From an uncultured Opitutus sp. (GTDB lineage: Bacteria > Verrucomicrobiota > Verrucomicrobiia > Opitutales > Opitutaceae): a stretch of 64,000 nt of DNA. Made by a program: the position numbers and the translations under genes. The notes below the pieces were generated by a model. The model was not told the DNA's origin and did not search any database. It saw only the letters and a list, made by a program, of their open reading frames with translations. The number at the start of each line of letters is the position of its first letter. Positions within the stretch are counted from its first letter, which is position 1. Positions 1 through 64,000 of this stretch are shown here, piece by piece. Where the stretch lies: NCBI GenBank assembly GCA_966252355.1, contig CBINOT010000001.1, positions 724 to 64,723 of the forward strand, in the 5' to 3' direction.

Positions 1-2343
1 TTGCCGCACGATTGGAGCATCGAAGGCGCATACGACGAACACGCTCTCACCGGCGGCTCGGGCGGCTATCTTCCGGCCGGAATCGGTTGGTACCGAAAGT
101 CATTCACGCTGCCCGAATCCGCGCGCGGCCGGCGGGTGACGATCCAATTCGACGGCGTGTACCAGCACAGCACCGTCTGGATCAACGGCCACGAACTCGG
201 CACGCGGCCGTATGGTTACGCGACATTTTGGTACGAGCTGACGCCCCACCTGCGTTTCGACGGTACGCCCAACGTCATCGCCGTCCGCGTCGACAATGCC
301 GCTCAGCCGAGCAGCCGCTGGTATTCCGGTTCGGGCATTTATCGCCACACTTGGCTGACCCTCAGCGATCCGCTGGCGATCGTCCCCTTCGGCGTGTTCG
401 TGACGACCCCGACGGTCGCGACCGAATCCGCCACCGTCAATGTGCAGACGCATCTCCGCAACGGCCGCGCCGCTCCGGCTCGCGTGGTGCTGCACACGGA
501 AATCCTGAACGAGCGCGGCGAGCCGCTGACGCCCCCGGTCGAAGCGTCGTCCCCGGTGGCGGACGTCGCCGCCGGCGCGGAACTCGAGCTGACCGCGGCC
601 TTGAATATGCCGGCGCCGCGACGGTGGTCGCCGGAAACGCCGACGCTGCATCGCGCCCGCACGGAACTCCAGATTGACGGCGTCGTGGTCGATGCGGTCG
701 ACACCTCGTTCGGCATCCGTCGGCTGGAGTACGACGTGAATCGCGGCCTGCTGATCAACGGCACGCCGGTGAAACTGCGCGGCATGTGCGTGCATCACGA
801 CGGCGGCGCGGTGGGCGCCGCGGTGCCCGAGGCAGTGCTCGAGCGTCGTTTGCGCCTCTTGCAGGAGATGGGCTGCAATGCGATTCGCGCGAGCCACAAT
901 CCGATGGCACCGGAGTTCTACGATCTCTGCGACCGGCTCGGCCTCCTCGTCATGGACGAAGCGTTCGACGAATGGACGATCCGCAAATCGCAGATCAAGT
1001 TCGGCTACTCCGATGTGTTCGATGCGTGGTGCGAGCGCGACGTCACCGACTTCGTCCGCCGCGATCGCAACCATCCTTCGATCGTGATGTGGAGCGCCGG
1101 GAACGAAATCCCGGAGCAACGCGCGCCGAACGGGCCCGAGGTGCTGCGCCGATTGCTCGCAGTGTTTCATCGCGAGGACCCGACGCGGCCCGTCACCGCC
1201 GCGATGGACAATGTCTTCAACGAGAAAGGCCAGGCGCCCGTGGCGTTTTCCGACCAGCTCGACATCGTCGGCTACAACTACGTCGATCGTTGGGGCGCGC
1301 GGCGCGAAACCCACTACGCCGACGACCGCTCCGAATTTCCGCGGCGCAAGTTCGTCGGCACCGAGAACGTGACGGCGCGCGGCACGCGCGGCGAGTATCG
1401 TTTCGGCCCGCTGATCGGCGGCGGCTTCGGCGGTTTCGCGAGCGCCCGCCCGAGCCCGGCGGTCGGGCCGGAAGGCGCGCTCTATCTGGCCGGCACGATA
1501 CGCTTCGGCGCGCTCTGGAAGTTTATTGCGACGCACGATTACGTGATCGGCGACTTCGGGTGGACCGGGATCGATTATCTCGGCGAAGCGCGCTGGCCGC
1601 GGAAGGGCGCGGCTTCGGGCTCGCTCGACACGTGCGGCTTCAAGAAGGACACGTTCTATTTCTACCAAAGCCTCTGGACGGCCGCGCCGATGCTGCACCT
1701 GTTGCCGCACTGGAACTGGCCGGACCGCGTCGGCAAGACCGTGCCGGTCGCGGCCTACTCGAACTGTCCCATCGTCGAGTTGTTCCTCAACGGGCGCAGC
1801 CTCGGTGCGAAAGCGCGCGAATTTCCCGCGCAGGGCAACGCGGGTTCCTGGAACTCCTATGCCCAGCCGCCGATTCAGGCGACGACGGGCGATCTGCAAC
1901 TCGTGTGGGATGTGCTCTACGAGCCCGGCGAGTTGAAAGCCGTCGGCTACGATCGCTCCGGGAAGCCGGTCGCGGAAGCCGTCGTGCGCACGGCCGGAGC
2001 GCCGGCGACGCTCGAAGTGACGGTCGACCGGCTGACGATTGCGTCGGACGCGCGCGATGTCGCGCACGTGACGGTGCGCGCGCTCGATGCGAGCGGCGTT
2101 TTCGTGCCGCTCGCGCATGACGCGCTCACGTTCGAGCTCACCGGACCCGCGAAATTGATCGGCGTCGACAACGGCGATCTCACGAGCCACGAGAGCTACA
2201 AAACGAACACGCGTCCCTTGTATCTCGGGATGGCGCTGGCGCTCGTGCAATCCACGTCCGACGCCGGCACCGCGCATCTCGTCGTGCACGCGGCCGGCTT
2301 GCCTGATGCTGCGGTCACGATCGCGACCGCCCCGAAATTGTAG
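1..2343 (+). CDS. Glycoside hydrolase family 2 (beta-galactosidase type), probably 5'-truncated by the window edge
   Basis: GH2 motifs GVYQHSTVWING, RWYSGSGIYRH, CNAIRASHNP, WSAGNE (acid/base) and FVGTEN (nucleophile), plus C-terminal Ig-like domains. The frame is open from base 1 with no signal peptide visible. Confidence 0.93.
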   Translation: MPHDWSIEGAYDEHALTGGSGGYLPAGIGWYRKSFTLPESARGRRVTIQFDGVYQHSTVWINGHELGTRPYGYATFWYELTPHLRFDGTPNVIAVRVDNAAQPSSRWYSGSGIYRHTWLTLSDPLAIVPFGVFVTTPTVATESATVNVQTHLRNGRAAPARVVLHTEILNERGEPLTPPVEASSPVADVAAGAELELTAALNMPAPRRWSPETPTLHRARTELQIDGVVVDAVDTSFGIRRLEYDVNRGLLINGTPVKLRGMCVHHDGGAVGAAVPEAVLERRLRLLQEMGCNAIRASHNPMAPEFYDLCDRLGLLVMDEAFDEWTIRKSQIKFGYSDVFDAWCERDVTDFVRRDRNHPSIVMWSAGNEIPEQRAPNGPEVLRRLLAVFHREDPTRPVTAAMDNVFNEKGQAPVAFSDQLDIVGYNYVDRWGARRETHYADDRSEFPRRKFVGTENVTARGTRGEYRFGPLIGGGFGGFASARPSPAVGPEGALYLAGTIRFGALWKFIATHDYVIGDFGWTGIDYLGEARWPRKGAASGSLDTCGFKKDTFYFYQSLWTAAPMLHLLPHWNWPDRVGKTVPVAAYSNCPIVELFLNGRSLGAKAREFPAQGNAGSWNSYAQPPIQATTGDLQLVWDVLYEPGELKAVGYDRSGKPVAEAVVRTAGAPATLEVTVDRLTIASDARDVAHVTVRALDASGVFVPLAHDALTFELTGPAKLIGVDNGDLTSHESYKTNTRPLYLGMALALVQSTSDAGTAHLVVHAAGLPDAAVTIATAPKL

Positions 2344-2678
2344 CTGCCGGCTTCATGCGCCGTCGCTATGGCGCGCGAAATTTTTCAGGTCCGTCGGGCT
2401 CGCGCTCGACTCGCGATGGCACGAGATCGGCATGCGCCGCTTAACGCTAAAGTTAAAACATCGTTGCTTACGGGAAGGCGGGCGACATGTCCGCACGCGG
2501 CATACCTAGATCTGGTTATAGAATTTTGGGTACGAAAAATCTAAACTCGCTCTCTTCGGCCAAGGAATACCCCGTTCCTCGCCGGTCCCCCTCCCCCTTT
2601 GCGGACCTCAATCCGCGAATCGGCAATCCCGCCGAGCGCTTCGATACAAAGAAGCGGTCATACAACACCACCCCCAAC

Positions 2679-3326
2679 ATGAAACAAAACTGCGTAAAAC
2701 TAATGTGTGCCGGTGCAGCCCTGTTCGCTGCGATCTCGCTGCAGGCTGCTACCATCACCATTACCACCACGATCAACATCGCTGCCGGCGCCACCTACAA
2801 TGGCAATGGCAACTCCATCAAAGCCGTCGGCATGGGCGACGGCAGCCAGGACGAGTCGCAAAAGCCGTACTTCAAACTGAACTCCAACTCGACGCTGAAA
2901 TCGGTGTCGCTCTTGGCGCCAGGTGTGGACGGCTGCCATTTCTACGGCACGGGCTGGATGTCCGATGTCCTCTGGAATGACGTCGGCGAGGATGCCTGGA
3001 CGGTGAAGTCCGGCGGCTCTTGCCACGTTGATTACTGCCGGATGTGGTGGGCCAGCGATAAGATCGGACAGGTCAACGCCGCTTCGACGGTCGACCTTTA
3101 TTATACCGACTCGCACACGGGCGGGAAGGTCATCCGCCAGAATGGTGGCACGACCTTTCAGTGCACCTTCCACTACTATTACGGCACGCACGATCAAATC
3201 CATGAAGCGATCGGCCGTACCGATTCGTCCACCACGCGGTTCTATTATCGTTCGATGAACGTGACGAACTTCTCGGGCAGCAACGGTTGGTGGTATGGGC
3301 GCTCCTCACAGGCCAGCACCTTCTAA
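2679..3326 (+). CDS. Secreted pectate lyase, PL3-like
   Basis: ATG at 2679 gives a signal peptide (MKQNCVKLMCAGAALFAAISLQA). PL3 motifs: GDGSQDESQKPYF, LAPGVDGCH, DVGEDAWTVK, ASDKIGQVN. The ORF track start at 2487 is probably too long. Confidence 0.8.
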   Translation: MKQNCVKLMCAGAALFAAISLQAATITITTTINIAAGATYNGNGNSIKAVGMGDGSQDESQKPYFKLNSNSTLKSVSLLAPGVDGCHFYGTGWMSDVLWNDVGEDAWTVKSGGSCHVDYCRMWWASDKIGQVNAASTVDLYYTDSHTGGKVIRQNGGTTFQCTFHYYYGTHDQIHEAIGRTDSSTTRFYYRSMNVTNFSGSNGWWYGRSSQASTF

Positions 3327-3367
3327 GTCAGACCTGAGCAAAGCAGGCTAAACCTCTCTGCTCTCAC

Positions 3368-3406
3368 GCAACGGCAGCTCTCGCAGCTGCCGTTGCCTTG
3401 TTTTAC
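3368..3406 (+). terminator. Rho-independent terminator after the pectate lyase
   Basis: 11-bp stem GCAACGGCAGC (3368-3378) / GCTGCCGTTGC (3386-3396), 7-nt loop, followed by CTTGTTTTAC. Confidence 0.8.
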
Positions 3407-3433
3407 ATCGGACTGCCGGACGAATTCAGCTGC

Positions 3434-4639
3434 ATGTCAAACGATGGAGCATTCCCCCGCGACAAAGCCGGGCGAGGCTGGCCGACGCCGGTTGCTTTGG
3501 CGATTTGCGGATTGGCTGGCGCAGCCGGGCTCTTTCTGGGCAAGCCGTCCCTGAGTTTTCTCGCCGTCAGGGATGCGAGGCCGCCCCTCGTTTCGTCGCC
3601 GCCCGCCACGGCGAAGGAAGCTGGGCGCGCTGCGCGAACCGCGGCCGAGGAACTTGGCCACCCGAAAGGCGGGGCGGCATCCTGGGGTGACCGGTGGCGC
3701 GCCGCGGCGGATCGGTCCCGGACTCCCGCCCGCACCCGCGAACTCGCCGCCTTGATCGAGGAACTGGCCCGCACCGATCATGAGCGCGCCCTAGCGTTGG
3801 CCGCCCAAGAGCCGGACTGGCGCCTCCGGGACCTCTTTCGCGATGCCGCCCTGCGCGGCTGGGCCTCGACCGCGCCCGATGCCGCCGGCGGTTACGCCCT
3901 GACGTTGCGCGAGGAAGACCGCCGGGCAGCGGTCGCGGCGGTGTTGCAAGGGACCGCAAACGCTCCGGAGCAAACCGTGCGTTTGGCACTACGCCTGGGC
4001 CGGGAGGATCCGAAAACGGCGGGAGATTACGGGCATGCCGCGATCGCGGTGCTGGTGGAGAACGGACACTTCGCCGATGCGGTGAAATTCGGCCAGGCGG
4101 CGGGCGCCGAAACCTACCCCTTCTTGCTGAAATCCGCTTTCTTTCAATGGGCGCGCAACCAGCCGGATCAGGCGCTGGCGGCTTGCGCCGAAATCGAAGA
4201 CCGGAAACTCCAGGCCCGCGCGCACGCTGAAGTCATCTCCGGCTGGGCGTGGGCGGACCCCAAGGCGTTGGCCGCATATGCCTTGAAATCTCCCTCGGCG
4301 GACGAACGGAAAGCCGCGCTGAACGAAGCGCTGCCTTTGTGGATGGAGCGCGAGCCGGAAGCGGCGATCGACTGGATCAACGCGCGCAACACCGGTCCGG
4401 AGTTTGACGCCGGCGTGGCGGCCGCGGCTAACCTCCAATCCTTCATCGTCAATCAGCCGGACACCGCCATGAACCTCGCGGCGCGGATTTCGGATTCCAA
4501 GCTGCGGAGCAACACCATGCGTGCCGTATTCCGGCAATGGGCTTCGGCTAACTCGGACGCGGCCCGCGCCTATGCAGGAAACCGGGACGAGGCCGATCGC
4601 AAAATCCTCCAGAGCGAAATCGACGATCTCCCTCGCTGA
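3434..4639 (+). CDS. Hypothetical membrane-anchored helical-repeat protein
   Basis: N-terminal hydrophobic segment and repeated 'WA..DP..A..W/Y' units. Paralog of 4714..5865. Start moved to ATG 3434 because the TTG at 3398 lies in the terminator. Confidence 0.7.
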   Translation: MSNDGAFPRDKAGRGWPTPVALAICGLAGAAGLFLGKPSLSFLAVRDARPPLVSSPPATAKEAGRAARTAAEELGHPKGGAASWGDRWRAAADRSRTPARTRELAALIEELARTDHERALALAAQEPDWRLRDLFRDAALRGWASTAPDAAGGYALTLREEDRRAAVAAVLQGTANAPEQTVRLALRLGREDPKTAGDYGHAAIAVLVENGHFADAVKFGQAAGAETYPFLLKSAFFQWARNQPDQALAACAEIEDRKLQARAHAEVISGWAWADPKALAAYALKSPSADERKAALNEALPLWMEREPEAAIDWINARNTGPEFDAGVAAAANLQSFIVNQPDTAMNLAARISDSKLRSNTMRAVFRQWASANSDAARAYAGNRDEADRKILQSEIDDLPR

Positions 4640-4713
4640 GCTATGAAACCGGGAAATACACGACCCGCGCGAAAGGAAGGCCGGGTATCTCGCGGTTCTT
4701 CCTCCCCGCACCC

Positions 4714-5865
4714 ATGAGTTTCGCGCGCCACATGCCACGCTGGCCTGGTTCTGTTGTGATCGGGTGCTCGATCCTGTGCTTCGCGATCGGATTTTTCGTC
4801 CGCCGATCAAACGGCCGAACGGCAGCGCCCGCGGTTTCCACCGCGGCTCCCGCCACGGCGGTTTCGGTCCCGGCTAGGTTGTCTTGGGCCGAACGCTGGC
4901 GAGAGAAGGCAGCACAGCCCACCTGCCCTTCGACAACGCGCAAACGGGCGGAGTTGATCGAGGAACTGGCTCGCGCCGATCCGAAACGCGCGCTCGAACT
5001 CGCCCGCGCCGAATCGAATTTGCTGGTTCAGGATGAACTGCGCGCCGGCGCGCTGCGCGGCTGGGCGGCGGTCGCTCCGGATGCTGCGATGAGCTGGGCC
5101 ATGGCCCAGCCCGTCCTCGGCGAGCGGATGCGCTGTTTCGAGGCGGTCCTGACCGGAGCCGTGGAGCATCCCGCCGAGGCCGTCCGCCTCGCGCTGAAAG
5201 CCTGCGCGTCCGATCCCGAACCGGCCGCCGCCTATGGCCAGACGCTCGTCAACGCGCTGATCGATCGCGCCGGTGATTTCGAGGCCGCGGCGGAATTTGC
5301 GCGCCAGGCCACCATGGTGGAAGGCCAATCGCACCTCGTTGATTCCGCCTACTTCCAGTGGGCCCAAAACGACCCGAAACGCGCGTTGATGGCAGTTGCC
5401 ACCCTCACCGATCGGGACATTCGAGACGCGGCCTTAGAAGGCATGGTCCAGGGGTGCGCCAGCGCCGACGCGCATGCCATCGCCGACTACGCCAAGACGC
5501 TGCCGGAAGGCGAGGAGCGCAGCCGCATCATGGCCATCGCGCTGCCCCAATGGATCGCGAAGGATCCAGTGGCCGCCCTGGAATGGATCAATCAAGCCGA
5601 CCCGGATCCGGACTTCGATCGCGGGCTTATTGCGCTGACGACCCGTCCGTCCATGGCGCTGTCTCAACCCTTGGTCGCGTTGGATCTGGCGGATAGTATT
5701 TGCGATTCAGGTCACCGCCGCCTGGCCAAGAACGAAATCTTTATGCAATGGGCGCGGAACGACTACAACGCCGCGGTGCGCTATGCCCAATCCGTGCAAA
5801 ACCCGGAATACCGGGAAATGTTCATGGGCCTCCTCGAAAACGTCGCGCTTCACAAAAACGAATGA
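4714..5865 (+). CDS. Hypothetical membrane-anchored helical-repeat protein (paralog of the previous gene)
   Basis: LIEELARADPKRALELA...ALRGWAAVAPDAA matches LIEELARTDHERALALA...ALRGWASTAPDAA of the upstream gene. N-terminal TM segment. Confidence 0.75.
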   Translation: MSFARHMPRWPGSVVIGCSILCFAIGFFVRRSNGRTAAPAVSTAAPATAVSVPARLSWAERWREKAAQPTCPSTTRKRAELIEELARADPKRALELARAESNLLVQDELRAGALRGWAAVAPDAAMSWAMAQPVLGERMRCFEAVLTGAVEHPAEAVRLALKACASDPEPAAAYGQTLVNALIDRAGDFEAAAEFARQATMVEGQSHLVDSAYFQWAQNDPKRALMAVATLTDRDIRDAALEGMVQGCASADAHAIADYAKTLPEGEERSRIMAIALPQWIAKDPVAALEWINQADPDPDFDRGLIALTTRPSMALSQPLVALDLADSICDSGHRRLAKNEIFMQWARNDYNAAVRYAQSVQNPEYREMFMGLLENVALHKNE

Positions 5866-7919
5866 AGGCGGAATTTGGATCCTTCTTCCCCCGGCTTCAG
5901 CCATTGAAAATACGGAGGACCCTTCTTTCGTTCCTCGTTTGCCTATTCGCCGCCCCGCTGCTCGCCGCCGCGCCCGGGCCGGTGCTATTTCCGCCGCATC
6001 ACGCCGCCAAGAACGGCGACCTGCTCGCGTTGCGCGCCCTGGTTCGGACCGATCCGGGGGCAGTCGATGCCCGCGGTCCCTCCGAGGTCACCCCGCTCTT
6101 CGTGGCGGCCGTCTTTGGCCATACCGAGGTCGTGCGCTTTCTGCTCGAGGAGGGCGCGACCGTCGACGCGAGGGCGTCCGATGGCAGCACGCCCCTGTGC
6201 GCCGCGGCGTTTCATGGCCACGTGGAAGTCGTGCAGCTCCTAGCCGAACGCGGCGCCGCGCTCAATGCCGAGACCGAGAACCACGACACTCCATGGACGC
6301 TGGCCGCCGCAAATGGCCAATTGGCCATGTTGGAACTGCTCCGCTCGCTCGGCGCGCGCCCCGACCATCGCGCGGCGGCGGGTGCGGCGAGGGAAGGCCA
6401 AGCGAAAGTCGTCGCCCGGCTGCTCCAGGAGGGCGGCGACATCGATATCCCCGATGCAGACGGACTGACCCCGCTCATGCTCGCCGCGCGCGAGGGGAAG
6501 AACGAAGCCGTGCGCGTCCTCCTCGCAAGCGGCGCGCGCGTCAATGCGGTCGATCGCAAGGGGCTGGCCGCCCTGCATTACGCGGCCAAGGAAGGTCACG
6601 CGGATACCATCGAACTCCTGCTCGACCACGGCGCGGAAATCGACCTGCGCGACAAACATCGGCGCACGCCGTTGTTCATGGCGGCCTTCCATGGGTATGC
6701 CAAAGCCGCGCGGGTGCTGTGCGACCGGGGGGCCGACCTCGACGCGCGGGATGAACAAAACCGCACGCCGCTCTTCATCGCGACGAAGGATGGTTCCGAG
6801 GAGGCCGCCTTGCTCTTCATCGAAAAGGGGGCGAGCACGAAGGAATTCCTGGTCGACGGGCGCAGCACGCTTTCCCCCGTCCGGCTCGCCGCCTACGACG
6901 GCCACATCGTCATTCTCAAGGCGCTCATCGCGCACGGCGCGGAGATCGACGCCAAACGCACGGACGGCGGTCTGACGCCGGTCCATTTCGCGGCTCAAGG
7001 CGGGCATCTCGACATCATCAAACTGCTCGCCGGCAAAGGCGCGCGTTTGGAGGAGCGCGCGACCGATGGACGCACGGCGCTCTGGCTTGCGGCGCAGAAC
7101 GGCTGGCTCGCCATCGCGAAATATCTGCTCGCCAAGGGTCTCGACCTCGAGGCGCGCGACCATCTCGGGCGCACGCCGCTCTATGCCGCGGCCGAAGTGG
7201 GTTATCCGGCGATGGTGCGGTTCCTGCTCGAACGCGGCGCGGCCGTGGATGCCCCGGCAAACGACGGCACCACGCCGCTGGCGATGGCGTCGAAACTGGG
7301 CTCAGTGCTGACCGTCGAAGCGCTGCTCGAAAAGGGCGCCCAGCCCGGCACGCGCAGCAAAGCCGGACTTACCCCGCTGCTCTACGCCAGCGGCGCTGGC
7401 GGCCCGCATTATATTTTTCCGGCGGACGGAAATTACCTCGATGTCTTCCAGATGCTGTTGGCGAAGGGCGCCAAGCTTGAAGACCGTACGCCTGAAGGTG
7501 TGACTCCGCTGGGTCTCGCCGCGCAGGAAGGGCGTCTCGAGCTGGTCAACGCCATGATCGCCCTCCGCCACCCCGTGAATCTGGCGGACGAACACGCCCG
7601 CACGGCGCTGCAATGGGCCTCCGCCGGCGGACATGCCGCGGTCGTCAAAACGCTGCTGGCGGCCGGGGCCGATCGCGATGCGGCGGATGATTTCGGCCAG
7701 ACGCCTCTGTTCCTTGCCGCGAAGTGCGGACACTTTGAAACGGTCAAGACCCTGCTGGCGGCCGGCGCCGTCATGCCCAAGCCAACGCAGGACGGTGAAA
7801 CACCCCTCTCCATCGCGAAGAAGTATAGTTACAGGCCCGTGGTCAGGCTGCTTGAACGAAGCCAGGCCAAAACTCCTTCGAATCCGGTTCAGTCCAATAC
7901 GCCTCCGTCGACTCCATGA
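5862..7919 (+). CDS. Secreted long ankyrin-repeat protein
   Basis: ATGA overlap with the upstream stop, signal-peptide-like N-terminus, and roughly 18-20 G.TPL..AA..G....V..LL..GA repeats. Confidence 0.92.
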   Translation: MKAEFGSFFPRLQPLKIRRTLLSFLVCLFAAPLLAAAPGPVLFPPHHAAKNGDLLALRALVRTDPGAVDARGPSEVTPLFVAAVFGHTEVVRFLLEEGATVDARASDGSTPLCAAAFHGHVEVVQLLAERGAALNAETENHDTPWTLAAANGQLAMLELLRSLGARPDHRAAAGAAREGQAKVVARLLQEGGDIDIPDADGLTPLMLAAREGKNEAVRVLLASGARVNAVDRKGLAALHYAAKEGHADTIELLLDHGAEIDLRDKHRRTPLFMAAFHGYAKAARVLCDRGADLDARDEQNRTPLFIATKDGSEEAALLFIEKGASTKEFLVDGRSTLSPVRLAAYDGHIVILKALIAHGAEIDAKRTDGGLTPVHFAAQGGHLDIIKLLAGKGARLEERATDGRTALWLAAQNGWLAIAKYLLAKGLDLEARDHLGRTPLYAAAEVGYPAMVRFLLERGAAVDAPANDGTTPLAMASKLGSVLTVEALLEKGAQPGTRSKAGLTPLLYASGAGGPHYIFPADGNYLDVFQMLLAKGAKLEDRTPEGVTPLGLAAQEGRLELVNAMIALRHPVNLADEHARTALQWASAGGHAAVVKTLLAAGADRDAADDFGQTPLFLAAKCGHFETVKTLLAAGAVMPKPTQDGETPLSIAKKYSYRPVVRLLERSQAKTPSNPVQSNTPPSTP

Positions 7920-8701
7920 GATCAGAACCGCGCAAAATGAAATCCCGAGCGCGAGCCACCGAGCCCGCGCAAGTTGGCAAGAAGAGGACGCGAGCAGGGG
8001 CAAACGGACCCCGTTTGCTCGCCCAAACCCAGCTCAGGTTCCTGAGCGTCGCGTGCGCTGGCATTGCAGCGTTGGCTTTTGGCGTGCTGGAGGGAAGCGA
8101 GTCCGGCGCCCGGCGGAAACCTGCGGAGCTCACGCAATCCGCGCAACCGAAGCAGCCCGCGGCATCGCCGGATTTTCCGCTCATGGCCGCCGCCCGCGCC
8201 GGCAACGCGGGCCGTGTCAAGGAGCTGCTCGCCAACGGCGCCGCCGAAGACGCCCGCAACGCGAACCTTGAAACGTCGCTGTTCGTCGCAGCGGCGCTGG
8301 GACATGTGGACGTCGTCCGGATTTTGGTGGACGTGCCGGCGGGAATCGACATCGCGGATGCGGAGGGTCGCACGCCTCTGTTTGCTGCCGCCGCGGCCGG
8401 CCGCCGGGAAACGGTCGAGCTGCTGCTCGATCATGGCGCGAATCCAAATAGCTCCCGCATGAACGGGGAATCGCCGCTGTTCGTCGCCGTCGAAAATCGT
8501 CACATCGAGGTCGTGCGGACGCTGCTCAAGATGGGGGCGCTGCCGACCGTGGTGGATTCGCGTGGCCGCACGCCTCTCCAGGTCGCGCGCGCCCAGGACA
8601 ACAAGGAAATGGCCGCGTTGCTGCTGACCTTCCGCGCGCAGATGCCGGACAAGAATACGCGGGCAACCACTCATCCGCGGCCGGATGCCTCGCCGAAATA
8701 A
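7916..8701 (+). CDS. Membrane-anchored ankyrin-repeat protein
   Basis: ATGA overlap, hydrophobic segment FLSVACAGIAALAFGVL, about 4 ankyrin repeats. Confidence 0.88.
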   Translation: MRSEPRKMKSRARATEPAQVGKKRTRAGANGPRLLAQTQLRFLSVACAGIAALAFGVLEGSESGARRKPAELTQSAQPKQPAASPDFPLMAAARAGNAGRVKELLANGAAEDARNANLETSLFVAAALGHVDVVRILVDVPAGIDIADAEGRTPLFAAAAAGRRETVELLLDHGANPNSSRMNGESPLFVAVENRHIEVVRTLLKMGALPTVVDSRGRTPLQVARAQDNKEMAALLLTFRAQMPDKNTRATTHPRPDASPK

Positions 8702-8835
8702 CCGATCGGCGCAGTCCGTCAAAATTCGCGCCTCGCATTAACTTGGCGATTCGTGCCGCGAAGCTAGGCGAAAGGATCGGCGTGACCCATTGGGGTTTTG
8801 GTCGTGCGTGGGGTCCGCAGCCCGCCGCGCCGTTG

Positions 8836-9468
8836 TTACGGCACGCACGCGCCGCGCGGGATGCGACCGAAGGTCAGCATGTCCGCCGCAAGCTGCTCCA
8901 TCTCGCCGACGGCATGTTTCATCCGTCGGGCCTGTTCCGCGTAGTTCTCCTGCACGTCTTGCGCGAATCGTCGGAGCGCTCGCGCCGGCTCGCCCTGCTC
9001 GATGCGCGCGGCGAGCGTTTCCTCGCTCGCGATGCGGCGCGCGAAATCTCTCATTTCCGCCAGGCTCGCGCTCAGCTCGCTATGGCGCGAAATCGGCGTG
9101 TCGGTTTCGATTTCGGCGCAGCCCCCGAAGAAACCGAGGAATGAGCCGTCGGGGTGGAAATGCGGTGCGCCGCGGTCGAGGATCCAGCGATACGCGCCGG
9201 CGTGGTTCAGCAGCCGGTAGCTCATGGCAAAGGCCACGCGCCGTTCGAAGCACCCGATGTAGTGATTCACACAGCGCTCCAGATCCTCGGGGTGCACGCC
9301 CTCGGCCCAGCCGTTGCCGAATTCCTGCTCGAGCGTCCGCCCGCGAAAATCGAGCCATGCGCGGTTGAAATAGAAGCAGCCCATATCGAGGCCGGACATC
9401 CAGATCATCACCGGCGCACCATCGGCGAGTTGTTGAAAGAAATCGCCGTGCGGCGACATGGAATCCAT
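8836..9468 (-). CDS. Stand-alone PAS-domain protein
   Basis: PAS_3-like sequence APVMIW...YFNRAWLDFRG...GWAEGVHPED...YRWILDRG; no output domain. Confidence 0.85.
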   Translation of the reverse strand: MDSMSPHGDFFQQLADGAPVMIWMSGLDMGCFYFNRAWLDFRGRTLEQEFGNGWAEGVHPEDLERCVNHYIGCFERRVAFAMSYRLLNHAGAYRWILDRGAPHFHPDGSFLGFFGGCAEIETDTPISRHSELSASLAEMRDFARRIASEETLAARIEQGEPARALRRFAQDVQENYAEQARRMKHAVGEMEQLAADMLTFGRIPRGACVP

Positions 9469-9577
9469 GGAGAAAAGTTAGCCTGAGATCGTGCGAGCGA
9501 TGCAATCCAAACTCCGCCGCCGCGTCGATCGACGGCAGCGACCGCAACGACTGCCGCGTCCGCGGAAACTAACGGCC

Positions 9578-9985
9578 TCAGGCCGGCACGGACTTGACGT
9601 AGTGGGCGGCGATGCGCGCCAGATCGGCGACCGCGAGCGGTTTCACGAGATAATCGCGCGCACCGAGGGCCCGCGCGCGTGAGACATCTTCCTCGCGATC
9701 GGAACCGGAGAGCACGATCGGGAACACATTGACCTTGTCCCGGTGATCGTTGACCCAACGCAGCACGTCGAAGCCGGTCATGATCGGCATCGAGATATCG
9801 ACGAAAAACAGCCAGGGCTCGCCCTTGGGCTTCTCCGTCAAACCTTCGGCGAATTTCACGAATTCGGCGCCATCGCGGAAGCGCAGGATGGGATTTTCGA
9901 TGGACGTCGCGCGCGCGGCGCGCCGAAAAAAGAAAAAATCGTCGTCGTCGTCTTCGGCGATGAGGATGGGGGCGTCTTCTTTCAT
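9578..9985 (-). CDS. Single-domain response regulator
   Basis: Receiver motifs ILIAEDDDDD, FVDISMPIMTG, VLSGS, YLVKP. Confidence 0.92.
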   Translation of the reverse strand: MKEDAPILIAEDDDDDFFFFRRAARATSIENPILRFRDGAEFVKFAEGLTEKPKGEPWLFFVDISMPIMTGFDVLRWVNDHRDKVNVFPIVLSGSDREEDVSRARALGARDYLVKPLAVADLARIAAHYVKSVPA

Positions 9986-10007
9986 GGCTTGGATGATGCA
10001 ATCGTCA

Positions 10008-12290
10008 TCATGCTAAATTCGCCGGTGCGGCGTCAGTAGGTGCGCGACCGATGGCCGCTACGCTTTCGTCCGAGCGCGCCGCGGCGGGAAGCTTGAACCA
10101 AAAGCGGCTGCCATTCACGCCATCCGAATCGACGCCGACGGTTCCGCCCATCCGTTCGACCGCCCGTTTGACGATCGCGAGCCCGATGCCGGTGCCTTCA
10201 TAGCGCTTGTCGGCCGTGACGCGCTCGAACAGCCCGAAAAGCCGGGTCTGATGCTCCGGCTTGATGCCGATGCCGTTGTCGCGCACCTCGGTGCGGATAA
10301 AGTCGCCGTCGTTTTGGAACGTGACCGCGATTTCCGGCTTCTTTTCCGGCGCGATGAACTTCAGCGCATTGCCGAATAGGTTGGCGAAGATCTGGGTCAG
10401 GAAAGCCTCGTTGCCCAGCACCGTCGCGGTGTCCGCGGGGATGACGATCGCCTTCGCCGACTGAAATTCCAGCGACTGCTGCACGACATGCGTCGCGATC
10501 TCCGACAGCGAAAGCGGCTGCAGGTCCAGCCGGTCGCGGTTCACGCGCGCGTAGGCCAGCACATCCGTGATCATCCGATTCATCCGGTCGCAGGAGCGGA
10601 TGATGCGGTCGACAAAATGCGCGCCCTCCTCGTCGAGCCGTGGCGCATAATCGCTCTGCAGAATGCGTGCGTAGCCGGACATGGCGCGCAGCGGCGCGCG
10701 CAAATCGTGCGAGACGGTGTAGGAAAACGTCTCCATTTGGCTGAGGAGATCCGTGAGCGACGCGGTTCGTTCGCGCACGCGCTCCTCCAGCGCGAGATTC
10801 GACGCGGCCAGTTGTTCGCGCACCCTAGCCAACGCCTGCGCATTCGCTTTCTGCTCGGTGATGTCGCGCGCGATCTTCGAGGCGCCGACGATCCGCCCTT
10901 GCGCGTCGCGCATCGGCGAAATCGTGAGCGAGACATCGAGGAACGTGCCGTCTTTGCGGCGGCGCACCGTCTCGTAGTGCTCGATGCGGTCGCCGCGGCG
11001 GAGCCGGCCGAGGATCATGTCCTCTTCGTGCAGGCGCTCCTCCGGGATCAAGAGGGTGATGGACTTGCCGATGACGTCCTCGCGCCGGTAGCCGAAAATG
11101 CGCTCCGCCGCCGGATTCCACGAGAGGATGATGCTGTCGAGGTTCTTGCTGATGATCGCGTCGTCGGAGCCCTCCACGATGGCGGCGCCATGGCGGCTCG
11201 CGCTTTCCACGCGCCGTTGCTCCGTCACGTCGCGCGAGAAGCACTGCGTATGGACGAAGCGGTCGCCATCCCAGAGGACGCTGGAATCGATGAGGACGGT
11301 CTTGATCGTGCCGTCCTTGCATCGGACGCGCGCTTCGTACTCGCGCAGTTTCTCGCCACGGCAAAGCCGCGTCAGGATGTCGTCGATCGTCGGCGCGTCG
11401 GCATGAAACTCCGAAATGTGATGGCCGACGTATTCGTCCCAGTTGTAGCCGAGCAATTCCAGCTCCGCGCGATTTGCCCAGATGATCCGACCGTCCGCGT
11501 CCACCCAGTGCAGGCCGATCGTGGCGGACTCGACGAAGGCCGTGAGCTCCCGCTCGCGTTGGCGCAGCTTTTCCTCGGCGCGCGTGCGTTCCGCCATCTC
11601 GGCGGCCAGCGCCGCTGCCCGCTGCTGCAGCGCCGCGACTTGCCGGAGTTGTTCATCGCTCAGGCCCGCCTGCGGCTGGAACGCTTCGGTGGGAATCACC
11701 CGCTGATGTGTCCGACAGATATCGGCAAAATGACGCGCGGCGGGATGCGAGGTGAATCCCTTGATGGAATACGCGCAAAAAAGTTTGAAGCGAAAGTCGC
11801 CGGCGAGCCGGTTCCAGAACTCTTCCAGTCGGATCGCCTCGTCCGGCTTTCCGCGCTCCCAGAGCAACGCGACCATCTCGCCGAAGGCCCACAATTCGTC
11901 GCCGCTGGCGGCTAGTTCGGCGACGAGGCCGCCGATCACCTCGCGAAACCGCGTCTCGTCGGGAATGCCGTTGCGGCAGAAGCGGGCCAAGGTCGCGTCG
12001 GCGTCGAGCTGCACGTACCGGCGGTTGGCGATCAATTCGCCGACCGGGCATCCCGCCGTCGCGAGCCATTTGTCGATCTCCGTCGCATGGGCTTTCGTCG
12101 CAATGACCACGGCGCGGGCGCCTTTCTGGAAGCCGTCGTTCAGAAACCGCGCGACCGACTCGTTGAGGTAACTATCCTGTTCGTAGAACTGGACAAAATG
12201 ATCGCCGCCGCCGCAAGGGCAGCTGGGCACGCTGGGAGCAAGGCCATCGCGTGCTGCGCGTTTCGAGCGCGGCTGAGGGGAAGCAATCAT
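10008..12290 (-). CDS. MEDS-PAS-PAS sensor histidine kinase
   Basis: MEDS (HFVQFYE...FGEMVALLW...LFCAY), two PAS domains, H-box SHDLRAPL, N-box [10 protein letters not shown]-boxes DNGIGI and GTGIGL. Start is ATG 12290 or an upstream alternative at 12338. Confidence 0.92.
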
Positions 12291-12424
12291 TCGTGGGTCG
12301 GGCTGATGGCGCGGTGTACGCCGGGAGGCGACAGCCAACTATAGGCGGTTTCCCTTCGAGCCACTATCGGAGTTTCTCCCAAAGCGGGTCCGGACCAACC
12401 GCCCCCCGCGTTGGACGCGGCCGC

Positions 12425-13213
12425 CTATTTTTTCGGCGGCGAGAGCAGCATCCGCTCGATCTTTTTGAACACCGCCGCGTCGATCACGACCTGCCAGCCA
12501 TCGGCATTTTGCTTGAGCGCGATGCTGCCGATTGGCTTCTGCAATCCACCCACGTTCAACGTCGCTTCGCCGCCGGTGACGCTTCGATTGATGACGCGGA
12601 TGCCCGTGAGATCGTTCACCACTTGGCCGATAAAGAGCGCCCCCAGGGATTCGGGCGTCGGATACTTCGCGCGGCTGGCTTCGGGCAGCGTGGCAATCGC
12701 GGCCTCCGCCAGCGTGCGCGCCGCGCCGTCGAACTTCAGGGTGAGTTGCACCATGTCGTCGTGCCCCTGCGCCGCCGCCCAGATCAGCGTTTGCAGTGCG
12801 TTCTCCGGCGTGGCGCGTCCGACGTCCGTGCAGTTTTCGATCAGCACCGGCCCTTTGGCCAAGTCTCGGTTCGCCTCCAACGCCGCGGTCCGTTCGCGGC
12901 TCTGCCGGTTTATCGTCTCGTGCTCGGCGCCGGCTTTCTGTTCGAGCTCCGCAATTTCGCGCTGCACCCGGGAAACGTCGCTGCGCACCGCGGCCGTCGC
13001 TTCCCGGCGGTCGCGTCGGCCCAGCTCGATCACTTCCTTCATGCGCACGTTTTCCGCGAGCCAGCGTTCCTTTCCCGCCGCCTGCAAACGCAATGCGGTG
13101 AGCTGCGCCGCCAGCCGATCGTGCTCCACGTGCAGCCGTCGGTAGGCGATCCCGGAGAGCGTGCCCGCGCCGACCAGCAGCGCGACGAGCGTGAGAACGA
13201 AGTTCCTGCTCAT
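12425..13213 (-). CDS. Membrane-anchored hypothetical protein, paralog of the ECF C-terminal extension
   Basis: ATG 13213 overlaps the ECF stop (ATGA). TM segment, coiled coil, then GRATPENALQTLIWAAAQG and RAKYPTPE, which resemble GWDTPAAAFETTMWAFLQG and RAQYPTPE in the ECF tail. Confidence 0.8.
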   Translation of the reverse strand: MSRNFVLTLVALLVGAGTLSGIAYRRLHVEHDRLAAQLTALRLQAAGKERWLAENVRMKEVIELGRRDRREATAAVRSDVSRVQREIAELEQKAGAEHETINRQSRERTAALEANRDLAKGPVLIENCTDVGRATPENALQTLIWAAAQGHDDMVQLTLKFDGAARTLAEAAIATLPEASRAKYPTPESLGALFIGQVVNDLTGIRVINRSVTGGEATLNVGGLQKPIGSIALKQNADGWQVVIDAAVFKKIERMLLSPPKK

Positions 13214-14646
13214 GGGTTTTTCGCCTCCTTCGGGCGGAGCTGGCCGGTGGCTGGATCGACGTTCGCCAGCAGGCGGCCCACGATTTCCGCCGTGTGCGAC
13301 GCCCCGACCGCCCAGCCGTTCGGCGTGCGCTCCATGCGCAGCACCGTGCCGTGCTCCTTGCCGTTGGCGTCGACGCCCCACGCTCGGATCTGCCTGGGCT
13401 CCGGACCGTCGATCCACTCCGTGGCGACGACTTGGAGCTTGTGCGGCATCGCCTGGAGGCTGGGCAGCGAGCCGTCGTACCAGGCGTGAGCCACGAAAAG
13501 CTCGGGCGTCGGATACTGCGCCCGCACGGCCGGCGCGAGGGTCGAATAGAACGCATCGACTTGCGCTTTGGTTTTCGCGTCGAACACGAGGCTGCGCCCC
13601 ATCGTTTGCCAGTCTCCCTGTAGGAATGCCCACATCGTCGTTTCGAACGCGGCGGCCGGAGTGTCCCAGCCGCGATTGGCCGGCGGCTTCAACTCGGCGT
13701 CGAGCACGCCCGGCGGACGCGCCTGCAAGATCGCGGCGCGCGCCCGCAGCTGCGCGAGGCGGCCGGCGTCGTCGGCCGCCTCCTCGTCCACGGCGGACGC
13801 CATCGCCTTCGCCAGCGTCGCGTGCTCGACCTCGACGTGTTTGATCGTCGCGCGTTGCCCGGCGTTGGCCGTGTTCAGTTCGCGATTGGCGTAAACCTGC
13901 ACCAACGGTGGCGACAACAGCACCGCCAGCGCCGCCGCGGCGATGAGGGTCGTTTTGAATTTGCTCATGGTAAGAAGGGTCGCGGCGGCGAGGCCCCAAG
14001 CGGGCGCGCTGCACGCGGCGCCGCACACCGCGGAGGCAAGGCCCGCCGGCACCGCCGCGGCGGCCGGGTGGGAAAGCCCGCCGACCAGCGCGGCCGCCGT
14101 CGAGGCGATCCCGCGGCGTTCCAGCGCTCGCCGCAGTTTTTCCAGCGCGCGATCCACGCGCATGCGTGCCGCGCTTTCCGAGATCCGCAATCGCTCGCCG
14201 ATTTCGCGAAAGCCTTGCCGCTCGAAAAACCGCGCGAGAATCGCCTCGCGGTCGCGGTCGCCGAGCGCGTCGAGGGCCTCATCGATGACCGGCTGCAACT
14301 CTTCCCACCGCGCCTGATCGTTGGAGGATTCGAGGGAATTCATGTGGTAGGCGGCGGTTTCGCGGTGGCGCTGCCGCGCTTCGCGGCGGGCGAGGTCGAG
14401 GGCGGCATGCCGGGTCGCCACGTGCAGCCAGCCGGCCAGCGACGGGTGCCGCGCGAGCGCGGTCGCCCGGCGGGCCGCGGCGGTGAACACGCGCTGGGCG
14501 ATTTCCGCGGCGCGATGCGGATCGCCCCCGGTCCGGCGCAGCGCGGTGTGGTAGACGAACGAAAGGTGGCGCGCGACGAATGCCGCGAAGTCCGCTTCCG
14601 CGCGGCTTTCGGCGTACGAGCGCAGCAACTCGGCATCTGATTTCAT
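13210..14646 (-). CDS. ECF sigma factor with transmembrane and extracytoplasmic C-terminal extension
   Basis: MKSDAELL...AGWLHVATRHAALD (region 2) and IDEALDALGDRDREAILARFF...IGERLRISESAARMRVDRAL (region 4), followed by a TM segment and a ~200-aa tail. Confidence 0.9.
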   Translation of the reverse strand: MKSDAELLRSYAESRAEADFAAFVARHLSFVYHTALRRTGGDPHRAAEIAQRVFTAAARRATALARHPSLAGWLHVATRHAALDLARREARQRHRETAAYHMNSLESSNDQARWEELQPVIDEALDALGDRDREAILARFFERQGFREIGERLRISESAARMRVDRALEKLRRALERRGIASTAAALVGGLSHPAAAAVPAGLASAVCGAACSAPAWGLAAATLLTMSKFKTTLIAAAALAVLLSPPLVQVYANRELNTANAGQRATIKHVEVEHATLAKAMASAVDEEAADDAGRLAQLRARAAILQARPPGVLDAELKPPANRGWDTPAAAFETTMWAFLQGDWQTMGRSLVFDAKTKAQVDAFYSTLAPAVRAQYPTPELFVAHAWYDGSLPSLQAMPHKLQVVATEWIDGPEPRQIRAWGVDANGKEHGTVLRMERTPNGWAVGASHTAEIVGRLLANVDPATGQLRPKEAKNP

Positions 14647-14742
14647 TCGCGTATACCCTTTTAAGCGCCGCCGCGCCGAACAACCGCACATTTAATTCAC
14701 GTGCGAACCCGCGGTCGCGGGCTTCCGAGTCCGCGAGCAGCG

Positions 14743-15576
14743 TCAGCCGTCTCGACGCTCACGCGCGCGCTGCAGCCGCTCCGCTTCCCGTTGCGTCAAT
14801 TCGCGCGCCGCCTGCTGCTCTTGCGCCTCGATCGCTTTCTTCTCCGCCGGAGTAAAAAGCAGCTGCGCCGGGACTTTGGCGCCGCAGAAGCTGCACAAGG
14901 GCGAGTGCCGCGAGAGCAGGGGTTTTTTGCACGCCGGACACACCGGCCGCGCTGGTGGCGCTGAGGTGGAGGATGCCGGCCTGGCCGCTTGGGGGACGGG
15001 CGCGGAATCCATCCAGGGCACCGGTTTTTCCCACGCGTAACCGCATAACGAAACAGGCTCGATGGGCTTCGCGGCTTTGAGCCGAATACCGGCCTGATCG
15101 AGCAGCGCCTGCCAGTCTGCGCCGGCCGAAATCCCTGGGGCCGTCGCTTCAGGTGCTTGTTGGACGGCGCGCAGACACGTTCGGAACCCGGCTTCGGCGG
15201 TCGCCGCTTCGTGCATCATCCAAAGCTCGACCGGCTCCACCGCGAACCATCGACCTGGTGCCGACTGCAAAAATGCGGCGTACGCGGAAAACAACGACGG
15301 CTGCACCGAGGCGAAAAGCGATCGGCTGCGCTCTTGGAAGGCCGTGAGTCGCTCGAGCGCATCCGGGCGCGTGGATTGGAATACGGGGTAGACGACCGTG
15401 CCGCCGTCTGCGCCGGCCGCGGTCCGTTGTGCGAGACACGACTCATCGAACAAAGCATACCAGAACACCGGAATCATGTAGCTTGCCGCCGCCAAAATCC
15501 CGGGCGCGACGTCCGCGTCCGCACGCAGCCCGCTGTACGGTTCATCGGTCGCGAGAAGAAAAGTTCGGTTCGCCAT
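14743..15576 (-). CDS. Hypothetical protein with C-terminal zinc ribbon
   Basis: Coding-like ORF; CPAC-x9-CSFC near the C-terminus followed by a charged helix. Confidence 0.6.
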   Translation of the reverse strand: MANRTFLLATDEPYSGLRADADVAPGILAAASYMIPVFWYALFDESCLAQRTAAGADGGTVVYPVFQSTRPDALERLTAFQERSRSLFASVQPSLFSAYAAFLQSAPGRWFAVEPVELWMMHEAATAEAGFRTCLRAVQQAPEATAPGISAGADWQALLDQAGIRLKAAKPIEPVSLCGYAWEKPVPWMDSAPVPQAARPASSTSAPPARPVCPACKKPLLSRHSPLCSFCGAKVPAQLLFTPAEKKAIEAQEQQAARELTQREAERLQRARERRDG

Positions 15577-15743
15577 GAAAAGGACGAGGAAGAGGGCGCC
15601 GCGCGCCTAGGAAGCGAGACGTCGACTAAAACCGGCCATCGATTTTGCGCGAGCCCGATTCCCGCGATCCGGCGAACGGACATTCCTGGCGTCGAATACG
15701 ATTTATGCTGCTCGGACGCCGCCGGCCCGAATAGTCGCGAGAC

Positions 15744-16070
15744 ATGAAAAAGGTTTTTCGTTTCTCGGCGCCCGGCAAAGCCGATGCACGCGTCGTGGAA
15801 GGCGTCAAAAGCGAGCTGCGCAAATACGTGCAGCGCGAACGCCGCAAGACGCTGCCGGAAGGCTTCGATGTCTGGACGTTCGCTTGCCGCGTGGGCGCGA
15901 CCGAGGCGACGGCGGCGCCCTGCCAGGTTCCGGACCTTAGCGCCGCGATCGATGCGGTGGTCCGCAGCGGCGGCACTGAAGCTTACGTCGAAATCGTGGC
16001 GACGCCGGGACATCGCGTGCCGCGCGCGACGACACCCGCCGACGCCCCCGCCCCCGACGCGGGGACCTGA
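15744..16070 (+). CDS. DUF6172-like small protein
   Basis: MKKVF...[24 protein letters not shown] pattern, recognised from memory. Confidence 0.65.
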
Positions 16071-16072
16071 GC

Positions 16073-16300
16073 ATGCCCGCCGGACCGTCCAAGGACCCGC
16101 TCCATGGCGTCACGCTCGAGCGCCTGCTGACCGAACTCGTCGACGAATTTGGCTGGGAAACGCTCGCCGCGCACGTCGACATCCGCTGCTTCCGCTTCGA
16201 TCCGAGCATCAAGTCCAGCCTGGTTTTTCTGCGCAAAACGCCCTGGGCCCGCGCCAAGGTCGAGCAGTACTACGTGCAGTGGAAGACGCGTTCGCCGTAG
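16073..16300 (+). CDS. VF530/DUF2132 family protein
   Basis: [10 protein letters not shown]...GWE.L...[24 protein letters not shown] signature. Confidence 0.9.
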
Positions 16301-16397
16301 CGACGATCGACCGCGCGGCCCTGGGGTAGGGCATCGGAGCTGGCCGACGCGCGCGCAGCGTGTCGAACCCAGCCGACGGATAATGGTCTGTCGGCCT

Positions 16398-16907
16398 ATG
16401 TCTAAAATCTCATCTCCACGTGACCTTTTGGTCGAAGAACTGAAAGACCTCTACAGCGCCGAGAACCAGCTGACCAAGGCGCTGCCGAAAATGGCGAAAG
16501 CTGCGTCGAGCGACGAACTGCGCGAGGCTTTCGAGACCCACCTCAAAGAAACCGAAGAGCACATCAGCCGGCTCGAGCGGATCGGGCGGCAGCTCGGCGA
16601 ATCGATGAAAGGGAAAAAGTGCAAAGCGATGGCCGGCCTGATCGAGGAGGGCAAAGAGATCATGGAGGAAGACGCCGAGCCTTCCCTGCTGGATTTGGCG
16701 CTGATCGGCGCCGCCCAAAAGGTCGAGCATTACGAAATCTCCGCGTATGGCACCGCCCGCACCCTGGCGGAAATTGTCGGCGAAACGAAGATCGCGGCGA
16801 CCTTGCAGGAGACGCTCGATGAAGAGGGCAAGACCGACAAGCTCCTCACCGATATCGCCATGGAACTCAACCTCGAGGCGGTCGCAGCTGGCGAAGAGGA
16901 AGAGTGA
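16398..16907 (+). CDS. Ferritin-like DUF892 (YciE/YciF-type) stress protein
   Basis: ELKDLYSAENQL...HLKETEEH...CKAMAGLIEEG...QKVEHYEISAYG...EEGKTD. Confidence 0.92.
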   Translation: MSKISSPRDLLVEELKDLYSAENQLTKALPKMAKAASSDELREAFETHLKETEEHISRLERIGRQLGESMKGKKCKAMAGLIEEGKEIMEEDAEPSLLDLALIGAAQKVEHYEISAYGTARTLAEIVGETKIAATLQETLDEEGKTDKLLTDIAMELNLEAVAAGEEEE

Positions 16908-17152
16908 GCCTTCTCGCCGAAATATTCGAGTCCGCCTGCCTTTAGCCCAGCGCCCGGAAGAACCTTGCGGTTATTCCGGGCGCGGGCGGCTCGAATGCTC
17001 CCGCGTTCCAGGGTGACACATTGTAGTTTCCCGAGCCCGACGCCGTTGCGGACCCAGTCCAGTTCCGAACGAAAGCGTTCGCGCGGCTGACCCAGCTGGC
17101 AGCGCGCCGGGATCGGGCTTGGCAGCGGGTAAGCCGTGTGCCTACCTGCGGG

Positions 17153-17401
17153 ATGAATTACCGGACGAAAGCGGAGTACTTCATTCAAGGCATCACCAAA
17201 GGCTTCGTCGACGCCGCCGAGGTGATCGCGTGGGCCGACGAGGTGATCGTGGCCGCGCCCGCGACCGAAGACTGGATGCTCGACATCTCGACGTGTTCGC
17301 CGAGCGATCGCAACGCGGTGCTGGGCTATCTGAACACGATCAAAGGGGAGGTCGACGCGGCCGAGCTCGCCGCGCTATTGCGCGCGAAGGGCGTGGCGTA
17401 A
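17153..17401 (+). CDS. Small hypothetical protein
   Basis: 82-aa ORF with good codon pattern (VIAWADEVI...WMLDIS). Confidence 0.6.
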   Translation: MNYRTKAEYFIQGITKGFVDAAEVIAWADEVIVAAPATEDWMLDISTCSPSDRNAVLGYLNTIKGEVDAAELAALLRAKGVA

Positions 17402-17416
17402 TCGACGCTCCGCGCC

Positions 17417-17644
17417 ATGGAGCTGCCTGAAGCCGAAAAAGATTTCCTGCGCGAGCTGGTTAAAACGGCACGCCAGCGTTCGCAGCACGTGAAGTGGACG
17501 GATCGCGACGGCACCGCGCGGATCACGACGTTGTCGGCCGCCGACGCGACTCGTCTCGATGCTCTCGCCCGCCAGTTGGGCGTTTCTCGGGACAACGTGC
17601 TCCGCCAGGCCGCCCATCTGCCCGCCTTGAAACGACCGACATAA
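17417..17644 (+). CDS. Small hypothetical protein with possible ribbon-helix-helix (CopG-like) C-terminus
   Basis: ITTLSAADATRLDALARQLGVSRDNVLRQA resembles an RHH pattern. Confidence 0.55.
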   Translation: MELPEAEKDFLRELVKTARQRSQHVKWTDRDGTARITTLSAADATRLDALARQLGVSRDNVLRQAAHLPALKRPT

Positions 17645-17646
17645 GC

Positions 17647-17796
17647 GAGGTAGCGGTCGTCGTCCCGAGGATGCGGTAGGGCCTGACCTCCGGGCGGGTC
17701 GCTCCGAAAATCCGTCTTCGGGTCAGGCTCGAAGTCCGGGCGAGCCAATCCAAACTACGTCGGGGCGTCGGCTGCCCGGAGGTCAGGCCCCCTACC
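17647..17796. repeat. Cluster of GTAG-type REP-like elements (inverted pair)
   Basis: GGTAGGGCCTGACCTCCGGGC (17675-17695) is inverted against 17774-17796 with a 2-G indel. GAGGTAGCGGTCGTCGTCCC (17647-17666) resembles the units at 57310-57374. Confidence 0.6.
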
Positions 17797-18003
17797 CGGA
17801 TCGGTGCCGGACGCGCCTCGTTCGCGGCAGCCGCGCATCCGATCCTCGTCCTCGTCCCGCCCATTCGCGCTACCGGATTCCCGGTAGCAGTCGGGCGTGA
17901 CAAGTATCGTTGGGGGGATAACCGTACGAATTCGTATGCTTCCAATGCCCGTTTGCTGCGGTCCGCATTTCGCCGAGCCGATCGGCTAGAACCGACGGCG
18001 CAC

Positions 18004-19797
18004 ATGCAAAAGACACTGGAGCACCCCGAGCTTTTATTCCGGGCGGTGTTTGAGGCAGCAAACGACGCCATTCTCGTGCTCGATGGGGAGCTCAACGTGC
18101 TGGCATGTAATCGGCGCGCCGAGGAATTATATGGATGGAGCGGCGCGGAGATGGTGCGGAAGAATCTCCGCGATCTGCGAGCGGTGGAAACTCGTCCTTT
18201 GCTTGCCGAGCAGATCCGGCGCGCGCTGCTTGCCGGTGCCGGGCGGTGGGAAACGATTCATGAACGGGCGAATGGGACCAAGATCGACGTCGAAGTGACC
18301 ACCCGCGCCTTTTGCATCACCGGATCCCAGCGGTTCGTGCACATTGTCCGGGACATATCGTTGCAACGGCGGGCGGCCGCCGTGCTGCGCGACGGGGAGC
18401 GGCGGTTGCGGTTGTTGGTGACGCAGTTGCCGGCGTCGCTGTGGACGATGGACCGCAGCCTGCAGTTTACGTCGATCACCGGGTCGCTGGCCGCGAAACT
18501 GGGGCTAGAGCCTTCCAAGATCGTCGGCACGAAGCTTTCCGCGTATGTCGCGCCCGAGTCTTTGGCCGATCGGGCGCACCAGAACGCCTTGCGCGGTGTG
18601 GCCGGCAGCTACCTGACCAAGTTCCACGCGCATTGGCTCGAGTGCCACGTCGAGCCTCTCCTGGACGAAGCGGGGGCGATTTGCGGGTGCGTCGGGATGG
18701 CGGTCGACGTCAGCGAGCGAACGGCGGCGGAAGAAAATACGAGATTCCAGGCCTCGCTCCTCGAACAGGTGCGGCATGCGATTGTCGCCACGGACTGCAA
18801 AGGACGCGTGACATACTGGAGCAAATTCGCGGAGACCCTTTATTTCTGGTCGGCCGCGGAAGCTTTGGGCCGAGACCTCGTCGAGCTCACGTTCCCGCCC
18901 GAATCGCGGTCCCACGCTGGAGAAATCATGGCCGCGGTTGTCGCCGGCAAGGCGTGGTCCGGCGAGTTTCGCGTGCGCCGGAAAGACGAAGTGTCGTTCG
19001 ACGCGCATTTGATCTGCTCTCCGCTGCTCGATCGAGCTGGCCAGCCCATTGGGATCGTCGGCGTGAGCTTCGATATTACGGTCGAGAAAAACGCGCAGGA
19101 CGAACTCCGGCGGTCGCAAGCACAGCTCCGCGCGTTGGCGGAGCGCGTGAATGCGGTGCGCGAGGACGAGGCCAAGCGGATCGCGCGGGAGCTCCATGAT
19201 GTGCTGGGACAGCAATTGACGGCGTTGAAAATGGAACTGGCGCTGCTGCTGGATCCTCGCTTCTCCGCCCCGACCGATGCCCGCCAGCCCAGCGCGCAGG
19301 TCATGGCGCTGGTCGAGCGGAGCATCGAAACGGTGCAAAAAATTTCCGGCAAACTGCGCCACGCTCACCTGGAACGCCTGGGGCTGGCGGCGGCGATGCA
19401 AGCGGAGCTCGACGATTTTCGCGCCCGTGCCGGCATCCGCGGGGGCACGGCGCGATTGGACGAAACCTTGGAGGTCGATGACGGAACCGCGGTGGCGGTC
19501 TTCCGTATTTTCCAGGAATCCCTCACCAACATCGCGCGCCATGCCCACGCCACCGCGGTCCATGTCACGCTGGGTCGGCAAAACGGCAAGCTGTGGCTCG
19601 AAGTGCGCGACAACGGTCGCGGTTGCTCGGCCGCGCTGCGCGCCGACGGCGGCCGGCTCGGACTCCTGGGCATGCGCGAGCGAGCGCAGGCGTTGGGCGG
19701 TCGCGTGCAAGTCGACAGCCAGGAAGGCGCCGGTACTCGAGTGACGGTCGAGATCCCTCTTTGTCATGACGAAAAAACCCGCGTCTTCGCCCGCTAA
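18004..19797 (+). CDS. Triple-PAS sensor histidine kinase, HisKA_3 (NarX/UhpB) type
   Basis: Three PAS domains; ERxRIARELHDVLGQ H-box; QESLTNIARHA; DNGRG; LGLLGMRERA. Confidence 0.92.
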   Translation: MQKTLEHPELLFRAVFEAANDAILVLDGELNVLACNRRAEELYGWSGAEMVRKNLRDLRAVETRPLLAEQIRRALLAGAGRWETIHERANGTKIDVEVTTRAFCITGSQRFVHIVRDISLQRRAAAVLRDGERRLRLLVTQLPASLWTMDRSLQFTSITGSLAAKLGLEPSKIVGTKLSAYVAPESLADRAHQNALRGVAGSYLTKFHAHWLECHVEPLLDEAGAICGCVGMAVDVSERTAAEENTRFQASLLEQVRHAIVATDCKGRVTYWSKFAETLYFWSAAEALGRDLVELTFPPESRSHAGEIMAAVVAGKAWSGEFRVRRKDEVSFDAHLICSPLLDRAGQPIGIVGVSFDITVEKNAQDELRRSQAQLRALAERVNAVREDEAKRIARELHDVLGQQLTALKMELALLLDPRFSAPTDARQPSAQVMALVERSIETVQKISGKLRHAHLERLGLAAAMQAELDDFRARAGIRGGTARLDETLEVDDGTAVAVFRIFQESLTNIARHAHATAVHVTLGRQNGKLWLEVRDNGRGCSAALRADGGRLGLLGMRERAQALGGRVQVDSQEGAGTRVTVEIPLCHDEKTRVFAR

Positions 19798-20428
19798 GGC
19801 CAAGGTTTTGCTCGCGGACGACCACGAGTTGATCCGCGACGCGCTCAAGCGCATCCTGCTCCACACGGGCCGCATAGGATGCGTCGGCGAGGCGAAAAAC
19901 GCCGCTGAAACGCTCTCGCTGGTCCGGGAGAAAACGTGGGATGCGGTGATTCTCGATATCAACCTGCCTGGACGGAGCGGCATCGACGTGCTCAAAGAAA
20001 TCAAGGCGCAGCGCCCCAGCCTGCCGGTGCTGATTTTGACGATGTATTCGGAAGACCAGTTTGCGGTCCGCGTGCTGCGAGCCGGTGCGGCCGGCTATAT
20101 CACCAAATCGGAGGCTCCCTCCACCATCGTGGAGGCCATCGAGCGCGTGATTGCCGGCGGCAGATATATCACTGCTGGGGTGGCCCAAAAGCTGGCCGAA
20201 GCGATCGGCCAGCCTAGCAGCGGCTCGCCGCACGAGACGCTTTCCGATCGTGAAAACGAGATTTTTCGCCGCATCGCGCGCGGCGAGACGGTGAGTGAGA
20301 TCGCGGCCGCGCTTCATTTGAGCGTGAAGACGGTGAGCGGCTACCGCGCGAATGCCCTGCGCAAGCTGGGCGTGCACAACAACGCGCAATTGATGCGCTA
20401 CGCTCACGACCACGCTCTGATCGATTAG
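19766..20428 (+). CDS. NarL/LuxR-family response regulator
   Basis: LLADDH...ILDINLPG receiver and LSDRENEIF...GETVSEIAAALHLSVKTVSGYR helix-turn-helix. Confidence 0.95.
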   Translation: MTKKPASSPAKAKVLLADDHELIRDALKRILLHTGRIGCVGEAKNAAETLSLVREKTWDAVILDINLPGRSGIDVLKEIKAQRPSLPVLILTMYSEDQFAVRVLRAGAAGYITKSEAPSTIVEAIERVIAGGRYITAGVAQKLAEAIGQPSSGSPHETLSDRENEIFRRIARGETVSEIAAALHLSVKTVSGYRANALRKLGVHNNAQLMRYAHDHALID

Positions 20429-20509
20429 GCTGCGCCCCAGACAAACACGGGGGCAAGATCGCGCCCTCCGCCGGTTTCGGCCGGGTTCGGGCTCCGCTAT
20501 AGTGACGGG

Positions 20510-20914
20510 ATGCCTTCCGAACCCTTACGCGCCGCCCTCTCTACGCGGGTGTTGCTCGTGGAAGATTCTCCCGACTGGCAGGATATCCTGACGCGGGTCG
20601 TCCGTTCGTTGCCTCAGCTCGAGCTCGTTGCGGTCGTCGATACGGTGGCGGCCGCGATCGAGGCCCTTGGTTTGCACGCGCCCCACGCGGTGGTGCTCGA
20701 TTTGCATTTACGCGACGGGAGCGGGCACGAAGTGCTGGCCGCCGCGAAGCGCGCCAACCCCGCTTGCAAGGTGATTGTCGTCACCGTGAGCGACTCGCTC
20801 GAGGACGCGCGGCGCTGCCGCGCCTTGGGCGTCGACCATTATATCTCCAAGCACAAAGACGCGGATAAGCTGCGTGTCTTGCTGAACAATATTGGCGCAG
20901 GCGGGGCCAATTGA
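20510..20914 (+). CDS. Single-domain response regulator
   Basis: VLLVEDS, VVLDLHLRDG, VVT, YISK. Confidence 0.88.
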   Translation: MPSEPLRAALSTRVLLVEDSPDWQDILTRVVRSLPQLELVAVVDTVAAAIEALGLHAPHAVVLDLHLRDGSGHEVLAAAKRANPACKVIVVTVSDSLEDARRCRALGVDHYISKHKDADKLRVLLNNIGAGGAN

Positions 20915-20939
20915 GGCGGCTTCGCCGCAAATTTCACTC

Positions 20940-22685
20940 ATGATCATTACGCGTACCTCTAAGTCGCCACTTTCTCCCGGGATTCCGAAGCTGCCGACCG
21001 GCATCACCGGCCTCGACGAAATCACGCGCGGCGGTTTGCCGCGCGATCGCAACACCCTCGTGATGGGCGGTCCCGGCTGCGGCAAGACGGTGCTGGCGTT
21101 GCAGACGTTGGTGAATGGCGCCCGCGATTACGGCGAGCCGGGGATCTTCGTCGCCTTCGAGGAAAACGTGCGCGATATCGTGCGCAACGCGGCGTCGTTT
21201 GGTTGGGATTTGCCCGCTTTGCAGCGCAAGAATCTTTTCTTTTTAGACGTGCGCCCGCGCTTGGACCACACGGCAGCGGGACGCTTCGATCTGCGCGGGT
21301 TGCTGGCCGGGGTCGAAGCCAAGGCGCGCAAGATGAAGGCGCGGCGCGTGGTGTTCGATGCCGTCGACATGCTGCTCGCGCGGCTCGACAATCTGCTCGA
21401 CGAGCGCGTCGAAATGCAACGGCTGCACGACTGGACGTACGGCAGCGGCCTGAGCGGGATCATCACGGCGAAACTCGAGGAAGGCGCCTCGGCTTCGGGG
21501 CAACGTTATGGGTTCATGCAGTTCATGACCGATTGCACCATCTTGCTCAGCCATCAGACCGTGGCTCGGCAATCGCAGCGTGAGCTGCGGGTGCTGAAGT
21601 ATCGCGGCTCAGGCTTCTCGGAAAATGCGGCGCCGATGGTGATCGACGATCGCGGCATGCAGATCGCCTGTATCAGCGCCAACGAGCAGTCGTTTTCGGT
21701 CCGCACGCAGCGGATCAGCAGCGGCGTGCCGCGGTTGGATGCGATGCTGAGCGGCGGTTATTTTATCGGCTCGAGCATTCTGATTTCCGGTGCTCCCGGG
21801 ACCGCGAAGTCCACGCTCAGCGCCAGCTTCGCGGCGGCGGCGTGCCGGCGCGGCGAGCGGGTGCTGTACATCAGCTTCGATGAGATTGGCGGCGAGCATA
21901 CCCGCAATCTCGCATCCGTCGGCATCAAGCTCGCCCCCCACCTGAAACGCGGCTTGCTGAAAATCTACTCCGCGCGCTCCGAGTCGCACACGGTCGAACA
22001 ACACCTGGTGCGGATCCACGCCTTGATTCGCGAGCACCGCGCCCAACACGTGATTTTCGATCCGCTTTCGGCGCTTTTTCGCGCCGGCCAGGAAGCGAAT
22101 GTCCTCAGCGCGGCCGAGCGCCTCTTGCAGATGACGAAGTCCGAAGGCATCACGACCGTGTCGACGAGTTTGCTGGGGCACGGCGACAGCCGGATCGAGG
22201 GCACGCCGCTCGAAGTCTCCACCGTGGCGGACACCTGGATACATTTGAGCTACGCCGTCCAGGCCGGCGAACGCAACCGGGCGCTCACCATCGTTAAGTC
22301 GCGCGGCACGAATCATTCCAATCAGGTCCGCGAGCTGGTGCTCAGCGACCGGGGAGTGACCCTCTCCGACGTGTTCTCCTCTGGCGGTGAAGTGCTGATG
22401 GGCACGCTGCGGTGGCAGCGCGAAGCGGAAGAGCGATCCGCCCACGACCGGTCCGAAGCCGAGTTGAAGCGCAAGGAGCAGGAAATTCACCTCGTCGAAG
22501 CGGACCTCAAAGCCCGCATCGAAGCCGTGCAGCGCGAGCTCGAGTTGAAGCGCCTCGAACTTGGCTCGCTCGCCGATGGCGGCAAATACCGCCGCGCCGA
22601 AGCTGGCCGATTCCGCGCCACGCTCGTGAGCAAACGTCGCGGGGATCGTGACCATGGCATGCAGAATCGGAACGGCGCCGCATGA
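20940..22685 (+). CDS. kaiC: KaiC-family double-domain ATPase
   Basis: KLPTGITGLDEITRGGLP; Walker A GGPGCGKT (CI) and GAPGTAKS (CII); VSTVADTWI (ST phosphosite equivalent); IVKSRGTNHSNQVREL. Confidence 0.95.
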   Translation: MIITRTSKSPLSPGIPKLPTGITGLDEITRGGLPRDRNTLVMGGPGCGKTVLALQTLVNGARDYGEPGIFVAFEENVRDIVRNAASFGWDLPALQRKNLFFLDVRPRLDHTAAGRFDLRGLLAGVEAKARKMKARRVVFDAVDMLLARLDNLLDERVEMQRLHDWTYGSGLSGIITAKLEEGASASGQRYGFMQFMTDCTILLSHQTVARQSQRELRVLKYRGSGFSENAAPMVIDDRGMQIACISANEQSFSVRTQRISSGVPRLDAMLSGGYFIGSSILISGAPGTAKSTLSASFAAAACRRGERVLYISFDEIGGEHTRNLASVGIKLAPHLKRGLLKIYSARSESHTVEQHLVRIHALIREHRAQHVIFDPLSALFRAGQEANVLSAAERLLQMTKSEGITTVSTSLLGHGDSRIEGTPLEVSTVADTWIHLSYAVQAGERNRALTIVKSRGTNHSNQVRELVLSDRGVTLSDVFSSGGEVLMGTLRWQREAEERSAHDRSEAELKRKEQEIHLVEADLKARIEAVQRELELKRLELGSLADGGKYRRAEAGRFRATLVSKRRGDRDHGMQNRNGAA

Positions 22686-23002
22686 AACCTTGCGAAGCCA
22701 GCGGTGCCACCGGTCCTCTCCACCGCTTCAAGCTGTATGTGGCCGGCGACTCGCCGAACTCGGTGCGCGCCAAGGCCAACCTCGAACGCCTTTGCCGTGC
22801 GCGGTTCGGGCATGCCTATTCCATCGTCGTGATCGATGTGCTGCGCGATCCGCTGCGCGCGCTGGCCGCCGGTATCGTGGCGACGCCGAGCGTCGTGCGC
22901 GACGATCTCGAGCCGGCGCGGCTGGTCATGGGCGATTTGCGCGACGAAGCCGAGGCGATCTCCGCGCTGGGGCTGCCGGCGCCGACGGAGCAGCGCGCAT
23001 GA
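22682..23002 (+). CDS. kaiB: KaiB-family protein
   Basis: FKLYVAGDSPNSVRAKANL...VIDVLRDP...IVATPSVVR; overlaps the kaiC stop. Confidence 0.92.
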   Translation: MKPCEASGATGPLHRFKLYVAGDSPNSVRAKANLERLCRARFGHAYSIVVIDVLRDPLRALAAGIVATPSVVRDDLEPARLVMGDLRDEAEAISALGLPAPTEQRA

Positions 23003-25833
23003 GAACGCAAGCCTCTCGCGCATCCGCCGAACACATCGCGGCGCTCGTGCGCAAGCTTTCCGCCGTGGAGTCCGAGCTCCGGGTCGCGACGCTCGGCCAG
23101 GTCGACGTCGTGATCGATACCGCCGGCCACACGATGCTTTTGCGGGAGACGCAACAGGCGTTGCAGGCCGCCAACGAGCGGCTGCGCCAGTTGATGAAAC
23201 ACAGCCCGGGCGTCATCTACTCGATTCCCGCGAACGATCTTTCCGGCACGCCCACCATGATCGGCGAAAGCATCGCGAATCTTCTCGGCGGCGCGGAGGA
23301 GAAGGCGCGCGATGCCCAGTGGTGGAAGGAACTGGTGCATCCCGACGATCGTCCGGTCGCCTCGAACAGCTTGTGCGAAGCCGCCGCCACCGGCGCGAGC
23401 CGGGCGGAATACCGGGTGCGGCATCACGACGGCTCCTATCGTTGGATCGAAGACCACAAGCGCCGTGTCACCGGCGAGGCCGGCGAGCCCGGTGAAATCG
23501 TCGGCGTCTGGACGGAGATCACGGAGCGCCGCGCCGCGGAGGAGCGATTGCGCGTCAGCGAGGCCAGCTTGGCGGCCGCGCAGCGGCTCGCCCACCTCGG
23601 CAACTGGGAAATCGATTTGACCCATCCGTCGGATCTCGCGCGATGCCCGACCCGTTGGTCGGACGAACTATTCCGCATTCTCGGCTACCGGCGCGACAGA
23701 GTGGCCGCTTCGACGGAAGCTCGGCTCTCGCGCGTGCATCAAGCGGACCGGGCCATGCTCGGACAACGCATCGCCACGCTCACCCGGTCGGGGGAGGGCT
23801 ATAATATCACCTACCGGGTGGTCCGGCCCGACGGGGTGGAACGAATCGTGCAAGAGCAGGCGGAGTTTGCGTTCGGCGTGCGCCCGCCGCGGATCATCGG
23901 CTCGGTGCAGGACATCACGCGACGGTTCCGGGCGGAACAGGCGCGCAAGCAAAGCGAAGAGCGCTTCACGAAGATCTTCCGCGAGAGCCCGCTGGCGATC
24001 GCGTATGGCAGCAGCGCCGACGGCGGCCTCATCGATATGAACGACCAATGGCTCGCGTTTTTCGGCTATACGCGCGACGAGCTGATCGGGTCGGAGCAGG
24101 CGCTGTCCTTGTGGGTCTCGCCGGAAGAACGACAGGCGGCCCAGGACCGGTTGGCGGTCGAGGGCAAGCTGCGCAATTTCGAGTGCTTGTTTCGGCCGAA
24201 GACGGGCGAGATCAAGACCGCTCTGCTTTCGCTCGAGCCGTTGCAACTCGGCGAGGAGCGCCTTTGGCTGAAAATGCTGACGGACATCACCGACCGGAAG
24301 CGGAACGAAGAAGCGCTGCGCATGCATAGCCGCGTGCTCGAAAGCATGACGGAGGGCGTGAGCGTTTCCGACGAGTCCGGATTTGTCGTCTTCAGCAACG
24401 CCGCCTGCAACCGCATGTTCGGCTACGCGCCGGCGAGCCTCGTTGGCCTGCATGTCGCGGAGCTCGGCGCTCCGGCGTGCCGCGATTCCAGCGGCTTCAC
24501 GTTCGAGATCGGCGAAGCTCTGGAGCGGACCGGCAACTGGCACGGCGAAGTGCAGAGCCGCCGCAAAGACGGTTCCTTGTTCACGACGCAGGCGCACATC
24601 ACCGTGCTGCAGATCGCGGGAAAGCGCTGCGCGATCGCCGTGCAGGAAGACATCACCCACAAGAAGCAGCTCGAAGCGCAGCTGCTGCGCGCGCAGCGGA
24701 TGGAAAGCGTCGGCCGTCTGGCCAGCGGCATCGCGCACGACATGAACAATATTCTCGCGCCGATCATGATGGTGCCGGCCCTCCTGCGCGGAAAATTGGA
24801 CGCGGACGATGCCGACCGCCTGCTCACGACGATCGAGACGAGCGCGGATCGCGGCGCAAACCTCATCAAGCATCTGCTGTTCTTTGGCCGCGGCGTGGAA
24901 GGCCAGCGGGTCGTCATGCGTTTCAGCGACGCCGTCCGCGAGATCGAGGAAATCATCGGCGAGACTTTTCCCCGCAATATTTCGATCGTCACCGACGTGG
25001 CGCCGGACGCCTGGCCGGTGCGCGCCGATCCCACGCAGCTCCATCAGGTGTTGATCAACCTTTGCGTGAATGCCCGGGACGCAATGCCGAGCGGCGGCTG
25101 CCTCTCCATCGCTGTCCGCAATGTCGCCGCGGGCGAGATCGGGGACGACGCGATGGCGCAGCGGCTGGTTGGGCCGCATGTCCTGCTCGCCGTGCGCGAC
25201 ACCGGCACGGGCATCTCGCCCGAACACGCCGACAAGATCTTCGATCCCTTCTTCACGACCAAAGAGGCCGGGAAGGGCACCGGGCTCGGGCTCTCCACGG
25301 TGCTGGGCATCGTGAAGAATCACGGCGGCTTCGTGACGCTCAAGACCGCCTTGGGCAGCGGCAGCACCTTTCAGGTGTATTTTCCGGCCGCACCGGCGGC
25401 GGAGGCCGATCGCTTGCTCGAGTCCGATGGCCGCTTGCCGATGGGCGGAAACGAAATGGTGCTGCTCGTGGACGACGAAGAAAGCGTGCGCGAAATCGCC
25501 CGGGAACTCTTGATTCGCCACGGCTACGCGGTCCTGACCGCCAGCAACGGTGCCGAAGCGACCGCGCTTTTCGCGCAGTATGCGAAGCAAATTCAGGCGG
25601 TGGTCACCGACGTGGACATGCCGATCATGGATGGCCTGTCGCTTGCCAGGGGGCTCAGGGCGATGAATCCGGCGCTCAAGATCATCGTCGCGACGGGTCT
25701 TCAAGGCGTCATGCGCACCGAGCGCCAGGCCAGCGAGATTGCGGCGCTCGATGTCACGACGCTGGCGAAACCATTCACCGCAGCCACGCTGCTGAGCGCG
25801 CTGCGCGACGTTCTTACCCGGTCGAACGTTTAA
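22999..25833 (+). CDS. Hybrid multi-PAS histidine kinase with C-terminal receiver
   Basis: ATGA overlap with kaiB; four PAS domains; H-box [10 protein letters not shown]; [10 protein letters not shown]; FDPFFTTK...GTGLGL; receiver VDDE...TDVDMP. Confidence 0.93.
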
Positions 25834-25846
25834 TCCATATATCCGG

Positions 25847-26227
25847 ATGCCTCACATCTTGATCGTCGATGACGACAGCAATTTTCGCCGGGTCGTCGCC
25901 CTGGCCTTGACCCAGCTCGGCCATACGGTGGACGAAGCGGGCGACGGGGTGGGCGCGATGCGGCGTTATGCGGAAAAAGGTGCGGATGTCGTGATCTTGG
26001 ATCTGATCATGCCCGAAAAAGAAGGGCTGGAAACGCTCACCCATCTCCTGCGGCTGCATCCTGCCGCGCGAGTGATTGCCATGTCGGGCGGGACGCAACG
26101 GATTGCGGCCGGAGATTGTCTCAACTTGGCCAGGCACTTGGGCGCGCGACATGCCCTCCAGAAGCCGTTTCACACCGAAAACCTGGTCCGCGCGGTGAAC
26201 GACGCCCTGGCCGACGTCGACCGGTAG
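25847..26227 (+). CDS. Single-domain response regulator
   Basis: [28 protein letters not shown]. Confidence 0.92.
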
Positions 26228-26294
26228 GAAGGGCTGGTGTGCGAGCGCACCGCTTTCCGCCGTGAGGACGCTTTACCTCCCCTGGGCGGTCGCG

Positions 26295-26732
26295 CTAAGC
26301 GGTGGTGGTCGACGAATTCGCCGGAACCGCGGCGGAATTCTCGGACCCGCCGAAAGCGTGGTCCACCGCGTGAATCAGATGTTCGAGCCGAAGCGGTTTG
26401 CGCAAGATGGCCGACACGCCCGAGCCGCGACCCAGCTCGAGACAGAGTTCCCGCGGCATGTATTCGCTACCGCCCGACATCGCGATGATCTTGGCGTCTG
26501 GCTGAAGCTTTTTCACCGAGCGGATCACTTCGGTGCCGTCGAATTCCGGCATGACGACATCCGTGACCACCAGGTCGAAGTGATGCGTGGTGAGGTACCG
26601 CAGCACCTCTTCCCGCCCATAGGCGGCGAATACGGAATGCCCTCCCAATTGTAGGGCGGTGGTGAGGATTTGCTGAATCGCAATCTCATCGTCTACAACG
26701 AGTATCGATTTGCCGGAGGGTGTGGGGGGCAT
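26295..26732 (-). CDS. Single-domain response regulator
   Basis: ILVVDDE, VTDVVMPEFDG, AMSGG, LRKP; likely start is ATG 26732. Confidence 0.88.
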   Translation of the reverse strand: MPPTPSGKSILVVDDEIAIQQILTTALQLGGHSVFAAYGREEVLRYLTTHHFDLVVTDVVMPEFDGTEVIRSVKKLQPDAKIIAMSGGSEYMPRELCLELGRGSGVSAILRKPLRLEHLIHAVDHAFGGSENSAAVPANSSTTTA

Positions 26733-27139
26733 GACGGAATAACATCGGACGTCCGGCCGAGAAACTGAGATTTTTGATGCGGAATTATTGGGCCCGTCGG
26801 TGCGCATGGCCTCTCCAGATGTGTTTCACTAAGGCTAGTTAGTGCCTCGTGCGTCGGTGGCGCCCCGGGAGATGGTCCCCGGGTCGGGACCTAGGCGTAA
26901 ACGTCGCGCCCGTGCCGGGACCAGCGCTGAAGACCGTCAGGACACCGCATTTCGCGCGCCGCATTGGCGCTCGCGTGAAGTCCAAATCCGTGGCCATCCC
27001 AACCACCCGTTTCACCCGGGTGCTCGGTGGAGCGGATGCAGCTGCCAATCGCTGGAATTATAGAGCAAAGCATATTACCCTCGGCTAGCGGTGAATTTCC
27101 GGCATAGCACACCGCCTGAAGTTTCCTCCCGCTTACTTT

Positions 27140-27862
27140 ATGCTCGTTCCCCAAATCACCCTCGACCTCGCCGCTCCGGCAGGTTGCACCGTCACCGGTC
27201 TCGTTGGCGCCGCGCGCAGCGGCGATTTTGTTTATGTTTTCGTCGTGTGCGGCGACGGGAATCTGTGGTCCCGCTGGTTTCTGAAAAACTCCTGGTCCAC
27301 GTGGACGAACCTGAATGCTCCGGTCGGCGGGCTTATTCCCGGCGGTAACAATAGCCGCAATGGCGTCATCGTGGCCGGTGGCAGCATCTGGGTGTTCTGC
27401 GCCGCGGCCGACGGAAACGTCTGGACAAACCTGTGGTCGGCGCAAACGCAGCGGTGGAATTGGATGCTCGCGCCGGGCGCGCCGGTCGGGACGAAGGTGA
27501 CGTCGATCGTCGGCGCGACGGCTTCGCCCTTTGCGGTGGCGGTGCGCGTGACGGACGGTTCGACCTGGGGCACGGCGTGGAACGGCGCGGCGTGGCCCTG
27601 GATCAAATCGCCGGCGCCGGCATTTCCCAGCGCGTGCCTGCTCTATTGGGAGAATCGCTGGAACACGCCGAACACTGCGTGCATCACGCTCGCGGCGATA
27701 ACGTGCGGGGTGATGGCGGTGACCGGAGAGGCGCGGAATGGGCCGAGCGGCGTGGCCGATCAGCATTATACGAACATCGCGATCGAGTTTCTGCTGCAGA
27801 ACGGCAAGATCACCTGCCAAGTCGCCGGCACGAACGAAACGACCTACGCGCATACGAGTTAA
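27140..27862 (+). CDS. Trp-rich beta-propeller-blade protein (PLL/fucose-lectin-like)
   Basis: Three blade-like repeats: VYVFVVCGDGNLWSRW...W, IWVFCAAADGNVWTNLW...W, FAVAVRVTDGSTWGTAW...W. Confidence 0.6.
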   Translation: MLVPQITLDLAAPAGCTVTGLVGAARSGDFVYVFVVCGDGNLWSRWFLKNSWSTWTNLNAPVGGLIPGGNNSRNGVIVAGGSIWVFCAAADGNVWTNLWSAQTQRWNWMLAPGAPVGTKVTSIVGATASPFAVAVRVTDGSTWGTAWNGAAWPWIKSPAPAFPSACLLYWENRWNTPNTACITLAAITCGVMAVTGEARNGPSGVADQHYTNIAIEFLLQNGKITCQVAGTNETTYAHTS

Positions 27863-28043
27863 CGTCGGGCCAGCCGGAACAGTCTAACTGCCGCGACATG
27901 CGGCGGCTTTAAGCTATCGAGAGGTTGCGAGCGTAAGCTGACAAATCGTCGAAGCATTTAGTTTCGGACGGGCCGAATGGCGGCTCGTGTTCGCGTTCTC
28001 CGCAGCCGACGTCGTCGTGTTCGGTATCCGGCTCGTACATGGG

Positions 28044-28154
28044 GTCGATCACTTGTGCGAGCACAAGCTCGCCGCCGTCTGGTCGGTTGCCGAGCGTTAC
28101 GCCAATTTCGAGTCGTCGCGATCGTGCGTTACCGTGATCACCGTGCGACTGATC
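28044..28154. repeat. 111-bp direct repeat, copy 1
   Basis: Colinear with 29164..29274; 19 mismatches in 111 bp by hand count. Confidence 0.85.
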
Positions 28155-28179
28155 GACAACAACAGGGTAAGTGAAGCCG

Positions 28180-28604
28180 CTAGAATTTCGGCACGCCCTT
28201 TCGCGTGCCTTTGTTCGCTGATGCGAGGGCCAATGGCCCCCACACGGCGACGGACGCAACGACGGTAATACTGGCGAGTAATCCTACTCCGGCGGGCTCA
28301 ACGGTCGCCAACAGGCCAATCAGCAACGCCATGAGCGCAGAGACGAAGAGCAACCCCCCGTCTGCCTGGGTCGCGCACGTAAGGTCCGGCAGCGGAGATC
28401 GCGTAAAACACCGCGACCGGCCAGACGATATGCTCAGATGTGCGATGCACCGACGCGCTACCGTCTCCGGCGTTCATCGCAAACGCATGCCCAATTCCGA
28501 CTATCACGAGTGCGCCAAACGTCACCAGCGCTCCATACGCAAAGGTACAAAATCGCGCCTACGAGCTTCGCTGTTCCTCGATGCCGGTCGCCCTGCGCGA
28601 TCAT
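28180..28604 (-). pseudogene. Frameshifted small multi-TM membrane protein
   Basis: ATG 28604 overlaps the upstream TGA. Hydrophobic segments lie in three frames (KLVGAILYLCVW; AYGALVTFGALVIVGIG...IVWPVAVFYAI; GGLLFVSALMALLIGLL...VVASVAVWG). Stop at 28180. Confidence 0.4.
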
Positions 28605-29160
28605 GGCTGCCGGACGGACGTGGTTGGCAACGGTGCGACATCCTGCATCGGATCGTATTCCAGATTCCGCGAACCAGTCGGATTGGTATAGGCATCGATT
28701 CCAAAACCAGTTTTCGGTCTGTCGTAATCCGTGGTAAATCGAGCCTTCACACGACTGTATCTCCCATGGCTCTTAAGATAAAAAGCTACGGTGCGCTGCG
28801 CACTCCACTTCGGATCCTGCGTCGAGACTGAGATCGTGAGCTTCGGCTCGTAGCCCGATTCCGGTGCGCGATACATAAACTCGTCGGTCGAGGCGATGAC
28901 CCCGCCATCGACAGCCTCGATCGTCGCTGTCCAGTCGTATTTCTGGCCGGCTTGTATGTCCCGCGGCGTGCGGACGAGGACTACACTTAGGCCTCCACCT
29001 GACGGCACTTCGCGCCCATTCAGCAGATCGAAGTTAACCGGCGTGCCGTCATAAGGGATGCTCACACCGGGACTCTTGTGCACGAGTTTCTCAGCGCCTG
29101 ATTTCTTCCACATCTTGAACACCTCCGACTTCGAGCTGTCCGGCGTATACTCAGCAGTAT
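28601..29160 (-). pseudogene. C-terminal half of a second candidate immunity protein (5'-truncated)
   Basis: YTPDSSKSEVFKMWKK, W.ATIEAVDGGV..STDEFMYRAPESGYEP and NPTGSRNLEYDP align with YRPDSAQPIVF, WAARVSVPGGGL..ATDEFPFDAPEEGYVP and NTKSGSRNLEVDP of 29350..30381. The N-terminal TM half is missing. Confidence 0.8.
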
Positions 29161-29163
29161 CTG

Positions 29164-29274
29164 GTCGATCACTTGCGCGAGCACAAGCTCGCCGCCGTGT
29201 GGCCGATTGCCGAACGTTACGCCAATCTCGAACCGTCCCAACCGTGCGTCACCGGCATCACCATACGGTTAATC
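29164..29274. repeat. 111-bp direct repeat, copy 2
   Basis: Colinear with 28044..28154; abuts the truncation point of the immunity-like fragment. Confidence 0.85.
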
Positions 29275-29349
29275 TCGGACAAGTCCGGTGGCGCAGCAGG
29301 GTAGCGCGAGCAGAGCCGCGTGGCGCGTCCATCCTGCATCTTTGGGGCT

Positions 29350-30381
29350 TCACGGACTGACGAGTTTTTGCGGATCGACTTCTAAGTTCCGACTCCCCGA
29401 CTTGGTGTTGAAGTAGGATGTGACGTAAACCCACGCCATCCCGGGTGTATTTCTCACGACTACACGCCCGTAACCTTGCGGTGTTTTTACGAAAAACTGT
29501 GCACCATTGTCCCCTGACCATGCGGGCGACCTCGGACTCTTGTTCGACAGTTCTATTGCCGGCACGTAGCCTTCTTCTGGGGCGTCAAACGGAAACTCAT
29601 CCGTGGCAAACGTGAGTCCGCCTCCAGGAACGCTCACCCGCGCTGCCCACCCACGAGGGCTTTCGTCCGTGTTGGGCAACCTCTCGACAATGATCGCCGC
29701 CCCGCCTGGACCGATCGCAAAGGATTTCGACTGCCCTGGCTGCAATTCAGCCTCCTGGTTCTCGCGGAAGATCAATGGTTCTGCTTCACGATTCTTCCGC
29801 AGCACAAACACTATCGGCTGCGCTGAGTCAGGACGGTAATACCTTTCGTCAGCAAACATCGCGTAATCGAAGGAGAACCGATTTTTCAGAACATAGGTTC
29901 GGTATCCTTCTTTCTCGATCCGGACCGTTAAGGTCCTCCCAATTGCATCGGTGAGAGAAAAACGCCCTGTGGCATCACTGATGGTGCTCTGTTGACTGGT
30001 TCCTTTGGCGCTGAGATTGGTCCAACTGAACATCACCAAAGCGCCGGAAACCGGCTGTCCCTTTTCGTCGACCACGAGACCGTAAAACGAAATGGGCATT
30101 TTAAGGTCGAAGAACCGATCCTTCGCACTCATCTCACGCCACCATGCCCATTTCTCAGCTTCGCTTGCGCCTTGTGGTGGAGGCTGAACGACCTGCTGCG
30201 GGTTAATAGGAGGCACCGAAGTGGCCGACGGCTGCTTTTCAGATTTTGCTGTCGCCGGTGCCGGTGCTTTTTGCGGCCCCCGTTCAGCCAAGGACGGACC
30301 GACGCGGTGAAGCCAAAGGTAAACTGCCAACAACGCCACCAGCAGCACCACGACTGTCCACATGAGATTACGCGGTTTCAT
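29350..30381 (-). CDS. Membrane-anchored protein with carboxypeptidase-regulatory-like domain; candidate immunity protein
   Basis: N-terminal TM segment; FYGLVVDEKGQPVSGA...SDATGRFSL...VRIEKEGY fold; starts 11 bp after the hydrolase stop. The immunity role is inference. Confidence 0.75.
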   Translation of the reverse strand: MKPRNLMWTVVVLLVALLAVYLWLHRVGPSLAERGPQKAPAPATAKSEKQPSATSVPPINPQQVVQPPPQGASEAEKWAWWREMSAKDRFFDLKMPISFYGLVVDEKGQPVSGALVMFSWTNLSAKGTSQQSTISDATGRFSLTDAIGRTLTVRIEKEGYRTYVLKNRFSFDYAMFADERYYRPDSAQPIVFVLRKNREAEPLIFRENQEAELQPGQSKSFAIGPGGAAIIVERLPNTDESPRGWAARVSVPGGGLTFATDEFPFDAPEEGYVPAIELSNKSPRSPAWSGDNGAQFFVKTPQGYGRVVVRNTPGMAWVYVTSYFNTKSGSRNLEVDPQKLVSP

Positions 30382-30392
30382 GGATTACAACG

Positions 30393-31585
30393 TCACCGGG
30401 CTTTCTCAAAGATGTATTGGTAGAGCGGCGTTAGCCGCTGAATCTCGCGCGTAAAAGCGCCGCTGTGATCGTCCCGACTATCTCCAAATTGATCGGGCAT
30501 TTGGATTGAGCCCTCCCCAATGTTGAAGTCATCCGAGATACTCCCGCCGACGTTCATTCTACCCGTAGCTGCGGTCCGCGATCTCGCGATGAACGCCATC
30601 GACTCGCTAATGTCATCGACGTATCTGATGCGAACGGGGCCGGTGGTAAAATTGGACCAGTCCCAAAGCTGTCCCCCACCCGCTGTGGTCCAGGTGTATT
30701 GGCGCGGGTAAACAGGAACAGCGGTATAAAATGGAGGCTCGGTTACGACGGGATTTGTCAAGTCCTCCGGTTTCCGCAACCGTTGGTTTTTGATCCACCA
30801 GAACAGCGCATAATCGTTGATGTTATACACGCTGAAGAGCGTCGCGTTTACTCCCGTCTCCGCCATTCCGCGATACCCCAACTGGCCGACCGTATCCGGT
30901 GTGGTTTGTGGGTTTTCCAGACTGGCCAATTCAGGCAGCGTCGCGGCTCCTGACTGAAAGGAACTGGCTGATACCGCCGCGTTCATCAACACGACGTTTC
31001 GAGCCGTCATGCCTGGAATCGTTGAGCCGTTCACCGCTTCTCTCGCACGCAGGGCCGACGCAACCACAGCGTTACCCATGCTGTGAGCGATCACGTTGTG
31101 CGCATAGCCTGCGGGCAATCCAGTTTCGACGTAGTTCTTGAGCGCCCACCCATATTTCAGAGCACGGTATTCGTTCAGATTGTAGTGGGCCGGGACGGTG
31201 CCATCCCAAGGTCCAACTAACGTGTCCCAATAAAAGAGCACCAAGCGGCCTTTGTAACCCCGCCACCACAGCCGTTTGAACATAGTATCGGCATGCGACT
31301 TGGATGTTTCATAGGAGATATTCGAGCCAGGCACGAACGCGAGCGCCGCCTTCGCCTCATCTGCCGGAGCAACGAACGGAAAGCCATCGTCTGACGGCTC
31401 TGTGCCGGAGCTGTTCGCGTCAAAGTTGTCTCCCAAGAACGGTGGTTGAATCCCATTCGGATCGTGCGGCGTGACCTTCACTCGCTGATACATCGAGCGG
31501 ATGCTCTTGAGGTCGAACCACACACCCGGGCCTTCGCCGATCGGGTTGCTGTCTTTGTCGAGCAGAACGATTGTGAGTCGCCCCG
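30393..31585 (-). pseudogene. C-terminal alpha/beta-hydrolase (lipase-like, DUF900-type) portion of an IS-disrupted secreted protein; putative toxin domain
   Basis: Nucleophile elbow VIAHSMGN, MFKRLWWRGYKGR, LMNAAV, NDYAL and DDHSG. The frame stays open upstream (GRLTIVLLDKDSNPIGEGPGVWFDLK) up to the IS end at 31586. Confidence 0.8.
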
Positions 31586-32492
31586 TGAGGTGGTCCCCGA
31601 TCGTTAGACAGCGGATCGGGTAAATTAAGTTATGGGAGACAGAGGCGCTTTAGATGCCTTGGCCGACTCCGAGGACAGGAGCGAAGAGCTTGCCGCAGGA
31701 GTCGGCCCGTGGTCGGACGGATTGATTGCGGCATCATTGGTTGACGGCAAGCGCAATGGGCTGCCGGTACACTTCCATCGGTGTTTTCGGGTCGGCGATG
31801 CCGAAGGCGCTGTGCGGCCGCGCTTCGTTATAGAAGCGGAAGAACACTTCGAGGTTCGTATAGGCTTCGATCTGGGAGCGGTAACTCTTCAGGTACACCT
31901 CGTCGTATTTGACGATGCGCCACAGGCGCTCGACAAACACGTTGTCTAGTGCCCGGCCGCGACCGTCCATCGAGATCTTCACGCCACGCGCCAGCAGCGG
32001 CTGGGTAAACTCGGCGGACGTGAACTGGCAGCCTTGGTCCGTGTTGAAGATCTCCGGCACGCTGTGCTCGGCGATCGCTCGTTCGACGGCCTGCACGCAG
32101 AAGCGGGCATCGTTCGTGTTCGACAGCTCCCACGCGAGGACCGCCCGGCTGTACCAGTCGATCACCGCGCAGAGATAGATGAAGCCGCCCTCGATCGGAA
32201 TGTAGGTGATGTCCGTCGCCCAAACCTGGTTCGGTCGGTCAATCACGAGACGACGCAGTAGATACCGGAATACCGGATTTTGTGGGTGTTTGCGGGAGAG
32301 ATTCGGCTTCCGGTAAATCGCCTCCAGGCCCATCTGCTGCATCAGCCGACGCACCCGCTTGCGATTCACCTCGTAGCCCTGTCGCCGCAGCCAGCGCGTC
32401 ATCTGCCGAGAACCGAAGACCGGATACGCCAGATACGTCTCGTCGATGACGCGCATCAGACGCAGGTTCTCCTCCGACTCCGGCTCCGGCGG
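31586..32492 (-). mobile_element. Partial IS3-family element (right end plus orfB; orfA and left end missing)
   Basis: IS3-type terminus TGAGGTGGTCCCCGATCGTTAGACA at 31586. OrfB homology stops at PEPESEENL near 32490. Confidence 0.85.
31734..32492 (-). pseudogene. IS3-family transposase OrfB, N-terminally truncated
   Basis: FGSRQM...VNRKRVRRLM, DDE triad WATDITY / FNTDQGCQF / NVFVERLW. Confidence 0.9.
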
Positions 32493-32755
32493 GCGATCGA
32501 ATGGCCGGGCGCCGCGGACGCTGCATTCCACGACAGCGACGTGAGGTAGGGCTTGTCGGTATTCGCCGTCAGGCCCTCGGGTTTGCTGGGCGGCGGAACC
32601 TGTTTTTCGGGTCCGCGAGGTAGACTGTGCTGGATTACCACGGTCGTGGTTTTGGATCCGCTCGAGGCGGACACGGCCGTGCTCGCAGCGAAAGCGTGGC
32701 CGAGAAGTCCGTGAGTGCCGGCGACGAGGGCAATAGTGAAAAGAATGCGGGTCAT
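32493..32755 (-). pseudogene. N-terminal stub (signal peptide plus start of an FN3-like domain) of a secreted protein, cut by the IS junction
   Basis: ATG 32755 lies 1 nt after the upstream TAA with a GGAGG RBS. MTRILFTIALVAG...AFA signal, then PPPSKPEGLTA...LSWNAAS, then fusion into IS sequence. Confidence 0.7.
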
Positions 32756-32756
32756 T

Positions 32757-35460
32757 TTATTGTCCTCCTGCGATGACAAACACTTTGGCGATGCCATCCG
32801 ATGCGGTCCTGACGGTTATTTCGTCCACCGGCGTTCCACCCGGCGTGGCGGCCAAACGATGTCCTCCCGACTGCGGTCGAAATACGATCGGTGCGTTCGC
32901 GATCGGCCGGCCGGCGCTATCCGTCACCTTCACGGAGATCGATCCGTCGGCGGCAAGTCCGTCCGCGGCATCTCCCAAGGGCGTTATCTGCGGCAGGATT
33001 CCGTTATAAAAATCATTAGGATCCGTGCCCGAGATATAGGCCTGCACCACCGATACGCCATTGCCGGTTGGCGATGCGTCGCGGTTGTTGGCGGCGAGCG
33101 ATAGTTGGTGTGCGATTTCCCACGCATCATCGATGCCATTCGCGTTCAGATCGGCGAACAACGGATTGTCGGCACCGGCGAAGATGTAATCGAGCCGAGT
33201 CGCGGTCGCCGCATCGCCGCGAATCGCGAAGGACGACAGGAAGGTTGCCGAGTTGTCGCGCAGCTTGAGATCGGCCCCGACCATGTTTCCGCCTGCGTAG
33301 AGATCCCAAGTCTTGCGCGCGAAATCGAGGCGCACAGTCAAGCGGGTCCACTCCGGCACTTGGTTGTCGTTGTCGATCGGCGCGGAGAAGGCGGTTGCCT
33401 GCCAACTGCCGCCTCCCGCCCCGTCGCCATTAAAGGCATTCAGCACGCCGCGCGCCCCTTCGCGAGCGAACGCAAACCGTGCTCCTTCGACCTCGAAGGT
33501 CGTAGAATTCGCGACGTCGGTTTCCGCGATCGGTCGCGCAAAAAAGTCGGCGAAAACGACGGTGTGGTCCGCCAGCGGCGCGAAGGTCTGCGCGACGCGC
33601 ACCGGCGGCGTGCCGGGTGCAAGAGCGATGGAATTCGCGCCATTTTTCGCAATATCGGTCACGACAGTGGCGCCGGCGGGCGGCGCGGCGTCCCAGCCGA
33701 GCTGCCCATTCAGGGTTCCGCCGGAGTAGCCTTCCTGCTCCTCGAAGTCGGCGGTATAGGGGAGCGTGGCGAGAATTGCGACCGCCACGCCGGCTGAATC
33801 GGCGTACAAGCCGAGGTTATCGTAACTGCGGACGCTGTAAGTGTACCGGCCCGGCGCCAACGCAGTGCCATCCGTGAACGCATAGACCGGCGGTATGCCC
33901 GTCGGAGCAATCACGGTTCCGAGTAGCGTGGTGCCCCGGTAGAATTCGACTTTGGCGATCGCGCCGTCCGCATCAGTGGTTGTTGCCGTGAGTGTCACGG
34001 CTCCACCGCGGGCAACCGTGAGCGGCGCGGCTACCGCGGCGGTCGGTGGCGTTTCCACCACTACGCGGCGTGGAGGCGAATCTGCGATTGCGCCGCGATT
34101 GTCGATCGCGCGTGCTGTGAACGTGTAGGTCCCCGCGGGCAGGTTGGAAATTGGTAGGCGATAGGGCGCGTTGGCAGATTCGCCGATCTTCGCGCCGTCC
34201 TGATAGAATTCGACTTTTGCGATGGTGCCGTCGGAGTCGCCGGCAGTCGCGGTGAGGGCCAGATTACCCGGCGCCGCTAAGATCGCGTTCGGTGCTGGCG
34301 TCGCAAACGTTACCGTCGGAGGCGCATTGACGATAAAGGTGACGGGCGCGGAGAGCGTCGAGGCGCCGGCGTTGTCGGTCGCTTTTGCCGTGAAGGCATA
34401 CGTCCCCGGCGGCACGTTGGTCCAATTGAAGCGGTAGGGAGGGGCGGCGGCTTCACCGAGCTTCGTGACGCCGGAATAAAACTCGACCATGAGGATGGCA
34501 CCGTCGACGTCGCTTGCGGTCGCGGACAAAGAGATCGCGGAAACAGGAAACGTCGCGATCGTCCTATTTCCCGGCGAGGTCAGCGCTACGGCGGGCCGAG
34601 CATTGATCGCGCGCAACAACCCATTGCCGTTCAACGTCAATTTGTCGGCGGCGGCTCCGCCTATAAGCTGGCTATTGCCATTGACTGTGATGGTTCCGCT
34701 GCCGGCTAAGATATAGCCATATACGGCAATTTTTCCGTTTAGAGTGATATCACCGTTCGATACCCTCAAATGCAGCCACTCGGGATGTTCCGAGGAGCCA
34801 GCGTCTCCATTGAGCGACGTCGTGTTCGCGATTTCGACGACTACGGGGCCGACGACTTGAAGCCGACTTGTACCGTTGAGCGTCAGGTGCTGGAAACGGT
34901 AAACGGCTGGCTCGGACGTACCCGCGACGCCTAGCGTGTACCCGCTCGAGCCGTTCGCCGTAAAATCGCCGTATGTGCCCGGCGGCACCGGCACGAGGCC
35001 GACGTTGCCGTTCAACGTTAGATTCCGCAGTCCGTTGAAGTCGACGTTTGCCTGGCTATTGTTGATCGTGACATTACGCATCCCCGGGGGGCATCGCAGG
35101 GGTGGAAATCGCCGGTATGGTCAGAGCATCCGAGCGATCGATCAGGTGCGCCAGTTTGGCGGTGCCGTTCAGCGTGACTTGGTAGTTAGTCGGCGTTGCG
35201 ACGCCCGATCCGGTGATGGTGCCGCCGAAGCTCGGCTTGCCGTTGAGGCGCACTGCCGGCGTGCCTGGGACCAGCAGGTCGCCGGTGACGATGGCGCCAC
35301 CATTCAGCGTCACCGCTTCGCCGAGCATTTGCTGCACGGAGCCGTCGACGGTGCCCGAAATGTTCGGTGCGTGGCGGACGAGAGTCACTCCGGTTTGGGC
35401 GCACGCGGCGGAGGCGAGCGCGAGACCTAGGGCGGCGGCAAATACACGGCGGGTGTTCAT
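32757..35460 (-). pseudogene. Large secreted Ig-like (Big) domain protein with a +1 frameshift at ~35081-35091
   Basis: Signal peptide MNTRRVFAAALGLALASAACA and TLNG beta-repeats in ORF 35074..35460 continue as RNVTINN...TLNGNVG in ORF 32757..35081. Three Big repeats (DxDGxIxKVEFY...TYxFTA.A.DN.GA), a DLNANGIDDAWE Ca-binding motif and an invasin-like C-terminus. The break is at a C6G4 run on the minus strand. Confidence 0.8.
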
Positions 35461-35648
35461 AGCGGCAGAGGGAGGCGGGCGCGATGCGCCGGCAGCTGGA
35501 GGTTGAAGCGAGGAAGCTGGGGGCTCGTGCACCACAGCCGACGTTCATTTCGCGATCACGCAGCCGACCGAAACGAACCGATACGAACACCAAGCGGGGA
35601 CGGGACTAGAGCCGACGCCCGACGGCGCGGTCAAATGAAAACAAGCAA

Positions 35649-35680
35649 AACACATTTATTTCGGTAAATACGCATGTGTT
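35649..35680. promoter_or_regulatory. AT-rich nested inverted repeat (terminator or protein-binding site) between mini-Clp and the secreted-protein operon
   Basis: AACACAT(35649-55)...ATGTGTT(35674-80) encloses TATTT-CGGT-AAATA. Confidence 0.35.
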
Positions 35681-35774
35681 AGTTTGTCGCGGACACGTGG
35701 CCGCAGCGGTGATAAATCTCCAATGAAACCGCGGCGGTATCTCGAGCGCCTTATATAGCGCATCAGCCAGCCAC

Positions 35775-36707
35775 TCACTGGCCGAGATTCGTACAGATGC
35801 TGAAAATCGCCTCGCACCCGATGACTGGACGAACAGGCCGCGCGATCGCGGGAATAACGTGATGTTTGATCCGAGCGACCGTGGGGAGGTCGAAGGCGTG
35901 TTCGGCGGCGGCGAGGGCGCGTTGGGCGTCTAGTAGCTCGGTCGAGGCAGGGTGGGGCGGTGCGCTAAGGCGGAGCATGGCGCAGGCTTCGTCGAGGAGA
36001 TCGACGGCTTTGTCGGGCAGCCGGCGATTCGGCGCGTGGGCGATCGATTGCTGGATCGCGGCGACGAGGGCATCATCCGTGATCTCGACACCATGGTGCT
36101 GCTCGTACCGCGGGCGCAAGCCGCGCAAGATGACGAGTGCTTGTTCCGGCGAAGGCTCGGCGATTTCCACCGGCTGAAATCGCCGCTCCAGCGCCGGATC
36201 GCGCGAGACCATGTCCTGCCACTCCGCAAGCGTCGATGCGCCCAGGCACGGCAGTTCGCCGCGGGCGAGCAATGGTTTTAAGAGATTTCCCGCGTCGAGT
36301 CCGCCTTCGCTCTTGCCCGCACGCCCTAGCAAATGCAGCTCGTCGATAAACAACAGTCGTCGCGCACCCGGCTTGCGCAGCTCGCCGACCAAATCCTGCA
36401 AGCGCTGCTCGAAATCCCCGCGATAGCCCGTGCCGGCCAAGAGGCTGCCGAGATTCAGCGAGAACAGCGTCACATCCGCCAGGTCGTGCGGAACCTCGCC
36501 GTTGACGATCCGACACGCCAAACCTTCCGCGATGGCGGTCTTCCCCACGCCTGGCTCCCCGAGGAGCACTGGGTTGTTTTTGGTTTTCCGCGCCAGGATG
36601 CGAATGACGCGGGCAATCTCTTGATCGCGACCGTACACGGGGTCCATTTTCCCGGCCCGCGCGCGAGCGGTCAGATCGACGCCAAACTGTTCGAGCGGTG
36701 AAGTCAT
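35775..36707 (-). CDS. Single-ring Clp/Hsp100-like AAA+ ATPase (NBD1 only)
   Basis: LEQFGVDLT...DPVYGRDQEI...KNNPVLLGEPGVGKT, YRGDFEQR, LFIDELH, DPALERRFQ, LPDKAVDLLDEA. No N-domain, short M-domain remnant, no NBD2. Confidence 0.9.
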   Translation of the reverse strand: MTSPLEQFGVDLTARARAGKMDPVYGRDQEIARVIRILARKTKNNPVLLGEPGVGKTAIAEGLACRIVNGEVPHDLADVTLFSLNLGSLLAGTGYRGDFEQRLQDLVGELRKPGARRLLFIDELHLLGRAGKSEGGLDAGNLLKPLLARGELPCLGASTLAEWQDMVSRDPALERRFQPVEIAEPSPEQALVILRGLRPRYEQHHGVEITDDALVAAIQQSIAHAPNRRLPDKAVDLLDEACAMLRLSAPPHPASTELLDAQRALAAAEHAFDLPTVARIKHHVIPAIARPVRPVIGCEAIFSICTNLGQ

Positions 36708-36758
36708 CCGAGTCGGATCTTTATTCGATTCAGAGTCGACGGTGTGCGGAGCCTATCC

Positions 36759-38405
36759 TCACCTCGGAAAGATCGTCTTGGCTTTTGTCTCTTTATCCGG
36801 ATCGCGTAGCGTCATGGGAGGCATGGTCGCTTTCTCCGGCTGATCGACGACACGCGCGATAATATAGGCGACGAGATTGCGCTGATGCACCTCGCGAGAT
36901 TTCGACTTGAAGAGGTAACCCACGATCGGCACGTCGCCCGCCACGGGAACTTTCGTCACACCGTCAACTTCGCCGATGCCCGATAGCCCGCCGAAGGCCA
37001 AGGCCTGGTTTTCTTCGACGTAAGTCGTGTACTCGTATTTTTGCGAGGAAACGACGGGAATGTTGATCGCATTGACCTGGCGGAAACTCTTGAGCGCGCC
37101 GACTTCGATGCGAACCACGAGCCGGATCCGGCGTTTGCCGCCCGCCTCGCCCTCGAAAATCGTGGGCACGACATTGACCGATGTGCCGATACGGCGAATG
37201 GAAACATTCGCGGTCGACGTGCCGAAACCGGCGTTCGGCGCGCCGGGGTACATATTATTCGAGGAAACAAATGGCTCCTCGTCACCGACCGAAAAATATA
37301 CCTCGTGATTATTTGCTGTGACCACGGAGGGGTTCTGCACGAGCCGGCTCTGCTTGTCGCTTTGCAGCGCGTTCATCTGGAGTGCAATGGCGTCCATGGC
37401 GAGTACGGCGCGCTCGCCTTCGGCGGAAATTTTGATCTTCGCGAGATCGATGCGCGGGGTCGACGATCCATCGCCGAGCGACACCCGCGGTTGGAAATTC
37501 TCCGGGTTGATGCCGAGCACCGTCTTCGGGTCCCACGTGGTCTCGAAAAAGCGAGCTTCGATATGCACTTGGCGAGGTGGCTGATCGATCAGCTTGAGGT
37601 ATCCAGCGACGAGGTCGTGCTGGCCCCGCGTGCAGGCGACGTAGAGGCCGTTCACATCGGGAATGTAAATGACCTTGGCATTCGACTTTCCGGATTCCGT
37701 GGATCCCTCGGCCGCCTTGCCTTGCACCGGCCGCTTTTCCTCTTGCTCCGCTGACTTGCTGTCGATCGCGACGCGCGTGGTCGGGAGCCCGATGAGATCA
37801 CGAATGTCGTCGATGATCTTCTGCGTCTGCGCCGAGAATACCATGCCGCCTTCGGTGCCGGCGGCGCCCCCGCCCGACAGATTAGAGACGGCGCCCACGG
37901 CGGAAAAGGCGTTCTGCGACGTTTTATACACGTCGAGATTCGTGTGTTTCAAAGAATAGACTTTTGCCACGAGCGCACCGACCGCTTCGCGGTTGAACTC
38001 CCAAATTCCGTCTCGGTACACCATCGTGAAGCGGTAACGGTCGCTCAATCGATTGAGCAGCCGCCACGGGGTGACTTTCGTGGTCAGGGTAACTCGCTCG
38101 GGAAACTCGTCGGCGGCGGGCGCGATGAAGTTCATGCCACTGGCGGTGGCGATGGTCGTGATCGCGCCGGCGAGCGTGTCGTCCTGGACGGGAATCGGCA
38201 CGGCAGGCAAGCGCTCGAGACGCGCGATCTCTGCGGCCTCGCTGATGACATCGGGCGCGTTGGGATCTTGCGCTGCTAGGATGACGGGGTCCCCAGCCAC
38301 GGACGCGAGTTTATTGCCGAGCAATGTCACAGGAACGTCGGCCCGCGCAAAAGCAACGACGACGGCGAGAACAGCAAAGAGCCGAAGTTTCATTCGATTT
38401 AACAT
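36759..38405 (-). CDS. Secretin (PilQ/GspD family)
   Basis: Signal peptide; LKLIDQPPRQVHIEARFFE; NPSVVTANN; VPVAGDVPIVGYLFKS...RNLVAYI. Confidence 0.92.
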   Translation of the reverse strand: MLNRMKLRLFAVLAVVVAFARADVPVTLLGNKLASVAGDPVILAAQDPNAPDVISEAAEIARLERLPAVPIPVQDDTLAGAITTIATASGMNFIAPAADEFPERVTLTTKVTPWRLLNRLSDRYRFTMVYRDGIWEFNREAVGALVAKVYSLKHTNLDVYKTSQNAFSAVGAVSNLSGGGAAGTEGGMVFSAQTQKIIDDIRDLIGLPTTRVAIDSKSAEQEEKRPVQGKAAEGSTESGKSNAKVIYIPDVNGLYVACTRGQHDLVAGYLKLIDQPPRQVHIEARFFETTWDPKTVLGINPENFQPRVSLGDGSSTPRIDLAKIKISAEGERAVLAMDAIALQMNALQSDKQSRLVQNPSVVTANNHEVYFSVGDEEPFVSSNNMYPGAPNAGFGTSTANVSIRRIGTSVNVVPTIFEGEAGGKRRIRLVVRIEVGALKSFRQVNAINIPVVSSQKYEYTTYVEENQALAFGGLSGIGEVDGVTKVPVAGDVPIVGYLFKSKSREVHQRNLVAYIIARVVDQPEKATMPPMTLRDPDKETKAKTIFPR

Positions 38406-38435
38406 CGCAAATGAGTTTTGGTCGTCAAATCATTT

Positions 38436-39794
38436 TTATCTACGTACCACGGTGTCGATTTGCTGGTGTGCGACGTCGGCGATGAGATTCGGGTAGGGAA
38501 GTACGATCGCCAGGGCTACGATTCCGATGATCAGGCAGCAGAAAACCATCAGCGGCCACCGAATCACATTCGGCAGCACATTGAGCCGGGTCTCGGCGCG
38601 GTCGTTGATCTCTTCGACGATGCGGTTGATGAGCGTCGGCAAGTCGGCGCCTGCCATGCCGACTTCCATCTTTCCCGCGATTCTCAACCCATCTTCGCCG
38701 AGGCGGTGCCGTTCCGCCGTGAACGCTTCCTCCACGGATTCGCCAATCGCGATCCGGGAATAGCACGCTTCGAAAAACTCGCCGACCACGCAATTGCCCG
38801 CCGCCGCCGCCGCCATGGCAAATTGGTCACGCACTTTCGCGCCCGATTGCTTAAGCAGGATAAACGTGGAGAGTGCGCGCACGAGCGCCATCCACTGTAC
38901 AATCGGACCGATTAACCATAGCCGCGTCGAAAGACGTTGAAGCCAACTTGCGCGCAACACCCGTGGGGTGACGACGGCACCAGCCGTTACGGCCAACCCA
39001 AGAAGCGGGAACACGACGGCGGCATGCACACGGAGGAATTCCGCGACACGGTAGAAATGAAGCGTCAATGGCGGCAGCCGTCCCCCTAAGGTGCGGAACA
39101 GCTCGACCATCGGCGGGAGCGCCCAAATTTCCAGGACCATGGCGCCGACCAGGGTCAGCACGATCAAGCTGATAGGGTAGGCCAGCGCGCCAATGAATTT
39201 GCGCCAGATCCGACCATCTTTCTGTAGTCGCTCCGCGAGGGTGACCAGAAGCCCGCCGGCTTTGTCCAGTCCGGTGGCCGCGGCGGCTTCGACCATGGCC
39301 AGCTGCATTGGCGAAAAGACCTTGGGGAAGCAGCGCATCGCGACATGCAGGTCTTCGCCGTGCATCACCATATGGTGCAACCCGCCTATAATGCCGCGCA
39401 TGCGGGGCGATTGGGCGACGCGCGCGGCCATATTGAGCGCGAGGCTCATACCGCCGCCGGTCATTAGCGCGTTACCAACCGTCTCGTAAAAATCGGCGAT
39501 ATCCTGTCGTTGTGGCCACCGGTCGGCCCCAATCGTCTCGGTCGGACGCGTCGTAACCAAACGATAGGCCTCGTCTTTGCTCACACCTGCGCCCGCTAAA
39601 GCGGCTTCGGGATAGGGAGCGTATACCCGCACGCGACGGGGACGGACCGGCGAAGCGATGTTGATCTTCGATGGCCGCCGCGTGACTTCGAACGTATGGA
39701 TCTTCCAGGCGAAGCGGCGCAGATAGTCGGTTTTCGGCTTTGCCGTGACGAAGGGGATGGCAGTCCCGGAGGTAGTTGATGCTTGGCTAGCCAT
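38436..39794 (-). CDS. pilC: Inner-membrane platform protein PilC/GspF
   Basis: Two GspF domains (GEDLHVAMRCFPKVFSPMQLAMVEAA; ALAYPISLIVL) and three TM segments. Confidence 0.88.
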   Translation of the reverse strand: MASQASTTSGTAIPFVTAKPKTDYLRRFAWKIHTFEVTRRPSKINIASPVRPRRVRVYAPYPEAALAGAGVSKDEAYRLVTTRPTETIGADRWPQRQDIADFYETVGNALMTGGGMSLALNMAARVAQSPRMRGIIGGLHHMVMHGEDLHVAMRCFPKVFSPMQLAMVEAAAATGLDKAGGLLVTLAERLQKDGRIWRKFIGALAYPISLIVLTLVGAMVLEIWALPPMVELFRTLGGRLPPLTLHFYRVAEFLRVHAAVVFPLLGLAVTAGAVVTPRVLRASWLQRLSTRLWLIGPIVQWMALVRALSTFILLKQSGAKVRDQFAMAAAAAGNCVVGEFFEACYSRIAIGESVEEAFTAERHRLGEDGLRIAGKMEVGMAGADLPTLINRIVEEINDRAETRLNVLPNVIRWPLMVFCCLIIGIVALAIVLPYPNLIADVAHQQIDTVVRR

Positions 39795-39796
39795 GG

Positions 39797-42067
39797 TTAG
39801 GAGTCGTTCGAGCGTGGACGTCCGAGCGGAATTTCTTCCCACACCGCCTGCCACTGGTTCGCTTCGGCGAGCGTCGTTTCACCGCGGGCGACGAGCGCGA
39901 GCGCCGATTGATAGACGCGTGGAAATCGATTCGCCTTCATCCACTCTTCGACTGCCCTGACGGGTCGCTTTTCCGCGATCAACTGGGCGACATCTTCGGT
40001 GATCGGCAGCATCTCGAAAGCGCCGACCTGGCCTTTGTAGCCAGTGCCACGGCACTCGTCACAGTTACCGCGTATCGCGTCGAACAAACAGGCCGGAACA
40101 TCGACGTCGTGGCGGCGAAACAAATTCCGCTCCGGTTCGGTGACCGCCCGACGGCCTGTATCCTTGCAGCGCTTGCAAAGCCGGCGCACCAGACGCTGAC
40201 TGACGATGAGCGTCGCTGCATTAGCAAACATCTGCGCGTTCACGCCGGTATCCACCAGCCGCTCGACCGTATGCGCACATGACATCGTGTGCAGCGTCGC
40301 AAACACGATGTGCCCGGTGAGTGTAAGCCGAATGGCAGTTTCGGCGGTTTGACGGTCGCGGATTTCGCCGACCATGCCAACGTCGGGATCCTGGCGCAGA
40401 AAGCCCGACAACAAGACGTCCCAGTCGACGGCGCGCGCCTTATCGAGCTCCGCTTGATTGACGCCGTCCATCTCGTACTCCACCGGATCCTCCATCGTAG
40501 TGATGTTGATGTCCGCCGTGTTGATTTCAGCTAACGCGGAGAACGTAGTCGTCGTCTTGCCCGAGCCGGTTGGCCCGCAAAGCAAGATAAGGCCGTACGG
40601 CCGCGTGATCGCGCGCCGCATCAGCGCGGCTTCGCGGATCGGCATCAGTTCATCCAATGACGGCACTTCGCCGCGGCGCGGCAAATAGCGGATCGCCAGC
40701 TTCTGCCCGACGCCGCGGATCGGATACGCTGCGACACGCAAATTAACGATGTCCGCACCATGGAAGACGGTGCAGGCGCCGTCTTGCGGCATCCACCGTT
40801 CGGGCGCCATGCCGAATTGCTCTTTCGCAGCGCCGACCACCATTTTGCCGAAGTCGATTGGCATCTCGAGCCACTCTTCGAGGTAGCCGTCGATGCGCGC
40901 CCGGACGCGGTACGATTCCAAGCCAAGTTCGATGTGGAGATCCGTGGCGCCGTGCGAGATTCCTGCCGACAGCTCCTTCAAGAATACTTTTAACGGGTCA
41001 CGGTCCGGTCGCCGCGCGTTATACGACTCCAGCTCACGAATGTCTTTTTGTGTCAGGCGAATGACGCCTGGTTCCCGCGCATTCTCCGCGGCTCGCGCGC
41101 GTGTCCGCGCGTCCTCGATCTTAACCCGCGGCCGACCGCCGGTCTTCGTGTCGATCTCGTCACGATGGCGCGGAGGGACGTACGGTTCCGCGGACGCCGC
41201 TCGGTCGATCGCGCGGGTCGCATCGAGCAGCAAGAAATGCACGTGCCATCCTTCGCCCAGCTCGTTGAGCAGAATGTCTTCCACGTCGGGTTGCGGCAGC
41301 CGCTCCATCCCAACCCATACGTTTTTCGCGTATTCAGCCACGACCCGCAATCGGGCGGCCAGGGGCGCCGGAAGGCGCCGCGTCACCTGGTCCGGAGCGG
41401 CGACTACGGTCGGATCGGCGACGCCTCCGCGCTCGAGCAACACCCAGCATGCGCCGAGATAACCCGCGGGGAGATCGCTCTCGTTGACCTCGTCGGAATC
41501 GACGAGGATATCGTGCAGCCGCTGAGCGTCGACCTGCTGATTCGGAAAGTACTCGAGCAGAAATCGCAGTGCGGCACGGACGGTCGTCGGGCGAATTAAC
41601 TTCGCATCGGTGCCGGGAAACATCCGGCGCGGTTGCACGCAACCGTCGGACTCCCAGTCCGGCTTGGCGGCGTTTTCGATCAACGGCGCACAGAGTTTGA
41701 GGTGCCGTTCGTATTCCTGCTTTCTCAGCAGAACCGGCTGAAACCAGCCGGTCGGCAACGGGGCGTGGAAAGAGGGCTGGCAATGTCCCAACACGAGCAT
41801 TGGTCCGACCCGCCCGACCGGCAGCCAAGGAGTTTCCGCGGGATCGAACTTCGCGCCGATGAGATCGAGCCATTGTCCATACAGCTGAAGCGCCGACGCA
41901 TATACGGAGCCCGATGCCAGCGTTACAGGGTAAATGCGCTGGTTGATGAACGCATGTCGGACGTCGTCGCCACTCAGCCCAAAGTTTTGTTCGTTGCCGA
42001 CGAGACGGTCGCCGGCCGCAGTTGCGACCGCGTGGGAAACTGGCACCAGCGCGGATGTGGCGGTCAT
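39797..42067 (-). CDS. pilB: Extension ATPase PilB/GspE
   Basis: GPTGSGKTTT, TMEDPVEY, LRQDPDVGMVGEIRD, His box GHIVFATLH, tetracysteine CKRC...CDEC; divergent ~300-aa N-terminus; ATGA overlap. Confidence 0.93.
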   Translation of the reverse strand: MTATSALVPVSHAVATAAGDRLVGNEQNFGLSGDDVRHAFINQRIYPVTLASGSVYASALQLYGQWLDLIGAKFDPAETPWLPVGRVGPMLVLGHCQPSFHAPLPTGWFQPVLLRKQEYERHLKLCAPLIENAAKPDWESDGCVQPRRMFPGTDAKLIRPTTVRAALRFLLEYFPNQQVDAQRLHDILVDSDEVNESDLPAGYLGACWVLLERGGVADPTVVAAPDQVTRRLPAPLAARLRVVAEYAKNVWVGMERLPQPDVEDILLNELGEGWHVHFLLLDATRAIDRAASAEPYVPPRHRDEIDTKTGGRPRVKIEDARTRARAAENAREPGVIRLTQKDIRELESYNARRPDRDPLKVFLKELSAGISHGATDLHIELGLESYRVRARIDGYLEEWLEMPIDFGKMVVGAAKEQFGMAPERWMPQDGACTVFHGADIVNLRVAAYPIRGVGQKLAIRYLPRRGEVPSLDELMPIREAALMRRAITRPYGLILLCGPTGSGKTTTTFSALAEINTADINITTMEDPVEYEMDGVNQAELDKARAVDWDVLLSGFLRQDPDVGMVGEIRDRQTAETAIRLTLTGHIVFATLHTMSCAHTVERLVDTGVNAQMFANAATLIVSQRLVRRLCKRCKDTGRRAVTEPERNLFRRHDVDVPACLFDAIRGNCDECRGTGYKGQVGAFEMLPITEDVAQLIAEKRPVRAVEEWMKANRFPRVYQSALALVARGETTLAEANQWQAVWEEIPLGRPRSNDS

Positions 42068-43086
42068 CGTGCTTTCAGAAAGGCCGGCAACGGGTACGTG
42101 ACGTCGCATTGCACCGGGCGGTCGACGGTGCCTCCAGCCACATGAAAGATGAGCCGGTCGTCGCCGATTTCTTTGAGTTTCGTTTTCGAGTCGGGGATCG
42201 GCCGTTCACGGTTCGCGCCAACGATGACATCGTCGCCGACACGAAACACGCGGCTGTCGATCACGACGATCGGCACTGCGCCGCGAATGACGCTCCGCAC
42301 TCGCCCATCCAATGCGAGTTCGAGGCGCGGCGTGATTTCGTCGCTGTCGTCGTGCACGAGCGGCATCGGGCGGTGTTCCGCCTGAACCGCGGGCTGCAAC
42401 GGGTTGCGATGAAAACCCACGGCGACCGGACCTTTGAGCCGGGCCGGCAAGTATTCAGACCAGGCGATTGCGGCGATCGCGTCCGGTAACGTCGCGGGAT
42501 CCGCAAGCGTGGCTGGCATGAACGCACGCCGCGGAGCGTTATCGTGGAGTGGCTGAACCAATCGAATGGTTAGCCCCGTATTCCCGCCAACGTTGGACGA
42601 AAACTCGCATCCTTCGATCAGGGCGGCCGGGTAGCGCTCTTCGACTTTTCCCAGCCACGTCATCAACGCGGTGAGGTCCTTGCCGCTCGCGCGCAACGTC
42701 ACGCGTTGCACGCGCACCGGGAGACCCTGAAATGGATACCGCTCGGGTTGGGGCGTGATGGCATTGTCCGTGACCAGACCGAGCTGGCGTTGCGCGATCG
42801 CCTCGATGTCGGACCGCACTCGCTCGGCGGCGCCTTTCTCGGGTAGCCGCGCGACGGGCGTCCAGGCGGCGGCAAATTCGCGCACCGGTTCGATTGCCCG
42901 CTGCAGTCGCTCGACCTTTTGCCGCTGCGCGGTGCGTAGCTGAGCACCTGCCTTATCCGCCTCGAGCAGCTGCGAATATCGGATCCGAGCTTCGCTTGCG
43001 ACGGCGTTCGCCAACACCGCAGCGCCGGCAAGCACGACGAATACGACGGCAATTCCGAAAAACGTGCGGGTATAATAGCCTTTCAT
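42064..43086 (-). CDS. PilO/GspM-like alignment protein with extra C-terminal domain
   Basis: N-terminal TM segment, coiled coil, ferredoxin-like segment (VTLRASGKDLTALMTWLGKVE), then a PilP/GspC-like tail (VRSVIRGAVPIVVIDSRVFRVGD). Position in the operon supports this. Confidence 0.55.
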   Translation of the reverse strand: MKGYYTRTFFGIAVVFVVLAGAAVLANAVASEARIRYSQLLEADKAGAQLRTAQRQKVERLQRAIEPVREFAAAWTPVARLPEKGAAERVRSDIEAIAQRQLGLVTDNAITPQPERYPFQGLPVRVQRVTLRASGKDLTALMTWLGKVEERYPAALIEGCEFSSNVGGNTGLTIRLVQPLHDNAPRRAFMPATLADPATLPDAIAAIAWSEYLPARLKGPVAVGFHRNPLQPAVQAEHRPMPLVHDDSDEITPRLELALDGRVRSVIRGAVPIVVIDSRVFRVGDDVIVGANRERPIPDSKTKLKEIGDDRLIFHVAGGTVDRPVQCDVTYPLPAFLKAR

Positions 43087-44570
43087 GCCGAGTGCGCCTC
43101 TCCTGCATCCGGCACGATGATGTGCATTCGATACTGAATCGCGCGCGCGACTCCGGCTGCGCCGACCGGCAATTCTTCGCCGCCAATTTTAAACTTCAGG
43201 TCCTTGATGCTCTGCTCCACGGCGCGATGCGTGCCGAGCTGGGTGTCTTGGTCCCCGATGACGACAAATGTCAGGGTAATCTGGCCGTCCTTGAGCTCGA
43301 CCGCGACCTTGTCGAGCGCGGCATTGCTCGGAATCTCTTTTAGCAGCCGGTAGCAGAACTGTTGCGCGTGATAGTTGGCCGCGACCCACGAGCGCAAGGC
43401 GCTCGCTTCTACGAAATCGTTTCCGATCCGGGCGAGCGTGTTGGCGTCTTGCTCGTTTTCGATTGCCCGCTGTGCCGCTTCTTTTTCCAGCCGGTACGAT
43501 TCGTAGCCGGTCCGCACTGCGTAGACGATATTCACCGTCGCGACGATCGCGAGGGTCGCCGCGACCACACCGCACCCCACGATAGCCCGGCGCCAGGAGC
43601 GTGGCAGCGCGGGTCGAACTTCCTTCGCTTCGAAATTCAAGTCATGGACGATTTGCGGCGCGACTGCGACGTGTTGCGTGTCGTGGGCCGCATGAGCTGG
43701 TGGACGGACGATCTCCGCATCGGGCGTTTCCTTTTTTACCGCGCTGCAAAGCTCTTCCGGTCCGATGAACGTCACCGACCGGCCGGCATTCGCATGAATG
43801 AATCGGGCAATGTCTTCCTCGATGGCGCTCGGCCGTTGGACGGCTTGACGCGGTTGCTCAGCTTCGACGGCTCCGCGGGGCGGCACAAAATCGCCTTGAT
43901 CGATATTCAGCAGGAGCGCGCTGAGACCGTCGGTCAGGAGCACGTCGCGCGCGAGTCCGGTCTCGCCTTGGGTTGCCAGCCAAAGCTCGAGTTGCGCCGC
44001 TACGGCGATACGCACCGCGGCAACGCCAAGGCCGCTTTTATGAGCTTCCGCTGCGATTTCTTCGACTTCGCGCCGCCGGAGAGAAAACACGACTGACTTA
44101 TCGAGGACGGGATGGTCGATGGCCGTATAGACCCGATCGACCTGCGCGCGCGGCACGACGATTTCCGGAGACTCGAACATCAAGCGATGACGGGAGAACG
44201 GCGAAGCGACTTCGTTCGATTCGGGGCGAGCGGCCCGCTGGCCAAGCACGGCCTGCCAGCCCGTCGCCATGACGATGATCGCCCAACGCGCCTTGGTTGC
44301 GGCGACTTCAGAGCGTAACGTTTCGCCGAACTCCGCGGTGCCGCGTTGTTTGATGTTCCGGATGCCGGTTAGCTTCGGCTTTCCATCACGATCGAACGTC
44401 ACGCGGACGGTCGCGGCCTTGTCCAAGGCGACATGAATCGCCAATATGGTTTGACCGCGAAACCTGACGCCAAGCGGCGCGGTTACATCCGTGCGATGAG
44501 CCTCATGTGCGCTCCCGGTCAAGAGTTCGCCCAGAGGCGTTCCACGAAAATGAGTCCAAACGGGAGGCAC
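43083..44570 (-). CDS. GspL-like (PilM+PilN fused) bitopic protein
   Basis: ~330-aa cytoplasmic region, one TM segment (AIVGCGVVAATLAIVATVNIVYAV), coiled coil and a PilN-like periplasmic domain. Confidence 0.55.
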   Translation of the reverse strand: MPPVWTHFRGTPLGELLTGSAHEAHRTDVTAPLGVRFRGQTILAIHVALDKAATVRVTFDRDGKPKLTGIRNIKQRGTAEFGETLRSEVAATKARWAIIVMATGWQAVLGQRAARPESNEVASPFSRHRLMFESPEIVVPRAQVDRVYTAIDHPVLDKSVVFSLRRREVEEIAAEAHKSGLGVAAVRIAVAAQLELWLATQGETGLARDVLLTDGLSALLLNIDQGDFVPPRGAVEAEQPRQAVQRPSAIEEDIARFIHANAGRSVTFIGPEELCSAVKKETPDAEIVRPPAHAAHDTQHVAVAPQIVHDLNFEAKEVRPALPRSWRRAIVGCGVVAATLAIVATVNIVYAVRTGYESYRLEKEAAQRAIENEQDANTLARIGNDFVEASALRSWVAANYHAQQFCYRLLKEIPSNAALDKVAVELKDGQITLTFVVIGDQDTQLGTHRAVEQSIKDLKFKIGGEELPVGAAGVARAIQYRMHIIVPDAGEAHSA

Positions 44571-44615
44571 GGCGATAGAATGTTATCTAGATAGTTTTAG
44601 TAAATGTTTTTTTAC

Positions 44616-45641
44616 TCACAATGGCAGCAGGCCTTGTTGCTTGCGCTGCGCAATGCTGTCCTCCCATTGCATCATCCCGAGGCGCCGCGACACTTCCATC
44701 TCCTGCCGCAATCCCATCCAGTTTCCTTGGCGAACGAGACGTTCCATTTGCGTGAGTCGCTCCCCGTGGTCGTTGCGGAAATACATTACTTCAAAGATCG
44801 GGACTAGGCCTTGCATCCCGGGCACCAAGCGTTGCAACACGACGCCTTCGAGGCATGACGCCAACGCGTCGCGTGCGCCTACGTCCTCCATGTTGGGATT
44901 GATGATGCTAAGGAAGCGCTGCGGTGTCGTCGGCGCGGTGTAGGCGTGGATCGACGCCACGACGACGTGGCCGCTCAGCGCGGCTGACAAAGCCGTTTCC
45001 GCTTCGTCACGTCGCCGAATTTCCTGCACCATGAGCACGTTCGGCTTTTCCTGCAGCGCTTCTTCGAGCGCCGCTGCGTACGTGATCGCTTGGACGCCAA
45101 CCTCGCGCTGATGGAAAACTGCTTTTTCGCTGTCCTCGTGTTCGAATTCGATCGGACGTTCGATCGTGATAAATTTGCCTCCGACTTCTACGGCGCGCGC
45201 CTTCAACAACGAGGCGAGGGTCCAGGTTTTCCCCGAGCCGGTGACGCCACCGACGAGAAAGAGGCCACCTTGAAGGCGCAAAAAGTATTCCTTCAAACCG
45301 GATGGCAGCCGCAGGTCTTCCGGCTTCACGATCGTTCGCGGCAACGGTCGCACCGAAACCGCTTCGCCTTCGCGGTTGGCTGAAATGGTGACGCGATATC
45401 GCCGACCCTTCGGGTCCCGCACGACCGTGGTAAATCCGCATCGACGGTCTGGCGGTCGCTCTGGTAGCCACGCCGCAATCGTTTGAGCCCATGTTTCGGC
45501 GAGCGCGGGGATCCGCGTGACCGAGAGCATCGTGTTCCGACATACGGCAACACATCCCGTCGATTTTAACGTCACGTCTGTCGTGCCCGGCTGCACCGTG
45601 ATCTGGTCGAGTAATTCGAAAACCGGAAAGGCGGTCGTCAT
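44616..45641 (-). CDS. pilT: Divergent PilT-like retraction ATPase
   Basis: 341 aa; GGVTGSGKT, ITIERPIEF, QREVG, ALQEKPNVLMVQEIR, SGHVVVASIHA. Confidence 0.8.
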   Translation of the reverse strand: MTTAFPVFELLDQITVQPGTTDVTLKSTGCVAVCRNTMLSVTRIPALAETWAQTIAAWLPERPPDRRCGFTTVVRDPKGRRYRVTISANREGEAVSVRPLPRTIVKPEDLRLPSGLKEYFLRLQGGLFLVGGVTGSGKTWTLASLLKARAVEVGGKFITIERPIEFEHEDSEKAVFHQREVGVQAITYAAALEEALQEKPNVLMVQEIRRRDEAETALSAALSGHVVVASIHAYTAPTTPQRFLSIINPNMEDVGARDALASCLEGVVLQRLVPGMQGLVPIFEVMYFRNDHGERLTQMERLVRQGNWMGLRQEMEVSRRLGMMQWEDSIAQRKQQGLLPL

Positions 45642-45644
45642 GCG

Positions 45645-46976
45645 TCAAGGTATGACTGAAATGGAAAGCGTCGTGCCGGTGCTGACCGATGTGCCGTTCT
45701 CGAACGATAGGCGTCCAATCGGCGTCCCGTCCGGTCCCGCCGGTGCGCTAAACTGCATCGACCCTGGCGCGTAAAAACCGCCGCGGTCTGCGGCGCTCGA
45801 CAATAACGGTACGCCCAAAACCGACTTTGTGCGCGAGAATGTCCACGAAGCGCCATCGGTCGCCGCGCCGTTCGGGACGACGGGAGTTGCGGCGACGACG
45901 ACGGCATCTGCCCACAACGACAATGCATCGGCCGCGAAAAACGATTTCAGGTCGCCGGAGAATGGGCCGGCGACATCGTGAAACGTCGCTTGGAAGCCGA
46001 TCGATTGCGCCATCCACGCGTTGCCGAACACCGCTTTTGTCGTCGCGGGAAAATCGATCTTCAATGTCACCGCGCCGCTTTGCACCGCATAGAAGCTCGC
46101 ATAGTCGAAAGCCAGCGTGGCGCCGCCGGCATTTTCGACGGTGTTGCGAGCGACGATGGGCGCTCCTAAGCCAATCTTGTAGTCGAAGTTTGTGTTCGTG
46201 CTCGGCTCGTAAATCTGGAGCCGGCCATCGGGTCGGGTAACAAACCAGCGCGTGCGCCCATCGGCCAAGGTCGCACTGCGATCGCCGCCGCCGACATTGC
46301 CGGGATATTCGGTCCAAGCCGCTCCGGTCACATGGTTCAGGAGATCGATGGCCGTAACGGTGTAGCGGACCGCATCGGGCGCGCGGACTGTGGCGAAGGG
46401 CTGGTTCAATACCATGCTCACGTTCGTGCCTGCAGCGCTGGCGGCGACGATCTCGAGCGTATAGGGATCGCCCGTCCCGGCGGGAGATAGAGCGTTCGCT
46501 GCGACAATGGAGCCATCCGCCGGTGTCACCACCGGTGCTGGCATGACTACGGGAGCCAGCGGAGCCGCGGGTTTCGTTCGAGCAGCTACCGCGCCGCCGG
46601 CCCCGATCTGATAGCCTGCGCCAACGAGTCGCGTTTCGGCCACGGTATTATCGAGGGCTGCGCGCAGTGGAACGATCCGAGCGATGCCAGGCGTTGCGGT
46701 CACTTCGTCGTGCGTGACTGCCAGCTGCGGCACCGTGGGGACGGATGCATTTGTCACCGACATCAGCCCCGGTGCGAGGGATGGATCGATTCCGGCGGCG
46801 AGCGCTTGGTCGTTGAACGATCGCCACGCTTCACGACGTCCTTGCTGGCCCATGGCGCTGTTCAGATCGTGAATGCGACTCACAAAGATCAGAAAAGGCC
46901 CGAGCACCACGCCGACGAACACAATGGCGATGACGAACTCGATTAACGTGAATCCAGCGATGCGCCTCGGTTTCAT
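45645..46976 (-). CDS. Large minor pilin/pseudopilin
   Basis: Class III signal MKPRRIAG|FTLIEFVIAIV; ATGA overlap. Confidence 0.85.
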   Translation of the reverse strand: MKPRRIAGFTLIEFVIAIVFVGVVLGPFLIFVSRIHDLNSAMGQQGRREAWRSFNDQALAAGIDPSLAPGLMSVTNASVPTVPQLAVTHDEVTATPGIARIVPLRAALDNTVAETRLVGAGYQIGAGGAVAARTKPAAPLAPVVMPAPVVTPADGSIVAANALSPAGTGDPYTLEIVAASAAGTNVSMVLNQPFATVRAPDAVRYTVTAIDLLNHVTGAAWTEYPGNVGGGDRSATLADGRTRWFVTRPDGRLQIYEPSTNTNFDYKIGLGAPIVARNTVENAGGATLAFDYASFYAVQSGAVTLKIDFPATTKAVFGNAWMAQSIGFQATFHDVAGPFSGDLKSFFAADALSLWADAVVVAATPVVPNGAATDGASWTFSRTKSVLGVPLLSSAADRGGFYAPGSMQFSAPAGPDGTPIGRLSFENGTSVSTGTTLSISVIP

Positions 46977-48331
46977 AGCCGCACGGTGTTGGTTGCCACG
47001 TACACCACGCGCGGAGCGATCGCTTCGATCGCACTGGGTAATGGCGCGCTGGTGACCGCATGTTCCGGAATTCCGGTGCTGCCGGACCAATACGAGAGAT
47101 GCCCTACGGTAATGGGGCCGTCGGGATTCATCGTGCTCGTCGGATCTAGAAACAGCGCCCCGTTGAGCGCGGTGCCGGCACCCGCGATTACGCGAATGTT
47201 GTAGCCGACGATCACGATGGGACGTGCGATCGTCGTGAGCTCAACCGTCAGCGGCCCTGTGCCGGAATCGGCGGGCCCCAAGATCAGAAGAAACAGCGGC
47301 GATGTTGCCGTGCTTCCTACCGAGTCGGATAGACGGATGGTTTTCCCAATCTCTTCGGTAAAGACGACCGCGGCATCTTTGATGAGCGTCACCGTCCCGT
47401 ACGTTCCGCTGCCGGCAAGCGCGAGGTCCCACGAAGTCACCAGTCCTGCCGTGCTCATGCCTGCCAGCGTGGCCGTGCCCGATGCAGCATCGAGGTCGTG
47501 AAAGTGCGTGATGCCCGCATACTCGGCCACCCGATCGACGAACAGTTGCGAGAAGAGGTATTGATACGCCGCGGCGAGCGTGGCGCGGCGACGATAGTGG
47601 TACGGCAGAACGCCCTTTTGCGCTTGAAGGTCTGGCACGAAAGCAGCATCGCGCGATGGCACGAGTCCCCTTGGCGAATCCGGCGACGGTGCGATGACCG
47701 GAGCGGCGTCCGTCCGACCGATCTCGACCGGAAGATCGTATGCGGCGATCGGGAAGCGCGTCAGGGGCACGGCCATCAAGCGTGCTTTTACCTGGGTGCG
47801 ATACGTGCGGGTCGCGTCGAGAACCGTCCGTTCGCTGGCGAACTCGAACGTCGCTTCCGGATAGGCGGCAACGCGCGGGCCAACGAGCAAAGCGAGCTCT
47901 GGCGTGAGATACGGCTGTAAATCGGCGGAGACCGAGCTCAGTGCATCAGGTACGGCCGTTGCGTTTGGAAATCCCACGGTCGACGGCAGCGAGCTCGGTA
48001 TGACCGTCGCCGTAATCGCCGGATCGCCGTTGGTCAGTTGCCGCAAATGCACGTTAAGTGCCTCGGCCAGTGGCGTCGTCGATACGGACACCGCGATTTG
48101 GCGCGCGTCCAAGATCGTTTCAGCGACGACGCGTTCCAACCGGACGCTTTCGGTCGCGCCTTGCCGGTACGTATCGTAAGCGCGCGATGTCGTCGCAACG
48201 CTCGTCAACACCAGCACCTGCATTGAAGCGACCACCCCCACGAACGCGACGATAACCACGAACATCACGATCAGGTAGCCACCGTTGCGGGAGCGTTGGA
48301 TGCCTCGGCTGACATTTCCGGCGATCGTCAT
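46973..48331 (-). CDS. PilX/GspK-like minor pilin
   Basis: RSRNGG|YLIVMFVVIVAFVGVV signal lacking Glu5, as in PilX/GspK; large globular C-terminus. Confidence 0.75.
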   Translation of the reverse strand: MTIAGNVSRGIQRSRNGGYLIVMFVVIVAFVGVVASMQVLVLTSVATTSRAYDTYRQGATESVRLERVVAETILDARQIAVSVSTTPLAEALNVHLRQLTNGDPAITATVIPSSLPSTVGFPNATAVPDALSSVSADLQPYLTPELALLVGPRVAAYPEATFEFASERTVLDATRTYRTQVKARLMAVPLTRFPIAAYDLPVEIGRTDAAPVIAPSPDSPRGLVPSRDAAFVPDLQAQKGVLPYHYRRRATLAAAYQYLFSQLFVDRVAEYAGITHFHDLDAASGTATLAGMSTAGLVTSWDLALAGSGTYGTVTLIKDAAVVFTEEIGKTIRLSDSVGSTATSPLFLLILGPADSGTGPLTVELTTIARPIVIVGYNIRVIAGAGTALNGALFLDPTSTMNPDGPITVGHLSYWSGSTGIPEHAVTSAPLPSAIEAIAPRVVYVATNTVRL

Positions 48332-49131
48332 GGCGATACGGCGAGAAAATAGCTGAAGCGCGAAAACGCGGGGATGTCATCGGCCTGACCACGACTACCG
48401 GCGTAAACCCAGGGATCGGGGAATACGGCGCAAGTGGGTCCTTCTTCGCTCACAGCCCCGACGCGGTAACGCAGCCAGGTGTGAACGGCGCCGATGAATA
48501 CGCGCGACGAAAACGCCGGGCGTTCAGCATAGGCATAGCGCTGCGCACCTTCTTCGGCGTCCCATAACTTTACCTCCCGTACGGTAAATGGAATCGTCTC
48601 GGTGCCGTCGGATACCGAAATATCGTGTCGGCGTACTTGGACGAGACAGGTAATCGCGAGTGAGTTTCCGTTCATCCCGACCATCGCGACGGAAAAATCT
48701 TCGGCCGCCGTGTTGGTCTCCTGATCGCCCAGCTCCGACGCATACAAATCGTAGAAGCTCTTGGCATCCATCGGCAGCCCCCGCGTCATGTCGGCGATCA
48801 CGGGAAGCGTTTGGAGCTTCAGAGGACGCACCTGAGCAGCCGCGGCCTCGGTCGGAATTGAGAGGTGTTGTCCGCCGAAGACGTAGATCGCCCGTGCTGC
48901 AGCGGCCCGATTGGTCAACGTGTGATGCAAGCGCACCGCGGACGGAAATGAGCCGAAGGTTGGCGCGATGGGCAGCTCTTCACTGGAAAGCGTCACCCGT
49001 TGCGGCTGCAATCCTCGGATAAGCGCGATCAAGCCCGCCAGCAACGCCACGACTACGATGGACGACATGACCAGCACGATGACGACTTCCGCCAAGACGA
49101 AACCGCCCTTTGCCTCTACCTTGGGCTTCAC
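48328..49131 (-). CDS. PilW/GspJ-like minor pilin
   Basis: MKPKVEAKGG|FVLAEVVIVLV class III signal. Confidence 0.82.
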   Translation of the reverse strand: MKPKVEAKGGFVLAEVVIVLVMSSIVVVALLAGLIALIRGLQPQRVTLSSEELPIAPTFGSFPSAVRLHHTLTNRAAAARAIYVFGGQHLSIPTEAAAAQVRPLKLQTLPVIADMTRGLPMDAKSFYDLYASELGDQETNTAAEDFSVAMVGMNGNSLAITCLVQVRRHDISVSDGTETIPFTVREVKLWDAEEGAQRYAYAERPAFSSRVFIGAVHTWLRYRVGAVSEEGPTCAVFPDPWVYAGSRGQADDIPAFSRFSYFLAVSP

Positions 49132-49527
49132 TCAATCAGGGTAGTTAAGAGTCCCGCCGGCTTTGTCGCGAAGGACGGTCTTTGCTTTCAAAGCGCCTGC
49201 CAGGGTCAGTGTATAACCGCCGGTTGCGCTTAACCAATCCGACGGCGATCCGGTCAAGGTCCCGGCGTTCACGAGCAAGGTTGAACGATCGGCGTCGGAC
49301 GCGGCGGCGGCCCACTGCGTCGCCGCATCGGGCACGGTCATGGAATAGGTGAGCCGGGCCGCGTTCACAATCCGCGCTTTATTGACAGCCGCGGCTTCGC
49401 GACCCGCCGGCACTACATTGGTAAACCCACCGACGACCATGGTGGCGAGCAGTCCAATCACCATGACGACGACAAGGATTTCGAGCAGCGTGAACGCTGC
49501 TCGTGCCGTAGGCCGAGTCTGGTGCAT
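49132..49527 (-). CDS. Type IV pilin-like protein
   Basis: ARAA|FTLLEILVVVMVIGLLA, with Ala rather than Gly at -1. Confidence 0.88.
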   Translation of the reverse strand: MHQTRPTARAAFTLLEILVVVMVIGLLATMVVGGFTNVVPAGREAAAVNKARIVNAARLTYSMTVPDAATQWAAAASDADRSTLLVNAGTLTGSPSDWLSATGGYTLTLAGALKAKTVLRDKAGGTLNYPD

Positions 49528-49530
49528 TGG

Positions 49531-49977
49531 CTACGGCCTTTGTGTACGATCGCCGAGCTTGGCGGCGAAGGTCGGAGGCTTGGTCGATGTTCCGGCCGTG
49601 AAAGTATACGCGGCGGGATTAACGACCTGTTTCAGCTTCACTTCTTGTTTCTGTCCGCCTGGCACCGTTGCGGGTATCTCCACCCCGGCGGTTAACGCGT
49701 TGATGGCGGAAGTGCCATCGGCCCAAACGGACGTGTCGACGCCAGAGTTAAATAGCGTCTCCGCAAACTGATTCAACACCTGCGCGTTGTGGGTTTTCGC
49801 GGTGTCGTTCGTTGCATCGAAAAATCGATCGACCGTCGGAATAACGAGTGCCGCTAAAAGTCCGAGCGCAACGATCACGAGCAAGACCTCGAACATCGTA
49901 AAACCCTGCCGCTTACGGCGGCGCGGTGACGGCGAAGCAAGCTGCGCAGCAGCCTGAGAGGTGAGATTTTGAGTCAT
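49531..49977 (-). CDS. Type IV pilin-like protein (probable major pilin)
   Basis: RRRKRQG|FTMFEVLLVIVALGLLAALVIP; first gene of the operon; alternative GTG start at 50004. Confidence 0.9.
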   Translation of the reverse strand: MTQNLTSQAAAQLASPSPRRRKRQGFTMFEVLLVIVALGLLAALVIPTVDRFFDATNDTAKTHNAQVLNQFAETLFNSGVDTSVWADGTSAINALTAGVEIPATVPGGQKQEVKLKQVVNPAAYTFTAGTSTKPPTFAAKLGDRTQRP

Positions 49978-50152
49978 AGGCGAGGAGGTTGGAATCTGGA
50001 GCACTTAGTTATGGTAAAATAGCTTTTATAGCGTCAACGACGAAAACGGCAATTAGATTTTACAATGGGTTGCGATTGGTGTCCTAGCACGACGCCGCCA
50101 TGGCACCGACGACGACCTTGCTCTCGCTCGTGCGAAATTATTGGCTGCCGTC

Positions 50153-51019
50153 ATGCGTGTCAGCCGCATCGTCATCGTCATCAACCAGGGCAAGGCCCAC
50201 GCCCGGCGCACCGCCGAGGCATTGAAGGAGCTCTTCGACGCCCATGGCGTCACGCAGGACTGGCGCGACGCCTTGATGCCCACCAAGGGGCGGTCGCATC
50301 AACTCAACGATCTCCGTCACACCGACGCCGACCTGATCGTCGCTTGCGGCGGCGACGGCACGTTGCTCCAGACCGCCCACCGCGCCCGCGGCTCCGGGGT
50401 GCCGATTCTGGGCATCAATATCGGCTACCTGGGCTTCATCACCTCGGTGCCAGGCAACAAGGTCCGCTCCGCCATGCGGCGGATTCTCGACGCCGACTTT
50501 GTCGTCAGCCGCCGGACCACCCTCGACGTGGACGTCGAAACGAGCGGCAAATCCGCGCCGGGTTGGGCGTTGAACGATGTCGTGATCGGCCGCGGACCTA
50601 ATCCGCATCTCATCGCCTTGGAAGCCCGTATCGGACCGCGCCCGCTTACGCGCTACCGCTGCGACGGGCTGATCGTCGCGACGCCCACGGGATCGACCGC
50701 TTACTCGCTCGCGGCGGGCGGGCCGATCGTGAGCCCGGAGTGCAATGTGCTCATCGTTACGCCGATTTGCCCGCATGCGCTCACCAACCGGCCGCTGGTG
50801 ATCAATTCGACGGAGACCGTCGAATTTCGGCTCGCGCGCGGCTCCGGCGAGGGGCTCGTGCAGGTCGACGGCATGCCGATCTCCAAGGTGGAGGCGGCGA
50901 GCGTCATTCGGGTGAAGACCTCGGCGGACACCGTGCCGATCGCCTTCCTGCCCGAGATCAATTACTACGATGTTCTCGGCGAGAAACTCGGGTGGACCGG
51001 CGACGGCTTGAAGGGTTGA
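50153..51019 (+). CDS. nadK: NAD kinase
   Basis: GGDGTLL, GINIGYLGF, LNDVVI, DGLIVATPTGSTAYSLAAGGP. Confidence 0.96.
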   Translation: MRVSRIVIVINQGKAHARRTAEALKELFDAHGVTQDWRDALMPTKGRSHQLNDLRHTDADLIVACGGDGTLLQTAHRARGSGVPILGINIGYLGFITSVPGNKVRSAMRRILDADFVVSRRTTLDVDVETSGKSAPGWALNDVVIGRGPNPHLIALEARIGPRPLTRYRCDGLIVATPTGSTAYSLAAGGPIVSPECNVLIVTPICPHALTNRPLVINSTETVEFRLARGSGEGLVQVDGMPISKVEAASVIRVKTSADTVPIAFLPEINYYDVLGEKLGWTGDGLKG

Positions 51020-51023
51020 GCCG

Positions 51024-52652
51024 ATGAGCACGCTGCTCTTTCCCGGGCGACATCTGGTCAACACGCGCTTTCAACAAGAGTATCTCCGCCAGTTGATCGG
51101 TCGCCGGCCGGCGGAAATCCCGGATTGGCGAGGCCGCGGCGCGAGACCGGCGACGCCGATCGATCGCGTGGTGTTCGCCATCACGTCATCGAACCAGGAT
51201 GCGTCGCGCTTCAATCCCGTGCCGTTTCACATTCGCGCGATCGGCGTCGATCGCTTCGCGCGGGAGCTCGCGGCGACGGCTCCGTTTACCTACCGCATCG
51301 TCGGCGTCCCGCATTACGGGCATACGCCGAACTTCGCGGCGTTCACCTTGAAGGAGATCGCGGGGCAGACGGAGAACCTCGAGCGGCTCACGCCCGAAAA
51401 CACGGTGGTGCTGTGCTCCACGCCGGAGGTCCTTCGGCTGTACGAAGAGCTCGGGTATGGCATCGCCCCGGCCGAGCTGGCGGTGACGCCGCCACCGGCC
51501 ACGCCAATCGATCTCGTGCGGGCGATCGCGGACGCCGGCGCGCGCTGGCCCGAACAGCCGCTCGTCGCGGCGCAACTGGCGCCCGCCACCCGGACGCTCT
51601 TGCACGATTTTCCGGAGGTGCCCGAGCGCATCGGCCGGATTTATCGCGACCCGCTCACGAATCAGGAAGGCAGTCTCACCGAGCGGCGGAACTACAACAC
51701 GTATGCGCGCGGGATGAACGCGATCCTTCGCCTCAAATATCTCGATATCCGCGACGCCATTCGCCCGGGACGGATCGTCGACGAGGGGTGTGCGGACGGC
51801 GGCTTGCTGGCGGAAGCCGCGCAGGATTTTCGGGATTCGGATCTCTATGGCATCGATTTATCGGCGGAATTCGCGGCGCGCTTTCAGGAACGGAAGCGCG
51901 CCGGGGATTTCGGCGACGTCTATACCTGTTTCTATCTGCGCAATCTGCTGGATCCGATTTTCGAGGCGGAGTCCGTCGACACGACGATCTGCAATAGCAC
52001 GCTGCACGAGCTCTGGAGCTATGCGGAGCAGGAGAAGACGGTGCGGGGGTATCTTGGGATGAAGCTCGCCCAGCTGCGGCCGGGCGGCCGTCTGATCGTG
52101 CGTGACGTGGTCGGGCCGGAAAACGGTGACATGCTCGTGGCGTTGCACTGCGCGGCCGACGACGGGATGGCACTCGCGCCGCAGGATGTGCCGTCGGATC
52201 GACCGGCGAGTGTGCTCGAGCAATTGTCGACCCGCAGCCGTTTCCTGTTGTTCGCCGCCGACTTTCTTGCCGACCAGCGGATTCGCGGGCGGCGGGGTGA
52301 CGACGCCCGGGTGCAGTTCGAGGAGCGCGACGGACGATTTTATCTCTCGTTACGCGCCGCGGCGGAGTTTCTCTCGAAGAAGGACTATGTGGACAACTGG
52401 CGTTCGGAGATGAACGAGGAATTTTGTTTCTGGAGTTTTACGCGCTGGAAGCAGGTCCTCGGCGAAGTCGGCTTCCGCGTCATCGACGCGGCGCCGAACA
52501 TTCCGTGCGGCTCGCGGGTGTACGCGAATCCTTGGATCGTCGAGCAACGCTATCGCGGTCGCGTGCAGCTCGCGTCGGCGACCGCACCCGAACGAGCGAT
52601 CGACTTTCCGCCGACGAACATGGTGCTCGTCGCGGAAAAGCCGGAGCGGTAA
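51024..52652 (+). CDS. Nucleotidyltransferase-like N-terminus fused to a class I SAM methyltransferase
   Basis: N-terminal LFPGRH...TSSNQ...FNPVPFHIR recalls NadM/HIGH-fold motifs. C-terminal IVDEGCADG, YGIDLS, CNSTLHEL and LRPGGRLIVRD are class I methyltransferase motifs. Confidence 0.7.
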   Translation: MSTLLFPGRHLVNTRFQQEYLRQLIGRRPAEIPDWRGRGARPATPIDRVVFAITSSNQDASRFNPVPFHIRAIGVDRFARELAATAPFTYRIVGVPHYGHTPNFAAFTLKEIAGQTENLERLTPENTVVLCSTPEVLRLYEELGYGIAPAELAVTPPPATPIDLVRAIADAGARWPEQPLVAAQLAPATRTLLHDFPEVPERIGRIYRDPLTNQEGSLTERRNYNTYARGMNAILRLKYLDIRDAIRPGRIVDEGCADGGLLAEAAQDFRDSDLYGIDLSAEFAARFQERKRAGDFGDVYTCFYLRNLLDPIFEAESVDTTICNSTLHELWSYAEQEKTVRGYLGMKLAQLRPGGRLIVRDVVGPENGDMLVALHCAADDGMALAPQDVPSDRPASVLEQLSTRSRFLLFAADFLADQRIRGRRGDDARVQFEERDGRFYLSLRAAAEFLSKKDYVDNWRSEMNEEFCFWSFTRWKQVLGEVGFRVIDAAPNIPCGSRVYANPWIVEQRYRGRVQLASATAPERAIDFPPTNMVLVAEKPER

Positions 52653-52679
52653 CCGCTCGGCTTCGGACGTCCGGCTCGG

Positions 52680-53222
52680 CTACGGTCGCACGGACAGATA
52701 CTGCGGCGGCACCTGCTCCGTCAGCCAGACGCCGTTGGCCGAGCGGAAAAACCGATGTCCGTCCGCGTGCATTCGCTCCGCCGCAACGTCGAACACGACC
52801 GGTCGACCGTGGCGCCGGCCGACCTCGACGGCCACGGCGTAATCGGCCGAGAGATGCACATGGTGGCGGTTGCCGCGTACGAGACCTCGGGTGCGGATGG
52901 AGTCGAGAAACCGATCCGCGGTCCCGTGGTAGAGGATATCCGGCGGAGTGACTGGCTCGTAGGCGAGGTCGACGTCGACCGAATGGCCCTGATTGGCGCG
53001 GATGCGCTGGCGATCTTCGCTGAAGGCGAATCGCTGCTTGTCGCTTTCGGCGACGAGGCGCTCGAGCAACGGCCGCGTGAGCGAAACGCCCGCTGCGTTG
53101 CAACCGCGGAGCAGCGCCTCCACCTCGACCCAACCCGACGCATCCAGCGTGAGGCCGGCTTTCTCCGGCTGGTGCCGAAGCACGAGACTGAGGAATTTAC
53201 TGAGACGAACGTGATCGGACAT
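52680..53222 (-). CDS. kptA: RNA 2'-phosphotransferase Tpt1/KptA
   Basis: SKFLSLVLRH.P...GL.LD..GW, DKQRF, IRANQGHS, LYHGT, HVHLS, NGVWLT; start is ATG 53222. Confidence 0.96.
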   Translation of the reverse strand: MSDHVRLSKFLSLVLRHQPEKAGLTLDASGWVEVEALLRGCNAAGVSLTRPLLERLVAESDKQRFAFSEDRQRIRANQGHSVDVDLAYEPVTPPDILYHGTADRFLDSIRTRGLVRGNRHHVHLSADYAVAVEVGRRHGRPVVFDVAAERMHADGHRFFRSANGVWLTEQVPPQYLSVRP

Positions 53223-53227
53223 GACGT

Positions 53228-53749
53228 TTAAGATTTCGTTTGGGGATCGAGAGCGGCGGCGTAAGCGGTCCAGACTGCGTCCGTGAAGCAGGAAACCCAG
53301 AGGTGTTGAATCGTATCGTCGGTTTCCAGGTGAGCACGAAGGGTGCGCACTGCGACCTGCGCCGCGTCCGTGATAGGATACCCATAGACGCCGCAACTGA
53401 TCGCAGGAAACGCGATGGTTTTGATGTCGTGCTGCGCGGCCAAGCGAAGGCTCTGGCGATAGCAGGACGCGAGCAATTCGGGCTCGTTTTGGGATCCACC
53501 GCGCCACACCGGACCGACGGTGTGAATGACCCATCGCGCAGGCAGACGATAACCGCGGGTAATCTTCGCTTCGCCGGTTTTGCACCCGCCCAGGGTTCGG
53601 CACTCCGCCAATAATTCAGGACCGGCGGCCCGGTGAATGGCACCGTCAACACCACCGCCGCCGAGCAGCGAGGAGTTGGCTGCGTTCACGATCGCATCGA
53701 CCTGAAGGCGGGTGATGTCTTCGCGGGTGAGCTCGATCGTCGCTTTCAT
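53228..53749 (-). CDS. ymdB: MacroD-type macrodomain (O-acetyl-ADP-ribose deacetylase / ADP-ribosyl hydrolase)
   Basis: DIT...[46 protein letters not shown]. Confidence 0.96.
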
Positions 53750-54987
53750 GCCCCTTGTTCGTGCAGGTGGAGCTGCGAGCCGAGCGCGCCGTCGATGCGG
53801 ACGATTTTGTCCGGGTGCTGGTATTGCGCGACGAGATAGCGCGTCAGATCGACGTGCAGGCCACCGATGCCTTGCAGGAAGGCGAGTTGCTCGGCGTTGT
53901 CCGACCGGCGTTGTTCGAGCTCCAACGCGTGGCTACGCTCGCGTAAGGCGAGATCCTGTTCCGCGGCGTTGCGCGCGAGCTCGAGCTCCTGCGTCTTTTG
54001 GGTGCGCTCGAGGCGCAGCTTGGCCTCGGCGCCGAGGGCGTTCAATCGCGTCTGGTGGACGACGCGCTCCTGTTCGACGGCCTGACGCTCCTTTTCGCGC
54101 TCCGCGTCGCGCTGCTGCTTCATGTCGGCGAGATCCTGCGCCTGCTGCTCGGTTTCCGCTTCGAGCCGCAGCTTGGTCCGCGTTTCGATCGCATCGTCGT
54201 GCATCGTCTGCAGCGTCGGACTCGCCTGATAGCCGCGGTAAACGACCTTGCCGATGCGATAGCCGATCGCCGCCGCGCGCTTCACAAGCTGCGGGTAGGT
54301 TTCCAACGCGTTGAGCTTTTCCGTCTTTTCCTTGAAACGCTCGAATGGCTCCGTCGCGGCGAAGTCGATCACGTCCGCGGTCGCCGCATTGATGAAATCG
54401 GCGATCGGGTCGTGCGTTTGGTCGAGCATGCGTTCGATGTCGTCGAGTTCGAAGAACAGCATGAGCTTCACCGTGAGCAACGCATCGTCGGCCGTGCGCA
54501 CGCATTCGACGTCATAGTACATCTGATCGGGGATCACGCGCAGCTTATCGAATTGCAATGCGCTCGGCTGCTTGCGCCGGTGATCGCGCGGATCGGCTCC
54601 ATGCCAGCTGAAGTGGTGCAGCCACTCGTCCGGCGCCGGCATGAACAACGCCGGGCCGCGCTCGATCCGGCGGCTCACGCCGGCGGCGGTCGGACGGTAC
54701 ACGACGATCGCCTCGTTGGCATCGAGCTTGATGAGCGGCGCGACCCGGATGGTTTCGATGGTCACCGGATCGAGCCAGGCAGCCGACGGACCGCGTTGGT
54801 GCGCCGTGCGGCCGTCTTTGTGCGCGATTACGAGATAGTGGTCCGGGCCTGCGGTGTGGCGCTCGAGAGCCTGCACCGTTTCGCCGAAGAGCGCGAGGCG
54901 CCGCGGGCCGTCGACGAGCCGCGCGTCGCCGTTCCGGCCCCACACGAGCACGCGTTCACCTTGCGGAATGACAGTGAATCCGATCAT
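53746..54987 (-). CDS. Major-vault-protein-like / SPFH protein (three vault-like repeats, shoulder domain, coiled coil)
   Basis: Three repeats ending in GP ([22 protein letters not shown]); [22 protein letters not shown] and [14 protein letters not shown] resemble the MVP shoulder; long E/Q/R coil; start ATG 54987. Confidence 0.7.
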
Positions 54988-54992
54988 GGCGT

Positions 54993-55844
54993 TTACCTGC
55001 GTTGAGTTTCTGCCGGACAGCCGGCGAATTGAGTTTGGAAGGCGCCGAGCACCGCGCTGCCGGGACTGCGATCGAAGATCGCGAACACAATCTCGCCAAA
55101 GACATCGTGAAAGCGCCCGCCGGCGAGCAACAGCTCCGCGAACACGCGGGCAACGAGAGCGGGATCGTTGCGAAACACGCCGCAGCCCCAGGCGCCGAGA
55201 ATCAGCCGCTCGATTTTCTCGGCGGCAGCGACGGCGAGAACTAGTTCCGCACGACGACGCAGCGTCGGCTCGATCGACGCGGCGTCGTCGGGCTGATTCT
55301 GGAGCACGGCGCCGGCATTTGGCGCCGGAGCGGTGACGATCGAGCAACAGGCGATGCGCTCGAGCAGAGTACCGTCGTCGGCGCGGAAGAACGGCACCGC
55401 CGGAGAAAAAATCGCGAGATCGAGGTACAGCGCCGACCGCTGGGCGCGGTTGCGTTCGTAGTAGCTGGGTTGAGTCAACAGACACGGGTAGAGCGCCGAC
55501 GAGCGCGCCAGCGCTTCTTCCTGGGCTTGAGCACCGCCGAGAAATCCACCGCCCGGATTCTTGGCCGAAGCGAAGTTGAGCGCGGCCAGGGCACCACCGC
55601 CGGCGCATTCCATCCGCACGATCGCCTCGCACGTCGTTTCCGCTGTCACGCTGATCTGCGTGGGGCCGGGTCGTCGCGACAAAGGGCGGTCGACCACGGC
55701 GAGGTCGTAAAGACGGGTTCCCGCTCTGGCCGCCGCGACGAGCGGCGCGAGCGAAAGAGTGGTGCCGCCGGGCGAACGATATTCGCCCGCCGCGATGATA
55801 CGCAGGGTTTCCTCCGCCAGGGCGGCTCGATCGTTTCGGGGCAT
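54993..55844 (-). CDS. TIGR02452/DUF2263 bacterial PARG-like macrodomain
   Basis: LNFASAKNPGGGFLGGAQAQEEALAR (PARG GGG-x6-QEE signature) and LILGAWGCGVFRNDP. Confidence 0.92.
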   Translation of the reverse strand: MPRNDRAALAEETLRIIAAGEYRSPGGTTLSLAPLVAAARAGTRLYDLAVVDRPLSRRPGPTQISVTAETTCEAIVRMECAGGGALAALNFASAKNPGGGFLGGAQAQEEALARSSALYPCLLTQPSYYERNRAQRSALYLDLAIFSPAVPFFRADDGTLLERIACCSIVTAPAPNAGAVLQNQPDDAASIEPTLRRRAELVLAVAAAEKIERLILGAWGCGVFRNDPALVARVFAELLLAGGRFHDVFGEIVFAIFDRSPGSAVLGAFQTQFAGCPAETQRR

Positions 55845-55880
55845 TGTGAGTGTCCTTTCGGTTCGGCTGTTATGCGCCGC

Positions 55881-56495
55881 TTAGGCGAGCAACGTGCTGT
55901 GGGTGATGGTCACCCCGGCGGTTTTCATTTCGGCGATGGCCTGCTTGGCGTCGCCGGGTCTGAGATTCACGCCGCGGCAGCCGTCCTCGATCAGATATGT
56001 GGCGAAGCCGAGGGCGCGCGCATCCAGCGCGGTGGCCTTCACGCAATAATCGGTGGCCAGCCCCAGGATAAAGACCTCGGTCACACCGTGCTGACGCAGG
56101 TAATCGCCGAGGCCCGTGGCTTTCTTGCGGCCGTTGTCGAAAAAGCCGCTGTAGCTGTCGATTTCCAGATCGGTGCCTTTCGGAAAGACGCGAGCGATGC
56201 GCTTGGTTTCAAGGCGCGGAGCAAACGCGGCGCCGGCGGTGTTTTGCACGCAATGCACCGGCCAAAGCACCTGCGGGAGTCCGCCAAGCTCGCCGAGTTC
56301 CCCCGACTTTCGGTGAGGGTGATTGGCCGCGAAACTGCCGTGATTCGCCGGGTGCCAGTCCTGGGTCGCGGCAATCAGCTCGAACGCGGTTTGCACGCGA
56401 TTAGCGACCGGCACCACGGCGTCCCCCTCCGGCACGGCCAGCGCGCCGCCCGGGAGGAAGTCGTTTTGGATATCGACGAGAACGAGCGCTTTCAT
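55881..56495 (-). CDS. pncA: Nicotinamidase/pyrazinamidase
   Basis: VDIQNDF, QDWHP, WPVHCVQ, KG...DSYSGF, GLATDYCV. Confidence 0.96.
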   Translation of the reverse strand: MKALVLVDIQNDFLPGGALAVPEGDAVVPVANRVQTAFELIAATQDWHPANHGSFAANHPHRKSGELGELGGLPQVLWPVHCVQNTAGAAFAPRLETKRIARVFPKGTDLEIDSYSGFFDNGRKKATGLGDYLRQHGVTEVFILGLATDYCVKATALDARALGFATYLIEDGCRGVNLRPGDAKQAIAEMKTAGVTITHSTLLA

Positions 56496-56500
56496 GCGGT

Positions 56501-57190
56501 TCAAAGTTCGAAGTTAAAGCCCGCTTTGTTCAGCCGGCGGTAAGTCGGCTCGTCGAAGCGATAGAGCCGCGCCGCGCGATGGGCCACGTCCTGCTGAATC
56601 TCTTCGGTGTCGGCGAGCAGGCCCATGCTCAGGATCTTCTTGCGGAAATTCCGCTTATCGAGCGGCTGCTCGAGGATGGTTTCATAGAGCCGCTGCAGCT
56701 CCGACAACGGGAACTTCTCCGGCAGCAGCTCGAAGCCGATCGGCTCGTAGCGAATCTTCCCTTTGAGCCGCCGGAGCGCGACCTCGAGAATCTCCTCGTG
56801 GTCGAAGGCAAGCTGGGGGAGATCGGCCACCGGGAACCACGCGACATTGCGCGCATCGCTGGCGGCCCGCACGGCATGATCCGCGAGCTTCACCAAGGCG
56901 TAGTAAGCGACGCTGATCACGCGCTCCCGCGGGTCGCGCTTCGGCTCGCCGAAGGTGTAGAGCTGCTCGAGGTAAAGCTTCGTGATGCCGGTCTCTTCCT
57001 CGAGCTCGCGCCGCGCGGCGTCTTCCAGGCTCTCGTTGATGTTCACGAACCCGCCGGGCAGCGCCCATTTTCCTTTGTAGGGCGCGAGATCGCGCTGGAT
57101 GAGCAAAACCTTCAGATCGGCGTCATCGTAGCCGAAGACGACGCCGTCAACCGTGACGGCGGGGTGCGGGTATTCGTAGGTGAAGGGCAT
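56501..57190 (-). CDS. nrtR: NrtR regulator (Nudix plus winged HTH)
   Basis: WALPGGFV...[44 protein letters not shown]; NAD-salvage context; start ATG 57190. Confidence 0.93.
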
Positions 57191-57212
57191 AGCGGCGATT
57201 TTTCGACTACGG

Positions 57213-57231
57213 TGGTGTAAAAATAACACTA
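57213..57231. promoter_or_regulatory. NrtR-type operator 1
   Basis: TGGTGT-AAAAATA-ACACTA (GT-N7-AC palindrome) upstream of nrtR. Confidence 0.8.
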
Positions 57232-57241
57232 AGCAAGTCTA

Positions 57242-57260
57242 AAGTGTTCGAAGTACACTA
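57242..57260. promoter_or_regulatory. NrtR-type operator 2
   Basis: AAGTGT-TCGAAGT-ACACTA. Confidence 0.8.
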
Positions 57261-57309
57261 AGCCCGCGTTCGCTCAATGGAACTCGGCGATCACTTCGAT
57301 CGGGCCGAC

Positions 57310-57374
57310 GAGGTAGCGGCCATCGTCCCAATGGCCACGTTCGATTTGGCGTTCCGGACGACCGCCGCTACCTC
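57310..57374. repeat. Inverted pair of GTAG REP-like units (REPIN-like hairpin)
   Basis: GAGGTAGCGGCCATCGTCCCAATGGCC (57310-57336) versus the reverse complement of 57348-57374, GAGGTAGCGGCGGTCGTCCGGAACGCC. Each unit has an internal palindrome. Confidence 0.65.
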
Positions 57375-57422
57375 ATTCAACGTGCCCGATGCGTGCGCAT
57401 TCATGGCGTGGGGCGAGTGGCG

Positions 57423-58892
57423 TCAGCCCGCGACGGGCCGGTGCTGGAGGATGAGGTCCGTCTTCAATGCGGACAGGGCAGGCTCGAGGCCGACGGGATA
57501 TTCGTGCGGGTTCAGCAAACGCTTCGTGCCCGCATGGAGCATCGCCAGTTGCGCCTGTGTGCGCGCCCGGATGGCCGGGAGCGGCGGCTCGGCGTAGACG
57601 AGCGCGCCGCCGCGAAAAATCGGCACGAGCAGGTCTTCGCGGGTCGCCGTTGCCGGCATTTCCTTGCGCCGGGTCGGATTGTTCGGATCGACGATGACAC
57701 GCGCGGCGCTGGGTGCGGGCTCGTGGTAGATCATGTCGCCGATGAACTCGCCGTTGCGGGTGAACCGTGCCACTTGGAGGATTCCGGGGGTGGTGATCTT
57801 TGCCGCCTGCTCCGACAGCTTCACCTTGTACGCCCAGGGGCCGCCGGCGTCGCGGATGGCGCCGAGTTTGTAGACGCCGCCGAGCGCCGGTTGATCGAAC
57901 GCCGTGACGAGCTTCGTGCCGACGCCCCACAGGCCGATCTTCGCGCCCTGCTGTTTGAGGCTCGCGATGATGTGTTCGTCGAGGTCGTTGCTGGCGACGA
58001 TCACGGCGGCCGTGAAGCCGGCGGCATCGAGCAGGCGACGCGCTTCGATGCTCAAGTACGCCAGATCGCCCGAATCGAGCCGAATGCCGGCCAACTCATG
58101 GCCCTTGCTCCGCAACCAGCGGCCGACCTCGATCGCGTGCGCGACGCCGGCGAGCGTGTCGTAGGTGTCGACGAGAAACACGCAGTTGTTCGGCATGGCT
58201 TCCGCGTAGGCGCGGAACGCCGCGGCTTCGTCGTCGAACGACATGACCCAGCTATGCGCGTGCGTGCCTTTCACGGGGAGGCCGAAGATCTGTCCGGCGA
58301 GGACGTTCGAGGTGGCCGCGCAACCGCCGATGAAAGCGGCGCGGCTGGCGGCGAGCGCGCCGTCGACGCCCTGCGCGCGGCGCAAGCCGAACTCGAGCAC
58401 CGGTTCGCCCTGCGCCGCGAGGCAGACGCGCGCCGCCTTCGTGGCGACGAGTGTCTGGAAGTTGATCAGGTTGAGCAGCGCGGTTTCGACGATCTGCGCT
58501 TGGAGGATCGGGCCTTTGATGCGCAGCAGCGGCTCGTGGGCGAAAACAGCGGTGCCCTCGGGAATCGCATCCACGTCGCAGGTGAACGTGAAGTCCCGCA
58601 GATAATCGAGAAACGCGGCCTCGAAGAGCGGAGCGCCATCGTTGCCGGTCAAGGTGCCCAGATAAGCGAGATCGGCCTCGCTGAATTTCAGGTCGCGCAG
58701 CCACGCGATCGCGTCGCCCAGCCCGGCGGCGATCGTGTACCCGCTGCGAAACGGCGCTTGGCGAAAGAACAGATGGAAGACCGCTTCCTTTTCATGCATG
58801 CCGGTCCGCCAATAGCCGTACGCCATCGTCAGCTGGTAAAGATCGGTCAGCAAGGCCGACGCCCGGTAGCGAGGAGCAGTCGCGTCGTTCAT
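57423..58892 (-). CDS. pncB: Nicotinate phosphoribosyltransferase
   Basis: [64 protein letters not shown]. Confidence 0.97.
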
Positions 58893-58894
58893 TA

Positions 58895-58913
58895 TAGTGT
58901 CGAAAAGACACTA
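58895..58913. promoter_or_regulatory. NrtR-type operator 3
   Basis: Perfect TAGTGT-CGAAAAG-ACACTA, 2 nt from the pncB start codon. Confidence 0.85.
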
Positions 58914-59075
58914 AGACTGGACGCTGTCAAACGAATGTTCCGGCTGCGGCCCGGTGACGGGGACGGCTCAACCCGCCCGAAGCTTGAAACAAATACGTAT
59001 TCGCCGCTGCCGCGGATATAACCGCTGGCGACAAAATCGGACGACGGATCCACGGCGCTCGTCGGCTGGCGAGAG

Positions 59076-59495
59076 TCAGGCGGTCGCGAGCAAGACCGCC
59101 CCGGCCGCGATGAGCGCGCCGCCCAGCGCCGTCTTCCACGTAAGCGCCTCGCCCAGAAAGAGCGCCGCGAGCACGAGGACGAACACGACGCTGAGCTTGT
59201 CGATCGGCGCGACCTTTGCGGCCGGTCCGAGTTGAAGCGCGCGAAAATAACAAAGCCAGGACAAGCCCGTCGCGACGCCGGAGAGCGCGAGGTACAGCCA
59301 GGTGCGGCGCGAGAGCTCCGCGACGGCCGAGATCGGTCCGGTGGCCAACACGACGCCCCAGGCGAAGACGAGGACGACGGTGGTGCGAACCGCCGTCGCG
59401 AGATTCGAGTCGATACCCGACACGCCGATCTTGGCGAGAATCGCCGTGAGGCCCGCGAACAGCGCCGAAAGCAACGACCAAAGGAACCAGTTCAT
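59076..59495 (-). CDS. EamA/DMT small transporter
   Basis: LSALFAGLTAILAKIG...ATAVRT...SWLCYFRALQLG...VAPIDKLSVV. Confidence 0.92.
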   Translation of the reverse strand: MNWFLWSLLSALFAGLTAILAKIGVSGIDSNLATAVRTTVVLVFAWGVVLATGPISAVAELSRRTWLYLALSGVATGLSWLCYFRALQLGPAAKVAPIDKLSVVFVLVLAALFLGEALTWKTALGGALIAAGAVLLATA

Positions 59496-59526
59496 CGCAC
59501 CACCCAAGCGCCCAAGACCGATGGCG

Positions 59527-60978
59527 TCAGCCCAAGATTGGTTCAGCCGTCGCCTTGGGCGCCTGGCCGCGCCGCGCGATCGCGAACGCGACGCCCACGA
59601 GCAGCGCCGCGGCGGCAAACGTCACCTTCATCCCCAGGGCCACCGCGGCCGGAGCGGCCGTCGTGAGATCCGTCGTTCCCGCGCCGTAAGCGAATACGGC
59701 GCCCATCACCGAGGCGCCGGTCACGAGACCGAGATTGCGCGACAAGTTCAGCAGGCCCGAAATCGCCCCGCGTCGATCCGCCGCTGCGTCGCGCAGGACC
59801 GCGGTGTTGTTCGCCGTCTGGAACAGCGCGTAACTGCTCGTGACGATCACGATGGGTAGGACATAGCCGACGACGCCCAGTGCCGCGGGAAGCAAAGCGA
59901 GCACGGCGCAGCCGGTCGCGATGCCGACCAGCCCTATAACGGTCACGCGCGCCGCACCCACGCGATCGACCAGCTTGCCCGCCGGCGCCGCGGTCACCGC
60001 CGCGACCACCGGGCCCAGGGAGAGAACGAGTCCTACCACGGCCGGCGTCAGCCCGAGCCCGAGGGAAAGATAGAACGGCCCGACGACGAGCGTTGTCATC
60101 ATCACCGTCGAGACGAGCCCGCTCGTCAGCAAGCCCGCCCGTAACCCCGGATCGCGGAACGCCGCGAAGCGGACCAGCGGCGACGCGGCCTTCGCTTCGG
60201 CGAACACGAAGCCGCCGGCCGCGATCGCCGCGAGCGCCAACCAGGTCAGGTTCAAGCTTCCAAGATGGCCTCGACCCACGGTCATCGCACACGCATAGGC
60301 CCCGAGGGCGACGGCCAGCAGGAGCGTGCCGACGCCATCGAAACGTTCCCGATCGGATCGCGCGGGGTTTCCCGCGCCCGGCAAATAACGACGCGTCAGG
60401 AAAAAGGCCGCGAGGCCCAAGGGGACGTTGACGAGAAAGAGCGAGCGCCAACCGGCTGCCGCGATCAACGCGCCGCCGAGCGACGGACCGAGCGCCGTGC
60501 CGACCGCGGACATCGTGCCGAGCAATCCCAGGGCCCGGCCCGTCTGGGCCTTCGGCAGGGCGTCGCCGACAAAGGCCATGGTCAACGCCATCATCGCCGC
60601 GGCGCCCACGCCCTGAACCGCGCGGCCGACGGTCAGCAACCCGAGTGTCGGCGCAAAGCCGCACGCGGCCGACGCGAGCGTAAAGAGCAAGATCCCAGCC
60701 GAGAGCATCCGGCGGCGGCCAAGGAGGTCGCCCAGTCGCCCGGCACTGACGATCAGCGCTGTGATCGCCACGAGGTAGGCGAGGAGCACCCATTGCACCT
60801 GCTGAAACGAGGCGTCGAAGACCCGCGCCAAGGTGGGCAAACTCACGTTGGCGATGCTGGTGCCAAGCGACGAGAGCAACATGGACAGCGAAAGGCCCGC
60901 CAACGCCCAGCGGGCGGATGCGGCTGGCGCGGGGGCGGCCGGGCGGGGCGGAGCGGGTGGGGCGAGGATCGGCTTCAC
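59527..60978 (-). CDS. DHA2-type MFS efflux transporter
   Basis: IANVSLPTLA, QWVLLAYL, GRLGDLLGRRR, GRAVQGVGAA; ~14 TM segments; start uncertain (60978 or 61041). Confidence 0.92.
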   Translation of the reverse strand: MKPILAPPAPPRPAAPAPAASARWALAGLSLSMLLSSLGTSIANVSLPTLARVFDASFQQVQWVLLAYLVAITALIVSAGRLGDLLGRRRMLSAGILLFTLASAACGFAPTLGLLTVGRAVQGVGAAAMMALTMAFVGDALPKAQTGRALGLLGTMSAVGTALGPSLGGALIAAAGWRSLFLVNVPLGLAAFFLTRRYLPGAGNPARSDRERFDGVGTLLLAVALGAYACAMTVGRGHLGSLNLTWLALAAIAAGGFVFAEAKAASPLVRFAAFRDPGLRAGLLTSGLVSTVMMTTLVVGPFYLSLGLGLTPAVVGLVLSLGPVVAAVTAAPAGKLVDRVGAARVTVIGLVGIATGCAVLALLPAALGVVGYVLPIVIVTSSYALFQTANNTAVLRDAAADRRGAISGLLNLSRNLGLVTGASVMGAVFAYGAGTTDLTTAAPAAVALGMKVTFAAAALLVGVAFAIARRGQAPKATAEPILG

Positions 60979-61027
60979 GACGGCCGCAGGATACCCCAGC
61001 GATTGGCATGGCGGAAGACGCGCTATT

Positions 61028-61044
61028 TGCATTTCATACATGCA
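61028..61044. promoter_or_regulatory. Probable LysR binding box in the divergent promoter
   Basis: TGCA-N9-TGCA containing T-N11-A, between the MFS and LysR genes. Confidence 0.45.
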
Positions 61045-61081
61045 TGAAACGCCCTGCTACCCCCGGGACCTGCCTGATGCC

Positions 61082-61978
61082 ATGACGCGCCCTGACCTCA
61101 ATTTGCTCGTCACCTTGGATGTCCTGCTCGCCGAAGGCAGCGTGGCGCGCGCGGCGCGCCGCTTGCAGCTCAGCGCGTCGGCGATGAGCCGAGCGCTGGC
61201 GCGATTGCGTGCGGCCACCGGCGATCCGCTGTTGGTCCGGGCGGGCCGAGGCCTCGTGCCCACGCCGCGCGCCATCGAATTCCGGGAGCGCGTGAGTCAG
61301 CTCGTCCAGGAGAGCGAAGCGATGTTGCGGCCGGTGGGAAAACTCGACCTCGAACAACACGTCAGGACGTTCACGCTGCGGACCAGCGAAGGCTTCGTGG
61401 AAAATTTTGGCCCCGGTCTCATCGCGCGGGTCGAAAAGGAGGCGCCCGGCGTGCGGCTGCGCTTCGTGCAGAAGGCCAACAAAGACAGCGCCCCGTTGCG
61501 CGAAGGCGCGGTCGATCTGGAAACGGGCGTGGTCGAACCGACGACCGGTCCCGAGCTGCGCACGCAGGCGCTTTTCCGCGATCGCTACATCGGCGTCGTG
61601 CGGAAAGGACATCCGTTGAGTCGGGGCAAGATGACGCTGGCCCGCTACGCGTCCGGGCGGCACATCGGTGTCGCGCGCGACCTCAACCAGGATCCGATCG
61701 ACGGCGCGTTGGCCGCGCTCGACGCGAAGCGCGAGATCGCCGTGTCGCTCGTCGCGGGTTTTTCGACCGCCCTGGTGTTGGCGCGAGCATCCGACCTCAG
61801 CGCGAGCGTTCCGGAGCGCCACACGGGAAAACTGCGCGCCGGCCTGCATTGTTTTCCGCTGCCGCTTGCGCCGCTCGAGTTCACCGTGGCGCTGCTGTGG
61901 CATCCGCGGCTCGATGCGGATCCCGGTCATCGCTGGCTCCGGAGCCTCGTTCGGGAAGTCTGCGCGAGCGCGCGCTGA
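61082..61978 (+). CDS. LysR-family regulator
   Basis: DLNLLVTLDVLLAEGSVARAARRLQLSASAMSRALARLR...DPLLVR; divergent from the MFS gene. Confidence 0.95.
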   Translation: MTRPDLNLLVTLDVLLAEGSVARAARRLQLSASAMSRALARLRAATGDPLLVRAGRGLVPTPRAIEFRERVSQLVQESEAMLRPVGKLDLEQHVRTFTLRTSEGFVENFGPGLIARVEKEAPGVRLRFVQKANKDSAPLREGAVDLETGVVEPTTGPELRTQALFRDRYIGVVRKGHPLSRGKMTLARYASGRHIGVARDLNQDPIDGALAALDAKREIAVSLVAGFSTALVLARASDLSASVPERHTGKLRAGLHCFPLPLAPLEFTVALLWHPRLDADPGHRWLRSLVREVCASAR

Positions 61979-62145
61979 ACAGCGCCCGCAGCGATGAACG
62001 TGGCGTCGTCTCTGCGTGCGCCGGCTTCGCCGCGTTGTCCGTCTCCAGCGTAGCGGAAAGCGAACGTTCTTCGTCCGAAGGCACGCCCCGGCCGGTCCGC
62101 TTTTTCGCGGAGAATCTCCGCCGCGCCGGAAACCGCTCCAACGCG

Positions 62146-62203
62146 TAACAGGACAGAATATGTCCCCTTATCGTCGATAACAGGACATATTTTGTCCTGT
62201 TAT
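62146..62203. promoter_or_regulatory. Tandem palindromic operators upstream of the XRE gene
   Basis: TAACAGGACA-GAATA-TGTCCCCTTA (62146-62170) and the perfect ATAACAGGACA-TATTT-TGTCCTGTTAT (62177-62203). Confidence 0.8.
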
Positions 62204-62239
62204 GCCGTTTCGGGCGACGTTATGTTCCGGCCACTTTTC

Positions 62240-62656
62240 ATGAGCGACACCCTGCTTTCGACGCTCGCCGAGCGCGTGCATGCAGAACGCCTGCGACTTG
62301 GCTGGACGCAGTCCGAGGTCGCCGCCCGGCTCGGCGTTTCCGCCAAAACCTACGCGCGTTTCGAACGCTCCGCCGCGGTCACCGTCGCGCAGCTCGGGAA
62401 AGCGCTGGAGCTGCTCGGGCTCACCTTGCTCGTCGTGCCGGCGAATTCCGTCGCCGCGCCAATGCCGGATCCCAAGGCGCTTCGTTCCCGCCGCCGCGCC
62501 GGCGCGGTCGCAGGCGACGGCGACCAAGAAAACGGCGCGCGCGTCGACCGGATCCGGAGGCGCGCCCGCGCCCGCGCCCACGTTGGTGGCCGGCGCCTCG
62601 GCACCGGCACGCGCGAACGCCGCCTCGGCGAATGCGCCCGTTCGTCCCGCCGCTGA
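62240..62656 (+). CDS. XRE/HipB-like helix-turn-helix regulator
   Basis: LAERVHAERLRLGWTQSEVAARLGVSAKTYARFE; the C-terminal boundary is uncertain (possible frameshift). Confidence 0.8.
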   Translation: MSDTLLSTLAERVHAERLRLGWTQSEVAARLGVSAKTYARFERSAAVTVAQLGKALELLGLTLLVVPANSVAAPMPDPKALRSRRRAGAVAGDGDQENGARVDRIRRRARARAHVGGRRLGTGTRERRLGECARSSRR

Positions 62657-62954
62657 CGACATCGCGCGCGTCGCGAAAACGCAGCGCGACGCGATCCTGA
62701 TGCTGGTTCGCACCATCGTGATGAACGGCCTCACGAATTACACCTCGCAGCAGGTCGTGCGGAACGTCCTCAGCGCGCAACGCGGCCTGGCGCCGGCGGA
62801 TTGGCCCGCGTTCCTCGCCGCCGTGGAGGATCAGCTCAACGACCTCACGGCCGAAAATCTCGCGCTCTACGGCCTCGGCAGATCGCAGCTCGAGCGTTGG
62901 GCCGGCACCTGGAACCGCGACCTCGGCTTCGCCGGCGTTCTCGCGCCGAAGTAA
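62480..62954 (+). CDS. Hypothetical helical domain overlapping the XRE gene in another frame
   Basis: QRDAILMLVRTIVM...FLAAVEDQLNDLTAENLALYGLGRSQLERW is coding-like and recalls the C-terminal tail of long Fic proteins; the start is not resolved. Confidence 0.5.
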
Positions 62955-63431
62955 ATCGCGCGCGCGCGCGGCGCGTCGGTATCCGTGTCGGGCGGCGTCC
63001 ATCCGCCGTTAACCCGACGGGCGATGCTCGCGTTCGTTCTCGCCACCGGCGCCAGCGAGTGCCGCGGTCGAAACGCCCCCCCCCGCGACGAGGAATGCGC
63101 GGAGAAAAAATCGTCGTGGTTTTCGATGCGCTATATCAAAAGGCCGGCCGTTGCGGACGCTCGAAGGATCGCCACCGCAACACCATCCCGCTCGCCGGAT
63201 CGACTGACCCTCGACCTCGGAACGCCCGTCGACGAAGTCGGAGGTTAGAGCCGCGCCGAATCGCGCGGCTACGCCGATGCCGCAGAGCGGTAAGACCTAC
63301 GACGTAGCTCCGCTAGGACCTGCGGCACCTTGCGTTTAGCGGGCAAGCCGCAGTGCTCTCAAGCTGCGCGAAGCCAATGGGTGCGCCCTCGTCACCTGGC
63401 CTCGATCCCCCCGCGACCCTCACCCCGAAAT

Positions 63432-64000
63432 ATGAAGCACATCCTTGCTACGCTTACGCCCAAATCGCTCCTTGGACTCATCGGCCTGATCGCAGCGCTG
63501 ACGCTCACCTCGGCAGCGCCCGCCGCGACTCTCCGCCGGCCGGTCTCGCCGACCACCCCGATGTATCTGATGCAGGTGGATCTCACCGTCGGCGAAGATC
63601 CACAAGGCGCGATCAATACCGTGCCCAGCGACATCAAGCCCTATGTCGTCATGATGATGTGTCCCTCCGGCACGTCGACGACTGGTCCCGCCGACGCGGA
63701 CAATTTCTGCAATATCTGCCTCGCTAATGGCATGTGGGCCATGGTCCAGGTCTCGTCCGGCGTCACGAATACGTTTTCGGACACCGATACGTCGGGCTAC
63801 GAGGCGCTCTTTCAGAAGTACCCGAATTTGATCGGATTTTGTTTTGCGGAACAGAACTGGGGTTTCGATTCCACCACGTTCGCGACGCGACTGACGTTAT
63901 TTGCGAACCTCCTGCCCCTCGCCAACCAATATGGCGGCTACCTCTATATAAACGAGATGCAATCGTACTCCAATCGGAGCTGGAATACGGTTTCGAAATT
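63432..64000 (+). CDS. Secreted glycoside hydrolase family 98-like protein, 3'-truncated by the window edge (absent from the ORF track)
   Basis: Translated by hand: signal peptide, LRRPVSPTTPMYLMQVD...PSDIKPYVVM and GFCFAEQNWGF, matching the GH98 LRRPISP...AEQFWG pattern. Confidence 0.75.
   Translation, partial: MKHILATLTPKSLLGLIGLIAALTLTSAAPAATLRRPVSPTTPMYLMQVDLTVGEDPQGAINTVPSDIKPYVVMMMCPSGTSTTGPADADNFCNICLANGMWAMVQVSSGVTNTFSDTDTSGYEALFQKYPNLIGFCFAEQNWGFDSTTFATRLTLFANLLPLANQYGGYLYINEMQSYSNRSWNTVSK

Follow-up and report, generated by a model that had tools for sequence, protein, structure and literature searches.

The question raised by this locus is what a Clp/Hsp100-like AAA+ protein can do when it consists of a single D1 module and is encoded at the end of a pilus operon. 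Hsp100/Clp machines are two-ring or D2-type one-ring unfoldases, and in full-text literature searches we could not find a described family of Clp proteins made of D1 alone. The gene, here called D1-only, lies in a window of 64,000 nucleotides (the whole stretch of DNA that was analysed) from an uncultured Opitutus sp. (Table 1). A preliminary description made from the letters of this window had presented its product as a compact one-ring Clp protein, possibly a chaperone of a secretion machine, and suggested that it was shortened by adaptation rather than by decay. In the following we consider the anatomy of the protein, its conservation and its genomic surroundings, including a second gene elsewhere in the genome which encodes the module that D1-only lacks.

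Table 1. Features of the D1-only gene and the operon that it terminates (positions refer to the window; residues to the D1-only protein)
Feature	Position	Strand	Evidence
D1-only Clp/Hsp100-like AAA+ gene ('mini-Clp'), 310 aa, ATG start	35775..36707	-	ORF; Pfam AAA and AAA_lid_9
Walker A GEPGVGKT, residues 50-57	36537..36560	-	direct sequence reading; G50 and P52-K56 invariant in 30 members
D1 pore loop AGTGYRGDFE, residues 91-100, Tyr95	36408..36437	-	family alignment
Walker B LLFIDELH, residues 118-125	36333..36356	-	family alignment; D122, E123 and H125 invariant
Arginine fingers R175/R176 (ERRF)	36180..36185	-	invariant in the D1-only family
Shortened M-domain, two-helix hairpin, residues ~249-290, with motif-2-like AFDLPTVARIKHHVIP	35838..35963	-	alignment and AlphaFold2
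C-terminal closing helix	35778..35828	-	AlphaFold2 and alignment; corresponds to ClpB 'VSQEEIAEVV'
Secretin, 548 aa, directly upstream, same operon	36759..38405	-	Pfam Secretin, E=3.7e-26; GspD/PilQ-type below cut-off
PilC/GspF-like platform protein	38436..39854	-	Pfam T2SSF; NCBIfam GspF/PilC below cut-off
PilB/GspE-like assembly ATPase, N-terminal extension of ~360 aa	39797..42109	-	Pfam T2SSE, E=1.1e-81, at residues 379-751 of this ATPase; further match to PilB/GspE
Two conserved operon genes, 340 aa and 495 aa	42064..44570	-	order kept in L004, L005 and L083
PilT-family (retraction-type) ATPase, 341 aa	44616..45641	-	NCBIfam pilT_fam, E=1.1e-51, below cut-off; Pfam T2SSE
Operon head: pilin/pseudopilin-like genes and two genes without family, 481, 452, 267, 131 and 157 aa	45645..50004	-	N_methyl

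Domain anatomy of the D1-only protein

The protein begins at the boundary between the N-domain and D1 of ClpB (about ClpB residue 152), and Pfam gave no match to a Clp_N domain. In phmmer searches against the PDB, residues 4-263 matched residues 152-410 of T. thermophilus ClpB with E=2.6e-90, which agrees with the earlier reading of an intact nucleotide-binding domain starting at the D1 boundary without an N-domain. All features that mark an Hsp100 D1 module of the classic AAA+ clade are present, namely Walker A and B, the pore-loop aromatic residue, sensor-1 (T159), a double arginine finger and AAA_lid_9 (Pfam, E=1.5e-24). In the family alignment, 29 of the 30 members have an aromatic residue at pore-loop position 95, and R96, G97, F99 and E100 are invariant. 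An AlphaFold2 (AF2) model built from the 30-sequence alignment reached a pLDDT of 89.4 and a pTM of 0.82, and its top Foldseek matches are the D1 modules of ClpC and ClpB (E ~1e-29).

The middle domain, described previously as shortened and reminiscent of the end of the ClpB M-domain, has both properties. Alignment to the ClpB and a ClpC-like protein of the same genome places the M-region about 64 residues below the length found in ClpB and at the length of the ClpC hairpin, and residues 257-292 align, weakly, with ClpB 469-504, where motif 2 of the M-domain ends (phmmer against the PDB). The clpB sequence of this organism contains an apparent in-frame TAG. The model contains confident helices for a hairpin (256-270 and 274-288) and for the closing helix (298-309). 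F272, D273, L274 and A278 of the hairpin are conserved in at least 90% of the family, the whole C-terminal segment reads FDLxxVARLRxxVLPxL...RPxLDAAxI in the 30-member alignment, and the final consensus RPxLDAAxIxxV is kept across the family. The chain stops, as had been noted, at the D1-D2 linker: its end corresponds to the ClpB position '...EEIAEVVAKWTGVP', the linker is incomplete and falls short of the ClpB 'WTGVPV', and a D2 module would start only about 18 residues further on. In each detail that was checked, the preliminary description of the protein proved accurate.

Against the profiles of full-length Clp proteins, D1-only scores as a part. It reaches 368 bits with the NCBIfam ClpB equivalog (TIGR03346; cut-off 1232), covering model positions 155-411 of 853, 337 bits with ClpV/TssH (TIGR03345; cut-off 885) and 308 bits with ClpA, all far under the respective full-length cut-offs. 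Two AAA+ modules per chain, a Clp_N domain and a long M-domain with motifs 1 and 2, which define ClpB and the class I Hsp100 proteins, are all missing; assignment to ClpV/TssH fails on the score and on a gene context that is pilus- and T4SS-like instead of T6SS.

Conservation, origin and selection

Scores this far under full-length cut-offs, together with an IS3 remnant and decayed genes in the neighbourhood, could be taken to mean that D1-only is a pseudogene fragment of a truncated ClpB, ClpC or ClpV gene. This reading is effectively refuted by comparison with relatives. At least 34 orthologues (298-343 aa, 51-83% identity) from three genera and many metagenomes keep the length and the boundaries with invariant catalytic residues, and ClpB-like sequence was undetectable in the flanks of the gene. 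The copies of the relatives are likewise D1-only, so the truncation is not peculiar to the window, and every other 'third Clp' checked among the genomes of the family is full length. The 30-member alignment has 80 invariant columns, among them all catalytic residues.

The family is narrow. In a word-indexed search of 5.8 billion proteins, about 40 with a length of 298-332 aa were recovered at 55-83% identity to D1-only, and those named for an organism all belong to Opitutaceae. An exhaustive search of 1.84 billion representatives yielded two clusters at 50% identity. Eight entries of that search which score above the family (P0121-P0128) are, according to Pfam, chimeric or duplicated-D1 metagenome proteins and were not counted as members.

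Substitution rates, estimated by the NG86 method, point in the same direction. The closest pair of D1-only genes (G000 and P0002) has dN=0.129, dS=1.76 and an omega of about 0.07, which is indistinguishable from the values of the neighbouring genes for the secretin (0.056), PilB (0.091) and PilC (0.084). Between more divergent sequences omega is 0.16-0.27, figures that are closer to upper bounds owing to saturated dS. It is thus well supported, from comparative sequence data, that D1-only is a real gene under selection which has been adapted instead of having decayed, as the preliminary description had proposed.

When D1 modules were placed in a tree, all 34 D1-only sequences grouped together in a single clade (SH-aLRT 99), which sits on a long branch from the full-length Hsp100 proteins and outside the tight clade of Opitutaceae ClpB; the terminal branches of host ClpB are about ten times shorter than those of D1-only. 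An origin as a recent duplicate of host ClpB was ruled out on this basis, with 34 of 34 sequences outside the host clade. A different kind of link to the host chaperones would be that D1-only acts on them, through mixed oligomers with full-length ClpB or by binding DnaK with its motif-2-like helix, and so redirects or inhibits the disaggregase. It shares 59-60% identity with host ClpB D1 and keeps a motif-2-like FDLxxVARL(R/K)(Y/H/F)xV(L/I)P that aligns with ClpB AYDLNKVAELRHGRIP. We nevertheless consider this very unlikely, since the gene context has no link to clpB or dnaK, the M-domain has lost motif 1 together with most of motif 2, and the family is not derived from host ClpB, whose D1 evolves about ten times more slowly.

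The terminal gene of a pilus operon

D1-only is the last gene of an operon which runs from pilin-like genes and two genes without family through PilT, two further genes without family, PilB/GspE, PilC/GspF and the secretin (Table 1). Its start lies 51 nt from the secretin stop, directly after it as first described, and no terminator-like site was seen between the two genes on the coding strand. At the operon head, three genes carry the N_methyl motif, a GspG-like N-terminus is present, and the gene order is kept in G007; the 340-aa and 495-aa genes had no match in Pfam or NCBIfam.

This arrangement is conserved. D1-only terminates the operon in L004, L005, L006 and L083, and the same order is found with D1-only identities of 83% (L083), 68% (L004, Opitutus sp. 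ER46) and 62% (L005), while the genes downstream of D1-only differ in each of these three. A secretin orthologue precedes D1-only in most lineages, and in five of them (G016, G142, L075, L076 and L077) there is a 4-nt overlap between the secretin stop and the start of D1-only.

The operon context suggests the simplest function, and the one closest to the preliminary description: D1-only could be a self-sufficient single-ring chaperone or unfoldase of a type IV pilus/T2SS-like machine, engaged in pilin extraction, the handling of the secretin or PilB, or the unfolding of cargo, independently of any D2 partner. Its position at the end of the pilus operon in most lineages, often with translational coupling to the secretin gene, its divergence at the rate of the secretin, PilB and PilC, and its intact pore loop and arginine fingers speak for it. 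As general background, FtsH, Vps4 and katanin, which belong with D1 to the classic AAA clade, act as single rings. The evidence that weighs against self-sufficiency comes from a second gene.

A separate gene for the D2 module

A search of the same genome with the ClpV model, which gave no match above the TssH cut-off, uncovered a 352-aa stand-alone D2 ORF on another contig (C21), here called D2-only. It consists of AAA_2 and ClpB_D2-small domains and aligns to residues 549-837 of T. thermophilus ClpB. Its start is the helix 'LxxLExxLxxRLLGQxEA', about 18 residues past the point at which D1-only ends. Of the ATPase motifs, D2-only retains Walker A and B, sensor-1, GAR sensor-2 and the arginine finger. 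What every orthologue has lost is the GYVG(Y) pore loop, including its tyrosine. At the site of the ClpP-docking loop ([LIV]-G-[FL]) the orthologues carry NSGYSAI (G000), NGYHAI or APYSAL (genus g39), and the glycine is not conserved. When D2-only was used to search the genome contigs, five loci were found, two of which are ordinary full-length Clp genes of Phycisphaerales. The orthologues of D2-only number about 100 in all.

D2-only scores about 108 bits against ClpB D2 and is 31-35% identical to the D2 of the ClpB encoded in its own genome. Set against the roughly 60% identity of D1-only to ClpB D1, this means that the two halves differ in history and that the pair did not arise by a recent fission of one gene.

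D2-only is flanked by two conserved genes, X (~176 aa) upstream and Y (~180 aa) downstream. Neither has a family in Pfam, NCBIfam, PADLOC or PHROG, and profile searches against the PDB gave no match for either. For the model of Y (AF2, with a mediocre pLDDT of 66.7), Foldseek gave no match with E<0.5, and no MecA- or ClpS-like adaptor signal was seen. In G000, G007 and G067 the X-D2-Y genes are followed by a cluster with the sizes and order of VirB8, VirB9 and VirB10, in which one gene matches Pfam TrbI, and then by a lipoprotein gene and a Secretin_N protein gene. No VirB4-type family was matched among the Pfam-scanned genes of this cluster or of locus L005.

Co-occurrence and gene order

D1-only belongs to a fixed gene set in a few genera of the Opitutaceae, which can be divided into module A (pilins, PilT, PilB, PilC and secretin), module B (the VirB8/9/10- or TrbI-like cluster) and module C (X, D2-only and Y). 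Among 151 Opitutaceae genomes of 63 genera, D1-only is present in ten: three of the five that belong to the genus of the window, four of four of genus g16 and three of three of g39. Exactly these ten carry a D2-only orthologue (at least 51% identity) and exactly these ten carry the operon secretin (at least 43% identity); the two genomes of the window's genus that are without D1-only have neither of the others. In a sample of 401 genomes across the phylum, D2-only orthologues were found only in six of the same ten (g1 and g39).

Since all modules co-occur, the phyletic pattern alone does not separate a partnership of D1 with D2 from one of D1 with the pilus machine, and, as it is made up of three genera and two absences within one genus, it reflects few independent events. 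In most lineages, including that of the window, D1-only and D2-only lie at different loci, but they share a contig in L005/L089, P0014/P0312 and G067. Contig L077 has the order PilC, secretin, D1-only, X, D2-only. In the three g39 genomes, whose D1-only proteins have the same architecture at 51-52% identity, the order is D2-Y-D1, with an overlap of 29 nt between Y and D1-only in G039, the one that was read in detail; here the secretin is followed by VWA genes and D1-only lies outside the pilus operon. For a split Hsp100 pair, both co-occurrence (10 of 10 genomes) and linkage in two independent arrangements (D2-Y-D1 and secretin-D1-X-D2) are on record.

G067 represents a natural deletion. Its pilus operon is gone: a PilB orthologue was not found, PilC is missing as well, and the remnant is a 180-aa C-terminus of the secretin. 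D1-only is intact, and X-D2-Y and the VirB8/9/10-like cluster are retained. The tie of D1-only to D2-only, X, Y and the VirB8-10-like genes may thus be at least as strong as its tie to PilB and the secretin. Together with the adjacencies, G067 tilts the comparison towards D2-only, X and Y as contacts of D1-only.

The perfect co-occurrence with D2-only, the position of D1-only after D2-Y and outside the pilus operon in g39, and its retention in G067 after the loss of PilB, PilC and most of the secretin make independent action of a single D1 ring rather unlikely. The one-ring chaperone proposed in the preliminary description is supported in part: the D1 module stands and is placed in a pilus/T4SS-like island, but it is probably not self-sufficient, given a separate D2-only gene in ten of ten genomes.

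Ten further genomes without D1-only contain D2-like genes (37-41% identity), and D2-type ATPases in general thus need no D1 partner. In the four of these ten genomes that were examined, X and Y are absent within 10 kb of the D2-like gene, which has TrbI-like genes in its vicinity and, in two cases, coupling-protein-like genes as well. D2-type ATPases are accordingly an older accessory of T4SS-like clusters in Opitutaceae; D1-only, X, Y and the pilus operon mark a sub-lineage.

A probably conjugation-derived island

The T4SS-like surroundings extend to genes of DNA transfer. In related contigs, X-D2 adjoins a TrwB/TraG-type T4SS coupling protein, a TrwC relaxase, RecT and an SNF2 helicase, and in the g39 genomes an orthologue of the coupling protein is found on one contig with the pilus operon. 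The coupling protein is absent from G000, G007, G067 and two g16 genomes searched, and G000 had no match to RecT or to the other neighbour genes of L089/L090 used as queries. In the lineage of the window, the gene set accordingly looks like conjugative machinery that has been partly domesticated. PLSDB contained no close plasmid relatives, the best match being 33% identical and from an actinobacterial plasmid. Full-text literature searches gave no description of Clp-like genes in pilus/T4SS islands. A role in defence was considered and rejected, as PADLOC matches only a generic AAA.

These neighbours also allow for the view that D1-only, X, D2-only and Y are cargo or an establishment function of a mobile element (e.g., DNA processing, anti-defence or host takeover) and are linked to the pilus and VirB genes merely physically. 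The adjacent transfer genes in related contigs, the coupling protein on the same contig in g39 and the patchy distribution (10 of 151 genomes) would fit. We regard it as quite unlikely: G000, G007, G067 and the two g16 genomes are without the coupling protein yet keep D1-only, X-D2-Y and modules A and B under purifying selection, the gene is translationally coupled to that of the secretin, and PADLOC and PHROG matches do not go beyond the generic AAA.

A proposed two-gene Hsp100-like ATPase

Taking these lines of evidence together, we lean, with moderate confidence, towards the interpretation that D1-only is one half, the one with the pore loop, of an Hsp100-like ATPase which is encoded by two genes and serves a conjugation-derived pilus/T4SS-like apparatus. 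Its product would be a functional cytoplasmic AAA+ ATPase, composed of a classic-clade Hsp100 D1 and an M-hairpin of ClpC size. Arginine fingers of AAA+ proteins act in trans, and their conservation in both D1-only and D2-only suggests that each protein probably forms a ring. A D1-only hexamer would carry the sole substrate-gripping pore-loop tyrosines of the pair, and a separate D2-only ring, which has all ATPase residues and has lost the pore loop, would work together with it. In Hsp100 proteins, D2 is the module that supports oligomerisation, and isolated D1 fragments of ClpB oligomerise poorly without it; this fits the need for a partner and equally warns that a D1-only ring is not guaranteed. 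The two rings could stack into a D1/D2 assembly, with X or Y perhaps acting as the nucleating factor. The assembled pair may then thread, remodel or unfold a protein of the apparatus, such as a transferred substrate, the pilins or a complex destined for recycling. The earlier idea of a ClpV-like chaperone or unfoldase of a secretion machine would, by analogy, live on in this form.

A narrower version has D1-only and D2-only, assisted by X and Y, as the dedicated substrate unfoldase of a conjugation-derived hybrid between a type IV pilus and a T4SS. We consider it unlikely and name the pair as a candidate in a speculative sense. The matter is of wider relevance, as the identity of the T4SS substrate unfoldase 'remains unclear' according to a 2018 study (PMC5826034). 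If the narrower version is true, a stand-alone unfoldase that feeds a T4SS-type channel would have been identified for the first time. A pilus/T4SS-like island is in itself an unusual context for a Clp-type ATPase pair, and its presence there has a bearing on which ATPase unfolds the substrates of a T4SS.

Assembly of D1-only with D2-only, if it occurs, would provide a natural experiment on the division of labour between the rings of ClpB and ClpC. With pore loops in D1 alone, D2 may contribute assembly or motor function, and the pair would inform on the role of the covalent D1-D2 linker and on adaptor-driven assembly. G007, of the window's genus, is recorded under the name Opitutus sp. ER46, and the record name of G121 is Opitutaceae bacterium EW11. 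Both names point to strains in culture, in which case the hypothesis would be open to genetic testing.

Comparison with known systems

Among conjugative elements, some have a type IV pilus of their own, as in the R64 thin pilus and the pili of ICEs of the PAPI-1/pKLC102 type. The gene set described here resembles them in combining an operon of PilB, PilC, secretin and pilin genes with T4SS core-like genes in one island, and in the coupling protein and TrwC relaxase in the islands of relatives. It differs in that the coupling protein and RecT are without a match in G000 and no VirB4-type family was found among the Pfam-scanned genes of module B and L005. We know of no Clp-like ATPase in R64- or PAPI-1/pKLC102-type systems.

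Human CLPB (Skd3) contains ankyrin repeats and an intact pore loop and is not known to be paired with a separate D1 protein, and in these three respects D2-only is unlike it. What has been described for Skd3 in this regard offers a precedent for D2-only, since it indicates that an Hsp100 D2-type module can work without D1 (PMC7343390).

With ClpC, D1-only shares the length of the M-hairpin, and ClpC chains are its top Foldseek matches, over about 315 columns. Unlike ClpC, it has neither an N-domain nor a D2 in the same chain, and D2-only has no conserved ClpP-docking loop. ClpC requires an adaptor of the MecA type for assembly. By analogy, the small proteins X and Y might play a comparable part, although the model of Y has no MecA-like or other significant fold match.

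ClpB/Hsp104 is the closest relative in sequence. Over 260 residues the two D1 modules share about 60% identity and the full complement of ATPase and pore-loop motifs. D1-only also keeps the last part of M-domain motif 2 and the helix that closes the small subdomain of D1, and D2-only aligns to ClpB D2 from the first helix to the end. In contrast to ClpB, D1 and D2 reside on separate polypeptides and mostly at separate loci, D1-only is without the N-domain and about 64 aa of the M-domain, D2-only is without GYVG, and the D1-only family branches apart from the clade of host ClpB, with an evolutionary rate about ten times higher.

The comparison with ClpV/TssH of the T6SS concerns function more than descent. 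ClpV is a full N-D1-D2 protein encoded in a T6SS locus, whereas the surroundings of D1-only are those of a type IV pilus and a T4SS-like system; D1-only scores against the ClpV model, as it does against those of other Clp proteins, at the level of a part. The proposed likeness is that a secretion or injection apparatus has recruited an ATPase of the Clp family, and the D1-only/D2-only pair would have come to play a role like that of ClpV from a different ancestry.

A Clp-like ATPase in a possibly conjugation-type gene setting

Elsewhere in the genome of the uncultured Opitutus sp., the gene D2-only, which encodes a separate 352-aa Clp-like ATPase, lies within a cluster of ten genes. It is flanked by two small genes, in the order X, D2-only and Y, followed by genes for products of 236, 358, 414, 221, 481, 223 and 200 aa. 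The 414-aa product is TrbI/VirB10-like by Pfam, the 481-aa protein gives a weak Secretin_N match and the 223-aa protein is a coiled coil, while a lipoprotein-like N-terminus is found in the 200-aa counterpart of the 221-aa product in Opitutus sp. ER46. No VirB4-type family was found in a Pfam scan of eight genes of the cluster, in which Y and the last two genes were left out. A second copy of X, 57-64% identical to the first, is present in the same genome with no D2-only gene nearby.

In related contigs, the X and D2-only pair has, a few kb away, genes for a coupling protein of the TrwB/TraG type and for a TrwC relaxase, and in Opitutaceae bacterium EW11 the coupling-protein gene immediately adjoins a secretin gene. 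Together, these arrangements suggest a conjugative element with a PilB/PilT-type pilus. The coupling protein of the related contigs had no match anywhere in the Opitutus sp. genome.

Coordinates of the features discussed
Feature	Location	Strand
153-aa ORF and 774-aa protein	window 32757-35535	-
PilB/GspE-like ATPase	window 39797-42109	-
D2-only	C21:20396-21451 (with flanks, L070:1243-10030)	-
Second copy of X	C259:3452-3919	
Housekeeping clpB	C129:2119-4629 (L058), outside the window	-
Coupling protein and relaxase, related contigs	L089:1-1577; L090:1-2307	
Coupling-protein gene beside secretin, EW11	G121:C4:188860-190491	
Secretin remnant and D1-only, G067 (MAG JAEWKR010000017.1)	L078:9451-10942	

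Other Clp-type sequences

In the housekeeping clpB, the M-domain is interrupted midway by an in-frame TAG (...AREQAGGL*LQWEKEK...). In eight other Opitutaceae ClpBs this position is Lys or Arg (codons AAG, AAA, CGG, CGT or CGC), so that one change, e.g. AAG to TAG, would explain it; the TAG could be a true nonsense mutation or an assembly error, the genome being in 378 contigs. Several of the public metagenome proteins P0121-P0128 in the representative library carry the D1 module twice, or have it joined to domains of unrelated kinds (Cas_Csd1, for example), and score above true members of the D1-only family in profile searches; these are probably chimeras of assembly or gene calling.

Surroundings of D1-only and the pilus operon

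Directly downstream of D1-only, the 310-aa Clp/Hsp100-like gene that ends the pilus operon, and separated from it by an AT-richer gap of ~240 nt, lie a 153-aa ORF (128 aa by the gene call on an identical metagenome contig) and a gene whose 774-aa product contains three Ig-like repeats of the Big_7 family, followed by an IS3-family transposase remnant. The pair is present in that identical contig, but in none of the other genomes read was it seen behind D1-only. In genome G067, an intact D1-only is preceded by just the last 180 secretin codons and the remainder of the operon is missing from the genome, a natural deletion which separates D1-only from the pilus machine. The first ~360 residues of the operon's PilB/GspE-like ATPase have no family match, and this N-terminal region far exceeds the usual N1/N2 or MshEN-type regions in length.

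Follow-up and report, generated by a model that had tools for sequence, protein, structure and literature searches.

A diverged NadM-type nucleotidyltransferase fold fused to a class I methyltransferase beside a second NAD kinase gene in an uncultured Opitutus

The question raised by this locus is what a methyltransferase whose N-terminal domain recalls an enzyme of NAD synthesis might do directly downstream of an NAD kinase gene. The gene concerned (51024..52652, + strand, 542 aa) lies in a stretch of 64,000 nucleotides, referred to here as the window, and is real, because 910 homologues have the same length. Only 'gccg' separates its ATG from the TGA stop codon of the upstream nadK, which agrees with the 4 bp gap reported in the first-pass annotation. 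That annotation described a degenerate NadM-like nucleotidyltransferase joined to a SAM methyltransferase, and its reading of the fused protein is largely supported by structure matches to the N-terminal part and by the linkage of homologues to NAD genes; Pfam methyltransferase families match at aa 245–365. The function it proposed, either an undescribed enzyme that binds or modifies pyridine nucleotides or an NAD-sensing methyltransferase, is one that we still infer. The full-length model has a pLDDT of 84 and a pTM of 0.66.

The first 208 residues (51024..51647, +) have a diverged NadM-type NMN adenylyltransferase fold in which the HxGH signature has been replaced. The model of this domain (pLDDT 89.8) finds its best structural match in the archaeal-type NMN adenylyltransferase (NadM) with both Foldseek and VIA, so that the HIGH-type nucleotidyltransferase fold expected from the first-pass annotation is recovered in two independent structure searches. 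The Foldseek matches 4yp6, 1hyb, 1ej2 and 1f9a have E values of 3e-9 to 4e-7 and TM scores of 0.72–0.79; the best 13 matches are all archaeal NMNATs, with NadM-Nudix proteins next. Superposition on 1f9a in VIA gives a Z score of 16.5 and an r.m.s. difference of 2.9 with 164 of 164 residues aligned, and the lower ranks are occupied by further NadM entries (14.1 for 2qjo, and 13.1), NadR (12.0 for 8x7f), NadD (about 11) and PPAT (10.8). At the level of sequence, homology to NadM is weak. The profile of the domain matches 1f9a only, in the SAQ..NPF..ER block (HMMER), and hhalign aligns the domain to genuine NadM over 121 columns with an E value of 1.3e-4 and a probability of 53%. Pfam returned no match at E ≤ 0.01 for aa 1–240, CTP_transf_like (PF01467) not detecting the domain, while the NCBIfam scan matched the fusion protein only from aa 222 onward. 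The NadR-like NMNAT proteins encoded beside orthologues gave no match to the domain with hhalign.

Conservation was counted in 72 family members that are only 41–72% identical. Residues G8, R9, T14, Q17, S55, N57, R62, N64, P65 and R71 are each present in 97% or more of them, and because this conservation persists at such identities the two segments singled out in the first-pass annotation, GRHLVNTRFQ (aa 8–17) and SSNQ...NPVPFHIR (aa 55–71), are not chance resemblances. The first does stand at the HxGH site, which reads T14-R15-F16-Q17 (T is found in 70/72 members, F in 69/72, Q in 70/72); the placement follows from the fold alignment, which begins at residue 2, and from the match of G8-R9 to the G-R of GRFQPFHxGH in the NadM of one locus (L094). 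The second belongs to a nearly invariant I-T-S-x-N-Q...R-x-N-P...R block that was likened to the NadM SAQ...NPF...R motif and is indeed aligned to IGSAQ...(D/N)PF...ER of the M. jannaschii NMNAT by HMMER and to genuine NadM by hhalign. The conserved residues of the domain as a whole are T54-S55-x-N57-Q, R62-x-N64-P65, R71, P96-H97, F104, S132-T133, E151 and P161. Each of R9, S55, N57, R62, N64, P65, R71, P96, H97 and T133 is found in at least 70 of the 72 members (R9 and R62 in 71, R71 in all), H10 in 68, and F104 and S132 in 67–68. An aromatic residue is retained where hhalign puts a NadM Trp. The TGN element has become C-S-T and the Ser/Thr part of the SGTxxR motif has become T-P161-I-D, with the NadM arginine of SxxxxR/(I)SGTxxR, a motif that opens the C-terminal helix, set opposite R166 by hhalign; this column is occupied by R in 37 members, K in 12 and Q in 18 of the 72. 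A second candidate for the signature, HYGH at aa 97–100, was considered as a relocated HxGH and rejected: it is kept only in the Verrucomicrobiota, and family-wide only P96 and H97 are retained while residues 99–100 vary. The term 'degenerate' is therefore correct insofar as the (H/T)xGH motif after strand 1, which serves ATP binding and transition-state stabilization and is described as an ATP-stabilizing motif of the nucleotidyltransferase alpha/beta phosphodiesterase superfamily (PMC3509593), has been replaced, but the replacement residues are themselves invariant, which indicates a site that has been re-purposed and is not decaying.

A linker or lid, aa 209–245 (51648..51758, +), connects the two halves. 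Its sequence, D-P-L-x-x-x-x-G-S-L-T-x-x-R-N-Y-x-x-Y-A-x-G-M, is highly conserved, with P210, G216, T219, R222 and Y227 present in 72/72 members and L211 and Y224 in at least 70/72, and it is predicted to be flexible (pLDDT 49–55 for aa 211–230). The C-terminal half is a class I SAM methyltransferase that is intact and belongs to the small-molecule type. Its core, aa 246–365 (51759..52118, +), contains motif I (V-D-E-G-C-A-D-G), G-I-D-L-S and N-S-T-L-H-E. Within aa 245–365 the Pfam families Methyltransf_12 (34.5 bits, cut-off 30), Methyltransf_25 (31.2, cut-off 27), Methyltransf_31 (29.1, cut-off 27) and Methyltransf_11 (29.7, cut-off 21.2) are all matched, with Methyltransf_23 also at or above its cut-off. 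Motif I, from V-D253 to G259, is invariant. Across phyla, G276 occurs in at least 97% of sequences and I277 in 90–97%, and D278 is found without exception in a 25-sequence alignment, in agreement with the earlier statement that the methyltransferase motifs are intact. The remainder, aa 366–542 (52119..52649, +), comprises an insertion of about 120 residues, a putative substrate cap, together with the strands that complete the methyltransferase fold; E-E-F-C-F-W, W475 and W504 are conserved in the C-terminal half. Foldseek assigns this half to the seven-strand methyltransferase fold with E values of about 1e-9. When the span 210–542 was submitted to VIA, just 185–215 residues aligned to class I methyltransferases, in a flat plateau of Z scores of 17–20 that consists mostly of small-molecule enzymes, includes Bud23 and RlmA, and singles out no particular subfamily. 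A methyltransferase is present in every full-length protein with the N-terminal domain, so that the fusion is obligate. Alternative partners were looked for without success: proteins of greater length have this methyltransferase too, and the short ones appear to be fragments. Searches of defence and phage families with PADLOC and PHROGs gave generic methyltransferase matches only.

The upstream gene, nadK2 (50141..51019, +), encodes a second, divergent NAD kinase paralogue (Pfam NAD_kinase, 4e-14; NAD_kinase_C, 1e-32) with a GGDGT motif. Its highest scores against the NCBIfam NAD kinase models are about 205 bits, under every equivalog cut-off. The other NadK of this genome, on contig C33, is 35% identical to it, and relatives possess either the 35–40% type alone or both types. 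Downstream, the fusion gene is convergent, as the first-pass annotation had it, to an NrtR operon on the minus strand. With 27 bp between the stop codons, the first of these is kptA/tpt1 (52680..53222, −), encoding an NAD-dependent RNA 2'-phosphotransferase (PTS_2-RNA, 1e-51; NCBIfam 264 bits, above cut-off) whose start is M128 of a longer open reading frame. It is followed by genes for a Macro domain protein (53228..53749, −; Macro, 1.3e-51), a 414-residue protein of unassigned family (53746..54990, −), a microbial-type PARG (54993..55844, −; PARG_cat_microb, 4e-46), a pncA-type isochorismatase/nicotinamidase (55881..56504, −; Isochorismatase, 5e-25) and nrtR, the Nudix-related NAD regulator (56501..57229, −; NUDIX and NrtR_WHD). 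The 414-residue protein has no match in Pfam, PADLOC or PHROGs and recurs near the fusion gene at three other loci. Beyond nrtR lies pncB, for nicotinate phosphoribosyltransferase (57423..58892, −; NAPRTase_N, NAPRTase_C and NAPRTase). Two NrtR-type operator boxes (TAGTGT-N7-ACACTA), each with one mismatch, are located at the nrtR start (57213–57231 and 57242–57260), and a perfect box, TAGTGTCGAAAAGACACTA, is located upstream of pncB (58895..58913), giving three sites in the window where 0.24 would be expected. No box with two or fewer mismatches precedes nadK in the window. At eight Verrucomicrobiota loci, however, NrtR boxes stand directly upstream of the orthologue (four loci) or of nadK plus the orthologue (four loci).

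The fusion protein is found, at 41–76% identity, across the Verrucomicrobiota, Chloroflexota, Patescibacteria and other phyla, but it is rare, occurring in 1/200 other genomes sampled from the same family, 0/6 of the same genus and 0/300 in a sample of the phylum; NrtR was found in 1/5 genomes of the genus. Contamination by contig C1 was considered as an explanation of the 0/300 and rejected, as it has the GC content and tetranucleotide composition usual for this assembly and the family is simply rare. The association with NAD genes proposed earlier is upheld: at 45 of 80 loci, in several phyla, one or more of the NAD or ADP-ribose gene clusters considered (nadK, nrtR, nadE, pncA/B, nadR, pnuC) lie within 8 kb, and the operator sites described above add to this. 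By neighbour, the loci number 25–29 for NadK, 25–31 for NrtR, 18 for NadE, 15 for PncA, 12–15 for PncB, 13 for ADP-ribosylglycohydrolase, 12 for NadR and eight for PnuC. The link recurs, with differing gene orders, in clades that lie apart in the gene tree (Verrucomicrobiota, Patescibacteria and an Acidobacteriota MAG). The other 35 loci have no NAD gene nearby, as is the case for the members from Chloroflexota, Sericytochromatia and Armatimonadota, and no conserved neighbours were found in Chloroflexota and similar loci.

In our view, the fusion protein is most likely a pyridine-nucleotide-directed methyltransferase. That it acts in NAD metabolism as an enzyme of two modules, in which a non-adenylylating NadM-like binding module serves the fused methyltransferase, is a reading that we find about as easy to accept as to doubt. 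With HxGH gone, the N-terminal domain would no longer adenylylate and might instead bind a pyridine mono- or dinucleotide or an NAD-derived metabolite, presenting the bound molecule to the methyltransferase or gating it; the linker, invariant and flexible, and the insertion of about 120 residues could then close the acceptor site. The gene lies within the NAD salvage/ADP-ribose module, placed here behind nadK2 and elsewhere directly behind NrtR operators, and its product might be a methylated metabolite or precursor of the NAD family formed at high NAD turnover. More tentatively, we suggest that the enzyme may, together with NadK2, make an undescribed methylated metabolite of the NAD(P) family, or may methylate an NAD precursor or ADP-ribose derivative, with the pseudo-NMNAT as a substrate clamp.

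The NMNAT-like module could alternatively be an allosteric sensor of NAD, NADP or ADP-ribose that switches a methyltransferase acting on a non-pyridine substrate, such as the NadK2 protein, the end of an RNA or some other metabolite. In enterobacterial NadR the NMNAT domain is the NAD/ATP sensor of a repressor, and this precedent, the appearance of NadR among the structural matches, the NMNAT fold with its conserved pocket residues and the 4 bp spacing, which would suit a protein partner, all fit such a role. We nevertheless consider it rather unlikely: apart from Bud23 and RlmA in the plateau, the methyltransferase resembles small-molecule enzymes and not those acting on protein or RNA, nadK2 does not adjoin the fusion gene at many loci, and obligate fusion through an invariant linker suits a composite active site at least equally well.

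It is improbable, in our judgement, that the protein is bifunctional, the N-terminal domain using G-R-H...T-x-F-Q to make or break a dinucleotide for subsequent modification by the methyltransferase. Active relatives are known in which the motif begins with Thr (TxGH), strong purifying selection acts across the entire pocket, and some residual nucleotidyl transfer stays conceivable on the sequence, given the near-invariant R9, H10, R62 and R71 and the R or K that keeps position 166 basic in 49/72 members. Against this, the HxGH Gly and second His have become Phe and Gln, TGN has become C-S-T where a conserved Gx(D/N) motif is described for the superfamily (PMC3509593), and Pfam CTP_transf_like misses the domain. 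Canonical NadD or NadR-type genes also occur in the same genomes, those of Patescibacteria of 0.7–0.8 Mb included. We rejected the related idea that the protein supplies a missing NaMN/NMN adenylyltransferase, since this genome encodes a canonical NadD that scores 170.6 bits, which exceeds the cut-off, and CTP_transf_like genes are present in five other hosts, including ones of 0.7–0.8 Mb; the domain is thus dispensable for NAD synthesis. That the ligand of the domain is a different nucleotide or phosphorylated compound, and that the gene only hitch-hikes with NAD genes on an accessory island, appears very unlikely, for although the island is accessory, as the sparse occurrence of NrtR and the fusion in the genus and family indicates, and 35 of 80 loci are without an NAD gene, the link recurs in separate clades with different gene orders, NrtR operators lie immediately upstream of the fusion gene itself, and the fold searches place NMNATs specifically above PPAT, cytidylyltransferases and ATP sulfurylase.

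To our knowledge, no methylation step occurs in bacterial NAD synthesis or salvage, and nothing relevant to a NadM-like/methyltransferase fusion or an NAD-linked methylase was found in an incomplete collection of the literature. Because the obligate fusion recurs near nadK, nrtR, nadE, pncA/B, nadR and pnuC in distant phyla and behind NrtR operators, it is a concrete candidate for such a step that can be tested directly. It would also show clearly how a catalytic NMNAT fold can be converted to ligand recognition and, if the methylated-metabolite reading is true, would reveal a new NrtR-controlled branch of NAD metabolism that is retained even in Patescibacteria genomes of 0.7–0.8 Mb. Experiments are feasible, since the cultured Chthoniobacter flavus Ellin428 carries the gene.

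Comparison with known systems indicates how the protein is related to each of its parts. The best sequence match of the methyltransferase region (aa 222–387, E 1e-15) is NCBIfam NF005379 (PRK06922), a class I methyltransferase of 677 residues, but the match reaches 57 bits where the cut-off is 602, and it covers only positions 394–563. The class I small-molecule methyltransferases (Methyltransf_11/12/25/31; PH0226 1ve3, SpnL, OxaG, DsyB, PMT, RebM and Coq5) share the seven-strand Rossmann-like core and intact SAM motifs at Z scores of 17–20, whereas the fusion protein contains an insertion of about 120 residues and an N-terminal NMNAT-like domain, the latter absent from all of them. With archaeal NadM (1f9a, 1ej2/1hyb) the N-terminal domain shares the fold over the whole 164–167-residue enzyme, the order of elements, G-R after strand 1, S-x-(Q/N), N-P, Arg, P-(D/H) and the aromatic residue at the Trp position. 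It differs in having T-x-F-Q for HxGH and C-S-T for TGN, in the loss of the Ser/Thr part of SGTxxR with its Arg partly kept, in an insertion of about 25 residues after helix A and in never being free-standing. NadM-Nudix (2qjo, 2r5w/2qjt) and NadR (NMNAT plus ribosylnicotinamide kinase; 8x7f, 6gye) likewise combine an NMNAT-fold module with a second NAD-related module. The genes for NadM and NadR are members of the NrtR regulon, and NadR-like genes share neighbourhoods with the fusion gene. In the fusion, however, the NMNAT module is without HxGH and its partner is a SAM methyltransferase, as opposed to the Nudix hydrolase of NadM-Nudix or the P-loop kinase of NadR.

The fusion gene (51024..52652, plus strand) is an ORF of 542 amino acids lying immediately behind nadK (50141..51019, plus strand; Pfam NAD_kinase and NAD_kinase_C, with a GGDGT motif); four bases separate the nadK TGA from the start codon (ATG) of the fusion ORF. 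This spacing and the convergent NrtR operon, both described in the first-pass annotation, are confirmed here. The minus-strand operon ends 27 bp past the fusion gene stop and comprises, in order, nrtR (56501-57229), pncA (55881-56504), a microbial PARG gene (54993-55844), a gene for a 414-residue protein (53746-54990), macro (53228-53749) and kptA (52680-53222); pncB (57423-58892) lies just beyond nrtR. Searches of Pfam, PADLOC and PHROGs gave no match for the 414-residue protein, which recurs in the fetched stretches of three other loci (L002, L017 and L073). On the other side of nadK there is a type IV pilin-like/type II secretion cluster (44616-50004, minus strand) with two N_methyl prepilin-type proteins and a T2SSE ATPase, in which the interspersed ORFs are without any Pfam match.

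The sole Pfam matches of the fusion protein are to class I methyltransferase families (residues 245-365), with no family for residues 1-240 or the last 175. AlphaFold gave confident predicted models of the whole protein (pLDDT 84, pTM 0.66) and of the N-domain alone (residues 1-208; pLDDT 89.8, pTM 0.88), and the latter was searched in two independent ways, using Foldseek against the PDB and VIA-align against 48,161 representative chains. Archaeal NMN adenylyltransferases head both searches, in agreement with the NadM-like fold proposed earlier. They take places 1-13 in Foldseek (4yp6, 1hyb, 1ej2, 1f9a; E 3e-9 to 4e-7, TM 0.72-0.79), followed by the bifunctional NadM-Nudix enzymes, and 1f9a is the best VIA-align match (Z 16.5, rmsd 2.9, 164/164 residues aligned), ahead of NadM (2qjo, Z 14.1; 2qjt, 13.1), NadR (12.0), NadD (~11) and PPAT (10.8). 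The sequence evidence for kinship with NadM is weak and points in the same direction: the one PDB entry matched by a profile of 26 N-domains is 1f9a (E 0.13), in the IGSAQ..NPF..ER block, and hhalign against a genuine NadM of 166 residues gave E 1.3e-4 over 121 columns. This canonical NadM (GRFQPFHKGH; L094:376-876, minus strand) is from G002, a MAG labelled Nanoarchaeota that also bears a member of the fusion family (L057), and the two forms therefore coexist.

Comparison with NadM in a 72-sequence alignment, the members of which are 41-72% identical to the window protein, indicates which motifs are kept and which are exchanged. Gly8 and Arg9, the G-R pair after strand 1, are each found in 71/72 sequences, and the T54-S55-x-N57-Q...R62-x-N64-P65...R71 segment, which had been likened to the NadM SAQ...NPF...R motif and falls in the block in which the N-domain profile matches 1f9a, is nearly invariant. 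The NadM HxGH motif is replaced by T14-x-F16-Q17 (T in 70, F in 69 and Q in 70 of the 72), and TGN by C-S132-T133 (S 67/72, T 72/72). V-P-D corresponds to P96-H97 (72/72 and 70/72) and the tryptophan, as placed by hhalign, to F104 (68/72); opposite SGTxxR the family has T-P161-I-D, and the opposing column is Arg or Lys in only 49/72. An HYGH at residues 97-100 is a lineage-specific coincidence. In a review of superfamily motifs (PMC3509593), the elements described as stabilising ATP are HxGH, Gx(D/N) and xxSSTxxR, and thus the motif with the closest link to ATP has been swapped for other residues. The term 'degenerate' holds for the loss of HxGH but not in the sense of decay: the substituting residues are under strong purifying selection, so that the site is a re-purposed one. 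Adenylyl transfer has probably been lost; the rival view, that the N-domain is a still-active non-canonical nucleotidyltransferase, would draw on the retained G-R pair and NPF-type block and has to accommodate the exchange of HxGH. A role as a NadD replacement is ruled out, because a canonical nadD is present in the genome and CTP_transf_like genes are found in other hosts.

The methyltransferase motifs are intact, as first noted: motif I (V-D-E-G-C-A-D-G) is invariant, and G-I-D-L-S and N-S-T-L-H-E show little or no variation. Structure searches with this half return many class I enzymes at much the same score (Z 17-20), mostly small-molecule or natural-product methyltransferases. Only 185-215 of 330 residues align to these, leaving an insertion of ~120 residues in which conserved aromatic and acidic positions are abundant. 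Between the halves, the linker (D209-P-L...G216-S-L-T...R222-N-Y...Y227) hardly varies and is predicted to be flexible.

We recovered 910 homologues of equal length, all annotated only as 'methyltransferase'. With the N-domain alone as query, 198 clusters at 50% identity were obtained, and the methyltransferase is attached in every complete protein. The 80 loci fetched from species-representative genomes come from Verrucomicrobiota, Chloroflexota, Planctomycetota, Patescibacteria/Saccharibacteria, Sericytochromatia, Armatimonadota, Acidobacteriota and some doubtfully labelled MAGs; the ESM atlas adds clusters in Actinomycetota and Myxococcota. Sequences group by phylum in a quick ML tree (Verrucomicrobiota 100, Chloroflexota 97, Patescibacteria 98). 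The labels of seven records look unreliable: L012 and L025 ('uncultured Bifidobacterium'/'Bifidobacteriaceae') nest within the Verrucomicrobiota clade, L027, L034, L038 and L072 ('Methanosarcinales archaeon') lie beside the Patescibacteria clade, and in L070 (also 'Methanosarcinales archaeon', outside the tree) NrtR adjoins the fusion gene. The gene is rare, being found in 0/300 other genomes sampled in the phylum, 1/200 in the family and 0/6 in the genus. NrtR occurs in 1/5 same-genus genomes, and the whole island (about 50141-58913) is therefore accessory; the composition of its contig is normal for the assembly.

Linkage to NAD genes extends beyond the window. Neighbours lying no more than 8 kb from the 80 orthologues were NadK (25-29 loci), NrtR (25-31), NadE (18), PncA (15), ADP-ribosylglycohydrolase (13), PncB (12-15), NadR-like (12), PnuC (8), NADAR (6), KptA (5), Macro (4) and PARG (3). 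At least one named NAD or ADP-ribose gene cluster is nearby in 45/80 loci, comprising nearly all Verrucomicrobiota, many Patescibacteria and one Acidobacteriota MAG. No such genes, nor conserved neighbours of any kind, accompany the fusion gene in Chloroflexota, Sericytochromatia and Armatimonadota, a distribution that would suit a less likely reading, in which the N-domain ligand is unrelated to NAD; the 45 linked loci favour an NAD-type one.

Operator-like palindromes (TAGTGT-N7-ACACTA) start at 57213 and 57242, at the nrtR start (57213-57260), and at 58895, before pncB (58895-58913), giving three sites against 0.24 expected; none was found upstream of nadK in the window. The palindrome is kept from Verrucomicrobiota to Patescibacteria (L002-L079), adjoining nrtR, pncB, pncA, nadE and pnuC-nadR operons. 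In Verrucomicrobiota it lies directly 5' of the fusion gene itself in L007, L011, L019 and L026, and 5' of nadK plus the fusion gene in L016, L018, L023 and L025.

The genome encodes another NadK (contig C33:8917-9717), and the island enzyme is a second and divergent paralogue, with 35% identity between the two. The island enzyme reaches none of the NCBIfam equivalog cut-offs for NAD kinases, and it may use a different substrate from the housekeeping one. Relatives have only the 35-40% type, except G017, which has both (island-type kinase, 68%). In G017, which lacks the methyltransferase, the genes for the island-type kinase and nrtR-pncA converge with nothing of the fusion gene separating them, and the kinase belongs to the NrtR island there too.

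In our view, the most economical reading is that the NMNAT fold now serves to recognise a pyridine nucleotide or another ligand derived from NAD, that the fused methyltransferase acts on this ligand or is controlled by it, and that the gene belongs to the NrtR-linked salvage/ADP-ribose module. A pure NAD sensor is a less likely alternative; in the favoured reading the two sites would be coupled, with an NAD-type ligand as a candidate methyl acceptor. Literature searches found nothing on a fusion of an NMNAT-like domain with a methyltransferase, and no curated family among Pfam and NCBIfam covers the N-domain; the kinds of component that it joins, a NadM-type fold and a class I methyltransferase, are already known.

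Follow-up and report, generated by a model that had tools for sequence, protein, structure and literature searches.

A short major-vault-protein-like family encoded among NAD salvage and ADP-ribose genes in bacterial NrtR-associated operons

Vaults, SPFH cages and the NrtR regulon

The function of vaults has been an open question since 1986. These closed particles, in which two 39-fold half shells pair up, are assembled from MVP (the major vault protein), a monomer of ~100 kDa and ~860-890 aa with nine repeats, whose rat (4V60/4HL8) and human (9BW5/9MXJ) structures display, in this order, beta repeats, an SPFH-like shoulder, a long cap helix and a cap-ring motif. Structural papers of 2025-26 showed that, in human MVP, NAD+ and ADP sit bound between neighbouring shoulder domains (PMC12280208), that native brain vaults carry ADP-ribose in the MVP shoulder pocket (bioRxiv 10.64898/2026.05.01.722283), and that the ADP-ribosyltransferase PARP4 and the NADase TEP1 reside within eukaryotic vaults, while leaving the vault's own function open (PMC12280208; bioRxiv 10.64898/2026.05.01.722283). 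The published pocket comprises R437, R504, K506, R507, P508, H509, R511, L517, D521, F522, W545, P565 and K573, with the ‘keyhole loop’ R504-R511 touching the diphosphate of NAD+ (PMC12280208).

Two further groups of proteins bear on the comparison. The SPFH/Band 7 cages (HflK/C, flotillin, stomatin, erlin, prohibitin and QmcA) possess an N-terminal hydrophobic membrane anchor and no vault repeats. Full-length MVPs of ~800 aa, detectable by BLAST with eukaryotic MVP, are encoded by Myxococcota, Bacteroidota and Cyanobacteria (Daly 2013, PMC3762200; Sokolskyi 2019, bioRxiv 10.1101/872010) and by phages (bioRxiv 10.1101/2023.11.10.566534); they belong to the superfamily to which we assign the 413-aa protein described here. 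None of these three reports describes a short form, an NrtR or NAD context, or a member in Planctomycetota or Verrucomicrobiota.

On the regulatory side, the NrtR regulon of NAD metabolism couples a Nudix-wHTH repressor to NAD salvage genes through palindromic operators that lie upstream of nrtR and pncB and have GT-N7-AC as their core (Rodionov et al. 2008, PMC2330246). ADP-ribose frees NrtR from DNA, as was shown for the Synechocystis and Shewanella proteins (PMC2330246). The published regulons contain no Planctomycetota, and the text of that paper does not mention hypothetical or Band 7 members (PMC2330246); a published link between NrtR and vaults was not found in the literature.

An operon with a short vault-like gene and its NrtR boxes

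The window, a 64,000-nucleotide stretch from an uncultured Opitutus sp., encodes on its minus strand a 413-aa protein that we name MVPL, for its likeness to a short major vault protein (53746..54987, stop codon 53746-53748), with the gene defined by translation, homologue N-termini, AlphaFold (AF2) modelling and Foldseek. A longer in-frame ORF of 628 aa, extending to 55632, was rejected as the MVPL gene because 28 homologues all start at the same Met. The host is a soil bacterium, and the protein is about half the size of eukaryotic MVP. A search of sequencing runs found no RNA runs with the MVPL sequence and matched only rhizosphere and soil metagenome DNA.

The surrounding genes, all on the minus strand, combine NAD salvage with the release or consumption of ADP-ribose. 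Furthest upstream is pncB, the nicotinate phosphoribosyltransferase (57423..58892; NAPRTase_N and NAPRTase_C domains). It is followed by nrtR, coding for the ADP-ribose-responsive Nudix-wHTH repressor (56501..57190; PF21906 NrtR_WHD, 8.1e-29; PF00293 (NUDIX), 7.6e-23; best NCBIfam match NF050029), and by the nicotinamidase gene pncA (55881..56504; NF008623, 277 bits against a cut-off of 174; isochorismatase domain). The true nrtR start is probably the ATG at 57190 rather than the GTG at 57229, which overlaps the operator; the Actomonas NrtR orthologue is 229 aa long. A microbial-type PARG-like gene (54993..55844; PF10021, 4.1e-46; TIGR02452, 4.7e-86) precedes MVPL. Next come a macrodomain of the O-acetyl-ADP-ribose deacetylase type (53228..53749; PF01661, 1.3e-51; NF001664, 248.6 bits, cut-off 200) and, as the last gene of the operon, the NAD+-consuming, ART-fold RNA 2'-phosphotransferase KptA/Tpt1 (52680..53222; PF01885, 2.1e-52; NF002014, 265.9 bits, cut-off 239), the ATG start of which was confirmed. 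The order nrtR-pncA-PARG-MVPL-macro-kptA is compact, with gaps, from nrtR to kptA, of -4, +36, +5, -4 and +5 bp. Thus, as an earlier note on this DNA had read the spacing, the MVPL ATG at 54987 lies 5 bp downstream of the end of the PARG-like gene at 54993, and the end of MVPL shares 4 bp with the start of the macrodomain gene (53746-53749, ATGA).

The same note had placed the operon under NrtR, and a search for TAGTGT-N7-ACACTA with at most one mismatch supports such control of MVPL. Two tandem boxes (57213-57231 and 57242-57260) lie 23-70 bp upstream of nrtR, and a perfect one (58895..58913) lies directly upstream of pncB. These three boxes in the window compare with 0.24 expected, and none of 100 shuffles reached three; their GT-N7-AC core agrees with the published consensus (PMC2330246). 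Promoter and terminator scans of the window stayed at background level. We extended the comparison to 80 species-level genomes with MVPL loci, spanning Verrucomicrobiota, Planctomycetota, Armatimonadota, Omnitrophota, Lentisphaerota, Sericytochromatia and other lineages. An exact box occurs in 36 of the 80 loci, and at one mismatch or fewer there are 96 boxes, of which 44 precede nrtR and 19 precede pncB. In three genomes (loci L022, L038 and L045) a box stands 26-34 bp upstream of a stand-alone MVPL gene. Since ADP-ribose frees NrtR from its operator, MVPL would be made during NAD+ breakdown. In its repressor, salvage genes and operators the locus thus resembles the described regulon, which it extends with ADP-ribosyl hydrolases, KptA and an MVP-like protein.

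Architecture of MVPL and its likeness to MVP

The AF2 monomer model of MVPL (pLDDT 83) resolves into the same succession of modules as MVP. Residues 1-131 are predicted to form three five-stranded beta blocks with one GP motif each: repeat 1 (residues 1-42, G27-P28; 54862..54987), repeat 2 (residues 43-85, G66-P67; 54733..54861) and repeat 3 (residues 86-131, G111-P112; 54595..54732), all on the minus strand like the modules that follow. Profile comparison of the blocks relates repeat 1 to repeat 2 (78% probability, E 1.9e-5) and to repeat 3 (40%, E 3e-4), and gave no signal between repeats 2 and 3; hhalign pairs the third with residues 462-499 of MVP, that is, with its repeat R9. An SPFH-like alpha/beta shoulder follows (residues 132-256; 54220..54594), which hhalign places on MVP residues 500-604. 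It contains the greater part of a basic loop, W128-L144 (54556..54606), the equivalent of the keyhole loop in the hhalign register, with a five-residue insertion relative to MVP. The shoulder accounts for almost all of the polar residues that the family keeps invariant, the positions invariant across 79 species being W128, H129, K139, P153, D154, Q155, Y157, T165, D167, E180, H192, D193, D197, N200 and D205. Residues 257-374 (53866..54219) are predicted as a single helix of 118 residues, which pairs with the MVP cap helix in global hhalign. Finally, a conserved C-terminal motif ending QLHLHE (53749..53865), with a pLDDT below 50 in the monomer model, pairs with the MVP cap-ring segment ending KSTLITDGSSPINLF; in the global alignment its IVRIDG..QLHL stretch, aligned at low confidence, pairs with MVP LITDGSSPINLF. 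The three GP repeats, the resemblance to the MVP shoulder, in the very register of the earlier note, and its long coiled coil, here a single predicted helix, are thereby all borne out.

That note had proposed a mini-vault or SPFH cage; structural comparison points to an MVP-like protein rather than an ordinary prohibitin or flotillin. The top 11 Foldseek matches of the model in the PDB are all MVP (E 7e-14 to 9e-10), with the alignment covering the entire model, and SPFH cages, significant from E 1.5e-7, rank below every MVP structure; the long, bent shape of the molecule keeps the TM-scores low (0.3-0.5). The family profile matches rat MVP in hhalign with 85% probability (E 5.9e-6) and a 12-species MVP profile with 89%, residues 88-231 aligning with MVP 462-604 and sharing PD, TAD and FE motifs; a profile of 80 MVPL sequences aligned globally covers residues 3-408 (91%, E 1.2e-6). 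Direct tblastn connects the family to protist MVP contigs at E-values down to 5e-7.

The divergence is nevertheless considerable, with identity to MVP at ~16-18%. A protist MVP scores 156 bits with the Vault model and 129 bits with MVP_shoulder, whereas MVPL stays below all Pfam vault cut-offs (best Vault_3, residues 87-135, 13.9 bits against 28.8) and shows no MVP_shoulder match; neither Pfam, NCBIfam nor PADLOC has an above-threshold model for it. Vault_3 matches are nonetheless found in 13 of 28 homologues (best 3.9e-7), and two family members, P0124 (44 bits) and P0122 (30 bits), exceed the Pfam cut-off for this model. Running phmmer and the family HMM against all PDB sequences returned only coiled-coil noise, and a protein search with rat MVP recovered vertebrate MVPs only. 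Scanning metagenomes with an MVP profile made from tetrapods yielded mostly short or intron-bearing eukaryotic contigs, and two compact ones with IP3-receptor and HECT genes; such MVP contigs without NAD genes are eukaryotic and therefore uninformative on bacterial MVPs. The MVPL family itself is large: one search matched at least 934 proteins (E <= 1e-3) and an exhaustive search gave 1,714 clusters at 50% identity, which marks MVPL as a genuine gene and no chance reading frame. Its members also vary in length, the 490-aa forms having five repeats (in Planctomycetota an extra repeat pair of ~80 aa is inserted after repeat 2) and the 809-aa form, P0124, up to ~10-11; the latter is distinct from the 809-aa MVP-like protein of the huge phage LR756501.

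These observations bear on whether MVPL is an ordinary membrane-associated SPFH scaffold of the prohibitin, flotillin or HflK/C kind that sits in the operon by chance. At the level of the predicted fold it does share with SPFH cages the shoulder-type alpha/beta domain, the long helix and a C-terminal strand motif, which in those cages closes the ring. Furthermore, Band_7 was seen in 3 of 28 homologues, as weak matches below or near the cut-off, and one homologue is labelled ‘Band 7 domain-containing protein’ in UniRef. However, besides the precedence of MVP over all SPFH structures in Foldseek, the N-terminal 131 residues are vault-type repeats beginning with a beta strand instead of an anchor. 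The maximal 19-residue Kyte-Doolittle hydropathy is 0.98, with no hydrophobic segment; lacking a membrane anchor, as MVP also does, MVPL is predicted to be cytosolic and soluble. Together with the tie of one MVPL subtype to the NrtR regulon at all of its 59 loci (see below), this makes the membrane scaffold highly improbable, and MVPL is most likely a short, divergent member of the MVP branch of the SPFH/MVP cage superfamily. Beyond the module order, the two proteins share the motifs GP...P.E, a K/R-P loop, PD, TAD, FE and D..D.

Does the likeness extend to the ligand pocket? In hhalign, P141 of MVPL corresponds to MVP P508 and P153-D154 to P520-D521, and K506 pairs with K139 or R134, the register differing between two runs; hence MVPL agrees with MVP at only two or, with K506 in one register, three of the 13 published pocket positions. 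The loop around K139 is basic, and the TAD, FFE and D193/D197 motifs are common to both. The equivalent of MVP L517, at the border of the human NAD+/ADP-ribose pocket, is R150. These correspondences suggest that MVPL may have a shoulder pocket equivalent to that of MVP.

Gene neighbourhoods and the probable role of MVPL

Across the 80 loci, tblastn found NrtR at 52, PncA at 45, PncB at 35, KptA at 28, PARG at 15 and Macro at 8. Neighbour clustering with Pfam, which used longest-ORF selection in high-GC genomes where antisense shadow ORFs abound, added ARH at 41, NadE at 30, a NudE-like Nudix hydrolase at 29, NADAR at 8 and DUF4291 at 7. Accordingly, the ADP-ribose/NAD setting that had been proposed for the gene stands, but macrodomain and PARG are not its closest companions; these are NrtR, PncA, immediately upstream of MVPL in 14 loci, and the Nudix hydrolase, immediately downstream in 23, with gaps mostly of -4 to +20 bp. 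The enzyme partners vary between genomes, around a minimal conserved unit nrtR-pncA-MVPL; independently called genes of the cultured Actomonas aquatica read kptA-pncB-nrtR-pncA-MVPL. PARP4, TEP1 and vault RNA partners were not found among the MVPL neighbours, KptA being the sole ART-fold enzyme nearby.

The family splits at residue 150, the position aligned to MVP L517, into members with R and members with W. NAD or ADP-ribose genes or an NrtR box lie nearby in 59 of 59 loci of the R150-type, 49 of which have an ADP-ribose-processing gene, against 1 of 18 of the W150-type, whose members carry an N-terminal MshEN domain. The enrichment near ADP-ribose and NAD genes that the earlier note had wished to see surveyed among homologues is thus found in the R150-type, and a single residue at the pocket border separates the NAD-linked from the unlinked members.

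Taken together, the most likely reading is that MVPL is induced by ADP-ribose, forms a soluble, vault-like oligomer and binds ADP-ribose or NAD+. It would be co-transcribed in an NrtR-repressed operon with PncB and PncA of NAD salvage and with the PARG-like protein, macrodomain and KptA that release or consume ADP-ribose. By analogy with MVP and SPFH proteins, the subunits may line up laterally in a ring or barrel, thereby forming a basic inter-subunit shoulder pocket, the counterpart of the human MVP pocket. Such an assembly could act as a high-copy sink or holder of ADP-ribose or NAD+ during nicotinamide and ADP-ribose recycling, and possibly also as a platform for the adjacent hydrolases. 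As a whole, this explanation, in which an NrtR-regulated protein of the MVP branch holds ADP-ribose or NAD+ in the shoulder pocket of a ring or barrel, strikes us as somewhat more probable than all others combined. MVP vaults are known as closed particles, whereas MVPL is known here from sequence and a monomer model.

The dense conservation of the shoulder may also be read differently: the protein could have the MVP/SPFH fold without being a nucleotide-holding cage, its invariant residues marking an active or regulatory site of an enzyme on an NAD-derived metabolite, or of a protein that works with or regulates PncA, the Nudix hydrolase or NrtR. The invariant His, Asp, Glu and Lys could equally fit catalysis or another ligand (H129, K139, D154, Q155, R164, T165, D167, E180, T191, H192, D193, D197, N200 and D205 across the 79 species), and the genes packed most tightly against MVPL, often with translational coupling, code for single enzymes, PncA and the Nudix hydrolase. 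Yet these residues align to the MVP ligand-pocket region, and the 118-residue helix and the conserved C-terminus, disordered in the monomer, are hallmarks of ring-forming members of the family; moreover, we know of no catalytic SPFH or MVP domain. We therefore regard this reading as unlikely. A little less probable in our estimate is a vault-like shell that encloses or scaffolds the ADP-ribose enzymes of the operon and channels a reactive intermediate, nucleotide binding being incidental. PARP4 and TEP1 within eukaryotic vaults offer a precedent, and varied ADP-ribose enzymes flank MVPL (Nudix, ARH, KptA, PARG, NADAR and Macro), but their very variation around the minimal unit speaks against this reading; no shared docking domain or targeting peptide was noticed in passing, and a three-repeat shell would presumably have a small lumen. 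That MVPL serves in anti-phage defence or counter-defence, as part of a module built around NAD+ depletion, is suggested by the key place of NAD+ and ADP-ribose in phage-host conflict, by defence members of the NADAR and macro families, and by the MVP-like proteins of huge phages. It is nonetheless very improbable: PADLOC has no match to MVPL, neither the IMG/VR viral contigs nor the plasmids searched contained a relative, the genes around MVPL serve housekeeping NAD salvage and answer to a metabolic repressor, and their context is kept across phyla instead of being patchy.

Under the preferred reading of MVPL as a holder of ADP-ribose or NAD+, both MVP and MVPL are tied to these nucleotides, the one by its ligand pocket and by PARP4 and TEP1, the other by operon context. 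The ancient link between vaults and ADP-ribose at which the earlier note had hinted gains support from the papers on the MVP shoulder pocket (PMC12280208; bioRxiv 10.64898/2026.05.01.722283), and the MVPL loci provide independent, bacterial genomic evidence for the idea that vaults handle NAD and ADP-ribose. We advance only tentatively, as a scenario that is on balance doubtful, that this was the ancestral job of the vault shoulder, a small cage having arisen in a bacterial ADP-ribose-sensing NAD salvage regulon, with the eukaryotic pocket, PARP4 and TEP1 as later elaborations. At the level of the genomes, a compact MVP-like protein from a family of ~1,700 clusters, for which Pfam and NCBIfam hold no model, emerges, in dozens of species of several phyla, as belonging to the core of an operon for NAD salvage and ADP-ribose recycling, and the NrtR regulon is extended. 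Were the ancestral scenario correct, MVPL would be the first ‘mini-vault’ of bacteria whose physiological role can be defined, and would give experimental access to the purpose of vaults, a question 40 years old. Several of its hosts are cultured, namely Actomonas aquatica, Adhaeretor mobilis, Haloferula rosea, two Cerasicoccus species and Poriferisphaera, so that MVPL can be approached by ordinary genetics, biochemistry and cryo-EM.

The MVPL gene and its fold

The MVPL ORF of this uncultured rhizosphere organism comprises 413 codons plus a stop codon at window positions 53746-54987 on the minus strand. An in-frame extension of the ORF reaches 55632; because the first methionine (MIGF...) is common to 28 of 28 diverse homologues, the true product is the 413-aa form. 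The gene lies in a tightly packed minus-strand operon in the order nrtR (56501-57190, coding for NUDIX and NrtR winged-helix domains), pncA (55881-56504), a microbial-type PARG-like gene (54993-55844; PF10021, 4.1e-46; TIGR02452, 4.7e-86), MVPL, a macrodomain gene (53228-53749; PF01661, 1.3e-51) and kptA (52680-53222), with intergenic gaps from nrtR to kptA of -4, +36, +5, -4 and +5 bp; pncB (57423-58892) lies upstream of this unit. The earlier note had read the 413-aa ORF, its start 5 bp after the PARG-like gene and the overlap with the macrodomain start (4 bp, between the macrodomain ATG and the MVPL stop codon) from the sequence, and translation and domain searches show every one of these elements to be correct. 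Other long ORFs, such as 53998-55005 (+), run antisense to MVPL and its neighbours; these are shadow ORFs, as is typical of 64% GC DNA, and they contaminated our first clustering of neighbouring genes.

Pfam returned a sub-threshold UTRA match alone for MVPL, NCBIfam and PADLOC no match, and HMMER against PDB sequences nothing, with either the MVPL sequence or a 28-member profile. The family is large and well conserved, with at least 934 proteins at E <= 1e-3 in a word-indexed search; an exhaustive search gave 1,714 clusters at 50% identity, including 434 with E values below 1e-30. A confident AlphaFold2 monomer model (mean pLDDT 83), derived from the family alignment, displays three consecutive five-β-strand blocks (residues 1-42, 43-85 and 86-131), an α/β domain (132-256) and a single unbroken helix (257-374); each block holds one ‘GP’ motif, in keeping with the three GP repeats and long coiled coil noted earlier. 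The C-terminal tail has low model confidence, yet is highly conserved.

The top eleven Foldseek matches in the PDB are MVPs from rat, rabbit and human (E 7.1e-14 to 9.4e-10), followed by the flotillin, stomatin, erlin, HflK/C and prohibitin cages from 1.5e-7 downward. Likewise, hhalign matched the family profile to rat MVP 296-861 (identical to 4HL8 chain A) with 85% probability (E 5.9e-6), to the same protein in a global alignment with 80 sequences with 91% (E 1.2e-6; MVPL 3-408 against MVP 336-843), and to a 12-tetrapod MVP profile with 89%. The earlier note had allowed for either a mini-vault or an SPFH cage; in the Foldseek comparison MVP ranks ahead of flotillin and prohibitin. Its register for the shoulder segment is the one hhalign gives, shown by an 18-residue stretch of each protein. 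Direct tblastn matches to protist MVP contigs extend down to E 5e-7 at 27-32% identity, and Pfam Vault_3 is found in 13 of 28 homologues, above the cut-off in two longer relatives. We conclude that the protein, named MVPL here, belongs to the major vault protein (MVP) branch of the SPFH/MVP superfamily, as a short and divergent form. A canonical MVP is ruled out by three repeats in place of nine, about 17% identity and failure at every Pfam vault threshold, whereas a protist MVP scores 156 bits for Vault and 129 bits for MVP_shoulder. Unlike SPFH proteins with their N-terminal membrane anchor, MVPL lacks a hydrophobic segment, its 19-residue hydropathy peaking at 0.98; vault-type repeats therefore occupy the anchor position, and the protein is cytosolic in character.

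Linkage to NAD salvage, ADP-ribose processing and NrtR

A GTDB scan with one genome per species recovered 124 genomes with an MVPL relative, from which 80 loci were fetched. By tblastn with the window’s proteins, same-strand partners were NrtR at 52 of the 80 loci, PncA at 45, PncB at 35, KptA at 28, PARG at 15 and Macro at 8. Clusters of surrounding ORFs, named by Pfam and NCBIfam, added ADP-ribosylglycohydrolase (ARH; 41 loci, frequently with 2-3 copies), NadE (30), a NudE/ADP-ribose-diphosphatase-like Nudix hydrolase (29), NADAR (8), DUF4291 (7) and, at fewer loci, a nucleoside 2-deoxyribosyltransferase-like protein, NadR, PnuC and a DSP-type phosphatase. The typical order is pncB-nadE-nrtR-ARH-pncA-(PARG/NADAR/DUF4291/kptA)-MVPL-nudix-kptA-ARH, with the Nudix gene directly 3' of MVPL in 23 loci (gaps chiefly -4 to +20 bp) and PncA (14 loci) or NrtR (12) directly 5'. 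In the complete genome of Actomonas aquatica, a cultured species, genes that were called independently run in the order kptA-pncB-nrtR-pncA-MVPL, and pncA overlaps MVPL by 4 bp. The linkage of MVPL to NAD salvage and ADP-ribose processing, which the earlier note had seen in a single operon, is pervasive.

The palindrome TAGTGT-N7-ACACTA lies upstream of nrtR and likewise of pncB. With up to two mismatches, the 64-kb window holds exactly three such NrtR boxes against 0.24 expected, and none of 100 shuffles reached three. Two (57213-57231 and 57242-57260) precede the probable start of nrtR by 23-70 bp and the third (58895-58913) abuts pncB. Their GT-N7-AC core is the published core of NrtR operators as defined by Rodionov et al. 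(PMC2330246), and ADP-ribose frees NrtR from DNA (PMC2330246). Among the related loci, 36 of 80 contain the exact palindrome, and of 96 sites with at most one mismatch, 44 precede nrtR and 19 pncB. Stand-alone MVPL genes in Planctomycetota (L022), Sericytochromatia (L038) and Algisphaera (L045) have a box 26-34 bp ahead; MVPL is therefore itself a regulon member and not a passenger. The NrtR control proposed in the earlier note thus holds for both operon and regulon. The GTG at 57229, assigned mechanically as the nrtR start, overlaps a box; translation probably begins at ATG 57190, for a product of 229 aa, the length of the Actomonas orthologue.

The DUF4291, deoxyribosyltransferase-like and phosphatase (PTP-SAK / PTP-NADK models) genes recur in these NrtR operons (e.g., L020:12319-12960, L039:13303-13824, L003:14657-15205) and are additional, little-studied candidates for a part in ADP-ribose or NAD metabolism. 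In the window, a 542-aa protein (51024-52652, +) adjoining NAD kinase (50141-51019, +) combines a ~230-aa unassigned N-terminal region with a class I SAM methyltransferase domain and has a weak PADLOC ‘mad2’ match (7.8e-9); since its homologues adjoin nrtR or MVPL in L001, L003 and L049, this protein, too, may be part of the NAD module.

A possible shoulder pocket and a proposed role

Lateral assembly into rings or cages is a property of MVP and SPFH proteins. NAD+ and ADP bind human MVP with affinities of tens of micromolar, in a pocket between the shoulder domains of neighbouring subunits lined by R437, the ‘keyhole loop’ (R504/K506/R507/P508/H509/R511), L517, D521, F522, W545, P565 and K573 (Lodwick et al., PMC12280208). 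A 2026 preprint (10.64898/2026.05.01.722283) reports that ADP-ribose occupies this pocket in native brain vaults and shows TEP1 to be a TIR-like NADase. In hhalign, the MVPL loop W128-L144 corresponds to the keyhole loop plus a 5-residue basic insertion, P141 to P508 and P153-D154 to P520-D521, with K506 aligned to K139 in one run and R134 in the other; the invariant THDP..DF..N motif aligns with the P565-K573 wall. Only two or three of the thirteen pocket residues are identical to those of human MVP. Many shoulder residues are invariant across 79 species: W128, H129, K139, P153-D154-Q155, Y157, T165, D167, E180, H192-D193, D197-F198, N200 and D205.

Residue 150, which aligns with L517 at the pocket border, splits the family into Arg (59 loci) and Trp (18 loci) forms and tracks the NAD context: an NAD/ADP-ribose gene or NrtR box lies in the fetched flank of 59/59 Arg-form loci (nrtR in 50, an ADP-ribose-processing gene in 49) vs 1/18 Trp-form loci. 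Loop 131-143 averages 3.5 Lys/Arg in context-linked proteins vs 2.5 in unlinked ones. At the level of sequence, these alignments suggest, short of proof, a shoulder pocket equivalent to the NAD+/ADP-ribose pocket of MVP.

We propose that NAD+ consumption would raise ADP-ribose, upon which NrtR would let go of the operon. MVPL would then be produced alongside PARG, macro, ARH and NADAR, which would free ADP-ribose from macromolecules, while the Nudix enzyme would degrade it and PncA, PncB and NadE would recycle nicotinamide. MVPL itself may build a small ring or shell, soluble and vault-like, in which the inter-subunit shoulder pockets could hold ADP-ribose or NAD+, either buffering a reactive metabolite or presenting it to neighbouring enzymes.

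Identity and regulation, taken alone, we hold with high confidence; the cage-plus-ligand mechanism we put at somewhat under an even chance, and for the combination of identity, NrtR regulation and a cage with an ADP-ribose/NAD+ ligand we have a mild preference. Among the rival readings, a catalytic or regulatory role with no cage we consider unlikely, and a shell chiefly for enzyme encapsulation unlikelier by a shade. A place in a defence module, against which the lack of a PADLOC match to MVPL counts, appears quite improbable, and an ordinary membrane SPFH protein, against which the vault-type repeats in place of the anchor count, marginally more so.

Variant forms and further observations

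Repeat number differs among family members: Planctomycetota forms of ~490 aa have one additional ~80-aa repeat pair, and proteins of 690-809 aa have 9-11 ‘GP’ units. The long members P0124 (809 aa; 44 bits on Pfam Vault_3, above cut-off), P0194 (762 aa) and P0129 (691 aa) are close to MVP in size and AT-rich, with the PDQ and THDP motifs absent from some. Two tandem MVPL-cluster ORFs on one Planctomycetaceae contig (L032:384-1613 and the adjoining ORF) may stem from a duplication or from the splitting of one gene. The Trp-150 subfamily (L057-L080; e.g., L058:9350-11179, L068:280-2046, L073:2631-4535) stands alone and has a Gly-rich loop and an N-terminal extension of ~90-220 aa; 7 of 10 extensions tested matched MshEN (PF05157, with E values as low as 1e-18). 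As MshEN domains bind c-di-GMP, this form may be a vault-like protein linked to another nucleotide signal.

Earlier papers describe bacterial MVP homologues of full length as well as phage MVPs (PMC3762200; bioRxiv 10.1101/872010; 10.1101/2023.11.10.566534); they mention neither short forms, nor Planctomycetota/Verrucomicrobiota members, nor any NAD context. A literature search, with most subscription journals outside it, found no paper with both NrtR and vault, nor one with ‘major vault protein’ and nicotinamidase. The MVP-like proteins of huge uncultured phages of 462 and 735 kb (L163, LR756501.1:5623-30249; L164, LR756500.1:9441-34739) have 809 and 827 aa. They match rat-like MVP at E 2e-14 and 5e-12 (tblastn) and resemble MVPL only weakly (E 6e-4). 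On the opposite strand of LR756501, ~7 kb from the MVP-like gene, there is a NADAR gene. Elsewhere in the window, a run of ORFs at 45645-50004 (-), with N-termini that look like prepilin-type leaders and hydrophobic segments (e.g., GFTLIEFVIAIVF, AFTLLEILVVVMV, GFTMFEVLLVIVA), probably represents a cluster of pseudopilin or type II secretion-like genes.
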